Part shown: positions 1-64,000 of the stretch, one piece after another
Numbering within the stretch: position 1 is the stretch's first letter
Layout of the letters: each line of letters opens with the position of its first letter
Assembly (NCBI GenBank): GCA_030059675.1
Contig: JANVYQ010000005.1
Location: 32,001-96,000 of the forward strand
Length of the DNA stretch: 64,000 bases
DNA from: Candidatus Pelearchaeum maunauluense
Lineage (GTDB): Archaea > Thermoproteota > Nitrososphaeria_A > Caldarchaeales > Caldarchaeaceae
Direction: 5' to 3'
Made by a program: the position numbers and the translations under genes
The notes under the pieces: model-generated
Database searches by the model: none
Told to the model about the DNA's origin: nothing
Seen by the model: only the letters and a program-made list of their open reading frames with translations

Positions 1-1
1 A

Positions 2-370
2 CGCGTTTTGAAGGTTGTATCAGCACACGATGCTGGTCGCATATTAAATCCACTAGGAGCTGAGGGCCAGGTTCATGGAGGCGTTGTCATGGGTCTAGGA
101 TACACGCTAAGCGAGGAGCTTGTTCTAGATAGGGGTAGAGTGGTCAACGCAACCCTCATGGACTACCTGCTCTTCACAAGCCACGAAGCACCAGAGATAG
201 TTCCCATCTTTGTTGAGACGGAAGACCCACAGGGCCCCTATGGGGCGAAGGGGCTGGGCGAGACAGGCTGCATACCAACACCAGCTGCGGTGGCCAACGC
301 GATATATGACGCGACGGGAAAGCGTCTTAGAGAACTGCCTATAAAGCCTTGGAACATTCTCCGTAAGTAA
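2..370 (+). CDS. Xanthine dehydrogenase/CoxL family molybdopterin-binding subunit, C-terminal part (truncated by window edge)
   Basis: Motifs HDAGRILNP..EGQVHGG, GPYGAKGLGE, PAAVANAIYDATG; frame is open from the window start. Confidence 0.9.
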   Translation, partial: RVLKVVSAHDAGRILNPLGAEGQVHGGVVMGLGYTLSEELVLDRGRVVNATLMDYLLFTSHEAPEIVPIFVETEDPQGPYGAKGLGETGCIPTPAAVANAIYDATGKRLRELPIKPWNILRK

Positions 371-399
371 ATAAAATATTTTGGGGGATGAGAGATTCT

Positions 400-1800
400 T
401 TATGAGAGGAACTGCTTAGCCACCTCAGGCACCCACGGTAATTCTTTTTGCAGTTTTTCGAGTGATTTCTTGATTTCTTCTTCTGGGTAGTGCCATGGCT
501 GTAGTCTTCCCGCTAGGTATTCTTCGTATGCCGTTAGGTCGAAGTGTCCATGTCCGCATAGGTTGAATAGTATCACCTTCTTCTCGCCTGTCTCCTTACA
601 CCGCCGCGCCTCATCAATAACATATTTGATTGTATGTGATGGCTCTGGGCCTGGTAGGAATCCCTCAGTCCTGGCGAAGAGTACCGCCGCGTCAAACACA
701 GATACCTGGTCATATGCTCTGGGCTCTATCTTACCCTCCTTCAGGAGGAGGCATAGGGTAGGCGCGTCTCCATGATACCTGAGCCCGCCAGCATGTATTG
801 GTGGTGGCACGAAGTCTGAGCCCAGTGTATGCATGGGCAGTAGTGGGGTCATCTTAGCCGTGTCGCCGAAGTCGTAGGTGTAGATGCCCTTCGTCATGGT
901 AGGACACGCGGTAGGCTCTGTAGCTACGAACTTCACATCTTTTGGCGCTTTCTTAGCAACTACATCATAGTAGAAGGGCCAGAATAGCCCTGAGAAGCTA
1001 CTCCCACCTCCTACACATCCAGCAACAACATCTGGATACTCATCAACCATCTCAAGCTGTTTCTTAGCCTCAAGCCCCTGGACGGTCTGGTGCATGAGAA
1101 CATGATTAAGCACGCTCCCTAGGCTGTAGCGCGTGTTATCATGCGTAACCGTATCCTCAAGGGCTTCGCTTATCGCTATCCCCAGGCTGCCTGGGTGGTT
1201 GGGGTCTTTCTGAAGCAGGCTCCTCCCAAAGTTTGTTTTATCGCTTGGGCTTGGGACGACCTCCGCGCCCCACGCGTGCATGAGTATCCTCCTAGCTGGC
1301 TTCTGGTTGTAGCTTATGCGCACCATATAGACGGAGCATTTTATCCCGAATAGGTTGCAGGCGAATGACAACGCGCTACCCCACTGGCCAGCGCCTGTCT
1401 CTGTTGTTAGACGCTCAATCCCCTGCTTAGCGTTATAGTATGCCTGCGCAACAGCTGTGTTAGGCTTGTGAGAACCAGGTGGGGATACGCCCTCCCACTT
1501 ATAGTATATACGCGCAGGCGTGTTGAGAGCCTTCTCTAGGCGCTCAGCCCTTATCAGTGGTGTTGGCCTCCAAATCCTATACACATCCCTAACTTCGTTA
1601 GGTATTGGTATCCACCTATCAGGGCTCAGCTCCTGCTTAATCAGCTCCTTAGCGAATATCCTCTCAAGCTTAGCAGGGTCTACAGGCTGTTTTGTTGATG
1701 GGTCTATTGGTGGTGCGAGAGGCTTAGGTAGGTCTGGCAGAATATTATACCATTCTTTCGGAATATCGTTTTCGTCTAGCGTAATTATTTTTCCTGGCAT
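400..1800 (-). CDS. trpB2: Tryptophan synthase beta chain, type 2 (stand-alone TrpB2)
   Basis: GSHKPNTA (PLP Lys), [31 protein letters not shown]; start set at ATG 1800 because TTTATAA lies about 33 nt upstream. Confidence 0.92.
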
Positions 1801-1898
1801 GCAGAAAAACACGCCGAGTATAGGCCTTATAAACTTTTTGGAAAACGCCGTGAAAGGCTCATGAATAACGTAAGTTTTCTTCATAACTTGAATGGGGT

Positions 1899-3068
1899 AT
1901 GAACTTTAGTGAGGATGAGGATGTCCAACTCCTTAGGAGAACTATTGCTGAGTTTATGAAAGGATTTCCAGCTGAGTACTGGAGACGGCATGACTCTCTC
2001 CGCGAGTTCCCCCGCGATTTCTGGGATGCTGCCGCCAGAAACGGCTTGCTGGGCATCACGATACCTGAAGAATATGGCGGCGCTGGCCTCGGCATGTACG
2101 CTGCCGCTGTGGCGATGAACGAGGTAGCCCGTAATGGTGGAGGCCTAGCCGCTGGAGACCTACTAATGAGAACCCTGGTATTCGGGGGGCTTCTAATAAA
2201 CAAACACGCATCGCGGGAAGCTAAGGAGAAATACTTACCAAAGTTGGCTGAAGGTAAGATAATCTGCGCCTTCGCCCACACCGAGCCAAACGCTGGTGTG
2301 AATACATTTGATATTCAGACCAAAGCCGTTAAGAAAGATGGGGGCTTTGTAGTAAATGGTCAGAAGATATGGATAACCCTGGCACATATGGCTGACCTTA
2401 TTATAGGTGTTGTGCGCACAACACCTAAGGATAAGGTACAGAGGAAATCTCATGGAATTAGCCTGCTCTTGATAGATGCTAAGCAGCCAGGGGTTAAGAC
2501 CTCGCGAATTCCAGGCATGGCGCTCAGAGCCCTTCCCAGCAATCAGGTCTATTTTGAGGATGTCTGGGTTCCTGAGGAGAATGTGGTGGGCGAGGTGGAT
2601 AGGGGCTGGGAGACGCTTACTGTGTTGCTGAATGCTGAGCGTATATCCACTGCTTCCATCTCGCTGGGATGCGGTGAGTACGCTCTACAGAGAGCGGTTG
2701 AATACGCGTCTAACAGGCTTGTCTTCGGCCGCCCGATAGGGAGCAACCAAGCTATACAGTTTCCCCTGGCTGAGGCTAAGGCTGAGCTTGAGGTGGCTAA
2801 GCTGATGACCCTTAAGGCTGCATGGCTCCATGACCAAGGGCTAGATTGCGCCGTTGAGGCTAACATCGCCGCTCTCCAAGCAGCACGGGCAGCGTTCAAG
2901 GCCGCCGACAGGGCAGTACAGACATTCGGCGGCATGGGATTCGCAGAAGAAAACGACATAGAACGCGTATTCAGGGATGTTAGACTTTTCAGAACAGCCC
3001 CAGTCCCAGAGGAGATGGTCCTCAACTTCATAGCCACGCGCGCCCTCGGGCTTCCACGCTCATTCTAA
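1899..3068 (+). CDS. Acyl-CoA dehydrogenase
   Basis: [54 protein letters not shown] motifs. Confidence 0.92.
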
Positions 3069-3108
3069 GCCCTACAAACCTCTATTAATCGCGAAAAGAG
3101 AGTAGAGC

Positions 3109-5517
3109 ATGGTGCGTTTCTTGTCCTCAGCTTCGCAGTGGATTGGAAAGCCTCTAAAGACCAAGGAGGGGATACGGCACGTCCGCGGGCTTGGGAGGTT
3201 CGTTGAGGATATAATCCTGCCTAAGATGGCTTATGCGGCTCTTGTGAGAAGCCCATACGCTCACGCAAGGATAAAATCCATAGATATATCGCGTGCGGTC
3301 AAGGCGCCTGGAGTAATAGCCGTAATAACGGGTAGGGATATAGCGAGCATAACCCAGCCGTTCCCCCAGCTCACCACACCGCCAGCTTCAAATGTGAAGG
3401 ACTATAGCATGGCGGTCAATAAGGTCAGATACGTAGGAGAGCCGGTAGCTGCGGTAGTAGCCGAGTCGCGCTACGCCGCCGCTGACGCGGCGGAGCTGGT
3501 GGACGTGGAGTATGAGCTACTGCCCGTCGTAGTTGACCCAGAGGAGGCGCTTAAGGAGGATGCCCCAATACTGCATGAGGAGGCTGGCACAAACATAGCT
3601 GCCGTCGTTGATTATGATTATGGCGACTATGACGAGGCTGAGGCCTCAGCTGACAGGATAATAAGAGCAAACCTCCGTTATCATAGGTTTAGCTCAACGC
3701 CGCTGGAGCCCTTCGCAGTGCTGGCAGATTATAACAAGACGGAAGACTCCTACACGATTTACTGCAATAACCAGATGCCGATGTTCCTAATTCCCTCCAT
3801 ACTGAGAGCGCTTAATACAGGACTTGACAAGATACGCATAATAACGCAGGATATAGGCGGTGGTTTTGGTGTTAAGATTCTCAGCTACCCGTACATGGTT
3901 CTGGCTGCTGCCCTCTCCAAGCTTGTTGGCAGGCCTGTCAAGTGGGTTGAGACACGCCGCGAGCATATGATGGCCAGCTCGCATGGCGCTGACCGCCTCT
4001 TCAGGGTTGAGGCAGCGATAAAGAACGATGGAACACTACTAGGCCTGAAAACCGAGACCATAGACGATATAGGAGCATACGCCAGGCACGAGCCAGCGGG
4101 ATTAACTGTTTGGGCTCAAGTGGCCTCAGGATGCTGCCGCTTCAAACACCTACGCCAAAGGATGTATGCTGTATTCACCAACAAATGCCCAGCAGGCCCT
4201 AACAGGGGATTCGCGCGTGCGCCTCACCAATACATGATTGAACGAGTCTTAGATATGATTGCGCGTGAGGTGGGTAGGGACCCTGTTGAGGTGAGGTTAA
4301 TCAACTATGTTAAGCGTGAGGAGCAGCCATATACTACGCTTAATGGATGTGTGTATGATGACGGCGACTACATAGGTGCTGTACAGCGTGTTATGGAGCT
4401 ACTAGACTATTGGGGCTGGCGCAGGAGGCAGGAGGAGCTGCGTAAAGAGGGGAGACTAATTGGCATCGGGATAGCTACGACCCTAGACTCTGGAACTGCT
4501 AACTTCGGGCAGGTGAGGATGCTAAACCCAAGGCTGCCCAACGTTGGGACAAGCGAGGCGGCCTCGGTGCAGATGACAGGCGACGGCCGTGTAGTGGTGA
4601 AGCTAGGCTCCGTCCCCCAGGGCCAGTCGCATGAGACGGTTTCAGCGCAGATAGTTGCGGATGTCCTAGGAATGAACCCAGACCACGTTACTGTCGCTAT
4701 AGGCTTTGACTCCGAGTCCCATCCCTACACATTCCATTCAGGAACCTACGCCAGTAGGTTTGCCGGGACTGGGATGGTGGCTGTCTACGAAGCGGCTATG
4801 AAGCTCAGGGAGAAGATAAAGAAGATAGCAGCCCACCTATTGGAGGCGCGTGAGGAGGATATAGAGCTGGCTAATGAGCAAGCATTCGTGAAAGACGCTC
4901 CTGAGAGGAGCGTATCGTTTAGGAGGATAGCCCGCACAGCCTATGCGAACCCATACGAGCTCCCAGAGGGCATGGAGGCAGGCTTGTATAGCTTGAGCGT
5001 CTTCAGCCCACCCTTCAAACCACCCGACGAGAAGAAGGTTGGAAACCTAACTCTCACCTACTCATACCAGACGCATGGCATCGTGGTTGAGATTGACCCC
5101 GAAACAGGGAAGCCAAAGATACTTGATTATGTTATCGTAGACGACTGTGGGCGTGTGATTAATCCGCTGGTAGTTGATGGGCAGATACATGGAGCAGCTC
5201 TTCACGGGCTTGCTGCTGTTCTCTATGAGTCGTTTGACTATGATAGCACAGGCCAGCTTCTCACATCAACCTTCATGGACTATCTAGCCCCAACAGCGTT
5301 TGACACACCCAGCTTCAAAACCGAAAGAATATCTATACCATCTCCATTCACACCGCTGGGTGCTAAGGGAGTTGGCGAAGGATGCGGAACGCCCATACCA
5401 GCGCTAATTAACGCAATAGAAGACGCCCTCTCACCCTATAATGTACGCCTAACGAACTCCCATATAAAACCAGAAGAAATCTATTGGATAATCCGAAAAT
5501 TCAAACACCACACCTAA
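3109..5517 (+). CDS. Xanthine oxidase family molybdopterin-binding large subunit (not a true CO dehydrogenase; resembles furoyl-CoA dehydrogenase-like proteins)
   Basis: RSPYAHARI, DIGGGFGVK, QGQSHET, DDCGRVINP..DGQIHG, GAKGVGE; active-site loop GPNRGF instead of AYxCSFR. Confidence 0.88.
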   Translation: MVRFLSSASQWIGKPLKTKEGIRHVRGLGRFVEDIILPKMAYAALVRSPYAHARIKSIDISRAVKAPGVIAVITGRDIASITQPFPQLTTPPASNVKDYSMAVNKVRYVGEPVAAVVAESRYAAADAAELVDVEYELLPVVVDPEEALKEDAPILHEEAGTNIAAVVDYDYGDYDEAEASADRIIRANLRYHRFSSTPLEPFAVLADYNKTEDSYTIYCNNQMPMFLIPSILRALNTGLDKIRIITQDIGGGFGVKILSYPYMVLAAALSKLVGRPVKWVETRREHMMASSHGADRLFRVEAAIKNDGTLLGLKTETIDDIGAYARHEPAGLTVWAQVASGCCRFKHLRQRMYAVFTNKCPAGPNRGFARAPHQYMIERVLDMIAREVGRDPVEVRLINYVKREEQPYTTLNGCVYDDGDYIGAVQRVMELLDYWGWRRRQEELRKEGRLIGIGIATTLDSGTANFGQVRMLNPRLPNVGTSEAASVQMTGDGRVVVKLGSVPQGQSHETVSAQIVADVLGMNPDHVTVAIGFDSESHPYTFHSGTYASRFAGTGMVAVYEAAMKLREKIKKIAAHLLEAREEDIELANEQAFVKDAPERSVSFRRIARTAYANPYELPEGMEAGLYSLSVFSPPFKPPDEKKVGNLTLTYSYQTHGIVVEIDPETGKPKILDYVIVDDCGRVINPLVVDGQIHGAALHGLAAVLYESFDYDSTGQLLTSTFMDYLAPTAFDTPSFKTERISIPSPFTPLGAKGVGEGCGTPIPALINAIEDALSPYNVRLTNSHIKPEEIYWIIRKFKHHT

Positions 5518-5597
5518 TTAATTATGACTACTTGATTTGAAGGAACTTAGCTGTTGTTTTAAGGTTTATTATATAATCAACGCGGTATAAAATTTGT

Positions 5598-6794
5598 ATG
5601 AGCGGTTTTAGAGGTATTGCGGCAATATCTGGATATGCGGAAACCCCATTCAGTAGGGCGCGTGTTGATAAAGGGGAGCCGCGTCTAACCGCTGAGGAAT
5701 ACTATGCTTGGGCTCTTGAGCTTCTTCTAAAACAGACGGGGCTTGAGAAGAAGGACCTTACAGGCCAGGGTGTTGGGATTATAGGCTCGGAGTGGCCGCA
5801 TAGTGAGATATGGTCTGCGGAGGCTATTCAAAACCTGGGCTTAGAGCCTAAGCTCCTAGTGCGCGCAGACCACGGCGGCGCTAACGCCGCTGCGTTGCTG
5901 GTTCAGGGTGTCTTAGCAATACAAGCAGGCTACGTGGAGCATTTCCTCATGCTGGGCGCCGACACACCTCTCTCAATAACGGGCCCAGCATCAAGAACAT
6001 GGCGCTATGATGAGAACTATCTCAAGCCATTTGGAACTATGGGGCCTAACAGCTTGATAGCCATGGCTATGCGCCGCTACATGAATGACTATGGTGCAAA
6101 ACCTGAGCATTTCGGGACTGTTTCAGTAGTGCAGAGAAAACACGCGACGCTTAATCCCAACGCGTATCTAAAGACTCCGCTCACCATGGAGGACTATCTC
6201 AACTCCCGTCTAATCTCAGACCCCCTCAGGCTCTTGGATATATGCATATGGGTTAATGGTGGGTTTGCTATACTCCTCTCCTCAGCCAGCGCCGCGAAGA
6301 GAATTACCGACAAGCCCGTGAGTATTCTGGGATTCGGAGAGTGGCATAACCCAAACGCTGGCCAGCCTATGCATGATATAACCACGACAGGCGTTAAGAT
6401 TGCAGCGGAGCAGGCGTATAAGATGTCTGGAATCACCCCGCGTGATGTATCTCTCTTCCAGCCCTACGACGACTATACCGTGGCTGTCCTAATGCAGATA
6501 GAGGATGCTGGGTTCTGCAAGAAGGGCGAGGCGGGTAGATTCCTAGAGGAGAACGACATAAGCTACCAAGGCCAGCTCCCCGTAAACACTGGCGGAGGCC
6601 AGCTCTCGGCAGGCCAGGCAGGAATGGCGGGAGGTTTTCTCCATTTCGTAGAAGCTGCCAGACAGCTAAGAGGCGAAGCAGGCCAGAGACAGGTTAAGGA
6701 TGCCCGAATAGGATTGGTTACGAGCCTCGGCTGCGTCGGTTTTGAAGGTCATTTCATAAATAACTACGCGGTCGTTCTTGGAGGTGAGGTGTAG
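5598..6794 (+). CDS. SCP-x/Ltp2-type thiolase-like protein lacking the catalytic Cys
   Basis: ISGYAET, HATLNPNA, SRLISDPLRLLDIC, YDDYT, NTGGGQLS, QLRGEAGQRQV. Confidence 0.85.
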   Translation: MSGFRGIAAISGYAETPFSRARVDKGEPRLTAEEYYAWALELLLKQTGLEKKDLTGQGVGIIGSEWPHSEIWSAEAIQNLGLEPKLLVRADHGGANAAALLVQGVLAIQAGYVEHFLMLGADTPLSITGPASRTWRYDENYLKPFGTMGPNSLIAMAMRRYMNDYGAKPEHFGTVSVVQRKHATLNPNAYLKTPLTMEDYLNSRLISDPLRLLDICIWVNGGFAILLSSASAAKRITDKPVSILGFGEWHNPNAGQPMHDITTTGVKIAAEQAYKMSGITPRDVSLFQPYDDYTVAVLMQIEDAGFCKKGEAGRFLEENDISYQGQLPVNTGGGQLSAGQAGMAGGFLHFVEAARQLRGEAGQRQVKDARIGLVTSLGCVGFEGHFINNYAVVLGGEV

Positions 6795-7211
6795 ATGAGC
6801 AGCTATCCGAAGCCTCTTCCAGAGGTTACGCCGCTCACCAAGCCGTTCTGGGAAGCCAGCAAGAGAGGCGAGCTGCTCTTACAGCGCTGCAAAAACTGCT
6901 CCACATACATCTGGTATCCCCGCCACATATGCATAAACTGCGGCTCACGCGAGCTTGAGTGGGTTAAGGCATCAGGCAAGGGAAAGGTCTATTCATACAC
7001 CATAGTCAGACAGGTTATAGGAAACTCCCCAGAATTCTCAAAAGAAATACCATTCGTCGTAGCTGAGATAGAGCTAGACGAAGGCGCGCGAATATGCAGC
7101 AACATAGTAGGCGTTAAGCCTGAGGACGTAAGCATAGGAATGCCTGTTGAGGTCTTCTTTGAGGAATGCACACCAGAGATATCCCTGCCGAAATTCAAGC
7201 CAGCAAGGTAG
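6795..7211 (+). CDS. DUF35/ChsH2-like Zn-ribbon plus OB-fold protein (thiolase partner)
   Basis: PFWEA..G.LLLQRCxxC..YPR..CxxC, G.VYSYT, IGMPVEV.F; abuts the thiolase stop codon. Confidence 0.9.
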   Translation: MSSYPKPLPEVTPLTKPFWEASKRGELLLQRCKNCSTYIWYPRHICINCGSRELEWVKASGKGKVYSYTIVRQVIGNSPEFSKEIPFVVAEIELDEGARICSNIVGVKPEDVSIGMPVEVFFEECTPEISLPKFKPAR

Positions 7212-7265
7212 CTGGCCTATGAGTGGGGAATCTATATTAAGACAGCTAATGGAGTTATTCTACGC

Positions 7266-8063
7266 ATGAGCCAATACAAGCATCTTTTATATGAGAAGGT
7301 TGAAGATGCCAAAACCGCCATAATCACCTTCAACAGGCCTGAAGCGCGCAACGCCATGAATGTGGCTATGCTCACAGAGTTTTACGACGCTCTCAAAGCA
7401 TCGGCGGAAGACCCTAATGTGTGGTGTATAATAGTAACGGGGGCGGGGGATAAGGCTTTCTGCTCAGGGGGCGATGCCAAGGAGTTCCTAGCTAATGTAG
7501 AGGCTGGGAAGATATCTGAGATAGAGCGCTTCAACAGATTCAACCTTGATGTTTGGCGTTTCATGGAGAAGATGCGGAAGCCGATAATAGCGGCGGTAAA
7601 TGGGTTCTGCAATATAGAGACAATACAGGCGGTTGACTTGGTGGTAGCCAGCCAGAACGCAAAATTCGGCCTTCCAGAGGTATCAATAGGCGTGAGTCCT
7701 GGGGCGGGTATAACTGTACGGATGCCCCGTTTCCTCAGCAAATACTGGGCTAAGTATCTGCTCTTCACTGGAGAATGGATAACGGCTGAGGAGGCGTATA
7801 GGCTAGGCTTCGTGAATAAAGTCGTGCCCCATGAGAAGCTTATGGAGGAAGCCCTAAACCTAGCTAGGAAGATAGTCAAGAACGCCCCACTCGCGGTAGG
7901 CGCTACCAAGGCCTGCGTAAACCTCGGCGGCGAGATGCCGATAGACGAGGGAATGGAGTACCAGCTTAAGGAGTCAATCTTAATGTTCCACACCAAAGAC
8001 CTGAAAGAAGGAATAAAAGCTCGCTTCTACGAAAAACGAGAACCAGTATTCAAAGGCGAATAA
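7266..8063 (+). CDS. Enoyl-CoA hydratase/isomerase (crotonase) family protein
   Basis: NRPEARNA, TGAGDKAFCSGGD, KPIIAAVNG, FGLPEV, AEEAYRLGFVNKVV. Confidence 0.9.
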   Translation: MSQYKHLLYEKVEDAKTAIITFNRPEARNAMNVAMLTEFYDALKASAEDPNVWCIIVTGAGDKAFCSGGDAKEFLANVEAGKISEIERFNRFNLDVWRFMEKMRKPIIAAVNGFCNIETIQAVDLVVASQNAKFGLPEVSIGVSPGAGITVRMPRFLSKYWAKYLLFTGEWITAEEAYRLGFVNKVVPHEKLMEEALNLARKIVKNAPLAVGATKACVNLGGEMPIDEGMEYQLKESILMFHTKDLKEGIKARFYEKREPVFKGE

Positions 8064-8086
8064 ACCCCCTCAACTTCTTCTTATTT

Positions 8087-8683
8087 TTAGTAATCACCAT
8101 CACGCGCGTACGGATAGCTCCAAAGGGAGACTTGCAAAACCACCGACTTAAACCATGCATTATACATCTTCTCAACATCCTCCTGGCTATGCCCTTTCTT
8201 TGCTAGGAATGGTTTGATTGTGGCTGTTATCGGGGTATATGAACGCAATAAGATAGCGTAGCGGTATATGCTCCACACTCTCTACTCCATCGGTTCTATT
8301 CTTCCCAGACCTTTGATGCCACCGCCCAATCTCAACCTGGTAATCAAGCCAGTTCTGGTCATATTTTCTGAAGCAGGTATCAAGTATCCACTGGCAAATC
8401 TCCTCCTAACAGCCTCTAGATAGCCCTGTATAGGTTCCCCACTTCTCCTGTCGGTGAAGTAGTATACCAGATGGGGGTTTGAGCCAACCCAGCCGTACCA
8501 TAAGTCCAGTATCTCGTCAATCTGGTCCTTCAACACCTCGCCAGCCAAGCGGAGATAATGCTCATCCCCTCCACTGAACATGACGGTTTTCTTAAGTAGC
8601 TCCAACTCCTCAAGCGTTATAGGAGCTCTCATGACTTGCGGAGAACCAAATAAATAGCCAGGTATCTTATCCGTTCTGCTCAT
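8087..8683 (-). pseudogene. Protoglobin, interrupted by two compensating frameshifts
   Basis: N-term IPGY.FG...LELLKKTVMF..DE.YL..AGEVL.DQ..EILD.WYGWVGS.PHL; the middle (WILDTCFRKYDQNWLDYQVEIG...NRTDGVESVEHIPLRYLIAFIYP) is in another frame between about 8395 and 8233; C-term PITATIKPFLAKKGHS..VEKMY.AWFK..LQV.LWSYPY. Confidence 0.9.
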
Positions 8684-8785
8684 ATGAACAACGCTGTACA
8701 TGTTGTATATTAGCGGTGTAGTGAGAAATGGGTTAGGTTGTTACGAATAGCTTAAAAGGGGGCCCGTCAAGATTAGAAACCCAGT

Positions 8786-10228
8786 ATGGGTAAGACGATA
8801 TTCGAGAAAATCTGGGACGCCCACGCCCTAGCCGAAAGAGAAGACGGTCAAACGTTATTATTTGTTGACCGCCATATTACGCATGAGGTTACTTCTCCTG
8901 TTGCTTTTGATGGGCTTAGGGCTGCTGGGCGTAGGGTGAGGAGGCCTGATTTGACGTTTGCGGTTATGGACCATAATGTCCCTACTGGTGATAGGGCTTT
9001 GCCTGTTGGTGATGAGCTTTCTACCGCTCAGATGCGGGCTCTAGCTAGGAATGCGAGCGAGTTTGGAATCATGTTGTTTGATTACTATAGCCCCTGGCAG
9101 GGTATTGTGCATATTATTGGGCCTGAGCTTGGTTTAACTCTACCTGGGATAACGCTTGTCTGTGGTGATAGCCATACGGCTACGCATGGTGCTTTTGGGG
9201 CTCTGGCGCTGGGCATAGGGACTAGTGAGGGTGAGCATGTTCTCGCTACCCAGACGCTCTGGCTGAAGAAACCGAAGCAGATGGAGATCAAGCTACAGGG
9301 CAGGCTCCCTGAAAGGGTTTCAGCTAAGGATATTATACTGTGGATAATTAGGAACATGGGGACAGGCGGGGCTATAGGGCATGCGGTGGAATACACTGGC
9401 GAGGTTGTCAAGAATCTATCTGTAGAGGAGAGGATGACCTTATGCAATATGGCGATAGAAGGCGGAGCCAGGACAGCGATAATAGCACCCGATGATAAGG
9501 TGTTCAGCTACCTAAAGGATAGGCCCTTCGCACCCGGTGGTGAAGAGTGGGAGGAGGCTGTAAAATACTGGAGCACCCTAAGAACGGATAACGACGCGAA
9601 GTATGATAAATCCGTAACATTTGACGTAAGTAAGCTGGAGCCCCAGGTAACTTGGGGAACAAACCCTGCGATGACGATAAGCATAACAGAGTCAATACCT
9701 TCACCTGAAGATTTTGAAGATAAAACAACTAAAAATACTGTACAAAGAGCTTTAGAATACATGGGATTGAAGCCGGGTACACCAATTACCGATGTTAAGG
9801 TTGATGTAGTCTTCATAGGCTCATGCACCAATGCGCGTTTGTCTGATTTGATAGACGCTGCTAGGGTTGTTAAAGGTAGGAAGGTCGCCCAGGGTGTTAA
9901 GGCGCTTGTAGTCCCGGGGTCTCAGCTCACAAAGAGAAAAGCAGAACGTATGGGTTTGCATCGTATATTCATCGAAGCTGGGTTTGAGTGGCGGAACGCG
10001 GGTTGTAGCATGTGCATAGCCATGGCGCCGGGGGAAAAGGTTGACTCCGGTAAGAGATGCGCCTCAACATCCAACAGAAACTTCGAGAACCGCCAAGGCC
10101 CTGGAGCTAGGACGCATTTAGTAAGTCCCATGATGGCCGCGGCTGCAGCCGTTGAGGGACGGTTTGTAGATATACGGGAGATGGATATAGCCAGCGTAGA
10201 CGAGCTAGAGCTAACCCCGTTGTTATAA
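8786..10228 (+). CDS. leuC: 3-isopropylmalate dehydratase large subunit (bacterial-type)
   Basis: HEVTSP, DHNVPT, CGDSHT.THGAFG, FIGSCTN, GCSMC, STSNRNFENRQG. Confidence 0.96.
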   Translation: MGKTIFEKIWDAHALAEREDGQTLLFVDRHITHEVTSPVAFDGLRAAGRRVRRPDLTFAVMDHNVPTGDRALPVGDELSTAQMRALARNASEFGIMLFDYYSPWQGIVHIIGPELGLTLPGITLVCGDSHTATHGAFGALALGIGTSEGEHVLATQTLWLKKPKQMEIKLQGRLPERVSAKDIILWIIRNMGTGGAIGHAVEYTGEVVKNLSVEERMTLCNMAIEGGARTAIIAPDDKVFSYLKDRPFAPGGEEWEEAVKYWSTLRTDNDAKYDKSVTFDVSKLEPQVTWGTNPAMTISITESIPSPEDFEDKTTKNTVQRALEYMGLKPGTPITDVKVDVVFIGSCTNARLSDLIDAARVVKGRKVAQGVKALVVPGSQLTKRKAERMGLHRIFIEAGFEWRNAGCSMCIAMAPGEKVDSGKRCASTSNRNFENRQGPGARTHLVSPMMAAAAAVEGRFVDIREMDIASVDELELTPLL

Positions 10229-10372
10229 ACCTTATCACATTCATGATTCGCAGAGACGTTTAGACGCGGAGTTGGTGAAATACCCCTCATCTACCTAGCT
10301 GAGGAGATAGGGGTGGCTCTAAAACGCTCTGGTTACTCTCCATATTTATTACCTCCTCCTCGTGACAGTTCT

Positions 10373-10820
10373 CTAACCACCGGATCCGTGTGCCTCGCAT
10401 ATTTTCTTCAGCGTTAGATGGGCGTTTAAGAGGGATTTCATGACGCGGCGTTTGATTATGACTTTATCTAGAAGGGTTCCCAGCATGCCGTATCGCGGGG
10501 TGTAGCTCACTTGTTCTGTTGAGATTGTCTCTAGGTCGTTTAGCTTAACTAACCTATGCTCGTATTGCATACGCTTAAATATACTATCCGGTTCCGGATT
10601 TTCACCAGCAATTAACTCGTTTTCCACATAATCTATTACCTTGACGCGTGTCCATTTCTTAGAACCTCTCCGCTTATACGAGTATATCACACCGGCATAT
10701 AGCCTGTTTTTCATCAGCTATAAACTCATACTCCGGGAAAAATCTATGCCATTCGCTTATGTCTGAGATTTTCTTGAAGACATCCTCTACGCTAGCTTTT
10801 ATAACAACCTCCACCTTCAC
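10373..10820 (-). pseudogene. SRPBCC/START-domain protein split by a 1-nt frameshift
   Basis: VEVVIKASVEDVF..ISD...W.RFFP N-terminus joins the 10373..10714 frame (ending LKKICE) if one A is removed from the A5 run at 10707-10711. Confidence 0.65.
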
Positions 10821-10966
10821 GCAGCTTGAGAATCCAGCTCGGGGAGCACAGTATCTACTGTTATGTGTTCGCTGAATCAAGGTTAGTTAGTGTTAGTAAT
10901 TATTTACTGTGATGAAAATTACTAGCTAACTTGGAGGAAGACTTAAAATAGCGTTATGGTGAGGGG

Positions 10967-11194
10967 ATGGATAGCGTGCGTAAGGATGATTTCCTTAGTA
11001 GCATAAAGATGGATAGGGAGTTTTCCTATTACTCGTTAAAGCGGCTGGCCGGCTCTGAGGGTGTTGAGGTTGAACATACACCATATAGCATTAGAGTACT
11101 CCTAGAGAATTTGCCGAGGAATGTTGATGATTACGTTGTTGAGATGGAGTTGCTGGATGTGTATGAACCAGAGCTCAATATTACAAAACGATAG
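10967..11194 (+). pseudogene. Aconitate hydratase A (AcnA) N-terminal remnant
   Basis: YYSLKRL...VEHTPYSIRVLLENLPRNVD matches the AcnA N-terminal YYSL...LPYSIR.LLENLLRN.D pattern; only 75 aa of a roughly 900-aa protein. Confidence 0.7.
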
Positions 11195-11353
11195 AACTCC
11201 ATTTGGCCAAGCCTCATCTAAAGTATATCTTCATATTTTACGTCTTGTGTTATTTATTTCGTAATGGCCTACTTGATGTTCCTAACCTTAGCTATAAGGC
11301 CTGCATGTTATTGTTGGGTTTCTAGGATTTCCCAGCTTTATGACAGGGTTTAT

Positions 11354-11959
11354 GTGAAGGTTCTGAAGGTGGAGAAGCTGCATTCTGATGGTTCTGCGCA
11401 GCAGCTCTTTGAGGTTGTTGCACCTAGCGCTGGTGAGCGTGTTGCTGATGGCATGATGCGTGATGAAGAGCTTCACGACGTTAAGCTTCTCTTCTCGCGG
11501 GGAGGCCGCGTCTTCGGCCTAGCTAGGGTATCATGCCCGTTCAAATGCGGTCTAGCGGACACTGAGCCATGTTTTCTCACAAAAGTAACCTCAGGCGGGC
11601 AGGGCTGGGTATACTGGTATATGATTGGCCGTGATGACGAATGTAGGGATGTTATGAATAGGCTCAGCGATAAGGGTGTGGAGTTTAGGGTTCTTGAGAT
11701 GCGTAAGCTTGAGGGTGAGCGCAGCCTCACGGGTAAGCAGGAGCTTATTGTTAAGGCTGCTTTAGACCTGGGGTATTTTGACTATCCGAAGAGGATAAGC
11801 GTCAGGAAGTTGGCCGATATGTTCGGCGTAACACCAGCCACGGTAACCGAGACTTTACGTAAGGGCGTTAAAAAGATACTGACGGAATACTTCAACTCAA
11901 TAGGCGAGATAAAGCTCAGAGGAGAGTATGAGAGGCTGCTGGATACCCTAACATGTTAG
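11354..11959 (+). CDS. HTH_10 (Bat-like) transcriptional regulator
   Basis: C-terminal LT.KQE..VKAALDLGYFDYPKRISVRKLADMFGVTPATVTETLRKG; start uncertain (GTG 11354 or ATG 11264). Confidence 0.85.
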   Translation: MKVLKVEKLHSDGSAQQLFEVVAPSAGERVADGMMRDEELHDVKLLFSRGGRVFGLARVSCPFKCGLADTEPCFLTKVTSGGQGWVYWYMIGRDDECRDVMNRLSDKGVEFRVLEMRKLEGERSLTGKQELIVKAALDLGYFDYPKRISVRKLADMFGVTPATVTETLRKGVKKILTEYFNSIGEIKLRGEYERLLDTLTC

Positions 11960-12006
11960 GAATTAGTAATTTATCACATCACCTTAAAGACTCTGAACGA
12001 TGACCC

Positions 12007-12543
12007 TTGGATGCAGTTGAAGAGTTAAAACGGGAGCACAGCGTTATAGAGGGTGTTCTGGCATCACTTGAGAGGAAGCTTGAAGAGTTTAAGGCATCTG
12101 GCAGGATTGAGCCCGCGTATATTAGGGGGCTTGTCAAGTTCTGCCAGACATTCATAGACAAATGTCACCATGGAAAGGAGGAGCGCTGCCTATTCCCATG
12201 TTTTGAGCGGCTCGGCATACGGCGCGAAGGCGGGCCTATAGGCGTTATGCTGCAGGAGCATGAGATGGGGCGTATGCTTGTTAGACGTATCTCGGATATG
12301 TTGGAGCTTTATGAGCAGGGCGCTGCTGAGCTTGATGATATACTTGACACATGCCAGATGTATGTGGAGCTGCTTAAGCAGCACATCTACAAGGAGAATA
12401 ATATCCTCTTCCCCATGGGCGGCGGCCTGATGGGCTCGGAAGACCATAGGAGCAGCATGGCTTGCTATGAGGAACGAGAACATGAGCTAGGACACGATAC
12501 GCATCAAAAAATGCTGGAACTGGCCAAAAAACTTTCCGAATAA
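12007..12543 (+). CDS. Hemerythrin/HHE cation-binding domain protein
   Basis: L.REH..I, HHGKEE..LFP, GGPIGVMLQEHE.GR, HIYKENNILFP. Confidence 0.9.
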   Translation: MDAVEELKREHSVIEGVLASLERKLEEFKASGRIEPAYIRGLVKFCQTFIDKCHHGKEERCLFPCFERLGIRREGGPIGVMLQEHEMGRMLVRRISDMLELYEQGAAELDDILDTCQMYVELLKQHIYKENNILFPMGGGLMGSEDHRSSMACYEEREHELGHDTHQKMLELAKKLSE

Positions 12544-12724
12544 ACATCAACAATTATTTTATCCCTAAAAATAGTGTCTATGATTCCCTAGAATTAGAGA
12601 ATCATCTAACTTGCAATATCGGCTATTTAAGGGCTCATAAACAGCCGATAGAGGGCTGAACATATCAGCCGTTGTAGGAATTAGCATAATAGCTAATATC
12701 TTCCTTATACCGGGTTCGTACGCT

Positions 12725-13351
12725 ATGCCTGAGCCTGTGAAGAAGATTGTTGGTAAGGCCGTGCCGTTGGACGCTGATGATGTGGATACCGATGCGATAA
12801 TCCCAGCCCAGTTCCTAAAGGTTATTGAGCGACGCGGACTTGGTAAGTATCTCTTCTATCGCTGGCGCTATGATGAACAAGGCCGCATAACAGGTGAGTT
12901 CGTACTTGACAAGCCCGAATATGAGGGAGCAACCATACTAATAGCTGGGAGAAACTTCGGCATAGGCTCATCACGCGAGAACGCGGTATGGGCTTTACTG
13001 GACTTCGGAATTAAATGCGTCATAGCGTCATCATTTGGCGACATATTCTACAACAACTCTGCGAGGAACGGATTAGTATGTGTCAGGCTTCCAGAAGATG
13101 TTGTTAGGCAGCTACGCGAGCGAGCTAGAGGGGGAAACATTACTCTAACTGTTGATGTGGAGAATCAGAAGATAACGTATCGTGGTGGGGAGATTGGCTT
13201 TGAGATTGAGCCGCATATAAAGGAGCGTTTGGTGAAGGGGCTTGACGATATAGCGATAACATTAAGCATGTATGAGGAGAGGATTAGGGAGTATGAGGAG
13301 AAGATGCCCAGCTTCCTAAAGCCCAAGCCGCGGGGCTTCTTCGCTGAATAG
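12725..13351 (+). CDS. leuD: 3-isopropylmalate dehydratase small subunit
   Basis: DVDTDAIIPAQFL, NFGIGSSRENAVWAL, SFGDIFYNN, GLDDI. Confidence 0.95.
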   Translation: MPEPVKKIVGKAVPLDADDVDTDAIIPAQFLKVIERRGLGKYLFYRWRYDEQGRITGEFVLDKPEYEGATILIAGRNFGIGSSRENAVWALLDFGIKCVIASSFGDIFYNNSARNGLVCVRLPEDVVRQLRERARGGNITLTVDVENQKITYRGGEIGFEIEPHIKERLVKGLDDIAITLSMYEERIREYEEKMPSFLKPKPRGFFAE

Positions 13352-13360
13352 CTCCCATCT

Positions 13361-14200
13361 TTATAGTCCAAGCAGACGCTCAGCATTCTTCCTCAGTATC
13401 TTTTCACGACTCTCTTGCCTCAGCTTTAACTGCCTAAACTCATCAAGCCACCTACGCGGCGAGAGCATAGGATAGTCGGTACCAAAAAGCATCTTATCAC
13501 TCAGTAGGGTATCAGCATACTTGATAACTATCTCAGGTATGTATTTGGGCGCCCATGCGGAGAGGTCTATGAAAACATTAGCCTTATGCAAGGCTATCGC
13601 TAGGGCTTCCTCATGCCAAGGCCAGCCGAAATGCGCCATGACTATCTTAAGTCGCGGAAAGTCTGCCGCTACCTTGTCTAGGTAGATGGGCCTTCCATAA
13701 TCCAGCTTAATCCCATACCCACCATCCATGCCAGCGCCCACACCTGTTATCCCAGTATGGAAGAGAACGGGTATACCGAGGTCTTCGCAGGCCTCGTATA
13801 GCGGGTATGCGCGTTCATCATCAGGATAGAAACACTGTATCTGCGGATGGAGTTTAAGCCCGCGCAGTCCTAGGTCCTTTACAGCCCGCTCAATCTCACG
13901 CACAGCACCACGCGGCGAAAGTGGGTCAACTGTAGCGAAGGAAATTATACGCTCAGGATTCATCTCCTGCAATTTGGCGAAGGCGTCGTTGGTATCTCCT
14001 GGCTCTCCAGTGACTTTGGAGGCGTCTATAGGTAGTAGGACTAGCTTCTCCACACCCGTCTCGGAGTAGTCGCGGAGCATGTCTTCCAGAGTTCGTTCAA
14101 CAACTTTAGCCCTGAAGTACTTCTCCAGATGCTCCTTTAACGGCTTGAACGTGCCGACAAACCCTGGGCCTGGGAAGTGAGCGTGTATGTCTATGGCCAT
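13361..14200 (-). CDS. Amidohydrolase_2 family metal-dependent hydrolase
   Basis: IDIHAH, GLKLHP, PVLFHTG, IVMAHFGWPW, DLSAWAPKY, LFGTDYP. Confidence 0.88.
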   Translation of the reverse strand: MAIDIHAHFPGPGFVGTFKPLKEHLEKYFRAKVVERTLEDMLRDYSETGVEKLVLLPIDASKVTGEPGDTNDAFAKLQEMNPERIISFATVDPLSPRGAVREIERAVKDLGLRGLKLHPQIQCFYPDDERAYPLYEACEDLGIPVLFHTGITGVGAGMDGGYGIKLDYGRPIYLDKVAADFPRLKIVMAHFGWPWHEEALAIALHKANVFIDLSAWAPKYIPEIVIKYADTLLSDKMLFGTDYPMLSPRRWLDEFRQLKLRQESREKILRKNAERLLGL

Positions 14201-14212
14201 GGCCTACTCCTA

Positions 14213-15190
14213 CTATATGTTGGCCATCTTCCTAATCTTCTCACCAACCTTCTCAAGCTCGTGGCTAGTTATCTCGCCCATCTTCTGCCGTAGTATCTCA
14301 TACGCCCTCGGATTGCCTGTCCAAGTCTCTACGAACACTCCCTCCTTTATCCTCTGTAAGGCCTTCTCCATATTCTCGCGTACATGCTCGTCTATTATCT
14401 GAGGACCGACGGTCAAACCGCCATACTTAGCAGTATCGGAGACCGCGCTGAGCATTTTAGTCAAGCCACCAGTGTATATCAGGTCCACGATGAGCTTCAT
14501 CTCGTTGCAGACCTCAAAGTAGGCCAGCTCTGGTGGGTAGCCGTTCTTAACCAGGACCTCAAAGCCCTTCTTGATTAGCTCCATTACCCCGCCTACTAGT
14601 ACCGCCTGCTCTCCGAAGAGGTCTGTCTCTGTCTCGTCTTTGAAGGTAGTCTCTATAACGCCAGCGCGTGCGCAGCCTAGCGCCTTGGCCATCGCGAGGA
14701 CTGTTTCCATCGCTCTCCCACTAGGGTTTTGCGCTACCGCAACTAGTGCTGGCGTCCCTTTCCCCTCAAGGTAAAGCTCGCGCATACGTGGGCCAGGGGC
14801 TTTAGGAGCGACCAGAACAACATCAACGTCCTGTGGCGGGACTATCTGGCGAAAGTGAATATTATAGCCATGCGAGAAGCCAAGCGTCTTTCCAGCCTTC
14901 AGATGCTTCTTAATCTGCTTCGCATAAACCTCTGGCTGATGCGTGTCTGGTATGAGCATGTGTATTATATCCGCCCTCTCAGCAGCTTCCTCAACCGTTA
15001 GAGGCTTAAAACCATCCTCCTCAGCCTTCTTCCAAGAAGCACCACCAGGCCTCAGGCCAACAACAACCTCAACACCCGAATCCCGCATATTAAGCGCCTG
15101 CGCCCTCCCCTGACTTCCATAGCCTATGACAGCAACCACGCGCCCCTCAAGAGGCTTGAGAGACACATCCTGCTCATAGTAAACCTTCAT
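14213..15190 (-). CDS. ilvC: Ketol-acid reductoisomerase
   Basis: [53 protein letters not shown]. Confidence 0.96.
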
Positions 15191-15459
15191 AGCCCCTCTC
15201 TCGCGTCTCATAGGATATATTTAAAGGCCCTCACCACCCACATCCAGTATAAATCACCAGAATTAATGCGGCATAGTCTCCCTAAGCTCAGCCCACGACA
15301 TAACCTCACCTGATCTTAATACACGAAAAACAAGTATAGCTATTATGAAGTTCTGTGCAAAAGGAAGTAAACTTATCCATCGCGTTATTTTAGAAAATAT
15401 ACCCTCAAATGGCAATTCTCCCCAAACAACAATAGGTGTAGAGATGTTGTATTTCTACT

Positions 15460-16542
15460 TTATCGCGTATATGCTGGCATTATCTCGTCTGCAAAGAATT
15501 GGAGAACTTCATAATCTATTCCAATAGGCATGACTATAAAGTGTCTAACTCCCGCTTCAGCTTCCATCCGTATTCTCCTGCTAACTTCGTCAGGCTTGCC
15601 TATAATGTAGCGCTGTACGACCTCGTCATAGGTTCGTTTAGACAGTTTCCTTAAACGCTCACGCGCGTCAAACTCGCTACCACTACGGCCTATGACAAAG
15701 ACAAAATTTTGATGTGCTATCATGAAATTCTTCAGACTCTTTCCATATTCGGGCAAGAGTGAATCCAGCATCTTAACATATTTCCTAATATCTGAGGGAT
15801 TTGTATCTGTTCTGGCTATCCAGCCATCCCCAAGCCTAGCGACACGCCTAAACACCCTTTCATCAACTATATCACGTGGCACGGCTTTTTCGAAATGAAT
15901 CCCATTTCCACCCCCAGCTATCAGTATTGGTGGACATGGCTGTTGTATTGGACGCGGCTCCAAGTAGAAGTCCTCAAGTCTCCAGAACTCTCCTGAATGA
16001 TTTACCCGCTTCTCAGTGAGAAGCCTGCGCAAAAGTAGTGTAGCTTCTTCAAATCTTCTAACTCTATCTTTATCGCTTACGTTTGAGGCAGCCAACTCTG
16101 CTTTATTCCATCCCTGACCAACCCCTACAATAAGTCTTCCTCCAGAAAGTCTGTCAAGACTAGCCACCTGCTTAGCGAACACCACGGGATTACGATACGT
16201 TATATTGATGACAGCAGTGCCTATACGAGCATTTTTAAGAAATGGAGTTATAGCCGCAAGCGTAGTCATAGGCTCGTACCAAGATGTATTATATGCCGGG
16301 GGCGCCACTCCCATAAGTCTATCCACATGCCAAAAATGAGAAAAGCCTAGCTGCTCAGCAAATGTAACGAAATCACGAAGCTCCTGTAGAGAAATGTAAC
16401 TATCTCCAAAACCACCACCGCAAAAGGTCGGTAAACTAACTCCAAAAGACAAAATATAATCTTGCTCTAATCTCCTATTATGCAAGGGTCTCATGTGATT
16501 TTCCGTGACCATGCTTAATTTATGGTTAAAGGCATACATCAA
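15460..16542 (-). CDS. LLM-class (luciferase-like) flavin/F420-dependent oxidoreductase; start uncertain
   Basis: AEQLGF..FW..D, EP.TTLAAI, IGTAV...YRNP...AKQVASLD.LSGGRLIVGVG.GW...E, PRP.Q.P.PPI. Confidence 0.85.
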   Translation of the reverse strand: MMYAFNHKLSMVTENHMRPLHNRRLEQDYILSFGVSLPTFCGGGFGDSYISLQELRDFVTFAEQLGFSHFWHVDRLMGVAPPAYNTSWYEPMTTLAAITPFLKNARIGTAVINITYRNPVVFAKQVASLDRLSGGRLIVGVGQGWNKAELAASNVSDKDRVRRFEEATLLLRRLLTEKRVNHSGEFWRLEDFYLEPRPIQQPCPPILIAGGGNGIHFEKAVPRDIVDERVFRRVARLGDGWIARTDTNPSDIRKYVKMLDSLLPEYGKSLKNFMIAHQNFVFVIGRSGSEFDARERLRKLSKRTYDEVVQRYIIGKPDEVSRRIRMEAEAGVRHFIVMPIGIDYEVLQFFADEIMPAYTR

Positions 16543-16660
16543 TGCAAATCTATATAAAGATGCATATCTATTAGCTAAATGAAGTTACTATTGCATAATA
16601 ATGTATATTTTTGATCACATATAATTAAATAGTGTTTATGTGAGATAAGTCTTTTGGACA

Positions 16661-16892
16661 ATGTTCGAATTAAAAACTAATTTTCTAATTTAAAAAGGCG
16701 AGAACTTCTAAAGACTATCTCAGCTGGTGCTGCATATATTACATCGTAGGTAAAAATGCGGGTGGCACTGACATCGAAGTAGCGGAATATGAAAAGAAGA
16801 TAGATGAATTTCGTAGCAGTTCAATTGAAAAAGAGCTTGTTAAACCAATTGGGGTGGCATTAAGATGGGCAATAGATATTTGGGTTGGATAG
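16661..16892 (+). pseudogene. Internally deleted remnant of a TtrB/NrfC-like 4Fe-4S subunit
   Basis: Tat-like SNLKRRELLKTISAGAA is joined near 16733 to IYYIVGKNAGG... in another frame; YYI is the usual end of the NrfC/TtrB ferredoxin domain; lies directly upstream of nrfD. Confidence 0.55.
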
Positions 16893-18173
16893 TGTTCCTA
16901 ATAATCGTGACAGCAGCGACTAGTTATGGATGGTATGTTAGAGCTGTTGAAAATCTGAAAGTTACCGTGATGTCGCCTTCAATGACAAGCTGGGGTATGT
17001 GGATAGCTTTTTACATTTTCTTTGTAGGTCCTAGCGCAGGAGCATCTTTAGTTTCTTCTTTAGTATATGGCTTTAATATGAAACAGCTTGAAGATGTCGG
17101 GAGATATGCATTGATAATCGCTATACTCTCATTGGTTGGTGTATTCCTCAGCGTCTTACCTGATTTGGGTAGAATGGAGAGATTTTACAGACTATATACA
17201 GAACCTAACTTTAGATCATGGATGGCAATAGAAGCATGGATGTATTTGATATATAATCACATTATTTGCTGAACTTTACTTAGCATCGCGACAAGATATA
17301 ATTCAATTGAAAGCTACAACTAAAGGAATTAAAGGTGCACTTTATAGGATATTGTCTGCAGGAGCAAAAGAAGCATCTCTAGAGAGACATGCAAAAGATA
17401 TGAAGATAGTTCGTGTTCTCGCAATAGTTGGCATTCCTGTAGCAGCTATAGGTGTGCATGGTGGAACTGGAGCTATATTTGGTGTTGTAGGAAGCCGTCC
17501 TCTCTGGTACGGACCTTACACACCGATATATTTTGTCCCATCAGCTATGCTGAGTGGGGCAGCATTCTTACTAGCAATCTATATAATAACCAATAAATTA
17601 ATGGGAAGAGAGAAACTAAAAGAAACTATTAATATGCTCAAAAACGTAGTACTACTCCTACTCTTCTTAGAATGGTTCTTTATCTTCTGGGAAGCGATAG
17701 TATCATTATGGCCAACCTCACCTATTGAGGATATAGAAACTGCTTCAAGACTCTTATTCGGACCTTACTGGTATGTCTTTTGGGTAATAGAATTCCTAAT
17801 AGGATTCATAGTCCCGGCTGGGATTCTACTGGGCAGACGCGCCTCCAGAATTCCTGTATTAATGGTTATTGCAGGACTTTTGATAGTAATCGGGATAATT
17901 GGAATAAGATTTAACATAGTATTGCCTACACTTTCAGAAGCACCACTACCACATTTGCCAGCTGAATGGAATATAAAACAAATGCCTTGGAAACAAATCC
18001 CAGCATATCCAGGAACTGTCTTTGGATGGATACCCAACTATGGTGGAGGAGTTCCCTACTTCCCTTCTATATGGGAGATATTAGTACAGGCCTCCATAAT
18101 TACATTCTTGATATTATTGTATAGTTTGGCGGTTAAATTTGTCCCTCTTCAGGAGGTGGTGAGAAATGAATAA
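16865..18173 (+). pseudogene. NrfD/PsrC/TtrC family membrane anchor with one frameshift near 17250
   Basis: WGMWIAFYIFFVG.SAGA, DLGRMERF, F.SWM..EAW; continues as IITLFAELYL... into the 17307 frame with VHGGTGAIFGVV..RP.W and PSIWEI. Confidence 0.85.
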
Positions 18174-21100
18174 GATAGATAGAAGAGAATTTGTAAAACT
18201 CGGTGCGGTGCTTGGAGCTTGTGCAATAGTGGGTACCCAAATAGCTTCAGCGCTGAACAAATTTGAAGAAATTAGTTTAGGTGCAATAGATAAAGAGCGT
18301 TATGGTGCTAATCCATTAGCCAAACCAGAATCAATAATATACTCAGTCTGTCTTCAATGCCATACTGCTTATCCAATAAAAAGTAAGACATTAGATGGAG
18401 TGTTAGTTAAGATAGAGGGAAACCCTTACTCGCCACAGAATTTACTGCCGCATTTACGATACGATACTTCACCAGAGCAAGCAGCCAAGATAGATGGTGT
18501 AATATGTCCCAAAGGACACGCTGGGATCGAGACATTATACGATCCGTATAGAATAAGAAGAGCATTGAAACGAGCTGGGCCACGCGGATCTAATAAATGG
18601 AAGGTGATAACATTTGAGCAAGCAATACAGGAGATTGTTGAAGGTGGGTATCTGTTCAAAGATATACCTGGTGAAGAAGATAGATATGTCCCTGGCTCGA
18701 AAGAATTATGGATATGGGGTTTAATACGTGAGAAAGGAGGAGATCCTTCAACAATCTCCGCGGGAATTAACGCCGATATAAAGGCCATAAATTCAACACC
18801 ATTGAACGAAAGAAAGAATGTCATCGACGAATTTAAGAGAAAATGGTCCTCAAGATTCGGAGAATTAGGTCTAAAGCTTGAGGGCATCTTCATAGATCCT
18901 GACCATCCAGACTTGGGTACAAAAGCTAACCAGCTTGTCTTCATGCCGGGCAGAATAGAGCATGGTCGGAAAGAATTCTCAAAGCGTTGGCTAATAGATT
19001 CATTTGGCTCGGTTAACTGGTATGAACATACTACGATATGCGAGCAGAGTCATCATATAGCCTATAAAATGATCTCGGGAAGGATCATATGAAACCCGAT
19101 ATAATCAAGAGTGAATTTATAATATTCTTTGGAACTGGAGGCTTTGAGGCGAACTTTGGACTAACAAATATGGCTGGAAAGATACTTCATCGCTTACATC
19201 TAGATCTTTTAAATTTGCGGTAGTAGATCCAAGACATTCAAAAACTGCCGCTAAAGCATGGAAATGGATTCCGATAAGACCTGGTACTGACGACGCGTTT
19301 GCACTTGGCATGATAAAATGGATTATTGAAAATAAACGATACGATCAAAAGTATCTGGAGAATGCTAACATGGCAGCAGCCAAGGAACTAGGTGAGCCAT
19401 CATTTACGAATGCTACGTATCTTGTTGGAGTAGATAACGGCAAGCTTCTGAGAGCCTCGGAAGTAGGGGTAGGTAGGGAAAATGGGTATGTAATAGTTGG
19501 GAAAGAAACTGGAGACCTTTTAGCTGTAGATCCAAATGATAAAGAGAATCTACTTCGTGGAGAGCTTCTTGCGTCTAGGAAATTAAAGCTTGTTACTGGA
19601 GAAACAATTGAAGTTAAAACAGGATTCCAACTACTTTCTGAAAGCGCGAACAGTAAATCATTAGAAGGATGGGCTGATATATGCGGCATTTCATCATCAG
19701 ACATCATATCACTTGCAGATGAGTTTACAAGGCATGGAAAACGAGCGATTGCAGAACTATATAGAGGTCCCGTCCAGCATACAAATGGATATTATAACGC
19801 ACAGGCTATAATAACGCTTAACCTATTGATTGGAAACATAGGCTGGAAGGGTGGGCTATCAAAAGGAGGTGGACATTGGCATGAAATGGGCGATAAACGT
19901 GATGGACCGTTTAACTTAAAGAAGCTTCATCTTGGCAAGATTAAGGCAGTAGGCGTTAAGCTGACCCGTGAGGGAAGTAAGTTCCAAGATTCTACTCTTG
20001 CATTAACTGAGAAGAAGCCGAAAAGACCATGGTATCCATTTACAAGTAACGTGTATCAAGAGATATTACCCGCAGCGGAGGCGGGCTACCCATATCCGAT
20101 AAAGGTTCTCTTTCTACATAAAGGAACACCAGTTTACTCAATACCAGGGAGCAACACACAACTTAAAATAATAAAAACCTAGAGAAAATTCCACTATTCA
20201 TCGCATGTGATATAGTAATTGGAGAGACATCCATGTACGCGGATTATATCTTCCCCGACTTATCTATATGGGAACGTTGGGGAACATCGCATATAACTCC
20301 GGATTTACAGACAAAAGCTAGTAAAGTTAGACAGCCAACAGTAAGCCCGCTTGTTGAGATAGTTAAAGTATTCGGTGAGGAGATGCCGATAAGCATGGAA
20401 ACTGTTATGCTCGCCATTGCTGAAAAATGCGACTACCTGGATATGGTGATGATGGATTTGGAGAGGGAATGCCATTCAAGAGAATGGAAGAATTTTATCT
20501 TAAGATGGTAGCAAACATAGCCGCTGGTGATAAAGTAGGTGAAGAAGTACCCCACGCAATGACAACGAGCTTGAAATCTTCAGAAAAGCCAGAAAACATC
20601 TACATCCGGGCATATATAATGAGGATAAATGGCACAGAGCTGTTATAGACGCTGAAGGAGTAGATTGGTGGAGAAAAGTAGTTTACATACTCAATAGAGG
20701 TGGGAGATTTGAAGACTATGAAAATGCATACAATGGAGAATATTTGAAACATAGATTTTCAGGTATGCTGAATTTATATGTAGAAAAGGTAGGTTCTTAC
20801 TATGATACATTTAGAGGAGAAAGGTTCAAAGGTATTCTATCGTACGAGCCTCCTACCGATTCTGCAGGAAACTTAATAGATGATAGTGATTATCCGTTAC
20901 ATCTAACAACTTATAAAGAAGTTACCGGAGGTCAGTCAAGAACACAGCCTAATTATTGGTTATTATCGGTAATGCCGTCAAATTATTTGATGATGAACGA
21001 AGAGACTGCACGTGAATTAGGATTACATAAAGGTGATAAGATAAAAATAGTATCGAAAAAATCCTGATGGTAGATGGTTAATAGGTTATGCAAACACGCC

Positions 21101-21380
21101 TGAAGGAGGAGAGTTTTTCGTTGAAGGAATAGTTAATCCTGTAAAAGGCATGACCAAGAACTTTATTGCTGTCTCATGGCACTTTGGACATTATGCTTAT
21201 GGTTCAAATGATGTGGAGATTGATGTTGTCGCCATTAAAGGTGATAAGCGTAGAGGGTTAGGATTATGTCCGAACGCTGTCCTACGCGTATACCCGGTTC
21301 TAAAGAATGTCTGTCTCACAGACCCTATAGGTGGAAGTGCTTCATTTTACGACACGAAAGTAAAAATAGTAAAAATTTAA
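18166..21380 (+). pseudogene. Tat-exported DMSO-reductase family Mo/W-bisPGD catalytic subunit (TtrA-like) with about 6 frameshifts
   Basis: DRREFVK Tat motif, SVCLQCHTAY, KIEGNPYSP, ICPKG, HTTICEQSHH, VVDPR.S.TA, PI.PGTD, ETSMYAD, DPIGGSASFYDT; shifts near 19075, 19183, 20175, 20425, 20558 and 21058. Confidence 0.88.
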
Positions 21381-21531
21381 TGATTAATCTATTTTTGTTT
21401 TATCCACTTTATAGAGAATATATTTTTATTCTCAAATCTGGGTAATTGTAGTAAAATGACAATACTGCTTAATAATTGTAATTATAAAAAATTGATTGCC
21501 TTACAGACAAATGAATTAATTACGCATATCA

Positions 21532-21774
21532 TTATTGGATTCGCAGGAGCCAGGCTTGGTGGAAGAATGGATAGTTGAGCAGTTTCTTGGTGAGCCACTC
21601 AGCTTTTTGTTGTGTGCCTATTAACGTGAGTATTGCTGAGAGCCTTGCGCCGCTGTCTGTGCTTGCTATGGTAGCGCCCTCAAGCGAGAGTTGCCCCTGC
21701 TTGACCAGTAGCATCATCTTCGCTATCGCGTCAGGATTGTTGCTAAGCTGTACGTATATGAGAAACCTTGTCAT
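21532..21774 (-). CDS. ACT-domain acetolactate synthase small subunit-like protein
   Basis: 80 aa with an ACT-like beta-alpha pattern (L.NNPDAIAKM); overlaps the ilvB 3' end. Confidence 0.6.
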   Translation of the reverse strand: MTRFLIYVQLSNNPDAIAKMMLLVKQGQLSLEGATIASTDSGARLSAILTLIGTQQKAEWLTKKLLNYPFFHQAWLLRIQ

Positions 21775-23485
21775 GCAGCTCCAACCCCGGTGGTAGTTTA
21801 ACCTCTGAGAGCCATTTGCCAGGTGGAACCATCGGAAAGACCATCTCCTCGCGGCCTATGGGGACGTCTATCGTTATGGCGGTGTTGCTGCGCACAGCTC
21901 TCTTGACGACGGTAGTCAGTTCCTCGTAGGAGTCAACCCTCACGGCTTCGACGCCGAAGGCTTCTGAGAGCTTTACTAGGTCTGTTTTGTCTGTGTAATC
22001 AACGTCCTTGAAGCGCTTCTGGTAGAACATATCCTGCCACTGCCTAACCATCCCCAGGGTTCTGTTGTCAAAGATTATCGTTATGATTGGTAGGTTGTAG
22101 TCGGCAATACATGCTAGTGTTTGGCATGTCATTAGGAAACTTCCGTCTCCATCTAGATTTACGACAGTTCTGTCTGGCGCTGCTGCTTTGGCTCCAAATG
22201 CCGCTGGTAGGCCGAAGCCCATGGTTCCGAGGCCGCAGCTACTAATGAAGCTGCTGGGAGTTCTAGACTTCCAGAAGAGTTGCGTCCACATCTGATGCTG
22301 CCCAACACCTGTGGTTACTATCGTGTCTGGTGGGAGTATGTTGTTGAGTAGTGAGATTACTTTCCACGAAGTCATTCGTGAGTTTCCTTCTTGGCTCATC
22401 ATGAATTCATCATAGGCCTCGCCTACCTCTTTAAACCGCCTTATGAGCGGGCTCTCTGGCCTTTTAGCCATAATATGCTTGATATAGTCTATCAGTTCGC
22501 GTAGTACTAGCTTCGCGTCTCCGTTGAGTGAGATTGTTGGTTTTACGTTCTTTCCTATTTCGCTGGAGTCTATGTCTATGTGGATTATCTTGCGGCCTCG
22601 CTCAAAGTCCTGTGCTGGTCCTATTGCTCTGTCTGAGAGTCTGGTTCCTACGCAGATTACTAGGTCTGACTCCATTATGGCTAGGTCTGCCTCTAAGCGG
22701 CCGTGCATTCCGACTACTCCTAAGACGAGTGGATGCGTCTCTGGGACTGATGATTTCCCAGGCGTTGTTGTTACTATTGGAGCGCCTATGAACTCGGCTA
22801 GCTCCAGAACCTCTTGTGTGGCGCCGCTGAAGAGGACTCCCCCGCCCGATAATATTACGGGTTTCTCCGCCTGGCTTATCGCCTTGGCTGCCTCCATTAT
22901 GCTATGCACGTCAGGCTCGCGTGGCCGTTGGTTGAAGAGCGGCTCAGGCATCACGTCCACATCGTCTTCCTCAATCTCTTCCTGCATAACGTCGCGGGGT
23001 ATGTCTAGCAGCGTAGGCCCAGGCCTGCCTGTCATGGCGACAGTGTAAGCGTTAACGAACTCCTGAACAAGGCGTCGCGAGTCTTTGACTGTCACGGCGT
23101 ATTTTATGTGGGGCAGGGTTAAGCCCACTATATCCGCCTCTTGGAAGGCGTCGGTTCCCATAAACGCCCTGACAACCTGCCCTGTTATGGCTAGAACTGG
23201 TATGCTGTCCATAGAGGCATCCACAAGCCCTGTTATGAGGTTCGTCGCCCCTGGGCCTGATGTCCCACTACATATTCCTGGCCTGTTCTTTATCCGTGCA
23301 TATCCCTCAGCCGCGTGAGCTGCTTGCTGCTCGTGGCGCATTAGGTAGCTGTTTATGTCAGCATCATAGAGAGCGTCGTAGAAGGGCATGTTAGCCCCTC
23401 CTGGTATGCCGAAGATTGTATCCACGCCCTTTCGTCGCATCTGCTTGATCAGTAGATCAACGCTCCTAGCCATCCCTATGACCAC
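21743..23485 (-). CDS. ilvB: Acetolactate synthase large subunit
   Basis: FGIPGGA, RHEQ.AAHAA, TSGPGATN, GTDAFQE, GVGQHQMW, GLGTMGFGLP, GDGSF..., LGMVRQWQ. Confidence 0.96.
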   Translation of the reverse strand: MVIGMARSVDLLIKQMRRKGVDTIFGIPGGANMPFYDALYDADINSYLMRHEQQAAHAAEGYARIKNRPGICSGTSGPGATNLITGLVDASMDSIPVLAITGQVVRAFMGTDAFQEADIVGLTLPHIKYAVTVKDSRRLVQEFVNAYTVAMTGRPGPTLLDIPRDVMQEEIEEDDVDVMPEPLFNQRPREPDVHSIMEAAKAISQAEKPVILSGGGVLFSGATQEVLELAEFIGAPIVTTTPGKSSVPETHPLVLGVVGMHGRLEADLAIMESDLVICVGTRLSDRAIGPAQDFERGRKIIHIDIDSSEIGKNVKPTISLNGDAKLVLRELIDYIKHIMAKRPESPLIRRFKEVGEAYDEFMMSQEGNSRMTSWKVISLLNNILPPDTIVTTGVGQHQMWTQLFWKSRTPSSFISSCGLGTMGFGLPAAFGAKAAAPDRTVVNLDGDGSFLMTCQTLACIADYNLPIITIIFDNRTLGMVRQWQDMFYQKRFKDVDYTDKTDLVKLSEAFGVEAVRVDSYEELTTVVKRAVRSNTAITIDVPIGREEMVFPMVPPGKWLSEVKLPPGLELHDKVSHIRTA

Positions 23486-25019
23486 TCTCCACCCTCATGT
23501 AGTTACTCTGGGAAAGCAACAACTGGTGAACCGCGCTCGCGACAGCGCTAGTAATAGCGGCTGCTGGGTCTTTATCCAAGCCGCGTCCAACGGTTTCCGT
23601 ATCCTTAATCCTTAGAATTACCTCAGCCTCCGCTGGGTGTCTCTCATCAAACATGCCTGAGAGAACTTTGTAATCAACCAACTGTACGTCGGCTATGCTT
23701 TCTACTGCTTTTAGCGCCGCCCTTAGGCTTGCCGTCACTGGGTTTGAGCCTGCGCCGCGGCCTGCGACTATCTCATGAGCTACTATAAGCTCGCAGGCTG
23801 CGTCGTATTCTCCATCCACCTTGCTTATGCTCAGCCTCCTAATGCTGGAGCGTTCTAGTGTCTGTTTTCCATAGACCTGCGTGGCTATTGAGAGCACGTC
23901 CTCCTCAGAGACCCTGCCTCCAGAGTCGCCTATCTCCTTGATTCGCGCGAGTATCTTGCGTAGCTTCTCCCGCTCTACCGTGAAGCCATACTCCTTGAGC
24001 AGGGCTTCTACGCCATGAGCTCCCGAATGCTTTCCAAATACTATCCTACGCCGCCTGCCGAAGGATTCTGGCATTACGGGCTCGTAGGTATGCGGGCTTC
24101 CGAGTATCCCATGAACGTGTATCCCGCTCTCGTGGGAGAAGGCATTATCCCCTACTATCGCCTTGTTCTTGGGGACTATGATGCCTGTGAGCTTCTCGAC
24201 GAGGCGGGATGTCTTGTATAGGTTTTCCAACCTGATATTCGTCTTCACGCCATAGAGGAAGTTGAGCGCAGAGACTATCTCCTCTAGGCTAGCGTTGCCA
24301 GCGCGCTCACCTATGCCGTTGATTGTGGCATGTATTATCTCGGCGCCAGCCTCCACGCCCGCGAGCGAGTTAGCTACAGCCAGGCCGAAATCATCATGAC
24401 AGTGGACGCTTACTGGGACCTTCACGTTCTCCTTAGTGAGCCTAACTAGGTAGCGCATAGCGTAGGGGAGCGCTGTTCCAACCGTGTCAGGAATGTCTAT
24501 ACTATCGGCACCTGCTTTTTCAACCTCCCTAAAGACACGCATCAGGAAAGAAGGCTCTGTCCGCGTGGCGTCTTCAGCGGAGAAATGGACAGTAACCCCA
24601 TGCTCCTTGGCGTACTCCACCATGCTCCGCGCCTTCTCCAGCGCCTCTTCACGGGTAAGCCGTAGCTTATGTTTCAAATGAATGTCTGAGGTCGCTATGA
24701 AGACATGTATCCAATCCACGTCAGCGTTTAGCGCTGCGTCTATGTCCATCTTCTCCGCACGCGCAAGAGCGCATATCTTGGCCTTCAGCTTCATGTTGGC
24801 GATGGTCTTGACAGCCTCCGCCTCGCCCTTAGAGACCAACGGAAAACCAGCCTCAATAATATCAACACCCAACTCATCAAGAGCCTCAGCAACCCTAATC
24901 TTGTCTTCAGGCTTCAACGCAGCGCCAGGCGTCTGCTCACCATCACGCAGCGTAGTGTCGAAGATATACACCCTCTCAGGAAGAAGATACTCTCTCTGGA
25001 GAAGATTCTTCCAGGCCAT
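23466..25019 (-). CDS. leuA: 2-isopropylmalate synthase (LeuA; CimA/citramalate synthase not excluded)
   Basis: DTTLRDGEQ, HCHDDFGLAVANS, GIGERAGN, HESGIH, GKHSG, C-terminal regulatory domain; SD GAGGTGA upstream of ATG 25019. Confidence 0.85.
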   Translation of the reverse strand: MAWKNLLQREYLLPERVYIFDTTLRDGEQTPGAALKPEDKIRVAEALDELGVDIIEAGFPLVSKGEAEAVKTIANMKLKAKICALARAEKMDIDAALNADVDWIHVFIATSDIHLKHKLRLTREEALEKARSMVEYAKEHGVTVHFSAEDATRTEPSFLMRVFREVEKAGADSIDIPDTVGTALPYAMRYLVRLTKENVKVPVSVHCHDDFGLAVANSLAGVEAGAEIIHATINGIGERAGNASLEEIVSALNFLYGVKTNIRLENLYKTSRLVEKLTGIIVPKNKAIVGDNAFSHESGIHVHGILGSPHTYEPVMPESFGRRRRIVFGKHSGAHGVEALLKEYGFTVEREKLRKILARIKEIGDSGGRVSEEDVLSIATQVYGKQTLERSSIRRLSISKVDGEYDAACELIVAHEIVAGRGAGSNPVTASLRAALKAVESIADVQLVDYKVLSGMFDERHPAEAEVILRIKDTETVGRGLDKDPAAAITSAVASAVHQLLLSQSNYMRVESGHRDG

Positions 25020-25112
25020 AAAATCACCTCTAGAGAATAATGAGTTTGAGGAGGAGACGGCCCTGAAGAAGGCTACTAGCATTTTCCAAATCGCGGCGAG
25101 CCGTTGGGCCAT

Positions 25113-25142
25113 TTACCGAGCGCGGTGAAGCAATAATCCCAC
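25113..25142 (-). promoter_or_regulatory. Putative Leu-rich leader peptide uORF (MGLLLHRAR*) of the leuA-ilvB-ilvN operon
   Basis: GTG GGA TTA TTG CTT CAC CGC GCT CGG TAA between a TATA box (CTTATATA, 25184-25177) and the leuA SD. Confidence 0.5.
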
Positions 25143-25198
25143 CCTCAGACTTGTAATCCCTAACGCTGTACAGAGCTATATAAGCATTGACGAGTTCT

Positions 25199-26761
25199 TC
25201 ATAGAGGGATGTTGCCGTGCTTCTTTGCTGGTCTGAATTCTTCTTTGTCGCGTAGCATGTCTAGGGCTTTTATGAGCTTGATGCGCGTCTCAGATGGTTC
25301 TATGACCTCATCTACCAAGCCCCGCTCGGCAGCCACATAGGGGTTGGCGAACTTTCTGCGATACTCCGCGGCCAGCTCACGCCGCTTGGCCTCTGGGTCT
25401 TGCGCAGAAGCTACCTCTTTCCTGAAGATTATGTTGATAGCTCCTTCGGGGCCCATAACCGCTATCTCGGCGGTTGGCCAGGCTAGGTTTATGTCTGCTC
25501 GCGAGTATTTGGAGCCCATGGCGCAGTAGGCGCCTCCATAGGCTTTACGTATGTTGACCGTTATCTTCGGGACTGTTGCTTCGCAGTATGCGTAGAGGAG
25601 CTTGCTTCCGTGCCTGATTATCCCGCCGTGCTCCTGCTCTATTCCTGGCATGTATCCTGGGACATCTACAAATGTGATTATTGGTATGTTGAAGCAGTCG
25701 CAGAATCTTATGAAGCGCGCGGCCTTATCGCTGGAGTTTATGTCCAGCACACCCGCCATGTGGAGCGGCTGGTTGGCCACAACTCCAACAGTATTCCCAT
25801 CAAGCCTACCAAAGCCCACAATAATGTTTTGCGCCCAGCCCGCGTGAACCTCCATAAAATCACCATCATCCAAGACCTCTAGGATTATCTGCTTCATGTC
25901 ATATGGCTTATACGGGTCTTCTGGAACTATGCTTTCTATTCCATCAAGCCTCCTGTCTGGCCTATCCTGCGGCTCCACGCGCGGAGGTAGCTCGCTGTTG
26001 TTGGACGGCAGGTAGGAGAGGAGGCGTCTAATCATCATTAGGCACTCCTCATCATCGGCCGCGGTGAAGTGCGCTACGCCGCTAATTTCAGCATGAACAT
26101 GAGCGCCTCCCAGCTCCTCAAACGACACCTCCTGCCCCAACGCTGCTTTCACCACATCAGGGCCTGTAACGAACATCGTGGCGGTTTTCTCCACCATGAA
26201 GATGAAGTCCGTCATGGCTGGGCTGTATACCGCACCGCCAGCGCATGGGCCCATTATGGCTGAAATCTGTGGAATTACGCCTGAGGCTAGTGTGTTTCTG
26301 AAGAATATCTCGCTATACGCGGCGAGGCTTGCTATCCCCTCCTGTATCCTCGCTCCTCCAGAGTCGTTTAGCCCTATGACGGGAGCGCCTGTCTTTAGGG
26401 CTAGGTCCATTATCTTACAGACCTTCTTCCCGAAGACCTCGCCTAGCGAGCCGCCCATCACCGTGAAGTCATGCGAGAAGACGAATACCGTTCTCCCATC
26501 TATCTTACCATATCCCGTAACTACTCCATCGCCGAGGTAGCGTCTCTCGGCCATGCCGAACTCAGTAGCCCTATGGACTGCGAACTTGTCAATCTCAACG
26601 AAGCTACCAGGGTCTAGGAGTATGTCCAGCCTTTCGCGGGCTGTGAGCTTCCCCTTAGCGTGCTGCTCCTCAATCTTCTTCACTCCTCCTCCAAGCTCCG
26701 CTTCGCGATTCATCTTGCGGAGACGTTCCAGCAGGTCTTCATGGAGCATGACGGCCAACAT
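25199..26761 (-). CDS. pccB: Acyl-CoA carboxylase carboxyltransferase subunit (propionyl-CoA carboxylase beta/methylmalonyl-CoA decarboxylase alpha)
   Basis: GKLTARER, DSGGARIQEG, GPCAGGAVYSPA, DVPGYMPG, RKAYGGAY, KKHGNIPL. Confidence 0.92.
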   Translation of the reverse strand: MLAVMLHEDLLERLRKMNREAELGGGVKKIEEQHAKGKLTARERLDILLDPGSFVEIDKFAVHRATEFGMAERRYLGDGVVTGYGKIDGRTVFVFSHDFTVMGGSLGEVFGKKVCKIMDLALKTGAPVIGLNDSGGARIQEGIASLAAYSEIFFRNTLASGVIPQISAIMGPCAGGAVYSPAMTDFIFMVEKTATMFVTGPDVVKAALGQEVSFEELGGAHVHAEISGVAHFTAADDEECLMMIRRLLSYLPSNNSELPPRVEPQDRPDRRLDGIESIVPEDPYKPYDMKQIILEVLDDGDFMEVHAGWAQNIIVGFGRLDGNTVGVVANQPLHMAGVLDINSSDKAARFIRFCDCFNIPIITFVDVPGYMPGIEQEHGGIIRHGSKLLYAYCEATVPKITVNIRKAYGGAYCAMGSKYSRADINLAWPTAEIAVMGPEGAINIIFRKEVASAQDPEAKRRELAAEYRRKFANPYVAAERGLVDEVIEPSETRIKLIKALDMLRDKEEFRPAKKHGNIPL

Positions 26762-26819
26762 ACAGCAGTCATAGCAGCTTTTAATGCTTTAATGCGTGTA
26801 GCATGTTGTTTATGCTGGG

Positions 26820-27566
26820 TTGTCTGCGACCATAGGCTCTAGGGTTATGGTTCTTGATTCCGTTGATTCCACGATGGACGAGGCTCGGCGTATGGGGTTG
26901 AACGAAGAGGGCGCCGTGATAGTCGCGCGCAAGCAGTCAAATGCGCGCGGTCGTCTTGGAAGAACGTGGCACTCACCCGTTGGAGGGCTCTGGTTTACGA
27001 TAGTAGTTATCCCGAAGCAGAGCGCCACGACGTCGCCTCTTCTCAGTCTAGCCGCATCGCTTGCCGTGGCGCGTGGAATAACCGCAGCCACGGGTCTGCC
27101 AGCAGCTATCAGATGGCCCAACGACGTTTATATTCATGGTGGGAAGGTGGCTGGGGTACTCACAGAGCTAGAAGTCGTGGGCGACGTGATAACACGCGCA
27201 TTTGTGGGAGTGGGGGTTAATGCTAATTTTGAACTAGACGAGCTCCCAGAGGAGATACGCAGCAAGACCACCACAATACTCCGCGAGCTCGGCCGTGGAG
27301 TAAGCCTAGATGAGCTACTGGCAAAAATACTCAAGGAGTTCAACAGCATTTATGAAACATACAAAACAGGATGGCATGACGAGATTCTCCGCGAGGTGAA
27401 GGAGAATATGGAGCTATTGGGCAGCCCTGTGGTGGTTACGCTCACTAATGGCACGTTGATAGGAGTGTTAGAGGATATAGACGAGTTGGGCAGGATAATA
27501 CTTCGCTTAGACCAAGACAGGATACAACTATCCCCAGGGGATGTGGAGCGTATAGCTCCCGCGTAG
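26820..27566 (+). CDS. birA: Biotin--protein ligase
   Basis: VDSTMD, Q..ARGRLGR.W.SP.GGLW, RWPND...GKVAGVL.E, GVGVN. Confidence 0.92.
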   Translation: MSATIGSRVMVLDSVDSTMDEARRMGLNEEGAVIVARKQSNARGRLGRTWHSPVGGLWFTIVVIPKQSATTSPLLSLAASLAVARGITAATGLPAAIRWPNDVYIHGGKVAGVLTELEVVGDVITRAFVGVGVNANFELDELPEEIRSKTTTILRELGRGVSLDELLAKILKEFNSIYETYKTGWHDEILREVKENMELLGSPVVVTLTNGTLIGVLEDIDELGRIILRLDQDRIQLSPGDVERIAPA

Positions 27567-27598
27567 CACTGTCTTGAAAATTATATTAGCATCTGCTG

Positions 27599-28336
27599 GT
27601 GGTTTGTGGTGAGCTGGATATGGAGCGTCTGCCAGTGAATATACGCGCAAAGCCTGGTGATGTGGCTGAGGTGGCGATAACCGCTGGAGACCCAGCGCGC
27701 GTTGAGCAGCTTGCTTCAATGCTGCAGGACGTAAAGCTGGTGAATAAGAATCGCGGCTTACTGGTCTATACTGGCAAGTATCGTGGTAAGGGTGTTACTG
27801 TCGCCATGCACGGGATAGGCGGCCCCTCCTCCGCGATAGTGTTTGAGGAGCTGCACATGCTTGGGGCTAAGACAATAGTACGCTTGGGCTCATGCGGCGC
27901 TATGGTGAAGGAACTGGATATAGGTGATGTCGTTATAGCTACGGGCGCAGCATGTACGGGGGGTTCTCTCAAGATGTATATTCCAGACGGGATACTGCCA
28001 GCGGTTCCTGATATAGAGCTTACTCACAAGCTTATTGAGAAGTGCAGGTCTGAGAAGCTTAAGCATCTTGCGTGTGTTGTATTTAGCTCCGACGCCTTCT
28101 ATGCTGAAGACCCCAAGTTTGTGGAGAAATGGACCAGTAGGGGTGTGAAGGCTGTTGAGATGGAGTGCGCTACGTTGTTCTCCCTAGGTCTTCTAAGAGG
28201 CTTTAGGACAGCCTCTCTCTTGGTGGTGAGTGATAGCTTGGTTAAGCCTGAGCAGATGGAGATGGTTACTGCTGAGGTTTTGAAGCCCTACGTGGATAAG
28301 GCCGCGCGCGTCGTGCTTGACGTGCTTACTGAGTAG
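27599..28336 (+). CDS. Purine nucleoside phosphorylase, DeoD/hexameric NP-I family
   Basis: GDPARV, HGIGGPS, RLGSCGA, SSDAFY, VEMECATL. Confidence 0.9.
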   Translation: MVCGELDMERLPVNIRAKPGDVAEVAITAGDPARVEQLASMLQDVKLVNKNRGLLVYTGKYRGKGVTVAMHGIGGPSSAIVFEELHMLGAKTIVRLGSCGAMVKELDIGDVVIATGAACTGGSLKMYIPDGILPAVPDIELTHKLIEKCRSEKLKHLACVVFSSDAFYAEDPKFVEKWTSRGVKAVEMECATLFSLGLLRGFRTASLLVVSDSLVKPEQMEMVTAEVLKPYVDKAARVVLDVLTE

Positions 28337-30003
28337 CCCTCTACACCATATACACGCTCAGCTATCTCGCGGCTTATCAAACCATACTGCAAGTCTCGTA
28401 GAACTCGCTCCCTACTCCTTCTACGCGGCTCGCCATACCCACCGCCGCCCGCGGTTCTTATGATTAGCCTATCCCCTGGGCTTAGACGCGTCCTTGCCTT
28501 GGAGCTTAGGCGTATCACCTCGCCACTTCCCCGCTGGACAAGATATTCCGAGGGCTTCGCCCCAGTTCCTCCCCAAAGCCCCCAGGGAGCTATCCTACTC
28601 CTCTCACCAACTATCGTCACGTCTATCTCAGCGAGGGCTGTGAAGCTCCTCTCTATCCCGCAACCACCACGAAACTCCCCATGCCCCATGCTATCAGGCC
28701 TCAAAGAGTATGTGTTGAAGATTACTGGGTAGTAGAGCTCTATCACCTCTATAGGAGTGTTTAGGGTGTTTGTCATGTTTACGTGGATTCCATCTACTCC
28801 ATCTTTTCCGAGTCTTCCGCCGTAGCCGCCTCCTATCGTCTCGTAGAACGCCCAGCGCTCACCAGTTCGCGGATGGACGCCGCCCATCATTAGGTTAGTC
28901 ATAGAGCCATGCGCCGCCGCAGGTATCCTGTCTGGCACCGCATGAGAGAGCGCGCGGTATATCGCATCAACAATCCTCTGCGAGGTCTCCACATTACCAG
29001 CAGACACCGCAGCAGGCCAGCATGCATTAAGCATACATCCCTCAGGAGCATAAACCCTCACAGTCCTGTAGAAGCCGTCATTAACCTCAACATGATGCGA
29101 CAATATGCTCCTAACAGCAAACATGGACGCAGCAACCGTTACGCCATAAACGGTATTTACTGGGCCTTTTACCTGCTTCTCGGTGCCGCTGAAGTCCATC
29201 TCTATCCGCTTCGGCGATATGCTCACTTTCACGGCTATCCGCGCTGGTCTCTCTTCTCGCGCGCTTATTGTCTCTAGGTAGTCCTCTCCTACGTATTCTC
29301 CTTCTGGCATGCGTTCATACTCCAGCCTCACCGCCTTCTCGGTCTGGTCTAGTATCTCGCTACATGCTTCAAGGAAGGTCTTTGCGCCGTACCTGTTTAT
29401 TATCTCAGCTATGTTTCTAGCTCCCAGCGTGTTGGCCGCAAGCTGGGCGTGTAGGTCGCCAAGCGTTATGCTTGGCATCCTGACGTTCCGCGTAATCATC
29501 TCAAGCACTTCCCTGCTTGTTTTTCCGCGCCTGACGAGCTTCGTCGGAGGTATTACTATCCCCTCCTGATGAATCTCGTCGGCATCAGCGCTTATGCTCG
29601 CTGGAGAAGCTCCACCCACATCGGAGTGATGCGCCTTATTCGCTGCATACGCCACCAGCTCACCGCGATGAAAGACAGGCTGGATGAGCGTAATGTCGTT
29701 AAGATGAGTCCCAGAGATGTACGGGTCGTTTACTATGACTACATCACCTTCCTCAAGCTCCACCTCCTCCCTCTCTAGGTATTGTAGTGTGTTCCTGAGA
29801 CCTACTGGAAGTGAGCCGAGGTGTACTGGTATGTGCTCCGCCTGTCCGATGGTTCTTCCATAGGAGTCTAGCACGGCGCAGCTATGGTCAGCGCGCTCCC
29901 GTATGTTGGGCGAATATGCTGAGCGGCGTAAAGCTACGCCCATCTCCTCAGCAGTGTAGATGAGACTACGCTTTATCAGCTCAACAGTAGCCTTGTCTGG
30001 CAC
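28288..30003 (-). CDS. Hydantoinase B/5-oxoprolinase subunit
   Basis: AEEMG..L.RSAYSPNIRER.D.S, IPVHLGS, NDPY..GTHLND, HH.DVGG, TNTLNTPIE, G.GEFRGG.G. Confidence 0.92.
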   Translation of the reverse strand: MPDKATVELIKRSLIYTAEEMGVALRRSAYSPNIRERADHSCAVLDSYGRTIGQAEHIPVHLGSLPVGLRNTLQYLEREEVELEEGDVVIVNDPYISGTHLNDITLIQPVFHRGELVAYAANKAHHSDVGGASPASISADADEIHQEGIVIPPTKLVRRGKTSREVLEMITRNVRMPSITLGDLHAQLAANTLGARNIAEIINRYGAKTFLEACSEILDQTEKAVRLEYERMPEGEYVGEDYLETISAREERPARIAVKVSISPKRIEMDFSGTEKQVKGPVNTVYGVTVAASMFAVRSILSHHVEVNDGFYRTVRVYAPEGCMLNACWPAAVSAGNVETSQRIVDAIYRALSHAVPDRIPAAAHGSMTNLMMGGVHPRTGERWAFYETIGGGYGGRLGKDGVDGIHVNMTNTLNTPIEVIELYYPVIFNTYSLRPDSMGHGEFRGGCGIERSFTALAEIDVTIVGERSRIAPWGLWGGTGAKPSEYLVQRGSGEVIRLSSKARTRLSPGDRLIIRTAGGGGYGEPRRRSRERVLRDLQYGLISREIAERVYGVEGYSVSTSSTTRAALST

Positions 30004-30050
30004 TGCCTATCCAACCGTCCTTACAAAGCCCAGCTCTTATATTCATTCCT

Positions 30051-30593
30051 CTACAAATGCTCAGGTAGTGAGAAGAAGGCTACTGCCTGTAATATAGCTG
30101 CTACGACTATTATTATGAAGCCCACCACGATTATCATAAGTGCTACTCCTATGAGGTATATGAGAGCGGCTCTGCTGAACATGCTTATGTTTAGAGCCTT
30201 GGCTATAGCATCGTAGCTCTTACGCAGGTATATCGCCGAGAAGAGCAGCAAAGCCCACGCTACAGCTATTACTATCAGAGTAGCAAGAGCTAGCTGCATC
30301 ATCCCCATAGCCGGCGTTGACATTAATGAGCCCCTCATGGTAGCTAATGTGAAGAAACTACCAACGGCGAATACCGCTATTGATAACGAGCCAACCACTA
30401 CGAGGATTACTGCTATGAGCATGTTCCTGAATATTGTTTCATCATTCACGGCATCAGCTATATCCTTCACCGCCACGAGTACTAGAATCAATCCTATGAG
30501 CATTAGGAGCGGCCCTACTATAGGGGCTATGGAGAGAACCATGAGTATAGAGCCTACGCCTCCTAGGGCTTTGGCTTGGCTTAACGAGCTCAC
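30051..30593 (-). CDS. DUF996 family membrane protein
   Basis: AK.LGG.GSIL, LIGLILVL.A...I, IF.N, LRKSY..IA....MF..AA..Y.IG..L.II.VG, VAFFSLP. Confidence 0.8.
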   Translation of the reverse strand: MSSLSQAKALGGVGSILMVLSIAPIVGPLLMLIGLILVLVAVKDIADAVNDETIFRNMLIAVILVVVGSLSIAVFAVGSFFTLATMRGSLMSTPAMGMMQLALATLIVIAVAWALLLFSAIYLRKSYDAIAKALNISMFSRAALIYLIGVALMIIVVGFIIIVVAAILQAVAFFSLPEHL

Positions 30594-30636
30594 AGCTACG
30601 GAGTATGTAGAGTCATATATAAAATGTGGGTTAGAT

Positions 30637-31138
30637 TTAGATGGCGCTCTTCAGCGTGTCAACGAGCTTGGCGAGCTCTTCAGAGACTCTCTTGACGGTC
30701 TCCGAGAGTCTGCTACTTCTCTGCTTCTCTTCTTCCAGCTGCTTTTTTTAGCCGATTCACTTCTTCCTCCAGCGCTGCTGTGTCAAGGGACTTCGTAGGT
30801 GCTGGAAACACGTCTGGGAGCGTTATATTCACGCCCTCCCTAGCAAACTTCTCATACGTCTCCCTAACTATCTGCCCAGCCTTTGTCTTACCCTGCAAGT
30901 GGTTTCTAATTGTTGCCTCACTCCTCCCTATCTCATCTGCTATCTGGCTCACGGATAGCTTGGCCTTCTCCCTAGCCAGCGCAGCAGCGACAGCAAGACT
31001 ATCAACCCAGGTCAATCGTTCCTCTGGATTACGCAGCTCCTCTATAACATCTGGCCTGAGTATGCTGCCTATAAGCAGGGCAGACTCAAGCTTATGTATC
31101 TGCTCTCTACCAACGGGTGAGAGAGGTACTTCGCTCAC
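30637..31138 (-). CDS. COG1318-like HTH regulator associated with KaiC ATPases; C-terminal coiled coil displaced by a 1-nt frameshift in an A7 run
   Basis: [53 protein letters not shown]; as sequenced it stops at 30713, and removing one A at 30743-30749 extends it to TAA 30637. Confidence 0.75.
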
Positions 31139-31890
31139 GGCTCTTCACCCGCCACAACTCTAACAGTCTCACCCGCCTTAATAACTATGCCCTTATCAGT
31201 AATCTCAAACGGATGTCTATGCATGGAATGTGATGTTCCACGCATTTTCCATACGATTATGCTCCGCGTCAGCTCGCCTTTAACCTCGTCTAGGTCAAGC
31301 CTAACTATGCCGTCAGCTGCGTGTTCCACGCCTGGGCCTCCGAAGCCGCGCTCGGTGACGCTCACTTGGGAGATTAGGAGCGATGTGCAGCCCATGCCTG
31401 AGAGTATCTTCTTAAGCTGGAGAACCATGCTGCGCGCGAGGGCTGGCTTCGTGATGTATAGAGTTGTAACCGAATCAACCACGGCGCGAACCGCCTTCAC
31501 GCCGTGTATAGCTTCGCGAAGCACATCTATCAGGAGCTGGAAATCGTCTGGTGAGCGTACAACGTAGCGCTCGCGGCGTGCTGCCTCTCCTATGCCTGCT
31601 GTGAAAGCATCAACAATAGCAAGCTTGCCCTCATTCTCAAAACGTGTAGTGTCCCAGCCGAATTGAGCCATGGACATCCTAACTTGGACTGGATGCTCTT
31701 CAAGCACTACAAGAACTCCAGACTCCCCCTTAAGGAGACCATTATAGAGATATTGCTGGCCGAAGATTGACTTTCCAGTCCCAGGGCCTCCTGAGAGTAG
31801 AACCACATTCCTCTTGGGAATCCCTCCCCGTAAAATCTCGTCAAAGCCTGGGATTCCCGTAGATATTCTATTCAGAGTCATGTAAAACAT
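31135..31890 (-). CDS. Single-domain KaiC/RAD55-like ATPase
   Basis: [16 protein letters not shown] (Walker A), [28 protein letters not shown]. Confidence 0.92.
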
Positions 31891-31942
31891 AATGTAGCAT
31901 TAGGTCTTAAACATTTTACTCCACTCTCCTCACAATAAGCGT

Positions 31943-34027
31943 TTAGTTCCCTCTGGCTATGTGTATGTTTAGATATTTGTCAATCTCGGCTCTCCATCCA
32001 ATAGGTATTATGGTGGTTGAGTCATATTGTTCTATGATTGCTGGCCCTTCTATCACGTTACCGCACTGGAGGCGGGAGCGGTCGTAGACTGGCGTCTCAA
32101 GCCAGCTATCTCCAAAGAAGGCTTGGCGCCTCTCTTTTAGCGCTTGGCTTTGGGGTTTCGCGCTGGCGGGAGGATGTTCTACCAGCTTGGGCTTGCTTGT
32201 CTGAACATACGCGACCACTCGTATTGCGGTGGTCTCCACAGGCTCCTCAGGCCTTGAGTAGCCGTACATAGCTTCATGTTTCTCGTGGAAGGCTGTTGTT
32301 AGTTTTCTTAGACCTGCGCGGGTTATCTCGCTGGGCGCTGGGACTAGAAGCTCATATCCTTGGCCGAGGTAGCGCATGTCAACGACTCGCGAGAGGATTA
32401 TCGCTTCGCGTTTGAAGCCCTTCTCTCCAAGCTGCTGTAGCACCATGCTCTCCAGCTCTCTGAAGGCGTTCTCAAGCTCGGCGTGGCTATCCCCGTCCAA
32501 GACGGTTAAGTGAGAAGATACATAGTCGTATCGGAAGTCGGTGAAGACCAGCCCATAGGCGGAGAAGAGGCCAGGCGATGATGGGATTACTATATGCGGT
32601 ATGTTTAGCTCCTCTGCCAGCTCTGCTACGTGCATAGGCCCAGCGCCGCCGAATGCTATCATGGCGAAGCGTGAGGGGTCTAGGCCGCGCTCAACGCTCA
32701 CCAGCCTTACTGCACGCGCCATGTGTAGGTTGAGGATCCTTAGCGAAGCCGCTGCAAGCTCGGCAATATCCATCCCAAGGCCGTCAGCGACCCTAGCTAG
32801 GGCGCGTTCAGCCAGGTCTCTCCGTAGCATAAGGCCGCCGTCCAACAGCTTCTCGCCAAGCCTCCCTACGATTAGGTTAGCATCAGTTATCGTCGGTTCT
32901 TTGCCGCCAGCACCATAGCAGGCTGGGCCTGGTGAGGCTCCAGCGCTTATCGGCCCGACCTCAAGCCCGCCTGCCTGTGTCATCCATATTATAGTTCCTC
33001 CCCCAGCGCTCACTTCAGCCAGGTCTATCGCTGGTGTTCTAACTGGGTAGCCGCTGCCCTTGATTAGCCTACCAGCGTGGGCTTTTCCGCCCAGCTCTAT
33101 CTCAGTTAAGACCTGTGGCTCGTGGCCTACTACTGCGCTGGCCTTAGCTGTTGTTCCACCCATGTCAAAGCTTAGAACCTGGCCAAGGCCGAGAACCCTT
33201 GAGAGAACAGCAGCACCAACCACACCAGCAGCAGGCCCAGACTCCACGGCCGCGACAGGTCGTTTAACAGCCTCATTAACGTCTAGCAGCCCGCCAGAGG
33301 AGGAGACGACATAAATAGGAGCAGAAACGCCTAGACGACGTAGCTCCTGTTGCAGCTTCTCCATATACTTGGAGACTACTGGCATGAGTATCGCATTGAC
33401 TACAGTGGTGCTGCAACGCTCATACTCGCGATGCTCTCTATCCACCTCATACGAGGCGCATACATACACACCCAACTCTCTACTAACAGCCTCACGAGCT
33501 AACCGTTCATGCTCTGGGTTTCTATAGGAATTCAGGAAGCATATAGCGACTGTCTCCACAGCATATCGCCCAGCTTCCCATATAGCGTTGTTTAGCGAGT
33601 TTGGGTTAATAGGCTTAACGATATTGCCGAAGGCATCTATGCGCTCCGCAACCTCTAGGCGTAGGTTCCTAGGTATTAGGGGGTCTGGCCGCTCAAAGAA
33701 GACGTTGTATAGTTCTGGCCTGTTTTGGCGGCCAATTTCAAGAACGTCGCGCATTCCCTCCGTGGTTATAAGTGCTGCGCGGGGGAGGCTCAGCTTGAGC
33801 TGGCCTCTAAAGAGGTTGGCTCCCACAGTCCCCACGTGGAGAAAGACCGAAATCTCCCTGGCTTCTACACCCTTAGACAGAAGAGCCTCCAAAGCCCGAA
33901 TAACACCAACTTCAGGCTGTTCAGGAGTTGATGAAACCTTTAGAACAATGAACTCGCGGCTACGCTCATCATACGCCACCAAGTCGGTGAAGGTTCCGCC
34001 CACATCAACAGCAACTCTAATGGACAT
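31943..34027 (-). CDS. Hydantoinase A/5-oxoprolinase subunit
   Basis: DVGGTFTD, REYER..TT..NA, ESGPAAG, DMGGTT, SAGA.PGPACYG, FGGAGP.H, GPAIIEQ..ST. Confidence 0.93.
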   Translation of the reverse strand: MSIRVAVDVGGTFTDLVAYDERSREFIVLKVSSTPEQPEVGVIRALEALLSKGVEAREISVFLHVGTVGANLFRGQLKLSLPRAALITTEGMRDVLEIGRQNRPELYNVFFERPDPLIPRNLRLEVAERIDAFGNIVKPINPNSLNNAIWEAGRYAVETVAICFLNSYRNPEHERLAREAVSRELGVYVCASYEVDREHREYERCSTTVVNAILMPVVSKYMEKLQQELRRLGVSAPIYVVSSSGGLLDVNEAVKRPVAAVESGPAAGVVGAAVLSRVLGLGQVLSFDMGGTTAKASAVVGHEPQVLTEIELGGKAHAGRLIKGSGYPVRTPAIDLAEVSAGGGTIIWMTQAGGLEVGPISAGASPGPACYGAGGKEPTITDANLIVGRLGEKLLDGGLMLRRDLAERALARVADGLGMDIAELAAASLRILNLHMARAVRLVSVERGLDPSRFAMIAFGGAGPMHVAELAEELNIPHIVIPSSPGLFSAYGLVFTDFRYDYVSSHLTVLDGDSHAELENAFRELESMVLQQLGEKGFKREAIILSRVVDMRYLGQGYELLVPAPSEITRAGLRKLTTAFHEKHEAMYGYSRPEEPVETTAIRVVAYVQTSKPKLVEHPPASAKPQSQALKERRQAFFGDSWLETPVYDRSRLQCGNVIEGPAIIEQYDSTTIIPIGWRAEIDKYLNIHIARGN

Positions 34028-34132
34028 GAACTAGAGAAGAACTAGAATAAACCCAACTCATAGATGTTTATTCTCTTTGAATATTAAGCACTTAATAACC
34101 GCAGGCAGGGATAGGGCTCTGGAAGTCGGGGG

Positions 34133-34993
34133 TTGCGTAGCCAGCTTGCCGTTTCATCACTCATAGTCTTCGGCGTAATACTCGTAGCATTCAGCCTCTT
34201 CAGATTCCCATACACCGTAATAGAGAACGAGACAGTCATAATACAGGCCTCAACAACCACCACAATACTACAGCCATACACCTACGCGACAACACTAGAG
34301 CTAATAGAGCAGCGGCCAGCCACCACAACAATAACAACGACAATAACAGCCAAGAATCTGATAACAACTACAACAATAGCTACAATATCTTCAGCGCTCT
34401 TCTCAAGCTCCGAGGCTGTAGCAAGCTCTACAACACCGCTCATAATAGGGCCATTTATGATAGATGCTGGCCGCGAGCTGCATGTGAGGTGGCGAGCAGA
34501 GGCGCTGGTCTCGCTTTACCTGCTCAACTACTCGCAGCTCCCTATTGAGGGGAAGCCAGAGAGCTGGCTAGCAGCAGCCACAGGAGGCGGTGGAGAGATA
34601 ACACTACAAACAACACAAGAATCCCCAATCTACCTCCTCATATACGGAAGCAACACAATAACAAGAATCAACGAGCTAAGAATCCACCTAACATGGATAG
34701 AAAACACCACCACAACACAGATAAAAACAGAGCAAAAACCAACAACAATAACAAAAACAACAACACAGACAACTACACTATACATGGAAAAGCAGGTAAC
34801 AACCACATTAACAGAGACCTCTAAGAAATTCTATACAACAACCACAGCGATAACGGTTACGGAGACCCGCTACTCAAGCCTAAACTTCGCAATAGTAATG
34901 GGCTCATTCCTGATATTCGCGGGCATAATGTTTATGCTGATATTGAGCCGACGTGTGGTGCAGGCTGAGATGTCTGAGAACCAAAAACAATAA
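34133..34993 (+). CDS. Thr-rich membrane-anchored surface protein
   Basis: Hydrophobic N- and C-terminal segments; two poly-Thr stalks flanking a short globular region. Confidence 0.65.
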   Translation: MRSQLAVSSLIVFGVILVAFSLFRFPYTVIENETVIIQASTTTTILQPYTYATTLELIEQRPATTTITTTITAKNLITTTTIATISSALFSSSEAVASSTTPLIIGPFMIDAGRELHVRWRAEALVSLYLLNYSQLPIEGKPESWLAAATGGGGEITLQTTQESPIYLLIYGSNTITRINELRIHLTWIENTTTTQIKTEQKPTTITKTTTQTTTLYMEKQVTTTLTETSKKFYTTTTAITVTETRYSSLNFAIVMGSFLIFAGIMFMLILSRRVVQAEMSENQKQ

Positions 34994-35150
34994 GTAAACG
35001 CTCAAAGTAACACGAAACTACCAGATAACAATACCGCAGAATTTAGACGGTTAGCTGCTATCAAGTGCGGAGTAGGTATCATGCCGCCATAGTCTTAGCT
35101 TTGAGTGATTTTTATTAACTGGTTGATGTGTCTATTTTTGTTGGTGGGGC

Positions 35151-35585
35151 TTGGTGGAGCAGACGCAGCAGAGGCGCATAAGGATTCTCGTCGCCAAGCC
35201 TGGGCTTGACGGCCACGATAGAGGGGCTCTTGTCTTAGTGAGGGCATTCAGAGACGCGGGAATGGAAGTTATATACACAGGTCTCTTCGCGACTCCTGAG
35301 CAGATAGCCCAAACAGCCGTTGACGAAGATGTGGATGTAGTAGCGCTCAGCCACCTAAACGCAGCTCATATGACGCTCTTCCCAAAGGTGGTGGAGGAGC
35401 TGAAGAAACGCGGAGGCGAGAACATAGTAGTGGTGGGGGGAGGGATAATACCGCCCGAAGACGCGGAGATACTAGAGAAGAAATACGGCATAACAGGAAA
35501 CTTTGGCCCAGGAACACCGCTCAAAACAATCATAGACCACATAGTAGAGCGCGTAAAGCGCGAAAGATGGGGAATAAAGGAATAA
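35151..35585 (+). CDS. Methylmalonyl-CoA mutase small (cobalamin-binding) subunit
   Basis: AKPGLDGHDRGA (DxHxxG B12 motif), GMEVIYTG, VVVGGGIIP.ED, FGPGT. Confidence 0.93.
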   Translation: MVEQTQQRRIRILVAKPGLDGHDRGALVLVRAFRDAGMEVIYTGLFATPEQIAQTAVDEDVDVVALSHLNAAHMTLFPKVVEELKKRGGENIVVVGGGIIPPEDAEILEKKYGITGNFGPGTPLKTIIDHIVERVKRERWGIKE

Positions 35586-35709
35586 TACTCACCATACCAT
35601 CCCTCTCAGTCAAGCGTTACCTCATTACGACATGCTAGGTTTATGATACGAAAGTAGCAAAATCCCCAGAAACCTAAACAACAATACCCGAGAAGATAAA
35701 TAACGATAG

Positions 35710-35849
35710 CGCCGGGGGGCGGATTCGAACCGCCGACCAACGGGTCGCTGTAGAGGGCCTTCCGCAGGGTGGTGAGTTAGTGTTATATGCTGTGTTTGGC
35801 TGGGGTCTCCTTAACAGCCCGCTGCTCTACCGAGCTGAGCTACCCCGGC
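35710..35849 (-). tRNA. tRNA-Asn(GTT) with a 66-nt intron at 37/38 (intron 35811-35746)
   Basis: Cloverleaf: GCCGGGG acceptor, GCGGG-CT-GTT-A^A-CCCGT anticodon arm, GGTTCGAATCC T-loop; canonical bulge-helix-bulge (CTGT/ACAG helix); no encoded CCA. Confidence 0.93.
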
Positions 35850-35882
35850 TTGGCGTTATTTTTCCTGTCTGATTAATTAACC

Positions 35883-37286
35883 TTAGCGGCTTGTGTATTT
35901 CTTGGCAGCGGCTAGTATTTTTTCTGCTCTTTTCCTGTTGGCGGCTAGGTGTAGGTGCGTGTATTGGGCCTGGGTTTGGTGTATCATCCAGCCGTCCATC
36001 CCATTCACTATCCCTCTGCCATGTATCATCTTATAAGCGAACCTTGCATCTCTTGGGACATCCTCTATAACCGAGAAGTGGAATTCATGGCCTCTTATCT
36101 TCTCGTCAATCTCTGATACTAGGTTGTCTCTTATGGTGTTGGCTAGGGTATAGTTCAGTGTGAGCTGTCTGGTCATGCGTGTATCAGCATCTAAAACACC
36201 AACCATCCTATACTTGTTATCATCAAAGTCTATTATCGTGCGTGTAAGATACATTAAGCCACCGCATTCGCAGTAAATGGGCATCTCATCCTCAACAGCC
36301 TTCTTCAAAGCGTTAATCATGCTCCAGTTCTCTGAGAGTTGTTTAGCGAAGCTCTCTGGAAATCCACCTCCCATGTATATAAATGCGGTGTCCTTAGGGA
36401 GGATGTTATCGTGGATTGGGCTGAAGAAAATCAGCCTAGCTCCCAGCTCTTCTAGAAGCATTAGAGAATCCCAGTAGTAGAAGTTGAATGCCTCATCATA
36501 CGCCACAGCTATGCATGGACGCCCTTCATCATCAACTATCCTTTCTTTCCTGATTCTGGCCATGCTGGATAAACGCGGTGCTCCTTTCGCTATTTCCAAC
36601 ACTGCGTCAAGGTTTATGTGCTCCTCAATGAATAGAGCAATAGCGTCAAGTTTTTCCTGAATTTCTTCCCGTTCATGCGTCGGTATTAGGCCGAGGTGTC
36701 TTTCTGGTAATGCTATGTCTGGATTGTATGGTAGGGCTCCTACTATGCGTGTCTTTGTAAAGCGTTTAATTGCTTCACTACACCATTTTGCGTGTTTTTC
36801 CCCTGCTACCTTGTTTAGTATTACTCCCTCTATGCTAAGTCCTTTGCCAAGAGATTTAGCGCCCCTAACTACCGCTGCCGCGCTCCCAGCCATGCGCGAG
36901 ACATCAACAACAAGCAGCACAGGAGCTTTGAGGAGTCGTGCAATCTCGGCGGTGCTTGCAGTGTGGCTTCTCCCGCTTAGCCCATCAAAAAGCCCCATAA
37001 CCCCCTCAATTACAGCAACATCAGCATCAAGCATAACATGCTTGAACAGGCTGACAACCCTGCTTTTACTCAGCAACCATGTATCTAGGTTTCTGGACGG
37101 CCTGCCTGTTGCCGCCATGTGGTAGCTGGGGTCTATGAAGTCTGGCCCGACTTTAAAGCCCTGCACTTTGAGGCCGCGTCTCTTTAGGGCGGCCATCAGG
37201 CCGGCCGCTATTGTTGTCTTGCCTACGCCGCTCTCTATCCCTGCTACGACCACGCGGGGTGCTCTTATATTGGATATGCGCCGCAC
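35883..37286 (-). CDS. cbiA: Cobyrinate a,c-diamide synthase (CbiA/CobB)
   Basis: SGVGKTT, FKVGPDFIDP, IEGVMGLFDG, PERHLGL, D.AFNFYY, GGGFPE, ECGGLMYL, GHEFH. Confidence 0.93.
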   Translation of the reverse strand: MRRISNIRAPRVVVAGIESGVGKTTIAAGLMAALKRRGLKVQGFKVGPDFIDPSYHMAATGRPSRNLDTWLLSKSRVVSLFKHVMLDADVAVIEGVMGLFDGLSGRSHTASTAEIARLLKAPVLLVVDVSRMAGSAAAVVRGAKSLGKGLSIEGVILNKVAGEKHAKWCSEAIKRFTKTRIVGALPYNPDIALPERHLGLIPTHEREEIQEKLDAIALFIEEHINLDAVLEIAKGAPRLSSMARIRKERIVDDEGRPCIAVAYDEAFNFYYWDSLMLLEELGARLIFFSPIHDNILPKDTAFIYMGGGFPESFAKQLSENWSMINALKKAVEDEMPIYCECGGLMYLTRTIIDFDDNKYRMVGVLDADTRMTRQLTLNYTLANTIRDNLVSEIDEKIRGHEFHFSVIEDVPRDARFAYKMIHGRGIVNGMDGWMIHQTQAQYTHLHLAANRKRAEKILAAAKKYTSR

Positions 37287-38254
37287 ACCCGACAGTAGTT
37301 CGCCCCTTCCCTGAGATGCGTCATGCAGTCTGGGCAGGTCTTCTCGCCCTCGCCCATCCTACGCGGAACGCCCACGACCTGCCTGAACACGCGGTAATAA
37401 AGCAGCCCTTCGCGACTCCTTATAACAACACCATCATCCTCAAAGAACTTCATCTTCATGGCCTCATACTCCTCATCGGTTATGAGCGATGTAATCTCTG
37501 AGAGAACTTCATTCACTCCAGAGCCAGCGCCTATGTGAAGCTTAGAGCGCCAAAGAAGACGGCTAGGGAGTATGCCCTCATAAGCCTTCCTAAGTATCCA
37601 CTTACCCCAAACTATGCCCCGTTCCTCACGCACCTTAAGGCTACTGTCAATCTGCATGGCCATGTTCATGAACTGCTCATCCAAGTAAGGTAGTCTAGCG
37701 TTAATCCCAAGCGACGCGGCTAGGGGTCTGGAAGAGAAGCTCATGACCTTCCAGGTTCTCTGGAGAGCCTGTTCAAGCTCATCTCGCGGTAGCTTATAGT
37801 AGAATGTGTAGCCAGCGAAGAGCTCGTCGGCTCCGTCCCCAGTCATTACGGCGTCAAACCCGCGTTGCTTAGCTTCTATCAACCCAAGGTAAGCGGCTAT
37901 GCTACCGTTAATCTCCATCGGGTCGTAGCTCCTAACAACCCTGATTACATCGGGCAAAACCCGGAGTATTTCATCCTCGGTCGGCGTAACTACTACATGC
38001 TTAATGCCATACTGGGATGCTACAATCTTAGCATACTCTAGGTCTTCATGAACGCTTCCCGCAGCTACGGTTATGCCGGTGAGGCTGGTATAGCGTGAAG
38101 CAACCGCAGCTAGGATTGAGGTATCCAAACCGCCTGAGAGGAGAAGGCAATCGGCCAAGTTTCGCTTAACTGCCAAGTCCAGCAGGTTGCGTAAGTTAAT
38201 GCAAATAGGCTCAATATCCTCCTGCGCTACCTCCCCTACACCACTTCCCTCCAC
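37265..38254 (-). CDS. Asparagine synthase C-terminal (ATP pyrophosphatase) domain protein without a glutaminase domain, with a C-terminal Zn ribbon
   Basis: LLSGGLDTS PP-loop, TGDGADELFAGY, RLPYLD, GKWILRKA; CPDC..CRVCG tail. Confidence 0.85.
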   Translation of the reverse strand: MEGSGVGEVAQEDIEPICINLRNLLDLAVKRNLADCLLLSGGLDTSILAAVASRYTSLTGITVAAGSVHEDLEYAKIVASQYGIKHVVVTPTEDEILRVLPDVIRVVRSYDPMEINGSIAAYLGLIEAKQRGFDAVMTGDGADELFAGYTFYYKLPRDELEQALQRTWKVMSFSSRPLAASLGINARLPYLDEQFMNMAMQIDSSLKVREERGIVWGKWILRKAYEGILPSRLLWRSKLHIGAGSGVNEVLSEITSLITDEEYEAMKMKFFEDDGVVIRSREGLLYYRVFRQVVGVPRRMGEGEKTCPDCMTHLREGANYCRVCGAYPI

Positions 38255-38363
38255 GCGGAGCCGCGTCTATCGCTTATCTAATAAAAATTTTGGTTAGAAT
38301 ACCTGCCTGTATTTTCGGATTTAGCGGTTTTGTAAGGTGTTTGGGCTGGATGCTTGATGAAGG

Positions 38364-38399
38364 TTTATAAATAAGTTGGTTGGATTATCCATCCAACTT
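38364..38399 (+). promoter_or_regulatory. TATA box followed by a 27-bp imperfect palindrome (candidate operator)
   Basis: TTTATAAA at 38364-38371, then AAGTTGGTTGGATTATCCATCCAACTT at 38373-38399. Confidence 0.65.
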
Positions 38400-38414
38400 T
38401 TCTGGGGGATAAAA

Positions 38415-39668
38415 ATGACAAACTCCATACAACCTGTAAAAAAACCAGCCATACTGGCTGTGTTCGGTCTTATCATAGGCCTAGTGCTGGGCCTAGCCAT
38501 CGGGCCGCTTGTCCAACAAGCTGAGACAACCACAGTTGTAACGACGGCCTATCAGACAGTAGAGAGAACTACTACGCTCACAGAAACGCGTGTAACAACT
38601 ATTACAGAAACCGTTGAGATTTTGGAGAAACGCCAGCTCCCGCCGCTTAAGCTGGAGATAAAATACGCGAAGCTGTTTGATGTTACGTTCTATGATGGCT
38701 ATAAGGTTGTGCGCGATGCGCTCAATAGAACATTAATCTTGGTACCGCGTGGTGCTGAGCCGCCGCAGGATGTGGAGGGTGTAGTAATCTACACACCCGT
38801 GGAGCGGGTAGTTCTTCTCAGCGCAACCCACGTTGCTCTGCTAGAAAGACTGAAAGAACTCAAGCCCGATATATTGGGCAGTGTGGTTGGAATAGCTTGG
38901 GGAGGAAGCTATGAGTGGTATTTCCAAGATGTGAAGAAGGCTCTTGAGGAAGGCTCTATCAAGGATGTGGGCGCTGCGTGGTCGCCTAACCTTGAGGAGA
39001 TAGTAGCCCTCAAACCTGACCTGATGGTGATCTACACATTCCCAGGCGATACCCTGCCTGGGAAGCTTGACGAGCTGGGAATACCATATGTAGTTGATAA
39101 TGAGTGGCTGGAGAACCATCCACTGGGAAGATTTGAGTGGATTAAATTCATAGCAACATTCTACGACCTGGATTATGAAGCTGCGCAGATATTCGCAAAT
39201 GTTGAGGAAACGGTAAAGGAGTTAAGAGAGCTGGTCAGCGGGTCAGCCGCGCCTCGTGTGGCTTGGTTCAGCGTGTATAAGGGAACAGTATATGCAAGCG
39301 GTGGCCGCTCATACGTGGTTGTAGCCCTAAAGGAGCTGGGCGCAGACTATATCTTCAGCGACACAACAGCGACAGGCAGCGTGACGCCAACTATGGAGGA
39401 GCTAGTATCACGCGCAGCAGATGCGGATGTCATAGTCTATGCATCAGACATCATAGCGAGTATTGAAGACCTTCTGAAAGAGGTTCCTGGCCTTGCTGAT
39501 TCAAAGGCGGTGAAGGAAGGCCGTGTCTATATCTTCTCCAAGACTTATTGGCAGCTTGGCTTTGCCTATACTGAAGAATGGTACCGCGACTTGGCTGCTA
39601 TACTATACCCTGAGCTTTTCCCAGACTACGAGCCGCAGTTCTTCATAAGGCTTGCCAGCGGTGGGTGA
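38415..39668 (+). CDS. ABC transporter substrate-binding protein, Fe-siderophore/cobalamin (class III) family
   Basis: N-terminal TM plus Thr-rich linker; IKYAKLF, PVERVV..S.T, E.IVALKPDL, E.HPLGR.EWIK. Confidence 0.85.
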   Translation: MTNSIQPVKKPAILAVFGLIIGLVLGLAIGPLVQQAETTTVVTTAYQTVERTTTLTETRVTTITETVEILEKRQLPPLKLEIKYAKLFDVTFYDGYKVVRDALNRTLILVPRGAEPPQDVEGVVIYTPVERVVLLSATHVALLERLKELKPDILGSVVGIAWGGSYEWYFQDVKKALEEGSIKDVGAAWSPNLEEIVALKPDLMVIYTFPGDTLPGKLDELGIPYVVDNEWLENHPLGRFEWIKFIATFYDLDYEAAQIFANVEETVKELRELVSGSAAPRVAWFSVYKGTVYASGGRSYVVVALKELGADYIFSDTTATGSVTPTMEELVSRAADADVIVYASDIIASIEDLLKEVPGLADSKAVKEGRVYIFSKTYWQLGFAYTEEWYRDLAAILYPELFPDYEPQFFIRLASGG

Positions 39669-40689
39669 TGTGGCCGCGCAGCCGCGTATCTTAATGCTCT
39701 TTACAACATTCCTGCTAGCCCAGCCCCTTACCATCTTATTCTCAGTCTCCATAGGTAGTTTGGCAATACCCTTCAATAGCGTTATTGATGCGCTGGTTAA
39801 CGGCTTTAGAGGAGATGATATAGTCTCAACCGTAATATGGAGTATACGGCTTCCACGTACTATAACCGCCGCTCTAGGAGGCGCTGGCCTGGCCGTCGCA
39901 GGAGTTATGCTACAAGTATTCTTCCGCAACCCGCTGGCAGACCCGTATATACTCGGAATAGCTTCAGGCTCTTCGCTCTTCGTAGCATTAGCCATACTAG
40001 CGGGATTCACCTTCGGCATAGTAGCGTCGCCATACGACCCGTATTTCCTCTTCACTGCCAGCTTCCTAGGCGCTGCCGCCGTGTCAGCGCTGATAATAAC
40101 ACTTTCAAGCATTGTCAGGAGCGTAATCACCCTATTAGTGGCTGGCCTTATGATAGGCTATTTAGCGTCTGCCCTAACTAGCATACTACAATATCTGGCC
40201 GACATAGAGCGCGTACGCGCGTTCATCTTCTGGGTGTTGGGAAGTTTCGCAGGCGCTAAGTGGATACATATAACTCCCATGACTGTAGCTGTTCTCGCGG
40301 GAGTTACGGCGTCTCTATTCTTAGCTAAACCGTTCAACGCTTTATTGTTGAGCGATGACTATGCGAGGAGCCTGGGGGTGCGTATAAGGTTTGTGAGGCT
40401 GTCGGCAATAGCCATCACGGCTCTACTCACATCAAGCGTCACAGTTGTAGCAGGCCCCATAGGATTTGTGGGGCTTGCTGTCCCCTACTTAGCTAGGCTG
40501 GCCGCCCAAAGCTCGGATAATAGGCTACTCATACCCCTCTCCGCCCTCCTAGGCTCAACAGTAACGGTAGCCGCGGACATGGCCGCGCGCACATTACTCT
40601 CACCTATAGAGCTGCCCGTAAGCGCAATAACAGCCCTATTCGGTGTTCCTATAGTAATCATGCTTCTAATTAGGAGGGGCTCTCTATAA
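39652..40689 (+). CDS. FecCD/BtuC family ABC permease
   Basis: IRLPR, Q..FRNPLADPYILGI.SG, GPIGFVGL.VP, ELPV..IT.L.G.P. Confidence 0.92.
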   Translation: MPAVGDVAAQPRILMLFTTFLLAQPLTILFSVSIGSLAIPFNSVIDALVNGFRGDDIVSTVIWSIRLPRTITAALGGAGLAVAGVMLQVFFRNPLADPYILGIASGSSLFVALAILAGFTFGIVASPYDPYFLFTASFLGAAAVSALIITLSSIVRSVITLLVAGLMIGYLASALTSILQYLADIERVRAFIFWVLGSFAGAKWIHITPMTVAVLAGVTASLFLAKPFNALLLSDDYARSLGVRIRFVRLSAIAITALLTSSVTVVAGPIGFVGLAVPYLARLAAQSSDNRLLIPLSALLGSTVTVAADMAARTLLSPIELPVSAITALFGVPIVIMLLIRRGSL

Positions 40690-41939
40690 TGATGCTGAAA
40701 ACCGATAAAATAGTAAGACGTTATACAGAGATTATTAGAGAACCTCGACATCATGCTCTAAGAAGTCATAAGCTAAAAGTTGGCTATCCTAAGCGTATAG
40801 TGATAAGCGGTGTAGAGCTTGAAGTTCTTCCTGGAGAATTTATCGCTGTAATAGGTCCAAATGCTTCGGGAAAATCAACCCTGTTAAAAACACTGGCCGG
40901 CCTGCTGAAGCCGCTGGGCGGTGTGGTCTACCTAGATGGGAGGGAGATAACCCGCTGGCGCCCGCGCGAGCTTGCCACGAAGCTTGGGGTGGTCTTAACA
41001 GAACGGGTAAACCCAGGCCTTATGACAGCTTTTGAGGTAGTAGCGCTGGGTAGATACTCATACACAGGAGCCTTAGCGCGGCTCACTAGGCGGGATAAGG
41101 AGATAGTTCTTAAAGCTCTGGAGAGCGTAGAAGCCCAGCACCTAGCCAATCGCCGTTTCAACGAGCTTAGCGATGGTGAAAAGCAGAAGATAATGGTAGC
41201 ACGCGCACTAGCCCAAGAGCCACAAATAATAATTCTAGACGAGCCCACCACGCATCTAGACGCGCGAAACAAGATAGAGATTCTCCTGTTGTTGCGGCGT
41301 CTGGCGCGTGAGAAAACAATAACGGTTATTGTCTCGCTTCATGAGGTTGAGCTTTCTCTTAGACTAGCTGATAAGCTGGTTATAGTGAGGGATGGGCGTG
41401 CAGAGGTCTTTAACAATCCAGAAGAATTCATCATAGAGACGGGGGTTGAGACGCTTTACCTGATGAACGATCGGGTGAGCTTCGACCATATCTCATACAC
41501 GGTAGAGGTTCATGACGAGCCTAAGCGCGGTACGCCTGTCTTCGTCATAGCAGGGGCAGGCAAGGGCGCGCTAGTCTACCGCCTCTTAAAACGCCTAGGA
41601 TATGTTATAAGAACTGGAATACTTCACGAAAACGACATAGACTACCACGTAGCAGCTAAGCTGCGCGCGGATATAATATCAGAAAAACCCTACCAGCCGA
41701 TAACAGAAAATACATACCTAAAGGCTCTTCACGCAGCAACAAGCGCTAATATAATCATAGACGCATCACCACCAATAGGCCTGCTAAACTCCAAAAACCT
41801 AGAACTCGTCAAAGAGCTACGAAGAAGACAAAAAAGAATCGTGAAGATTATTGAAGAAGATGACAGCCCAAGAGACTATGATGAGGTATGCTGCACCTTA
41901 GCTATGCTTCCACGTATTTTAGAGGAGTTAATTAGGTAG
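40689..41939 (+). CDS. ABC ATP-binding protein (FepC/BtuD-like) with a C-terminal extension
   Basis: GPNASGKSTL, LSDGEKQ, ILDEPT; tail with TGILHENDID. Confidence 0.92.
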   Translation: MMLKTDKIVRRYTEIIREPRHHALRSHKLKVGYPKRIVISGVELEVLPGEFIAVIGPNASGKSTLLKTLAGLLKPLGGVVYLDGREITRWRPRELATKLGVVLTERVNPGLMTAFEVVALGRYSYTGALARLTRRDKEIVLKALESVEAQHLANRRFNELSDGEKQKIMVARALAQEPQIIILDEPTTHLDARNKIEILLLLRRLAREKTITVIVSLHEVELSLRLADKLVIVRDGRAEVFNNPEEFIIETGVETLYLMNDRVSFDHISYTVEVHDEPKRGTPVFVIAGAGKGALVYRLLKRLGYVIRTGILHENDIDYHVAAKLRADIISEKPYQPITENTYLKALHAATSANIIIDASPPIGLLNSKNLELVKELRRRQKRIVKIIEEDDSPRDYDEVCCTLAMLPRILEELIR

Positions 41940-41964
41940 CTGGATTTGTTGGAGGAGGATAGCT

Positions 41965-42930
41965 ATGTCTTCATGTTCAAATAAGTCGTTGGGTTCTGGG
42001 GAGCTTCGTATTGTTTCAACCGTCCCAAGCGCTACTGAGATTGTATGCGCCTTGGGGCTTATAGACTCGCTGGTAGGCGTTACGTATGGGTGTGATTTTC
42101 CGCCAGAGGTACGCGGTAAGCCGATTGTAGTTGAGAGCACAATGCCTAAAGGGCTTACTATGCGCGAGATACATGAGCTTGTGAGCAAAGCTAAACAACA
42201 AGGCAAAAACTATTTCAGTGTTAAACTTGACCTACTCGCGGAGCTTAAGCCCAACTTATTAATTTACCAAGGAGTATGCGACGTATGTTCTGTTCAGCAG
42301 AAGCAGGTTCATAACACGTTCAGCGTTAATCCATCCTCCTTCAACGTCTTATCACTACATGCGGAGAATATAATGGGGATTCTTGACGATATTAGGCGTG
42401 TGGGTGGGGCTACTGCAAAGGCCGTTGAAGCGGCGTCGCTTGTTAGAAAACTCTCTATGAGGATTCAGGAGCTTAACACCATGGTCGTTGTGAAGAATAG
42501 ACGGCCGCGTGTTTTGCTGATGGAGTGGCTAGACCCGCCGATAGTAGGTGGCCACTGGGCGCCTGAGCTGGTTAATCTAGCGGGTGGTCTTCCAACCTTG
42601 GCAGAGAGCGGCAGGCCCTCACAAACCGTTAGCTGGGATGAAATAGCTAGAGAAGACCCAGACATTATAGTTGCCGTCCCCTGCGGCTATACTGTTCCTG
42701 AGACACTGAGAGAGATGCGCAGGATATCTCCGCCTGAAGATTGGTGGAGGCTTAAAGCCGTGAGAGAGGGGCAGGTATGGGTTGCCGACGCGAGGTCTTA
42801 CTTCTCAAGGCCAGGGCCACGCTTCATACACGGGCTTGAGATACTCGTGGAGCTCTTATGGGACATGCAGGCGTATAGCGATAGTGCTGGTGTTGAGCCA
42901 TACGCCTTAGCCGAGCCTTGGCTTAGATGA
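41965..42930 (+). CDS. Cobalamin-binding (BtuF-like) protein without an obvious signal peptide
   Basis: RIVS..PSATEIV.ALG, G.T..CDFP, C.VC, EWLDPP..GGHW.PE, PCG, YFSRPGPR. Confidence 0.85.
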   Translation: MSSCSNKSLGSGELRIVSTVPSATEIVCALGLIDSLVGVTYGCDFPPEVRGKPIVVESTMPKGLTMREIHELVSKAKQQGKNYFSVKLDLLAELKPNLLIYQGVCDVCSVQQKQVHNTFSVNPSSFNVLSLHAENIMGILDDIRRVGGATAKAVEAASLVRKLSMRIQELNTMVVVKNRRPRVLLMEWLDPPIVGGHWAPELVNLAGGLPTLAESGRPSQTVSWDEIAREDPDIIVAVPCGYTVPETLREMRRISPPEDWWRLKAVREGQVWVADARSYFSRPGPRFIHGLEILVELLWDMQAYSDSAGVEPYALAEPWLR

Positions 42931-42934
42931 CAAT

Positions 42935-44578
<1,644 letters not shown>

Positions 44579-44657
44579 TCACCAAACAGGTTGGTTAAAG
44601 ACTTTCCCCCATTATAAAACGAACAACCCAACATATTAAAGCGGAAATATATGATAG

Positions 44658-44731
44658 TGGACCGGCGGGGATTTGAACCCCGGACCTCCCGCACGCCAGG
44701 CGGGCGATCCTCCAGGCTGATCTACCGGCCC
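44658..44731 (-). tRNA. tRNA-Ala(GGC)
   Basis: GGGCCGG/CCGGTCC acceptor with G3:U70, CCCGC-CT-GGC-GT-GCGGG anticodon arm, TTCAAAT T-loop. Confidence 0.95.
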
Positions 44732-44776
44732 TCTCTTCTATGTGTTGTCTTTGTAGGGGTTTGTTTATTTTAAGAT

Positions 44777-44923
44777 TTAGCGTTTATGCTGTTGTGTTAT
44801 TGCCCTTACACGGGCGGCTGGGTTGTTGGGATGGCTCTCAAATACGTGTTTTACAAATTCTTCATAGCTCTCAAACATGCTGCCGCATAGTGGGCATTTG
44901 ATAATCCATTCTACTTTTCTCAA
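44777..44923 (-). CDS. Small C2H2 zinc-finger protein (48 aa; below the ORF-track cutoff)
   Basis: TTG start; MRKVEWIIKCPLCGSMFESYEEFVKHVFESHPNNPAARVRAITQQHKR fits C-x2-C-x3-F-x8-H-x4-H. Confidence 0.75.
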   Translation of the reverse strand: MRKVEWIIKCPLCGSMFESYEEFVKHVFESHPNNPAARVRAITQQHKR

Positions 44924-44986
44924 GGAGGGCGTTAATGGTGTTTCATCACCAAAACTTATATTTAATGTAGATTATGTCGCCTGCTG

Positions 44987-46210
44987 ATGAACATAGACTT
45001 CCTCACAATAGAAGACTTGGATCTCGCGGGTAAGACCGTGATTGTGCGGGTTGATATTAATTCGCCGATAAACCCCAAGACTGGCGAGTTGTTGGAGGTT
45101 AATAGGATTAGAGAGGCTAGTATTACGCTTAAGTCTCTTGAGGACTCTAAGGTTGTTGTTATCTCTCATCAGGGAAGGGTTGGTAGGTATGATTATGTCT
45201 CGCTTAGACAGCACTGTAAGGCGCTCTCTGAGATTATGGGTAAGGAGGTGAGGTTTGTTGAGGACGTATTCGGCGAGGCCGCGCGTAAAGCGATTACCAG
45301 TCTTGAGAAAGGAGATGTTCTGATGCTTGAGAACCTACGGTTTGCCGCCGAGGAGAATTATGAATATTCTCCAGAGGAGGCGGCAAAGACGCATATTGTA
45401 AGCAAGCTGGCCAAGTATCTCGACGCGTGCGTGCTTGATGCCTTCCCGACAGCCCATAGGGCTCACCCGTCAATCGTCGGCTTCGCCGCAATACTACCAA
45501 CATGCGCTGGCCGCCTCGTGGCTAAGGAGCTGAAATCCCTCAGTCGCGTTATGCTCACCGCCAAAGCCCCCTACACGGCTGTTCTTGGAGGAGCGAAGAT
45601 ACAAGACCGACTGGAAGCTATTGACGCTTTGATAGAGAACGGCAAGGCTGATAATGTCTTGCTAACAGGCCTTATAGGGCTTGTCTTTCTCCGAGCAGCC
45701 AACAAGCTTAAGACACCCCTAAAGCCTGAGCATGAGAAGTTCGTAGGCAGAGCACGCGAGCTGTTGAACCGTTATTCAGAAGCATTCCATCTTCCCGAAG
45801 ATGTGGCTATACAGAAAAACGGAGAGCGTGTAGAGATAAAACCAGAACAACTAACTAGCGATGTTGCTGTCTTAGATATCGGAGAGGAGACTATAAGGAA
45901 ATACTCCAAGATAATCAAGAGCTCTGGTACTGTGTTTATGAGCGGCCCTCCAGGTTTCTTTGAGATGGATGGGTTTGAGAAAGGGACGCATGAGCTTCTT
46001 CTAGCTATGGCCAGCTCTTTAGGGACTACGATTATCAGCGGTGGCCATCTCTCAGCCGCTCTGGAGATGGTGGGCGTCAAGGAGTGGATAGATCACGTGA
46101 GCACTGCTGGCGGCGCCCTAGTCATGTTCATGGCTGGGAAGAAACTCCCCCTCATAGAGGCGCTGCGCATGGCAGCGGCTAGGCAGCGGGGCGAGAAAAT
46201 AATCCAATAA
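44987..46210 (+). CDS. pgk: Phosphoglycerate kinase
   Basis: VRVDINSP, SHQGR, LENLRF, DAF..AHRAH.S, LGGAK, HVSTAGGA. Confidence 0.96.
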   Translation: MNIDFLTIEDLDLAGKTVIVRVDINSPINPKTGELLEVNRIREASITLKSLEDSKVVVISHQGRVGRYDYVSLRQHCKALSEIMGKEVRFVEDVFGEAARKAITSLEKGDVLMLENLRFAAEENYEYSPEEAAKTHIVSKLAKYLDACVLDAFPTAHRAHPSIVGFAAILPTCAGRLVAKELKSLSRVMLTAKAPYTAVLGGAKIQDRLEAIDALIENGKADNVLLTGLIGLVFLRAANKLKTPLKPEHEKFVGRARELLNRYSEAFHLPEDVAIQKNGERVEIKPEQLTSDVAVLDIGEETIRKYSKIIKSSGTVFMSGPPGFFEMDGFEKGTHELLLAMASSLGTTIISGGHLSAALEMVGVKEWIDHVSTAGGALVMFMAGKKLPLIEALRMAAARQRGEKIIQ

Positions 46211-46232
46211 AAATAATCGAGGTGTATAATGC

Positions 46233-46700
46233 GTGAAACGGATAAAACCAGAACAACGTCTTAAAGAGCTGGGGATAACTCTCCCCGAAGTCTCTGCGCC
46301 TGTCGCCAATTATGTCCCCACCCTACGTGTTGGAAAACTACTCTTTGTCAGCGGCGCTTTACCGCGGAGTGGTGGGGAGATGCTCTACAAGGGTAAGGTT
46401 GGCCGTGAGCTAACAGTCGAGCAAGGCTACGAGGCTGCACGGCTGGCCGCGCTCAGCTGCTTAGCCACAATTAGACAAGCATTAGGGACGCTCAATAAGG
46501 TGCGCAGAATAGTACGGGTAACAGGATACGTTGCCTCTGCCGAGGGCTTCAACGACCAGCCGAAGGTAGTTAATGGAGCTTCTGATGTGCTAGTGGAGAT
46601 ATTTGGAGACGCGGGAAGGCACACCCGCGTAGCAATAGGTGTTTATGAGCTTCCACTGGGAGCGCCTGTAGAGGTGGAGATGATAGCTCAGACGGTATAG
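46233..46700 (+). CDS. RidA/YjgF family protein
   Basis: PVANYVP, F.DQP.V.NGASD, GRH.R.A.GV..LP....VEVE. Confidence 0.9.
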   Translation: MKRIKPEQRLKELGITLPEVSAPVANYVPTLRVGKLLFVSGALPRSGGEMLYKGKVGRELTVEQGYEAARLAALSCLATIRQALGTLNKVRRIVRVTGYVASAEGFNDQPKVVNGASDVLVEIFGDAGRHTRVAIGVYELPLGAPVEVEMIAQTV

Positions 46701-46705
46701 AAGAA

Positions 46706-47365
46706 TTGGCCCCCACAAATCCTAAGGCGATAGTCTTTGACATAGACGGGACGCTCTACCGCTCCCAAGACTATGAGCGCCAGCTATATCAGGCAATAGT
46801 TAAAGTGTTGAGTGAGATGCTCAACATCACGAAAGAAAACGCTGCGATAATGCTCCAAGACGCTAAGCGGAAATATAGAACTGTTAGCATAAGCATCGAG
46901 GCGTTAGGCTTGGATAGGCATGAATTCTATCAAAGATTAGCCAACAGTGTAGAGCCTGAGAAAACGATAGCTCCCGACGAATCAACACCACAACTCCTAA
47001 GGAAGCTCAAGAATATGGGCTACAAGATTGTTCTGCATACTAACTCAGGCAGACAACTAGCTATGAAGATTCTTAAAACACTACGCATAGACAATAACCT
47101 CTATGACCTGCTAGTTACCAGCGATGAGTATGAGCCTAAGCCCTCGGCTGAGGGTTATCTCGGTATAGTAAGACAGCTTGGAATACAGCCCAGTGAAATA
47201 ATATACGTAGGCGATAGGATTGAGGTTGAGCTCCTCCCAGCCAAGAAGCTGGGAATGATTACGGTTCTACTAGGCAGCAAGCCGCGGTCGCATGAGATTG
47301 ACTATACCATAAACTCGCTAAACGAGATTCTAGAAGTTTTGAATAAGCTTACACATAAAAACTAG
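46706..47365 (+). CDS. HAD-superfamily hydrolase
   Basis: FDIDGTLY, TNS, KP, YVGD. Confidence 0.88.
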   Translation: MAPTNPKAIVFDIDGTLYRSQDYERQLYQAIVKVLSEMLNITKENAAIMLQDAKRKYRTVSISIEALGLDRHEFYQRLANSVEPEKTIAPDESTPQLLRKLKNMGYKIVLHTNSGRQLAMKILKTLRIDNNLYDLLVTSDEYEPKPSAEGYLGIVRQLGIQPSEIIYVGDRIEVELLPAKKLGMITVLLGSKPRSHEIDYTINSLNEILEVLNKLTHKN

Positions 47366-47396
47366 TTGCTCAAACAAGTTGGTGAGGGCTCTAGAC

Positions 47397-48422
47397 ATGG
47401 TACTCCGCGTTGGAATAAATGGTATGGGCCGTATAGGGAGGCTCTTCTTCAGAGCAGCTCTACAAGACCCAGAGTATGGGAAGAGTTTTCGGGTTGTAGC
47501 GTATAATGAGCTTGCGGACAACCGTACAACGGCCCATCTGCTAAAGTACGACTCTATACATGGTAGGCTTAACAGGCAGGTCTCTTACACTGATAAGGGG
47601 ATAGTGGTTGACGGTGATGAGCTGGTTGGCTTCAGCGTCCCAGACCCAGCTCAAATACCTTGGAAAGATGTTGGTGTTGATGTTGTCGTTGAGTCCACGG
47701 GTAGGTTTACCAAGAGGGCTGATGCCTCAAAACACCTGGGCGCGGGTGTTAAGAAGGTTCTAATCTCAGCCCCCTCGCCCGACGCTGATGTTACGATAGT
47801 TCCTGGGGTTAATGATAAGATGCTTGACTTGAGCAAGCATGATGTAATTTCAGCCGCCTCGTGCACTACCAACTGCCTAGCCCCCATGGTTAAGGTGTTG
47901 CTGGATAACTTTGGGATTAAGTGCGGCTTCATGACTACCGTCCATGCATTCACCAACGACCAGCGGCTCCTTGACCTAGTTCATAAAGACCTAAGACGCG
48001 CGCGAGCAGCTACGCAGTCAATTATCCCCACAACAACTGGCGCTGCTTCGGCTCTCCACTTGGTAATACCCGAGGTGAAGGGGAAGATGCACGGTGTAGC
48101 ACTTCGCGTCCCTGTTTCAGACGGCTCAATAACAGACCTAACCGCACTACTGGAGCAGGAGGTTACAGTTAAGGAAGTAAACCAGGCATTCCAAGAAGAG
48201 GCTCAGGGAAGGCTGAAGGGAATACTGGAATACACGGAAGAACCTATAGTGTCTGCTGATATAATAGGAAACCCGCATTCATGCATCTTTGACGCTCTAA
48301 GTACGCTGGTGCTGGGTGAGCGGGGTAGCCTTGTTAAGGTCTTTGGATGGTATGATAATGAGTGGGGATACAGTAACAGGCTTGTGGATGTTATTAAGAT
48401 GATGGTTAAGCAAGGGTTATGA
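47397..48422 (+). CDS. gap: Glyceraldehyde-3-phosphate dehydrogenase, class I (bacterial/eukaryal type)
   Basis: GINGMGRIGR, LLKYDS.HG, ESTGRF, ASCTTNCL, DLRRARAA, TGAA, WYDNEWGYS. Confidence 0.95.
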   Translation: MVLRVGINGMGRIGRLFFRAALQDPEYGKSFRVVAYNELADNRTTAHLLKYDSIHGRLNRQVSYTDKGIVVDGDELVGFSVPDPAQIPWKDVGVDVVVESTGRFTKRADASKHLGAGVKKVLISAPSPDADVTIVPGVNDKMLDLSKHDVISAASCTTNCLAPMVKVLLDNFGIKCGFMTTVHAFTNDQRLLDLVHKDLRRARAATQSIIPTTTGAASALHLVIPEVKGKMHGVALRVPVSDGSITDLTALLEQEVTVKEVNQAFQEEAQGRLKGILEYTEEPIVSADIIGNPHSCIFDALSTLVLGERGSLVKVFGWYDNEWGYSNRLVDVIKMMVKQGL

Positions 48423-49127
48423 GGATATTCCTAGGTAGAGCTTTGACAGCTCGGCGTGGCCTAGTAGGTCTTGCGGCCTCCCCTCAAACGCCACCCTGCC
48501 GCTGACGAGCAGGTAGGCGTAGTCGCCCATCTCTAAGGCGCGCCTAGCGTTCTGCTCAACCAATAGTATTGTTATTCCAAGCCTGTCGCGTAGCTCCCTT
48601 ATCTTAGCCAAAACCTCCATGGCCAGCTTGGGAGCGAGGTTTCCAGTGGGCTCGTCAAACATCATTATCTTCGGCTTCCTTAAGAGAGCCATGGCCATCG
48701 CCACCATCTGCCGCTCACCACCGCTCAAGGTACCGCTCTTCCTATTCATGAAGCCCTTAATCATCGGAAACAGCTCCAACACTTCTTCTAGACGCTCCTC
48801 CGCCACTCGTTTATTCAGCGTGTAGCTAGCCATCAGGAGATTTTCACGCACGGTAAGGTTGGCGAAGACGTTATCCGTCTGCGGCAGGTAGGCCACGCCC
48901 CTACGCGCTATCTGGTGGGGCATAAGCCCAACAATGTTCTCACCATCAAACTTAATCACGCCAGAGTATATCTTCGTCAATCCGAATATACTCTTAAGCA
49001 GTGTGCTCTTACCGCTCCCGTTAGGGCCTACTATAACCGTGATGGACTTCTCCCTTACATGCATGTCAGCATCGAAGAGAATGTGAAGCCTTCCATACCC
49101 TGCGTTTATCTTCTGCACCTCTATCAA
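48417..49127 (-). CDS. livF: Branched-chain amino acid ABC transporter ATP-binding protein
   Basis: GPNGSGKST, LSGGERQM.A, DEP, LLVEQNA. Confidence 0.9.
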   Translation of the reverse strand: MIEVQKINAGYGRLHILFDADMHVREKSITVIVGPNGSGKSTLLKSIFGLTKIYSGVIKFDGENIVGLMPHQIARRGVAYLPQTDNVFANLTVRENLLMASYTLNKRVAEERLEEVLELFPMIKGFMNRKSGTLSGGERQMVAMAMALLRKPKIMMFDEPTGNLAPKLAMEVLAKIRELRDRLGITILLVEQNARRALEMGDYAYLLVSGRVAFEGRPQDLLGHAELSKLYLGISS

Positions 49128-49888
49128 GACACCTCACCTAGATAGGACTCTATCACGCGGGGGTCCGCCATGACTATCTCGGGCTTGCCCTCCGCCACAA
49201 CGCGGCCAGCGGCTAACGCATATACATAATCGGTGTATTTGAGCGCTATCTCCAGCCTATGCTCAACCAGCAGGAAGGTGACCCCTAGCTTGTCGCGTAG
49301 GTTCCGAAGATGCTCGAATATCTCGTGGGCTAGTACGGGGTTTATTCCAGCTATCGGCTCGTCCATGAGTATTAGCCTGGCCCCGCTCATGAGGGCTCTA
49401 CCTATCTCAAGTAGCTTCATCTGGCCGCCGCTCAGCGTGTAGGCGCGTGCGTCCCAGAGATGGTCTAGGCGGAGGTGTCTGAGTATCTCAAACGCCTTCT
49501 CCGCCGCATCCTCCTCGCTACGCTGCCAAAGCCGCTTGAAAGGCGCTCTGAGAAGGCTCTCGCCAGGGTTGCCGCGATAAGCCGTCATGAGGTTCTCCAA
49601 CACGGTTAGGCGCTGAAACGGCTCAGGTATCTGGAAAGTCCTAACCATCCCAGCGCGATAAACATTATGCGGAGGCCATCCAGTTATATCACGTCCATCA
49701 AAGATTACACGCCCCCTATCAGGCTTGTAAAAACCAGTAACAACGTTGATGAGCGTGGTCTTACCAGAGCCGTTAGGCCCTATAAGCATGGTAATGAAAC
49801 GCTCATTAATAGATATACTAATATTATCTAGTGCTACAAGTCCTCCGAATGTTTTCCTAACATTATATATCGTCAATATACTCTTCAT
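49124..49888 (-). CDS. livG: Branched-chain amino acid ABC transporter ATP-binding protein
   Basis: K.FGGL.AL, GPNGSGKTT, RTFQ, LSGGQ.KLLE, LVEH, V.ESYLG. Confidence 0.9.
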   Translation of the reverse strand: MKSILTIYNVRKTFGGLVALDNISISINERFITMLIGPNGSGKTTLINVVTGFYKPDRGRVIFDGRDITGWPPHNVYRAGMVRTFQIPEPFQRLTVLENLMTAYRGNPGESLLRAPFKRLWQRSEEDAAEKAFEILRHLRLDHLWDARAYTLSGGQMKLLEIGRALMSGARLILMDEPIAGINPVLAHEIFEHLRNLRDKLGVTFLLVEHRLEIALKYTDYVYALAAGRVVAEGKPEIVMADPRVIESYLGEVS

Positions 49889-49923
49889 CAAAAAATTAGT
49901 GGATTTGGGGATGGTTTTAAGTT

Positions 49924-51336
49924 TTAAAACCAATTGATAGAATCTGAAGCTGCTACGTAGACGCCTACTCTATTCCAACTGAAGTCGCCATCAGTCTTCT
50001 GAACCGACCAAAAGTCATAGTCAGCTGTTGCTCTATCGCCTGCCGCGTTCAGTATTATCCATCCTGTGGCCCCGAAAGTATTCTGAGCCACGATTGGGAG
50101 TACGCTTTTAACGGCTTCCGCATCATACTTCCCTACCATCAATATTGCCTCTACGATAACCCAAACCTCGTCATATGCTGCTAATGCGTATGTATCGGGC
50201 TCTCTGCCCAGCTCGGCTTTTACTGCGTCGACAACCTTCTTGAATTTATCGGAACGAGTGGCGGCGAATATTGGGTTAATGAATTTTGTCGTTACTGCAA
50301 ATTCTGCTGCTAGCGGCTCCTTCAGTAGTTCATTAAGCAGTGCTGTTCCGTCGCTACCAAACCATTTAACTTGTTTTAACGCGTCATAATCACTTGCTTT
50401 AACGAATAAATCCACTACTTCGCCGAAAGCTACAACCATAACACCGACCTTGTCAGCACCATACTGGTTTATGGCTGATGAGACCTTCTGAGCTAGTAGG
50501 TCGACTTCTGCACCAAATCCCTTCTTCTCAACCTCTTCAGGAGCATATCTTATTCCTTCGTCAACTTGTATTCCTAGCTTCTTTAGCGCTTCGCTAGATG
50601 CCTTCTTCAGTCCATCGCCCCAAGCATCTCCTCTCCAGATAGGAACTACATATTTAACTCCCTCGTTCTCAACAACCCTTGCTATTGCCTTACTCTGTAT
50701 CGTGTCGTCAGGACAGAATCTGAATATGAAGTCATCAGGTATTGCTAGTTCGGGGGCCGTAGAAGACTGGCTGATAAGTAGTAACTTGTTTGCATCTGCA
50801 AATCCTTTTATGTTTCTGATCTCTGCGCTTGTCTGCGGTCCTATGTAGATCCGGATTCCTTTAGCTGACATGGATTGTAGCTTAAGAAGTGCGACATCCG
50901 GTTTTGTCTCTGTGTCTTCGACGACCAATTTGACCCTTGTTGGTATACCTGCCTGGCTCAGCCATTCGTTTACCTCTTTAACAGCTAGCTCTATTGCTAC
51001 GCGACTGTTCTCACCATAAGAGGCGAGAGATCCAGTGAGTGGTAATAATGCGCCTATTACGATCTCACTTGGGAGCTGCGCACCGCGCTGTATTACTTGC
51101 GTTACAGTGGTTGTTACTGTCACTTCCTTGGTTATTGTTATCGGCTGGGTGGCGGTGGTTGTTACTGTCACTTCCTTGGTTATTGTTATCGGCTGAGTGG
51201 CGGGTTGTGGGGCTACTAAGAAGCCTATGCCCACGCCCACTACTAACGCAACGACGATTAGTACAGCCGCTAAAGCTGTTGAAAGACCAACATTAGAGTA
51301 TATACTACTTTTCATATTCCCCATGCTCCTCCTCAT
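49924..51336 (-). CDS. Branched-chain amino acid ABC transporter substrate-binding protein (LivJ/K-like)
   Basis: N-terminal TM, Thr-rich linker, IGALLPLTG.LA.YG, SSTAP.L, FRFCPDD. Confidence 0.88.
   Translation of the reverse strand: MRRSMGNMKSSIYSNVGLSTALAAVLIVVALVVGVGIGFLVAPQPATQPITITKEVTVTTTATQPITITKEVTVTTTVTQVIQRGAQLPSEIVIGALLPLTGSLASYGENSRVAIELAVKEVNEWLSQAGIPTRVKLVVEDTETKPDVALLKLQSMSAKGIRIYIGPQTSAEIRNIKGFADANKLLLISQSSTAPELAIPDDFIFRFCPDDTIQSKAIARVVENEGVKYVVPIWRGDAWGDGLKKASSEALKKLGIQVDEGIRYAPEEVEKKGFGAEVDLLAQKVSSAINQYGADKVGVMVVAFGEVVDLFVKASDYDALKQVKWFGSDGTALLNELLKEPLAAEFAVTTKFINPIFAATRSDKFKKVVDAVKAELGREPDTYALAAYDEVWVIVEAILMVGKYDAEAVKSVLPIVAQNTFGATGWIILNAAGDRATADYDFWSVQKTDGDFSWNRVGVYVAASDSINWF
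51107..51202. repeat. 48-bp tandem duplication (2 copies, 1 mismatch) in the SBP linker
   Basis: gtggttgttactgtcacttccttggttattgttatcggctg(g/a)gtggcg at 51107-51154 and 51155-51202; encodes ATQPITITKEVTVTTT twice. Confidence 0.95.
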
Positions 51337-51450
51337 TTTTTAGGTAAGAATGAAGAACTCCGCGATATTAAACTATTCTCCAAATCTTTAACTAAGAAAC
51401 ATTCTGTATTTAAGATTTTTATTGTTCAAGTTACGACTAAAATCACCGTT

Positions 51451-52380
51451 ATGGTGCTGGTATTCCCACCAATATTCAGAGAAGCTATTATTTTCTCAAG
51501 TCTATTAACATTACTGAGTATTGGTCTTACGCTAACTTATATGACGACTCGCGTGCCCAATTTTGCGCATGGCTCGTTTGCTACTGTAGGGGCGTATATT
51601 AGTCTAGTAGCAGTCAGATTAATGAGCGTTTCACCTTACCTATTTCTTCCTATAGCATTCTTGGTTTCTGGTTTTGTAGCATTGTTACTATATAGGGCTG
51701 TTTTAAGACCACTAATGCGGCGTGGAGCTTCTACAATACTGCTTATGGTAGCTACGATAGCTTTTGATATGCTATTGATAGCTGCACTTAACATCTTTGC
51801 AGATTACCTAAGCCGTACTTATAAGATAACGTCACGTTACTTCTCTCTTAAGGCTGCGGACATAAGGGTAGAGGGTATACCTATGGTATTCTACGTAGCG
51901 CCACTTATTGCTGTGGGTCTAATATTAACTCTCTACCTGCTACTAACTAAGACGAAGTTCGGAGTAGCTATGCGGGCTGCAATTGAAAACCCATCACTAG
52001 CTGGAGTTGTGGGTATAAACATAGACTTGGTCTATACTATTTCTTGGATACTTGCTGGAGGTCTTGCTGGTATAGCTGGTCTTTTAATGTCATTATGGTT
52101 CATAGGAAACCCAGATCTCGGGACTCTTATTCTTGTCAGCATATTCTCCGCAAGTATTGTGGGTGGACTGCTTAATATCTACGGGGCTATACTAGGCGGC
52201 TTCCTAGTTGGTTTCGCAGAGGTTATAGTAACATCACGTCTAGCCAGCGTATTGGGTGTATGGGTAGTTCCCTTTAGACCTGTTATACCACTTCTCATAA
52301 TGGTCATAGCGCTCCTCACGATACCTGGAGGCCTGAGCAGCATAAGGTGGTCGTCAATAGCCAAGCTATGGAGGAGGTGA
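51451..52380 (+). CDS. livH: Branched-chain amino acid ABC permease
   Basis: GLTL.Y....PNFAHG, TKFG.AMRA..EN..LA...GIN, GGL.NIYGA. Confidence 0.88.
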   Translation: MVLVFPPIFREAIIFSSLLTLLSIGLTLTYMTTRVPNFAHGSFATVGAYISLVAVRLMSVSPYLFLPIAFLVSGFVALLLYRAVLRPLMRRGASTILLMVATIAFDMLLIAALNIFADYLSRTYKITSRYFSLKAADIRVEGIPMVFYVAPLIAVGLILTLYLLLTKTKFGVAMRAAIENPSLAGVVGINIDLVYTISWILAGGLAGIAGLLMSLWFIGNPDLGTLILVSIFSASIVGGLLNIYGAILGGFLVGFAEVIVTSRLASVLGVWVVPFRPVIPLLIMVIALLTIPGGLSSIRWSSIAKLWRR

Positions 52381-52389
52381 CATGCTCGC

Positions 52390-53451
52390 TTGGTGCTTCC
52401 GCAAGAGGCTGTAATACTCCTTACAAGCATACTGGCTTGGTTTGGACTCTACCTAATCGTGAACCTAAGCCTGAATCTTGAGTTTGGGTATACGGGTATA
52501 CCGAATTTTGGGAAACTGCTTGTCGTTGCGGCTGGCGCTTATGTGGCAGGATACCTCCCTGGCAGGCTCATGGTCGGCATGGCCAACGTAGACCCGTCGC
52601 TGGACTACATAGCTGATAACGCCGTGATAGTTACGCAGATAAACAGCTTCCTCAACCAGAACCCACATATCTCACTCTCGCTACTGTTCCTAACTCTCAT
52701 CGTGGCAACTGGAATAGGCGCAGGCCTGGGCTTCATAGCCTCATATCCAGCGATTAGGCTGAGAGAGGAATACCTAGCTATGACGCTCCTAGCTATGGCT
52801 GAGGTCATAAGGGTAATAGGCTATAACTATAAGCCGCTCATAGGCGGGACGCTAGGGGTGCAGGTGCCAGACCCCCTCGCGTTCGTGCCAGGTGAGCTGA
52901 GATTCAGCATGATGAGCCTCGTTATACTAGCCATAGCTGGGTTTATCTTCCTATACGTCGAGCGTCTCGTAAGGTCTCCGTTGGGCAGGGTATTGAGGGC
53001 TGTGCGGGATAGTGAGGCGGCGGCAGAGACATTGGGTAAGGATATTGTCAGGATAAGGACGAAGATACTCGTTGTGAGCTCCGCCATAGGCGCTGTGGGA
53101 GGAGCTATGCACGCCCTATACACCAGCGGTGTAATCTCCCTAACCTATGATAGGGTTTCATGGACTTTCTGGCCTTGGGTCATGGTCTTGATGGGGGGCA
53201 TGGCCAACAACGTAGGCGTGATGCTGGGAACACTAATCTTCGTAGCCTTACGACAGCTCATCACATTCTATAAAGGCGTCCTAGAGCCAATCTTACCCTT
53301 CAACGTAATCTGGCTAGACTACATACTCCTAGGCTCAACGCTCATAATAATACTGATGTACCGCCCTGAGGGGGTTCTGCCCGAAAAAGCTACGCGCACG
53401 CTGGATTTCAAGAAGCTCTGGGCTAGGCTTAACGGCAGACGCTCCGCCTAA
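52390..53451 (+). CDS. livM: Branched-chain amino acid ABC permease
   Basis: SLNLE.G.TG..NFG, RLR.EYLA..LLA, SPLGR.LRA.RD.E.AA..LG, RPEG. Confidence 0.88.
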   Translation: MVLPQEAVILLTSILAWFGLYLIVNLSLNLEFGYTGIPNFGKLLVVAAGAYVAGYLPGRLMVGMANVDPSLDYIADNAVIVTQINSFLNQNPHISLSLLFLTLIVATGIGAGLGFIASYPAIRLREEYLAMTLLAMAEVIRVIGYNYKPLIGGTLGVQVPDPLAFVPGELRFSMMSLVILAIAGFIFLYVERLVRSPLGRVLRAVRDSEAAAETLGKDIVRIRTKILVVSSAIGAVGGAMHALYTSGVISLTYDRVSWTFWPWVMVLMGGMANNVGVMLGTLIFVALRQLITFYKGVLEPILPFNVIWLDYILLGSTLIIILMYRPEGVLPEKATRTLDFKKLWARLNGRRSA

Positions 53452-53518
53452 CCGTTAATTGTGGGCTAGAGTACGATATAATTCTTGGTCTAGTGTTTTC
53501 TTTTCTTAGTGTAGAGGA

Positions 53519-55588
53519 ATGGCTGGCCGCGAGCTTGCACGCGAGGTAGAGGCGGCGCTACGCAATACACGGCAGGCCGCTACGCTCATGGCTTCTCTAT
53601 CAAGAATGCGCGATAAACGCAGAGAGAGGATGAGGGAGATACCGCTGGAGGAGCTGGAGAAGTTGAAAGAGATGCGACGACGAAACCTGAAAAATCTCTC
53701 TGATAATCTAAAGCTTCTCAAAGACCGTATAGAATCTCTAGGTGGAAAGCTTTACATAGCGAAAGACCATGCCGCAGCTTGTAAATATGTAGCCGACGTA
53801 ATAGCGAGAAATAACGCTAAGATTGTTGTCAAATCCAAGTCCCTTACTAGTGAGGAGATTAGGCTTAATGAGTGGCTTGAGCGGCTTGGTGTTGAGGTCG
53901 TAGAGACAGACCTGGGTGAACGCATAGTCCAGCTAGCTGGTGAGAGGCCGTCACACCTGCTCGCGCCAGCGGTGCATAAGGACGCCGCGAGTGTTGCCGA
54001 GATATTTGCGGCAGGGCTAAAGCCTGAAGCAGAAGCAATAACCCAGCATGTAAGAAGCGAGCTGCGCAGTAAGTTCCTTGGCGCAGACGTTGGGATAACG
54101 GGAGCAAATGTAATAGCGGCAGAAGAGGGAGCGATATTCGTAGTAACCAATGAGGGGAATGAGCGCTTCGTAACGTCCATCCCGCGCGTGTATATCTGCA
54201 TAGCTGGCGTAGAAAAGGTCGTCTCAAACCTAGCAGACGCATTGCATACGTTAAGCATCTTAATACCAAGCGCTACTGGGCAGAGAGTATCTAGCTACAT
54301 CACGGTCATAGGGCTGGGGCCCGAGAATGCCGGGCGGTGGGATGAGTTTCATATCGTCTTGATTGATAATAGCCGCTTCGCGGCTCTTGGTGATAAGACA
54401 TTATCCGAGGCGCTTGAGTGTATCAGGTGTGCTGCTTGCTTCAACGTCTGCCCCACTTATAGAATAGTAGGCGGCCATGTATTCGGCCATATATACACAG
54501 GCCCCATAGGGCTGCCATGGACTGCGATAACACATGGCGAGGCTGCTGCATATTCGTTTTCCAGCCTCTGCGTAGGCTGTGGCTTGTGTAAGCTTGAGTG
54601 TCCAGTGGAGATAGATATTCCTTTCCTAATCTCAAGCATCAAAGAAAGAGGGAATGGGTTGTATGGTGAGGCTGCGCCATGGCTTCTCCGCAACTATGAC
54701 ACACTCATCAAGCTAGGCTCCCACATACCGCGCGTTGCCAACCTCTTCATGCAAAGCAGGCTTGGTAGGAAGATACTTGAGCGGCTCGCGGGGATAGATA
54801 GGCGAAGACAGCTTCCACGCATAGCTTCTAAGAGCTTTAGGAAGCTGGTAAGAGAGGAATCCAAAGAGGAAGCGGAGAAGCGTGCCGCGCTATTTACCGA
54901 CGCTATGATTATGTATATGTTCCCTGAGATTGGTGTTGATGCGGTGGATATTCTCAAAAGATTCGGCGTCGGCCTGGTTGTCCCACGACAGTTGAGCAGC
55001 GGCATGCCCCTCATACAGTATGGCTACCTGAAGCAGGCTAGGGAGATAGCTAGGAAGAACGTCAGCTACCTGTTGGAGCACGTTAGGGCTGGGTGTGATG
55101 TTGTCTGTCTAGAGCCTACCGCCGCTTACTGCATTAAGGAGGTGTATCCACGTCTCATAGATGATGAAAGTGCAGGAGAGCTTGCCGCCCATACCTATGG
55201 ATTCCCAGAATACCTAGCCTCGCTACTACGTGACGCTGGTATTAGCCTTGATAAGGGTATGCGTGTGGCGTATCACTGGCCCTGCCACGCTAGGGAGCGT
55301 GGTGCGCAGCCAGCCATGGCTAAGCTCTTATCCATGCTGGGTATTGAGGTTAGCTTTGTTGATGAAGGCTGCTGCGGCATGGCTGGAACATGGGGCATGA
55401 GAAGAGGGTACATAGGCTATGAGCTGAGCCGCTCAATAGGTGAGAAAGTCGTACAATCACTTGAAGCAACGGAAGCGGATACCATAATAACGGAGAGTAC
55501 CATCTGCATGCTCCAGTTTCGTGAACTCTCACGTCTGAGAGTTATCCATGCAATACCATTCCTGAAGAGCGTTCTGGAGGGTGGATAG
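53519..55588 (+). CDS. LutB-like LUD domain fused to 4Fe-4S and CCG domains (lactate utilisation-type oxidoreductase)
   Basis: KSKS...EE, ETDLGE, PSH..APA.H, TNEGN, CIRCAACFNVCP, CVGCGLCKLECP, CCGMAG. Confidence 0.88.
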   Translation: MAGRELAREVEAALRNTRQAATLMASLSRMRDKRRERMREIPLEELEKLKEMRRRNLKNLSDNLKLLKDRIESLGGKLYIAKDHAAACKYVADVIARNNAKIVVKSKSLTSEEIRLNEWLERLGVEVVETDLGERIVQLAGERPSHLLAPAVHKDAASVAEIFAAGLKPEAEAITQHVRSELRSKFLGADVGITGANVIAAEEGAIFVVTNEGNERFVTSIPRVYICIAGVEKVVSNLADALHTLSILIPSATGQRVSSYITVIGLGPENAGRWDEFHIVLIDNSRFAALGDKTLSEALECIRCAACFNVCPTYRIVGGHVFGHIYTGPIGLPWTAITHGEAAAYSFSSLCVGCGLCKLECPVEIDIPFLISSIKERGNGLYGEAAPWLLRNYDTLIKLGSHIPRVANLFMQSRLGRKILERLAGIDRRRQLPRIASKSFRKLVREESKEEAEKRAALFTDAMIMYMFPEIGVDAVDILKRFGVGLVVPRQLSSGMPLIQYGYLKQAREIARKNVSYLLEHVRAGCDVVCLEPTAAYCIKEVYPRLIDDESAGELAAHTYGFPEYLASLLRDAGISLDKGMRVAYHWPCHARERGAQPAMAKLLSMLGIEVSFVDEGCCGMAGTWGMRRGYIGYELSRSIGEKVVQSLEATEADTIITESTICMLQFRELSRLRVIHAIPFLKSVLEGG

Positions 55589-56128
55589 GTGTTGGGATAC
55601 CGTTATGGGCGGGGCGATAGTGGGGAGACAGACCTCATGGGAGGCGGTAGGGTGAAGAAGAGCCACCCCAGAGTAGCAGCGTATGGCGCGGTAGACGAGC
55701 TCTCCGCAGCTATTGGAGTCGTAAAAACATTCGTAGAGCATCAAGACATCCAAGAAGTACTCACACGAGTTCAAGAGCATCTCTTCATGATTGGCGCCAA
55801 TCTCTCCACCACACGGCCCATCAAGGGGCTTCCAGAAGTAGGACGCGAGCTAGTAGACTGGCTTGACAGCCAAGTTACGCGCTTCGAGTCTGAGCTTCCG
55901 CCGATTCAACGGTTCATATTCGCAGGTGGCACTAGGGCGGCTGCGCTTGCGCATCTAGCTAGAACAATAGCTAGGAGGGCAGAACGTGAGGTCGTGGCAC
56001 TAGCAGCGGTTGAGGATGTGAGCCAGACGGTAATAGCCTATCTTAACCGTCTCTCAACGCTGCTCTTCGCGGTAGCGCGCGTCATAAACCATAGAGCAGG
56101 TGTCCCTGACCCGGAGTGGCAGCGCTAG
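55589..56128 (+). CDS. pduO: Cob(I)alamin adenosyltransferase, PduO type
   Basis: GD.GET.L, AYG.VDEL...IG, Q..LF.IGA.L, H.ARTI.RRAER, YLNRLS..LF..AR. Confidence 0.92.
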   Translation: MLGYRYGRGDSGETDLMGGGRVKKSHPRVAAYGAVDELSAAIGVVKTFVEHQDIQEVLTRVQEHLFMIGANLSTTRPIKGLPEVGRELVDWLDSQVTRFESELPPIQRFIFAGGTRAAALAHLARTIARRAEREVVALAAVEDVSQTVIAYLNRLSTLLFAVARVINHRAGVPDPEWQR

Positions 56129-56811
56129 GAGCTTGCTCTGCCCTTTGACTGTTTCTTGGCCTCTTTCTCCAGCCAATCAACCATGATTTCACAAGCGTAT
56201 GTTAGTGGTAGGGGTTTGAGGTATCTTGTGGCGTTGGAGCTGTGCGATACGTTGACTGCTGGTGGTGTGAGGTCTCGTTTATCAACGGCCCAGACTTGGA
56301 ATAGTAGCTTAACTTTTGGGAGGAAGAGGAAGGAGAAGCTACGGCCACCTAAGAGTTCCCGTTTTCCGCCTAATGCGCGCGCAGACGCCTCAAAGAGCTC
56401 CGAATCGTGGCCGAAGAGCCTAGTCATGGGACGTATGACAGTCTTCTGGAAATATGTAGAGAGTTCCTGCGCCGTTATGGTCTTACTCATGGGAACCCAT
56501 GAATCCGACAGGGAGGTTCCATCCCCTGTTGCGAGATACTCGGCTATTACGTAGGCAAGCTTATCATGAACCTGTTTTCCCGTGATTAAATCCACAACCT
56601 CCCTGCTTGCAAGCTCTACCGTGAAGGTTTTGTTAAGTAAATTCACTATGAAACGACCACCATCCTTCTTCTCGTGTGGATTTAGAAAAACGACCCCACA
56701 TTTCTTGGCTACCTCCTCAGGCTTTAGCTGGCTCAGTTTTTCAAGTGATTGTTTGAGCCAGGTTGCTAGCTCGCTATCACTTCTAGCTGGGGTATCAGGC
56801 CGCCGCGACAT
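56125..56811 (-). CDS. Uncharacterised protein, DUF3786-like
   Basis: L..L.PEEVAKKCG, F.....R...R.FG....LFE.....LGG, F.FLPKV.L....W..D resemble DUF3786. Confidence 0.55.
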   Translation of the reverse strand: MSRRPDTPARSDSELATWLKQSLEKLSQLKPEEVAKKCGVVFLNPHEKKDGGRFIVNLLNKTFTVELASREVVDLITGKQVHDKLAYVIAEYLATGDGTSLSDSWVPMSKTITAQELSTYFQKTVIRPMTRLFGHDSELFEASARALGGKRELLGGRSFSFLFLPKVKLLFQVWAVDKRDLTPPAVNVSHSSNATRYLKPLPLTYACEIMVDWLEKEAKKQSKGRASS

Positions 56812-57014
56812 TTACACAACCCACATACAACAGCAATTATCAACTATTTCAGGACTAAAAAACGTGAATCATACGGGTTTAAAGTCTGTGGAATTACGTT
56901 GGGAGAAAAGGCCGTAAGACTTAAAAACATGCGAACAGGACACACGGCTCATAATCTATAACTTTTTACGGCGTCATCAATAAATAAGCTCAACCACACT
57001 AGGGAAAGTTAAGA

Positions 57015-57863
57015 ATGTCCTCAAGAAAGCTTACAGTTGAAATCATCAACGTTGGCAACGAACTGCTTGATGGCCGCACCCTGAATACTAATCTTCAATG
57101 GCTCTGTGGGAGGCTGAGCGCTCTCGGCTTCGTGGTCAAACGTGCTGTGATAGTTAGGGATGATGTGGTGGATATTTCTTCTTCCGTCCGCGAGGCTATG
57201 CGCAGAAAGCCCCGTTGGTTGATTATCAGCGGTGGTCTTGGGCCTACTCATGATGATAAAACTCTTGAGGGGGTTGCGAAGGCTGTTGGTAAGCGGCTCA
57301 GAGTGAGTGATGAAGCTCTGGAGCTTATCCGCGAGCATTATGAACGGATGGTGGAGGAGGGCCTTATTGAGCGTGTGGAGCTGACTAGTGCGAGGATTAA
57401 GATGGCGACGATACCGCAGGGAGCGCGGCCGCTTAGGAATAACGTGGGAACAGCACCAGGCGTGCTTATCCGTAAAGCTGGCGTCAAGATAGTCTGCCTA
57501 CCAGGCGTGCCTTCAGAGCTTCAGGACATCTTCAACAACGAGATATACCCCCTCCTCCTAAAAGAGTCGCGCGGAAGGAAGTTCATCACGAAGAGAATAA
57601 CAGTTCGCGGGGTTTTGGAGTCTTCCCTATCACCGCTGATAGATGAGGCGATGAGAAGATTCAGAGGCGTGTATATCAAGAGTAATCCACGCGGCTTTGA
57701 GGGCGGTGAGTCGGTCATAGATTTGGACTTCATCATTGGGGTGAGTGGCGACGATAAGCGGGTTGAGCAGCTAATCAGCGAAGCTGAGAGCTTCCTGCTG
57801 GAGAGGCTCCAGCATGGGGGTAAGACTAATGAGGGAGACCAACCCCAACGGCATGGGAAATGA
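57015..57863 (+). CDS. CinA N-terminal-like molybdopterin-binding domain protein
   Basis: EII.VGNELL.G...NTN, V.DD...I, SGGLGPT.DD.T, N.VGTAPG, LPGVP.E, YIKS.P. Confidence 0.85.
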   Translation: MSSRKLTVEIINVGNELLDGRTLNTNLQWLCGRLSALGFVVKRAVIVRDDVVDISSSVREAMRRKPRWLIISGGLGPTHDDKTLEGVAKAVGKRLRVSDEALELIREHYERMVEEGLIERVELTSARIKMATIPQGARPLRNNVGTAPGVLIRKAGVKIVCLPGVPSELQDIFNNEIYPLLLKESRGRKFITKRITVRGVLESSLSPLIDEAMRRFRGVYIKSNPRGFEGGESVIDLDFIIGVSGDDKRVEQLISEAESFLLERLQHGGKTNEGDQPQRHGK

Positions 57864-58914
57864 CGTGAATGACAGAATTCACGCGGCCTGGGAGCTCGTT
57901 CGCAGCTCTGCAAAACTATACAGCAAGGGTCTTGAAACAGGAATAAACGCTGGCATAAGCCTGAAAGAAGAAGAGATTGAACGTCTAATATTCCTGGGAA
58001 TGGGCGGCTCAGGTATAGTCGGCGATATAATAAGAGATATGCTTGCAGCCCCTTACACGATACCCGTGCATATATTCAAGGACTACAGCATCCCCATCAA
58101 GCCGCGTAAAGATGATTTGGTTATAGCTGTAAGCTACTCTGGCGGGACGACAGAGACGCTCACAGCCTTTGCGCAGGCTCATGAGGCTGGCTGCAAGCTT
58201 GCGGCGATAACTTCTGGGGGAGACCTGGCCAGGCTGGCCGAGAAGAAAGGAATACCACTAGCCATAGTGAGCAGCGGGCTACAGCCGCGCTACGCGGCGC
58301 CAGAGATGGTGGCAGCAGCCTATGGGCTCTTAATACACATCACCCAAACACGCGCAGATGCTAAGATAATGAGAGAAGCGATAGAAGAGCTCCGTGGGTA
58401 TATTGAACAGTTTAAAAAAGCCAACGAAGGAGAAGCATACGAGCATGCAAAATCCATCAATAATAAGATAGCCGTAATCTACGGCCATACTCATCTATTC
58501 TCAACAGCCTATAGACTAAAGGCACAGCTGAACGAGAATGCGAAGTCTCAGGCTTTCCTCGCGCAGCTTCCAGAGGCTTGTCATAACGAGGTTGAGGGAT
58601 GGCTCACGAAGACCGAGACGGCGCATATATTCTTGAGAAGCAGATACGAGCCACCTATAATTACGAGCATAGTGAAGTGGATGACCGACACGCTCATATC
58701 TCGCGGCTATGCCGTTGAAGAGCTTAGGACAGAGGCGAAGAGTCATGTTGCTGAGATTATGAAGTTAATAGCTTTGATAGATTTTATCAGCATAAGCCTC
58801 GCCGCACTACGCGGCGCAGACCCGCTCACCCTCCATCTTCTTCCAGAGGTTAGGAAAGCACTACAGTTAAACGAGAGGCTACGTCAATACGTGCTTTCCT
58901 CATTCGCGAAGTGA
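57814..58914 (+). CDS. Bifunctional phosphoglucose/phosphomannose isomerase (SIS fold); start uncertain
   Basis: GMGGSG..GD, SYSG.T.ETL, TSGG.L, QPR.A, R.K.QLNENAK, PE..HNE. Confidence 0.9.
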   Translation: MGVRLMRETNPNGMGNDVNDRIHAAWELVRSSAKLYSKGLETGINAGISLKEEEIERLIFLGMGGSGIVGDIIRDMLAAPYTIPVHIFKDYSIPIKPRKDDLVIAVSYSGGTTETLTAFAQAHEAGCKLAAITSGGDLARLAEKKGIPLAIVSSGLQPRYAAPEMVAAAYGLLIHITQTRADAKIMREAIEELRGYIEQFKKANEGEAYEHAKSINNKIAVIYGHTHLFSTAYRLKAQLNENAKSQAFLAQLPEACHNEVEGWLTKTETAHIFLRSRYEPPIITSIVKWMTDTLISRGYAVEELRTEAKSHVAEIMKLIALIDFISISLAALRGADPLTLHLLPEVRKALQLNERLRQYVLSSFAK

Positions 58915-58918
58915 GGAC

Positions 58919-59470
58919 ATGATGTATCCACCAAAGTATGGAGAAGAATACTCATGGCGGCAGAGGCTATTCTATGCCTTCATCGCGTCATTGGTTATGA
59001 TAGCCGTACTCGCTGCAAGCTCATTCACGAAAATATCACCAGAAGAGGCTGAGAGCATAATGAAGACAGCGGAAGCAATAATAGGCCCAGACCTATCGCC
59101 AGAACGCATAATCTTGAACAACCTGCCCATAGCCCTGCTTATGATGATTCCAGTCATAGGCCTCGTCATAGCCGCCTTCGCCATGTATAGCACAGGCCTG
59201 GTCTTCGCCGCCATAGCTACGACTATGCAGACTCACCCTGCGCTGCTTCTCATAATACCATTCATAACAGTCTATGGGATTCTAGAGTTTCTGGCCTATG
59301 GATTCGCCGTCTCTGAAGGCGTGCTCATAATACGCCAAGCATTTAAACGGCGGCTGCGCAACGAGCTGCGTAGCGTCCCAATCATAATAGCTGTGGTCGC
59401 AGCCCTGCTGGTCGCAGCGGCTCTCCTGGAGTATGCGCTAATCAGCGCATTCATGCAGACAGCAGCGTAG
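58919..59470 (+). CDS. SpoIIM-like membrane protein
   Basis: I..NN..IAL.M.IP..G, YGILEFLAY, L..AA.LE. Confidence 0.75.
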   Translation: MMYPPKYGEEYSWRQRLFYAFIASLVMIAVLAASSFTKISPEEAESIMKTAEAIIGPDLSPERIILNNLPIALLMMIPVIGLVIAAFAMYSTGLVFAAIATTMQTHPALLLIIPFITVYGILEFLAYGFAVSEGVLIIRQAFKRRLRNELRSVPIIIAVVAALLVAAALLEYALISAFMQTAA

Positions 59471-60179
59471 CTAGGAGGGAAGCAAAAGGCCATAATAGAT
59501 TTCCATACACTAAGGTGGTAATATAGCCCGCTGCTAGGAATACCAGGAGAGGTATCCCAGGAGTAACCCATGCGTCGTCATACTTAGCCTCCTCATCAAA
59601 CCCCTCTATAGAGAGGTTGAAGACGAACCTCCGCTTCCCATCTTCACGTCTTTCTATCTGACTCCAGAAACGTCTACGACTGGAGTTGCTAAGCCGGGTT
59701 CCGATGAAGCATGCAACCACCTTCCTAAGCCTGCTCTCGCCTTCAAAGCCTTCAAAGATACGCTGGCCAGAAGCTATGCGCTTTATGTTGTACGCGGCCA
59801 TGGTTATCGGTATTATTGCTGAGAGGAGCATCCCATTAGTGAAGGTCGTGATTCCCGTAAAGCCATGTAGGACATTATCCCCGCGTACAAACGGGTCTAT
59901 CGCCGCGATAGCTATGAGCGCCTTGGCGTCGGCACCGCCGTAGAGGCTGAGGTAGTAGAAGGGCAACGCCACGAGCGCGGTTAGCGCTATGCTTGCTGCG
60001 TATATGATGATTGCCTCTGGCTGGGATTGTATGCGTTCATAGACGTTTATCGCACCGCCTACTGCGCCTGGTATGAGCCAGACCTTATCCGCGACCTCGC
60101 GTTCTTTAATGTCTCTATACGCGCCATAGCCCAGCATAGCTAGGGCTATGACTATCTTCACAACCTCTAGGTAGCTCAT
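59451..60179 (-). CDS. A24 family prepilin/preflagellin peptidase (FlaK/PibD-like)
   Basis: Y.D.KEREV.D..W, GGADAKAL, WVTPGIP. Confidence 0.88.
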   Translation of the reverse strand: MSYLEVVKIVIALAMLGYGAYRDIKEREVADKVWLIPGAVGGAINVYERIQSQPEAIIIYAASIALTALVALPFYYLSLYGGADAKALIAIAAIDPFVRGDNVLHGFTGITTFTNGMLLSAIIPITMAAYNIKRIASGQRIFEGFEGESRLRKVVACFIGTRLSNSSRRRFWSQIERREDGKRRFVFNLSIEGFDEEAKYDDAWVTPGIPLLVFLAAGYITTLVYGNLLWPFASLLATLLSA

Positions 60180-60180
60180 G

Positions 60181-61434
60181 CTACGGCCATATACCCAGCA
60201 GCTTCACAGCCTCAGCAACCCTACTAACAGCAAGCAGCATAGCTCCCGTCCTCATGTTAGACTCGTACTGCCTTGTGTAGCTAACCACATCATTAAACGC
60301 CGTAACTATCTTCCGCTCCAGCTTAGCATTAACCTCCTCAAGACTCCACTGCTCCCGCTTAAGGTTCTGGACCCATTCAAGGTAGCTTACCGTCACGCCG
60401 CCCGCGTTGGCTAGTATGTCTGGCACGACTATTATTTTGCGTTCTGTGAGTATTTTGTCCGCCTCTGGCGTCGTAGGTCCATTAGCGCCCTCTACGATTG
60501 CCGCTGCGTTTATCTTGTCAGCGTTTGCTGGAGTTATCTGGTTTTCAAGCGCCGCTGGTATGAGGAAGTCGCAGCGAAGCTCAAGCAGTTCTTCGTTGGT
60601 TATCTGCTTTGCTCCATCAAAGCCCACGACTGTTCCCGTCTTCTTCTTATGCTCTATCAAAGCCTGTGGATTAAGACCCCTCTCATCAACTATACCGCCG
60701 CGCGAGTCGCTTACAGCTATTATCTTAGCTCCCCACTCATGTAGTATGCTCGCCGCATATGAGCCGACGTTGCCAAATCCCTGTATAACAACCCTAGCGC
60801 CATTCAGCGGCTTGTTAATCAATCTCGCAAGCTCGCGCGTAGCTATCGCAACGCCGCGCGAGGTAGCCTCGGCCCTACCATGACTACCCAACAGACTAAG
60901 AGGCTTACCAGTAACACACTCAGGAACCTGATAACCCTTAAGCTGGCTGTAAGTATCCATTATCCACGCCATAGTCTGCGAGTCGGTATATACGTCAGGC
61001 GCTGGGATATCCACCAACGGGCCTACGACCTCAAACATCATGGAGGTGTATCTACGCGTGAGGCGCTCCAGCTCGTGTATTGACATCTCCTTTGGGTTGC
61101 ACGCCACGCCTCCCTTAGCCCCGCCATACGGCAAATCAACAACCGCGCATTTCCAAGTCATCAACATGGCGAGCGCGATTACTTCCTCCAGATTCACGTT
61201 GGGATGATACCTAATACCACCCTTATACGGGCCACGCGCATTATTATGCTGGACACGATAACCCGTAAAGACCTTCACAGTATTATCATCCATCTTCACT
61301 GGCACCGAAACCATCAAGGTACGCTTGGGCTTTTTCAAAACCTCATGGATTGCTGGGTCAAGATTCAACATCTCGGCAGCCGTATCAAGCTGTCGTAAGA
61401 CATGGTTTAGAAAAGCTGTTCCAGAATCGTTCAT
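60181..61434 (-). CDS. gdhA: Glutamate dehydrogenase
   Basis: GYRVQH..ARGPYKGGIRY, MTWK, GGAKGG, DIPAPDV, QGFGNVG, EGANGP, NAGGV.VSY.EW. Confidence 0.96.
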   Translation of the reverse strand: MNDSGTAFLNHVLRQLDTAAEMLNLDPAIHEVLKKPKRTLMVSVPVKMDDNTVKVFTGYRVQHNNARGPYKGGIRYHPNVNLEEVIALAMLMTWKCAVVDLPYGGAKGGVACNPKEMSIHELERLTRRYTSMMFEVVGPLVDIPAPDVYTDSQTMAWIMDTYSQLKGYQVPECVTGKPLSLLGSHGRAEATSRGVAIATRELARLINKPLNGARVVIQGFGNVGSYAASILHEWGAKIIAVSDSRGGIVDERGLNPQALIEHKKKTGTVVGFDGAKQITNEELLELRCDFLIPAALENQITPANADKINAAAIVEGANGPTTPEADKILTERKIIVVPDILANAGGVTVSYLEWVQNLKREQWSLEEVNAKLERKIVTAFNDVVSYTRQYESNMRTGAMLLAVSRVAEAVKLLGIWP

Positions 61435-61519
61435 GTTTAGCTCAGCTATTATGTGGAGAATCAATAAAATAAACATTACGCAAAGTAAAGCATTTATCCT
61501 GAGAATTACGTAAGTAAGT

Positions 61520-62122
61520 ATGGCGCTGCTCGCGTTAAACGGCCAGAAATACCTCGCTCTAAGTTGGCGGGATGTCGAGTCTCTGGTAGATAAGCTGTAC
61601 GATGCTATTACGCGTAGTTACGAGCCTAACGTTATTGTTGGTGTTCTGCGCGGCGGGATAGTCGTGGCCAATCTGTTATCTGATTTATTCGGGATGCAGG
61701 AGGTCTACGCCATAGGATGCCGCTCATATAGGGATATGCAGCGTTCAGAGGTTAGGATTTACCACGACCTGGTGCGCGGTGAGCTGAGGGGAAAGAATGT
61801 TCTCTTGGTTGATGACGTGTCCGACAGCGGCAACACCCTAACCACCGCTATTGAGCATGTAATAACGCCGCGCAGTCCTTCGACTGTCAAGACAGCAACA
61901 CTCCATATAAAGCCCTGGACATCCTACATACCCAACTTCTACGTTGAGACTACTGATGCATGGATAATATATCCGTGGGAGAGGATGGAGACGGTGAGGA
62001 TTCTTGGGAGGCGTTTTATGCGTAGTATGGCTTCGGAGGATGTGGTGCGTGAGTTGAGTAAGCTTACGCGGGTGAGTGAAGAGGTGATAAGGCAGGTTTT
62101 GGAGGAGATCTCTGGGGGATAA
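61520..62122 (+). CDS. Purine phosphoribosyltransferase-like protein (PRTase type I)
   Basis: RGG, VLLVDDVSDSG.T, WI.YPWE. Confidence 0.88.
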   Translation: MALLALNGQKYLALSWRDVESLVDKLYDAITRSYEPNVIVGVLRGGIVVANLLSDLFGMQEVYAIGCRSYRDMQRSEVRIYHDLVRGELRGKNVLLVDDVSDSGNTLTTAIEHVITPRSPSTVKTATLHIKPWTSYIPNFYVETTDAWIIYPWERMETVRILGRRFMRSMASEDVVRELSKLTRVSEEVIRQVLEEISGG

Positions 62123-62178
62123 GCCCACCTCTTAAGAATCCCTAAATACGCCTCTAGGTCTTCCTTTCTTCAGCGCAT

Positions 62179-63477
62179 ATGCCTACGCGTGTTTACGCAG
62201 AGCTCTATGGATGCGCCGCGAGCATGGCAGATGGCGAGATAGCCCTAGGCCTCCTCCGCGAGAGAGGCGCTGAGATAGTAGATTCGCCAGACAAAGCTGA
62301 CATCAACATGATTGTTACCTGCGCCATCAAGGGTCCTACTTCCGATAGGATGATTTCGCGTATTAGGAAGCTCAGGGGCTATGGTAAGCCGCTTATTGTG
62401 GCTGGCTGCATGGCCAGCGGCGAGCCTGGGAAGGTTGTTAGGAGCGCTCCAGACGCTTATCTAATCCCGCCAAAAGAGATTACACGAATAACAAGCGTCT
62501 TTGAGTCCATTATAGGCACATCGCCGCATGATGGGCATAATGGGAATGGTGTAAAGCTTGGCCTTCCACGTGTGCGTAGAAATCCAGTTGTGGCTATAGT
62601 TCCCGTGTCTGAGGGATGTAGGTGGAGTAAGTGCAGCTTCTGTATAGTTCCGCGAACGCGGCCTGGATACGGAAGCTACCCTATACGTATGATACTTGAA
62701 GAGGCGAGGAAGAGTCTAGAGGAGGGCTGCCGCGAGGTCTGGCTAACAAGCCAGGACATGGGCTCTTATGGCCTGGAATCTGGCCGTAATCTTCTCCCAG
62801 AGCTTTTGGAGGCTATCAACATGCTTGAGGGCTCTTTCTATGTCCGCGTCGGGATGATGAACCCAATATACCTGAGACCGATACTTGATAAGCTCATAAG
62901 CTCATTCAAGGGGGAGCATATCTTCAAGTTCTTGCATCTTCCCGTTCAGTCTGGCTCGGATAAGGTTTTGAAGAGCATGAATCGCGGACACAGCTCTAGG
63001 CTCTACCTAGAGATTGTGGAGAGATTCAGACGTTCCATACCTGAGCTTACGTTGATGACTGACATTATAGTTGGTTATCCTACTGAGGATGAGCTTGATT
63101 TTGAGGAGACTCTGGAGGTTGTGTGGAAGTCTGAGCCTGACTCGGTTAATGTGTCTCGTTTCTTCCCCCGGCCTGGGACTCCAGCGTGGCGGAGCAGGCC
63201 ACTTCCACCTGATGTAGTTGCGCGTAGGACACGGGTGCTTAACGAGGTTTGTGGTGAGGTTTCTCTGCGGCGTAATGAGCGGTGGGTTGGCTGGACTGGT
63301 GAGGCGCTGGTGGACGAGGCGGGGATGAAGCGAGGCACTTGGATAAGCAGGAACTACGCATACAAGCCAATCGTGCTGCATTCGGATGAGAACATGCTAG
63401 GCAGGCTGGTTGAGGTTGAGATAACCGAGGCCAAGCCCCACTTTCTCTATGGTAAGATTGTCAGTAGAGTGGGTTAG
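62179..63477 (+). CDS. tRNA t6A37 methylthiotransferase (archaeal MtaB/CDKAL1-like radical SAM enzyme)
   Basis: YGC, TC, AGC MTTase domain; GCRWSKCSFC; RVGMMNP; HLPVQSGSD; TDIIVGYP.E; TRAM domain. Confidence 0.9.
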   Translation: MPTRVYAELYGCAASMADGEIALGLLRERGAEIVDSPDKADINMIVTCAIKGPTSDRMISRIRKLRGYGKPLIVAGCMASGEPGKVVRSAPDAYLIPPKEITRITSVFESIIGTSPHDGHNGNGVKLGLPRVRRNPVVAIVPVSEGCRWSKCSFCIVPRTRPGYGSYPIRMILEEARKSLEEGCREVWLTSQDMGSYGLESGRNLLPELLEAINMLEGSFYVRVGMMNPIYLRPILDKLISSFKGEHIFKFLHLPVQSGSDKVLKSMNRGHSSRLYLEIVERFRRSIPELTLMTDIIVGYPTEDELDFEETLEVVWKSEPDSVNVSRFFPRPGTPAWRSRPLPPDVVARRTRVLNEVCGEVSLRRNERWVGWTGEALVDEAGMKRGTWISRNYAYKPIVLHSDENMLGRLVEVEITEAKPHFLYGKIVSRVG

Positions 63478-63479
63478 GT

Positions 63480-64000
63480 GTGGAGCACGTATTCATAGCG
63501 CATTATGGCGAGATAGCGCTTAAGGGTAGGAATAGGCCAGCCTTTGAGCGTAGGCTGGCGGAGAACACGCAACGCATACTAGGTGGGGGTTTTCGGGTTG
63601 CTAAGGAGGAGAGCCGTATAGTCATAACTCCTCTAGGAGAGTATGCTGTTGATGATGTGCTTAACCGTCTTAAGCATGTATTAGGAATCTCGGTCTTTGG
63701 ATATGCCGTAAGATGCGAGCCCATCCCAGAAACGATAGTTGAGACGGTCCTTGAAGCTATCCGCGACGCGCCTAAGCCTGAAACGTTCGCGGTGGAGGCT
63801 AAACGGTCCTACAAACAGCATTCATTCACCTCGCTTGATGTGAGGCGGTGGGTTGCTGATGCTGTGAAGAATAATTATGGCTGGAGACTTGATTATGACA
63901 ATCCGAGCCTAACTATATTCGTTGAGGTAGGGCGGAGAAGCGCGTACATCTATCTACGGCGCTTTAAGGGGTATGGCGGCCTCCCCGTAGGTGTAAGTGG
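63480..64000 (+). CDS. thiI: tRNA 4-thiouridine synthase ThiI, N-terminal part (truncated by window edge)
   Basis: GTG 63480: MEHVFIAHYGEIALKGRNR..FE..L..N; THUMP TFAV.AKR; GGLPVG at the window end. Confidence 0.9.
   Translation, partial: MEHVFIAHYGEIALKGRNRPAFERRLAENTQRILGGGFRVAKEESRIVITPLGEYAVDDVLNRLKHVLGISVFGYAVRCEPIPETIVETVLEAIRDAPKPETFAVEAKRSYKQHSFTSLDVRRWVADAVKNNYGWRLDYDNPSLTIFVEVGRRSAYIYLRRFKGYGGLPVGVS

Follow-up and report, generated by a model that had tools for sequence, protein, structure and literature searches.

Sensing of amino acids by ribosomes that translate a leader peptide is a textbook mechanism in bacteria. The enterobacterial transcription attenuators leuL, ivbL and ilvL (Rfam family Leu_leader, RF00512) consist of a small leader with a run of codons for the amino acids of their own operon. 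The regulation of amino-acid synthesis in archaea is known mainly through transcription factors, and a full-text literature search found no description of ribosome-based leader-peptide sensing of amino acids in archaea. For the actinobacterial LEU element, an upstream open reading frame (uORF) with a run of Leu codons has been described before leuA, the codons being complementary to the leuA Shine-Dalgarno (SD) sequence (Seliverstov et al. 2005, PMC1262725). This element has a conserved pseudoknot and no terminator, and it was proposed to act on translation initiation; its authors themselves doubted attenuation by a leader peptide and proposed a protein (PMC1262725). In mycobacteria, polycysteine sORFs that are leaderless and start at AUG or GUG are described as cysteine-responsive translational attenuators without a terminator, on mutational and proteomic evidence (Canestrari et al., bioRxiv 10.1101/834739).

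Here we describe the leuA leader in a window of 64,000 nucleotides from Candidatus Pelearchaeum maunauluense (contig JANVYQ010000005.1, positions 32,001 to 96,000 of the forward strand). An initial annotation had proposed a ribosome-stalling leucine sensor, built on a nine-codon uORF that starts at a GTG. Comparison with relatives strongly supports the general idea, a translated Leu-codon leader before leuA-ilvB-ilvN with no terminator and with SD/anti-SD pairings, and replaces the specific uORF. The sensor-like feature conserved across the order is a longer ORF that overlaps it in the -1 frame and has a Leu/Ile/Val run as its tail, located at the leuA ribosome-binding site (RBS). In these features, the leader, which this hot-vent archaeon shares with the majority of its relatives, resembles the ribosome-based sensors of amino acids in bacteria.

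Results

The leuA-ilvB locus

The features of the locus are collected in Table 1. Translation of leuA starts at the ATG at 25019, and 30 of 30 orthologous loci align from this Met. An N-terminal extension from ATG 25112, which would give an ORF of 548 aa, was rejected: the alignment of the orthologs begins at Met 32, and in the sister species the upstream codon is ACG. Annotation of leuA from ATG 25112 is thus likely an error, corrected by the start at 25019. The ilvB gene follows leuA in 30/30 loci (L001-L030), and this conserved operon fits the Leu/Ile/Val composition of the leader ORF tail. One leuA paralog that was inspected abuts another gene.

A TATA-like box is found 39-49 nt 5′ of the conserved core in 42 of the 47 core-bearing leaders, and the transcription start in the window is predicted from sequence near 25148-25153. 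A search of sequencing runs for this sequence listed three DNA runs, each with a small share, and no RNA run. The leader of ~130 nt is unusually long, as the initial annotation had remarked; genome-wide, a crude scan finds the nearest TATA-like box most often 30-39 nt 5′ of the start codon. Its statement that no U-tailed terminator follows also holds, with no terminator-like site (hairpin plus U tract) between 24800 and 25400 and no U run before leuA longer than U4. Rfam covariance models (cmscan, 24000-26000, E <= 10) returned nothing except three weak snoRNA-like matches inside leuA.

Table 1 Features of the leuA leader and adjoining genes, in positions of the window
Feature	Position	Strand	Remarks
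TATA-like box TTATATA	25177..25183	(-)	Read in sequence
Purine-rich 5′ strand GUCUGAGG-GUGGG	25138..25150	(-)	SD-like element of leader ORFs; 5′ strand of helix P1
Short uORF GTG GGA TTA TTG CTT CAC CGC GCT CGG TAA	25113..25142	(-)	In frame with GTG only in some genera
Long leader ORF (I)IASPRSVNGPTARRDLENASSLLQGRLLLKLIIL*	25030..25137	(-)	TAG stop 25032-25030 overlaps leuA SD
Invariant core T-ATT-GCT-T	25128..25135	(-)	Candidate starts ATT 25134-25132 (long frame), TTG 25133-25131 (short frame)
Leu/Ile codon clusters of long ORF	25033..25071	(-)	CTT CTT 25071-25066; CTC CTC CTC 25056-25048; then AAA CTC ATT ATT CTC
P1 3′ strand CCUCAAAC	25051-25044	(-)	Pairs with purine strand 25138..25150
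leuA SD GAGGTGAT	25030-25023	(-)	Perfect 8-nt complement of 16S rRNA 3′ end ..GGATCACCTCCT
leuA, 2-isopropylmalate synthase with LeuA allosteric domain	23466..25019	(-)	Pfam HMGL-like, HCS_D2, LeuA_dimer
ilvB, next gene 3′ of leuA	23485-21743	(-)	TPP enzyme domains (Pfam)

A conserved 5′ module

We compared 70 leuA loci from the same class as the window (Caldarchaeales/Aigarchaeota). Of the 70 leaders, 47 have the core TATTGCT; these cover 11 of the 14 genera with an ortholog, and conservation of the 5′ motif extends over three families. All 24 lineage representatives have the heptamer unchanged, always followed by a pyrimidine. An SD-like strand, conserved as GGTGG or GAGTGA, lies 1-6 nt 5′ of the core. 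Outside these two elements, the leaders cannot be aligned between genera. A stricter form of the core pattern occurs once in the whole genome, before leuA-ilvB, and a regulon-wide operator was rejected on this ground; with a relaxed pattern, 76 genomes yielded about as many matches as the reversed control did, which made that comparison uninformative. A metagenome scan found the core in 4 of 80 loci; with regard to its occurrence outside the order, 77 of the 80 contig loci were placed (L088, L093 and L119 were left out), and only the 7 Caldarchaeales loci among them have the core.

A long frame that stays open up to the leuA RBS

The frame that reads the core as ATT-GCT continues without a stop up to the leuA RBS in 47/47 leaders, over a length of 24-47 codons, and in all four metagenome relatives that have the core. 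By dinucleotide shuffles, the product of P for this openness comes to 5.4e-7 when taken over 11 genera and to 8.6e-13 when taken over 22 lineages. In the third frame, which served as a control, stops are scattered, and 7 of the 47 leaders have it open throughout. The stop of the long frame falls at -12 to -19, overlapping or abutting the leuA SD, an overlap that is partly automatic in that the TGA in TGAGGTGA belongs to the full SD; in Caldarchaeum, the stop is found at +11, inside leuA.

In the window, the long ORF read from ATT (25134-25030) ends in ..SSLLQGRLLLKLIIL*, and the Leu/Ile codon stretch near its end is pyrimidine-rich and anti-SD-like. A Leu/Ile/Val run forms the tail in 8 of the 11 core-bearing genera, and also in genus g7, which has no core and in which 6 of 7 leaders nevertheless have a long frame ending ..LLLL* at -14. 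Over its last nine codons, the long frame has 34% Leu and 18% Ile plus Val, as opposed to 17/4% and 6/1% in the other two frames; the genome averages for Leu, Ile and Val are 10.2%, 7.2% and 7.9%. The Ile and Val codons of the tail (AUU, AUC, GUA) are not simply part of a pyrimidine tract. Leu runs in this frame are weak or absent in g2, g3 and g4, and Caldarchaeum has Leu codons in the short frame only. The conserved Leu run that the initial annotation proposed to look for in related leaders is found as the Leu/Ile/Val tail of the longer -1-frame ORF and not as the 9-codon GTG uORF.

Indels among close relatives keep the frame, for example an extra CTT codon in L024 and an extra ATT in L002. 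Substitutions among close relatives are spread evenly over the codon positions (50/56/56), which argues that selection acts on openness only and not on the peptide sequence; a functional micropeptide is unlikely for the same reason. AUU is the only in-frame start candidate of the long ORF that is universally present, and stops lie close upstream, a TGA three codons 5′ in g12 and a stop six codons 5′ in g3a/g3d. Initiation at AUU is not established in archaea, and a literature search listed nothing on it. A genome-wide scan for leader ORFs ending in amino-acid runs was noisy and missed leuA itself, its best Leu match being the mis-started N-terminus of a MoeA-like gene.

Pairings of the leader RNA

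A long-range helix, P1, joins the SD strand of the leader to the downstream pyrimidine strand of Leu codons, and its partners change together between genera. Duplexes between a lineage's own partners score -17.5 kcal/mol, compared with -14.9 kcal/mol for foreign partners (permutation p = 5e-5), and 5 of 20 lineages form only a poor P1. Alifold also predicts P1 within genera, where two-sided changes are few, so that support for the helix comes from the between-genus test. The pyrimidine strand can also pair with the leuA SD, a pairing in which a lineage-specific signal is absent (p = 0.48). The covariation that the initial annotation proposed to look for exists for the pairing with the uORF-start strand and is missing for that with the leuA SD. 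Two further pairings that it listed can be formed: AUGGCCC or ACGGCUC with GGGCCGU, confined to the window's genus (two sequences, whose differences keep the pairs), and UCACC, located after the Leu codons, with the SD, where the UCACC is not conserved.

A riboswitch or T-box would call for a stable, conserved fold with conserved unpaired nucleotides. In predictions that cover nested structures, the whole leader of the window folds no better than its shuffles (z = +0.97; 167 out of 200 shuffles reach an equal or better fold), leaders are unalignable between genera outside the 7-nt core and the SD-like strand, and Rfam offers no match. Opening the leuA RBS costs 10.8 kcal/mol at 37 °C, compared with 8.0 +/- 3.1 kcal/mol for 74 other genes, and 3.1 versus 3.2 kcal/mol at 75 °C. 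Masking the 5′ 18 nt in silico raises the opening cost of the leuA RBS by 2.23 kcal/mol, while 104 other windows give -0.33, and in 16 of 23 lineages no other masking affects the leuA RBS as strongly. The cost falls by 1.17 kcal/mol when the stretch directly 5′ of the RBS is masked. The anti-SD-like Leu codons lie 0-40 nt 5′ of the leuA SD, and if a ribosome stalled where the Leu run begins, its end would lie -4 to +16 nt from the RBS, so that stalling might occlude the leuA site and not free it. We infer from the competition seen in silico that the Leu-codon strand may control the availability of the leuA SD, in a setting that shows neither covariation of this pairing nor unusual masking of the RBS.

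Other roles considered for the leader

The long uORF could instead be a device for translational coupling or RBS clearing that senses no amino acid, with termination and reinitiation at the stop/SD setting the level of leuA and P1 limiting initiation in the leader. This account would fit a stop that overlaps the SD or sits 11 nt inside leuA in all lineages, a leader peptide without sequence conservation and a leuA RBS whose masking is not unusual, and the clear Leu run is missing in Caldarchaeum, g2 and g4. It does not foresee a tail with 52% Leu+Ile+Val, when the genome has about 25%, in the translated frame only, nor the recurrence of the Leu tail behind a different 5′ block in g7; and within the genome, the module is found before leuA-ilvB only. 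On balance, we regard pure coupling as unlikely.

A second possibility is that the short uORF senses leucine. Its translation would start at GUG, or at UUG where the GUG is out of frame, continue with x-L-L and stop after 5-10 codons, and stalls on the rare UUA/UUG/CUU codons beside the 5′ strand would choose the helix. As annotated initially, a uORF with the Leu codons TTA/TTG/CTT does run from GTG 25142 to TAA 25113 in the window, reading V/M-G-L-L-L-H-R-A-R, with a CTG at 25148 in the same frame. Family f1 retains M-(R/G)-L-L-L in g1, g2, g4 and most of g3. In g5, g8, g12 and part of g3 (g3c), the GTG does not share a frame with TTG-CTY, and the first 'Leu' codon is NTA, which encodes Leu, Ile or Val across genera. 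A synonymous TTA to CTA exchange occurs in L008 and a start-to-start change of GTG to TTG in L004; overall, the codons are invariant as nucleotides and not as synonymous Leu codons, the 'LLL' being a by-product of the invariant core TATTGCTY. The peptide would read M-L-G-A-L-N in g5 and M-S-K-V-S-Q-L-E in g7. Among the Leu codons of the genome, TTA (6%) and TTG (9%) are used least, and codon-tRNA arguments were dropped because aragorn found no tRNA-Leu gene among 26 tRNAs in the incomplete genome. The short frame stops 5-10 codons after the core in 47/47 leaders (product of P 1.5e-5 across 11 genera when the long frame is kept open), and in Caldarchaeum it is the only frame with Leu codons. 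However, a ribosome stalled on the short uORF would cover the 5′ strand, which closes the leuA RBS in silico, the wrong sign for a biosynthetic operon, and this explanation has a low probability in our judgment. A frameshift from the short into the long frame was also considered and rejected, as no slippery pairing fits.

Archaeal repressors often bind just downstream of the TATA box, where the core sits at a fixed distance from it and is conserved as nucleotides (TATTGCT invariant, a pyrimidine next); that the 5′ motif is a regulator binding site (a protein operator just 3′ of the transcription start, or a ligand- or tRNA-binding RNA) with an incidentally open frame is nonetheless very improbable, given a GGTG-to-core spacing that varies from 1 to 6 nt, a motif without dyad symmetry, P1 covariation that points to a role at the RNA level, one frame open in every core-bearing leader, which is very unlikely by chance, the lack of Rfam matches outside leuA in 24000-26000 and a leader fold that is not unusually stable.

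Discussion

We favor the reading that the ~130-nt leuA leader is a sensor of leucine and the other branched-chain amino acids that is read by ribosomes and acts on translation, and we consider it probable. In this mechanism, the 5′ SD-like purine strand would bring ribosomes to the invariant UAUUGCUY, from which an ORF of 24-47 codons would be translated across the whole leader. The start is most likely AUU, with GUG as another possibility in leaders that have it in frame. The ORF would end with Leu (plus Ile/Val) codons on or just 5′ of the leuA SD, and these pyrimidine-rich codons may pair with two purine strands, the leader's own SD in P1 and the leuA SD. With ample charged Leu-tRNA, ribosomes would run through and terminate, and initiating ribosomes would occupy the 5′ strand, leaving the pyrimidine strand free to mask the leuA RBS. 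Under a shortage of charged Leu-tRNA, a ribosome that stalls at the Leu codons would cover the masking strand and open the leuA site, allowing more translation of leuA-ilvB-ilvN.

A more specific version, which we put forward only tentatively, is a translational attenuator native to archaea that needs no terminator, is spread throughout the Caldarchaeales and arose independently of the bacterial attenuators. It would involve three competing strands, namely the leader SD, the Leu-codon anti-SD and the leuA SD, and two overlapping frames, the long AUU-started ORF with its Leu/Ile/Val tail and the short UUG/GUG ORF with its early stop, with the choice or traffic between frames forming part of the switch. 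If the sensor is real, translating ribosomes act as gauges of metabolites also in archaea whose mRNAs are mostly leaderless, no terminator is needed for this, and AUU is a possible regulated start codon. The leader is a concrete, mutable element of ~130 nt, suited to reporter assays in thermophilic archaeal hosts.

Among known systems, the leader resembles leuL, ivbL and ilvL in its open frame, present in all 47 core-bearing leaders and probably translated, as its conservation suggests, with a tail rich in regulatory codons, and the mixed Leu/Ile/Val composition matches leuA-ilvBN. It differs from the RF00512 type in having neither a terminator hairpin and U tract nor an Rfam match, and its output is presumably on translation. 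In stalled-ribosome translational attenuators such as ermC, cat and the mycobacterial Cys sORFs, the ribosome stalls in a strand that otherwise sequesters the downstream RBS; the anti-SD-like Leu codons may play this part here, as masking in silico suggests. Like the mycobacterial Cys sORFs, the leuA leader does without a terminator; unlike them, the archaeal leader ORF is SD-led, has a probably non-canonical start and is known from its sequence. The LEU element shares with it a Leu-codon uORF directly 5′ of leuA, Leu codons complementary to the SD and the lack of a terminator, whereas the leader described here is archaeal, has a Leu-codon strand that also pairs with the leader's own SD in P1, and conserves two overlapping frames.

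Distribution of the leader core

Named relatives include Candidatus Pelearchaeum sp. (96% identity), Candidatus Caldarchaeum, and Candidatus Caldarchaeales, which assigns the window to a Caldarchaeales (Aigarchaeota) archaeon. The class comprises 76 species genomes from one order and four families, 69 of which carry a leuA ortholog at E <= 1e-120; we compared 70 leuA upstream regions (L001–L030 and L031–L070). Forty-seven of the 70 leaders carry an invariant TATTGCT with a pyrimidine as the next base, hereafter the core, 1–6 nt downstream of a purine-rich GGTGG/GAGTGA, with a TATA-like box 39–49 nt upstream in 42 of the 47. The 23 leaders without it belong to genus g7 (7), genus g15 (13), where leuA lies immediately behind another gene, and family f3 (3). 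A stricter core pattern has a single occurrence in the genome of the window. In the search beyond the order, which could place 77 of 80 leuA loci from named archaea, the core was confined to the seven Caldarchaeales loci; four of 80 metagenome loci contain it, all Caldarchaeum-like. A short contig in a g8 genome (G034:C25:635-904) contains a leuA fragment and a leader motif of the family-f1 type and is probably Caldarchaeum-like contamination of that assembly. Methanobacterium leuA loci (L087, L089, L092, L096, L100, L103, and others) share a conserved upstream element, caattttttta ... gtcaaaccat.aggggtcttccc, immediately before the ATG.

Organization of the leuA locus

Features of the leuA leader and its neighbors in the window
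Feature	Position	Strand	Remarks
Carboxyltransferase gene	end at 25199	minus	upstream of leuA leader
TATA-like box TTATATA	25183–25177	minus	from sequence
Helix P1	25150–25143 with 25051–25044	minus	3' strand within codons CTC CTC CTC AAA C
Short ORF	GTG 25142 to TAA 25113	minus	in-frame CTG 25148
Core TATTGCT(Y)	25135–25128	minus	
Tandem AUGGCCC/ACGGCUC versus GGGCCGU	25098–25112 and 25057–25063	minus	sister species has ACGGCCC twice
Rejected leuA extension	25019–25112	minus	31 residues added by ATG 25112; in no ortholog
Long-frame stop TAG	25032–25030	minus	overlaps leuA SD
leuA Shine-Dalgarno (SD) GAGGTGAT	25030–25023	minus	perfect 8-nt complement of 16S rRNA 3' end ..GGATCACCTCCT
leuA	start ATG 25019	minus	Pfam HMGL-like, HCS_D2, LeuA_dimer
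TPP enzyme gene, ilvB type	directly after leuA	minus	domain search

A mechanical ORF list begins leuA at ATG 25112 (548 aa), a start that we rejected as not conserved among orthologs. Matches to orthologs in 41 related genomes begin at residue 31–32 of this ORF, the 96%-identical sister species excepted, and tblastn with residues 32–548 aligns from the first residue in all 30 loci. Because orthologs share no extension and ACG stands at the position of the in-frame ATG in the sister species, the downstream ATG is the leuA start; automated gene prediction will probably extend leuA too far, across the leader. A terminator search found no site, in agreement with the initial annotation, and the leader has no Rfam match. 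In genome G000, the 16S rRNA gene is divided between contigs (C18:5-1390 and C10:57608-58376; L152, L153), and model positions 830–1467 occupy 1386 nt on C18, pointing to a large insertion, for instance an rRNA intron.

Two overlapping reading frames

The long frame, which reads the core as ATT-GCT, has no stop between the core and the leuA ribosome-binding site (RBS) in any of the 47 core-bearing leaders. It spans 24–47 codons and, Caldarchaeum excepted, stops at -12 to -19, on or shortly ahead of the SD; in the window it encodes (I)IASPRSVNGPTARRDLENASSLLQGRLLLKLIIL. Against dinucleotide shuffles, the product of P for this openness is 5.4e-7 over 11 genera (one representative per genus) and 8.6e-13 over 22 lineages. 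Stops in the control frame (TAT-TGC) are scattered, and 7/47 leaders are open to the end. In Caldarchaeum leaders (L006–L017, L154–L157), the long frame crosses the leuA SD and start and ends 11 nt inside leuA at TAA, TGA, or TAG, depending on species; these leaders carry T4–T5 tracts ahead of the SD, have no Leu run in the long frame, and may use a variant mechanism.

The short frame (TTG-CTY) stops within 5–10 codons of the core in 47/47 leaders (product of P 1.5e-5 over 11 genera, long-frame codons permuted). The initial annotation had described a Leu-codon uORF in this frame, which is present in the window as described, and had looked to its conservation in relatives. The early stop is conserved, but the GTG-to-core distance varies, so the GTG is in frame with TTG-CTY in some genera only, and the first of the three supposed Leu codons is NTA (TTA, CTA, ATA, or GTA) across leaders. 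A rival reading has the short ORF as the sensor; the conserved early stop speaks for it, the out-of-frame GTG and the NTA codon against it. In g2, g3 (Caldarchaeum), and g4, the long-frame Leu run is weak or absent and Leu codons occur only in the short frame.

The long frame closes with a Leu-rich run plus Ile/Val in g1, g5, g8, g10, g11, g12, g13, and g14 (e.g., ..SLRILLLW, ..TMLLLLL, ..SLLLLLVVL, and ..ALVLLIIIIL before the stop). Over 25 lineage representatives, its last nine codons are 34% Leu and 18% Ile+Val; the same nucleotides give 17/4% and 6/1% in the other two frames, and across the genome Leu averages 10.2%, Ile 7.2%, and Val 7.9%. The mixed tail fits the conserved gene order, with ilvB next after leuA in 30/30 loci. 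A second rival reading is a coupling device without any sensing; the tail composition speaks against it, the position of the long-frame stop for it.

In g7, which lacks the core, a long frame ends in ..LLLL at -14 in six of seven leaders; the seventh has its conserved 5' block and its Leu tail in separate frames. The g7 leaders (L019–L026, L038) carry, instead of the core, another 5' block that is strongly conserved, GGTCGGTGAGCAAAGTGAGCCAACTCGA. It contains a short GTG ORF (MSKVSQLE) that overlaps, in the +1 frame, the long frame with its terminal Leu runs, the same two-frame layout with a different sequence.

Substitutions between close relatives number 50/56/56 at codon positions 1/2/3, and indels keep the frame (a CTT added in L024, an ATT added in the sister species), as expected where openness and regulatory codons matter. 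This pattern argues against a functional micropeptide and indicates that the peptide sequence itself is not under selection.

The invariant ATT is the only near-cognate long-frame start inside the predicted transcript in several lineages, from which we infer AUU as the start codon of the long leader ORF. A TGA lies three codons upstream of the core in g12 and a long-frame stop six codons upstream in g3a and g3d; GTG occurs in the long frame only in g5, g8b/c, and g3c. A literature search found no report of AUU starts in archaea. Neither frame alone accounts for why a pyrimidine follows the core or why GCT, and not GCN, is invariant. The third rival reading is a regulator-binding site.

Pairing of the leader strands

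The 5' purine strand pairs with a pyrimidine strand 25–55 nt ahead of the leuA start to form helix P1, whose flanking bases covary between genera.

Strands of helix P1 by genus
Genus	5' strand	3' strand
g1	GUCUGAGG	CCUCAGAC
g4	CACGAGGG	CCCUCGUG
g3b	AGAGGAGU	ACUCCUCU
g5	GCGAAGGG	CCCUUCGC
g14	GGCGUGGUGGGA	UCCCRCCAYGCU
g11	GGUGGGGG	CCCCCAC
g8	GCCGGUGGU	GCCGCCGGC

Duplexes of the 5' strand are more stable with its own leader than with foreign ones (-17.5 vs -14.9 kcal/mol, permutation p = 5e-5, 20 lineages). The own partner ranks first in 5/20 lineages and among the top five in 11/20, and pairing is poor in five. P1 also appears in within-genus consensus folds, with few two-sided changes.

Evidence for masking of the leuA SD, as the initial annotation had envisaged, is mixed. 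Masking the 5'-most 18 nt in silico, which mimics an initiating ribosome, adds on average 2.23 kcal/mol to the RBS opening cost (average over 104 other windows, -0.33 kcal/mol) and has the largest effect in 16/23 lineages; with the stretch immediately ahead of the RBS masked instead, opening costs 1.17 kcal/mol less. However, the own-versus-foreign test detects no lineage-specific pairing of the pyrimidine strand with the SD (p = 0.48), and compared with 74 other SD-led genes in the same genome the RBS is not harder to open (10.8 vs 8.0 +/- 3.1 kcal/mol at 37 °C; 3.1 vs 3.2 at 75 °C). The whole-leader fold shows no extra stability over shuffles (z = +0.97). In energy models, the three strands thus compete as the initial annotation had proposed. 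The alternative pairings of AUGGCCC and ACGGCUC with GGGCCGU are kept by both species differences but are confined to two sequences of the window's genus.

A proposed mechanism and its relation to known systems

We consider it fairly probable that the leuA leader is translated and senses leucine or branched-chain amino acids, and hold the details less firmly. Ribosomes would load on the 5' SD-like strand and then read the long leader ORF. Stalling at Leu/Ile/Val codons would cover the pyrimidine strand and keep the leuA RBS free; otherwise, ribosomes would run through and terminate on the RBS, and the pyrimidine strand would then be free to pair with whichever purine strand lacks an occupant. 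The weak point is that a stalled ribosome might occlude the RBS instead of freeing it: on the first Leu of the run, its computed footprint would end between -4 and +16 nt relative to the RBS.

A full-text literature search found no leader-peptide attenuation in archaea. The leuA leader falls outside the terminator-based leuL class and, as proposed, would work in like manner to the actinobacterial LEU element (PMC1262725) and the mycobacterial polycysteine short ORFs (10.1101/834739).
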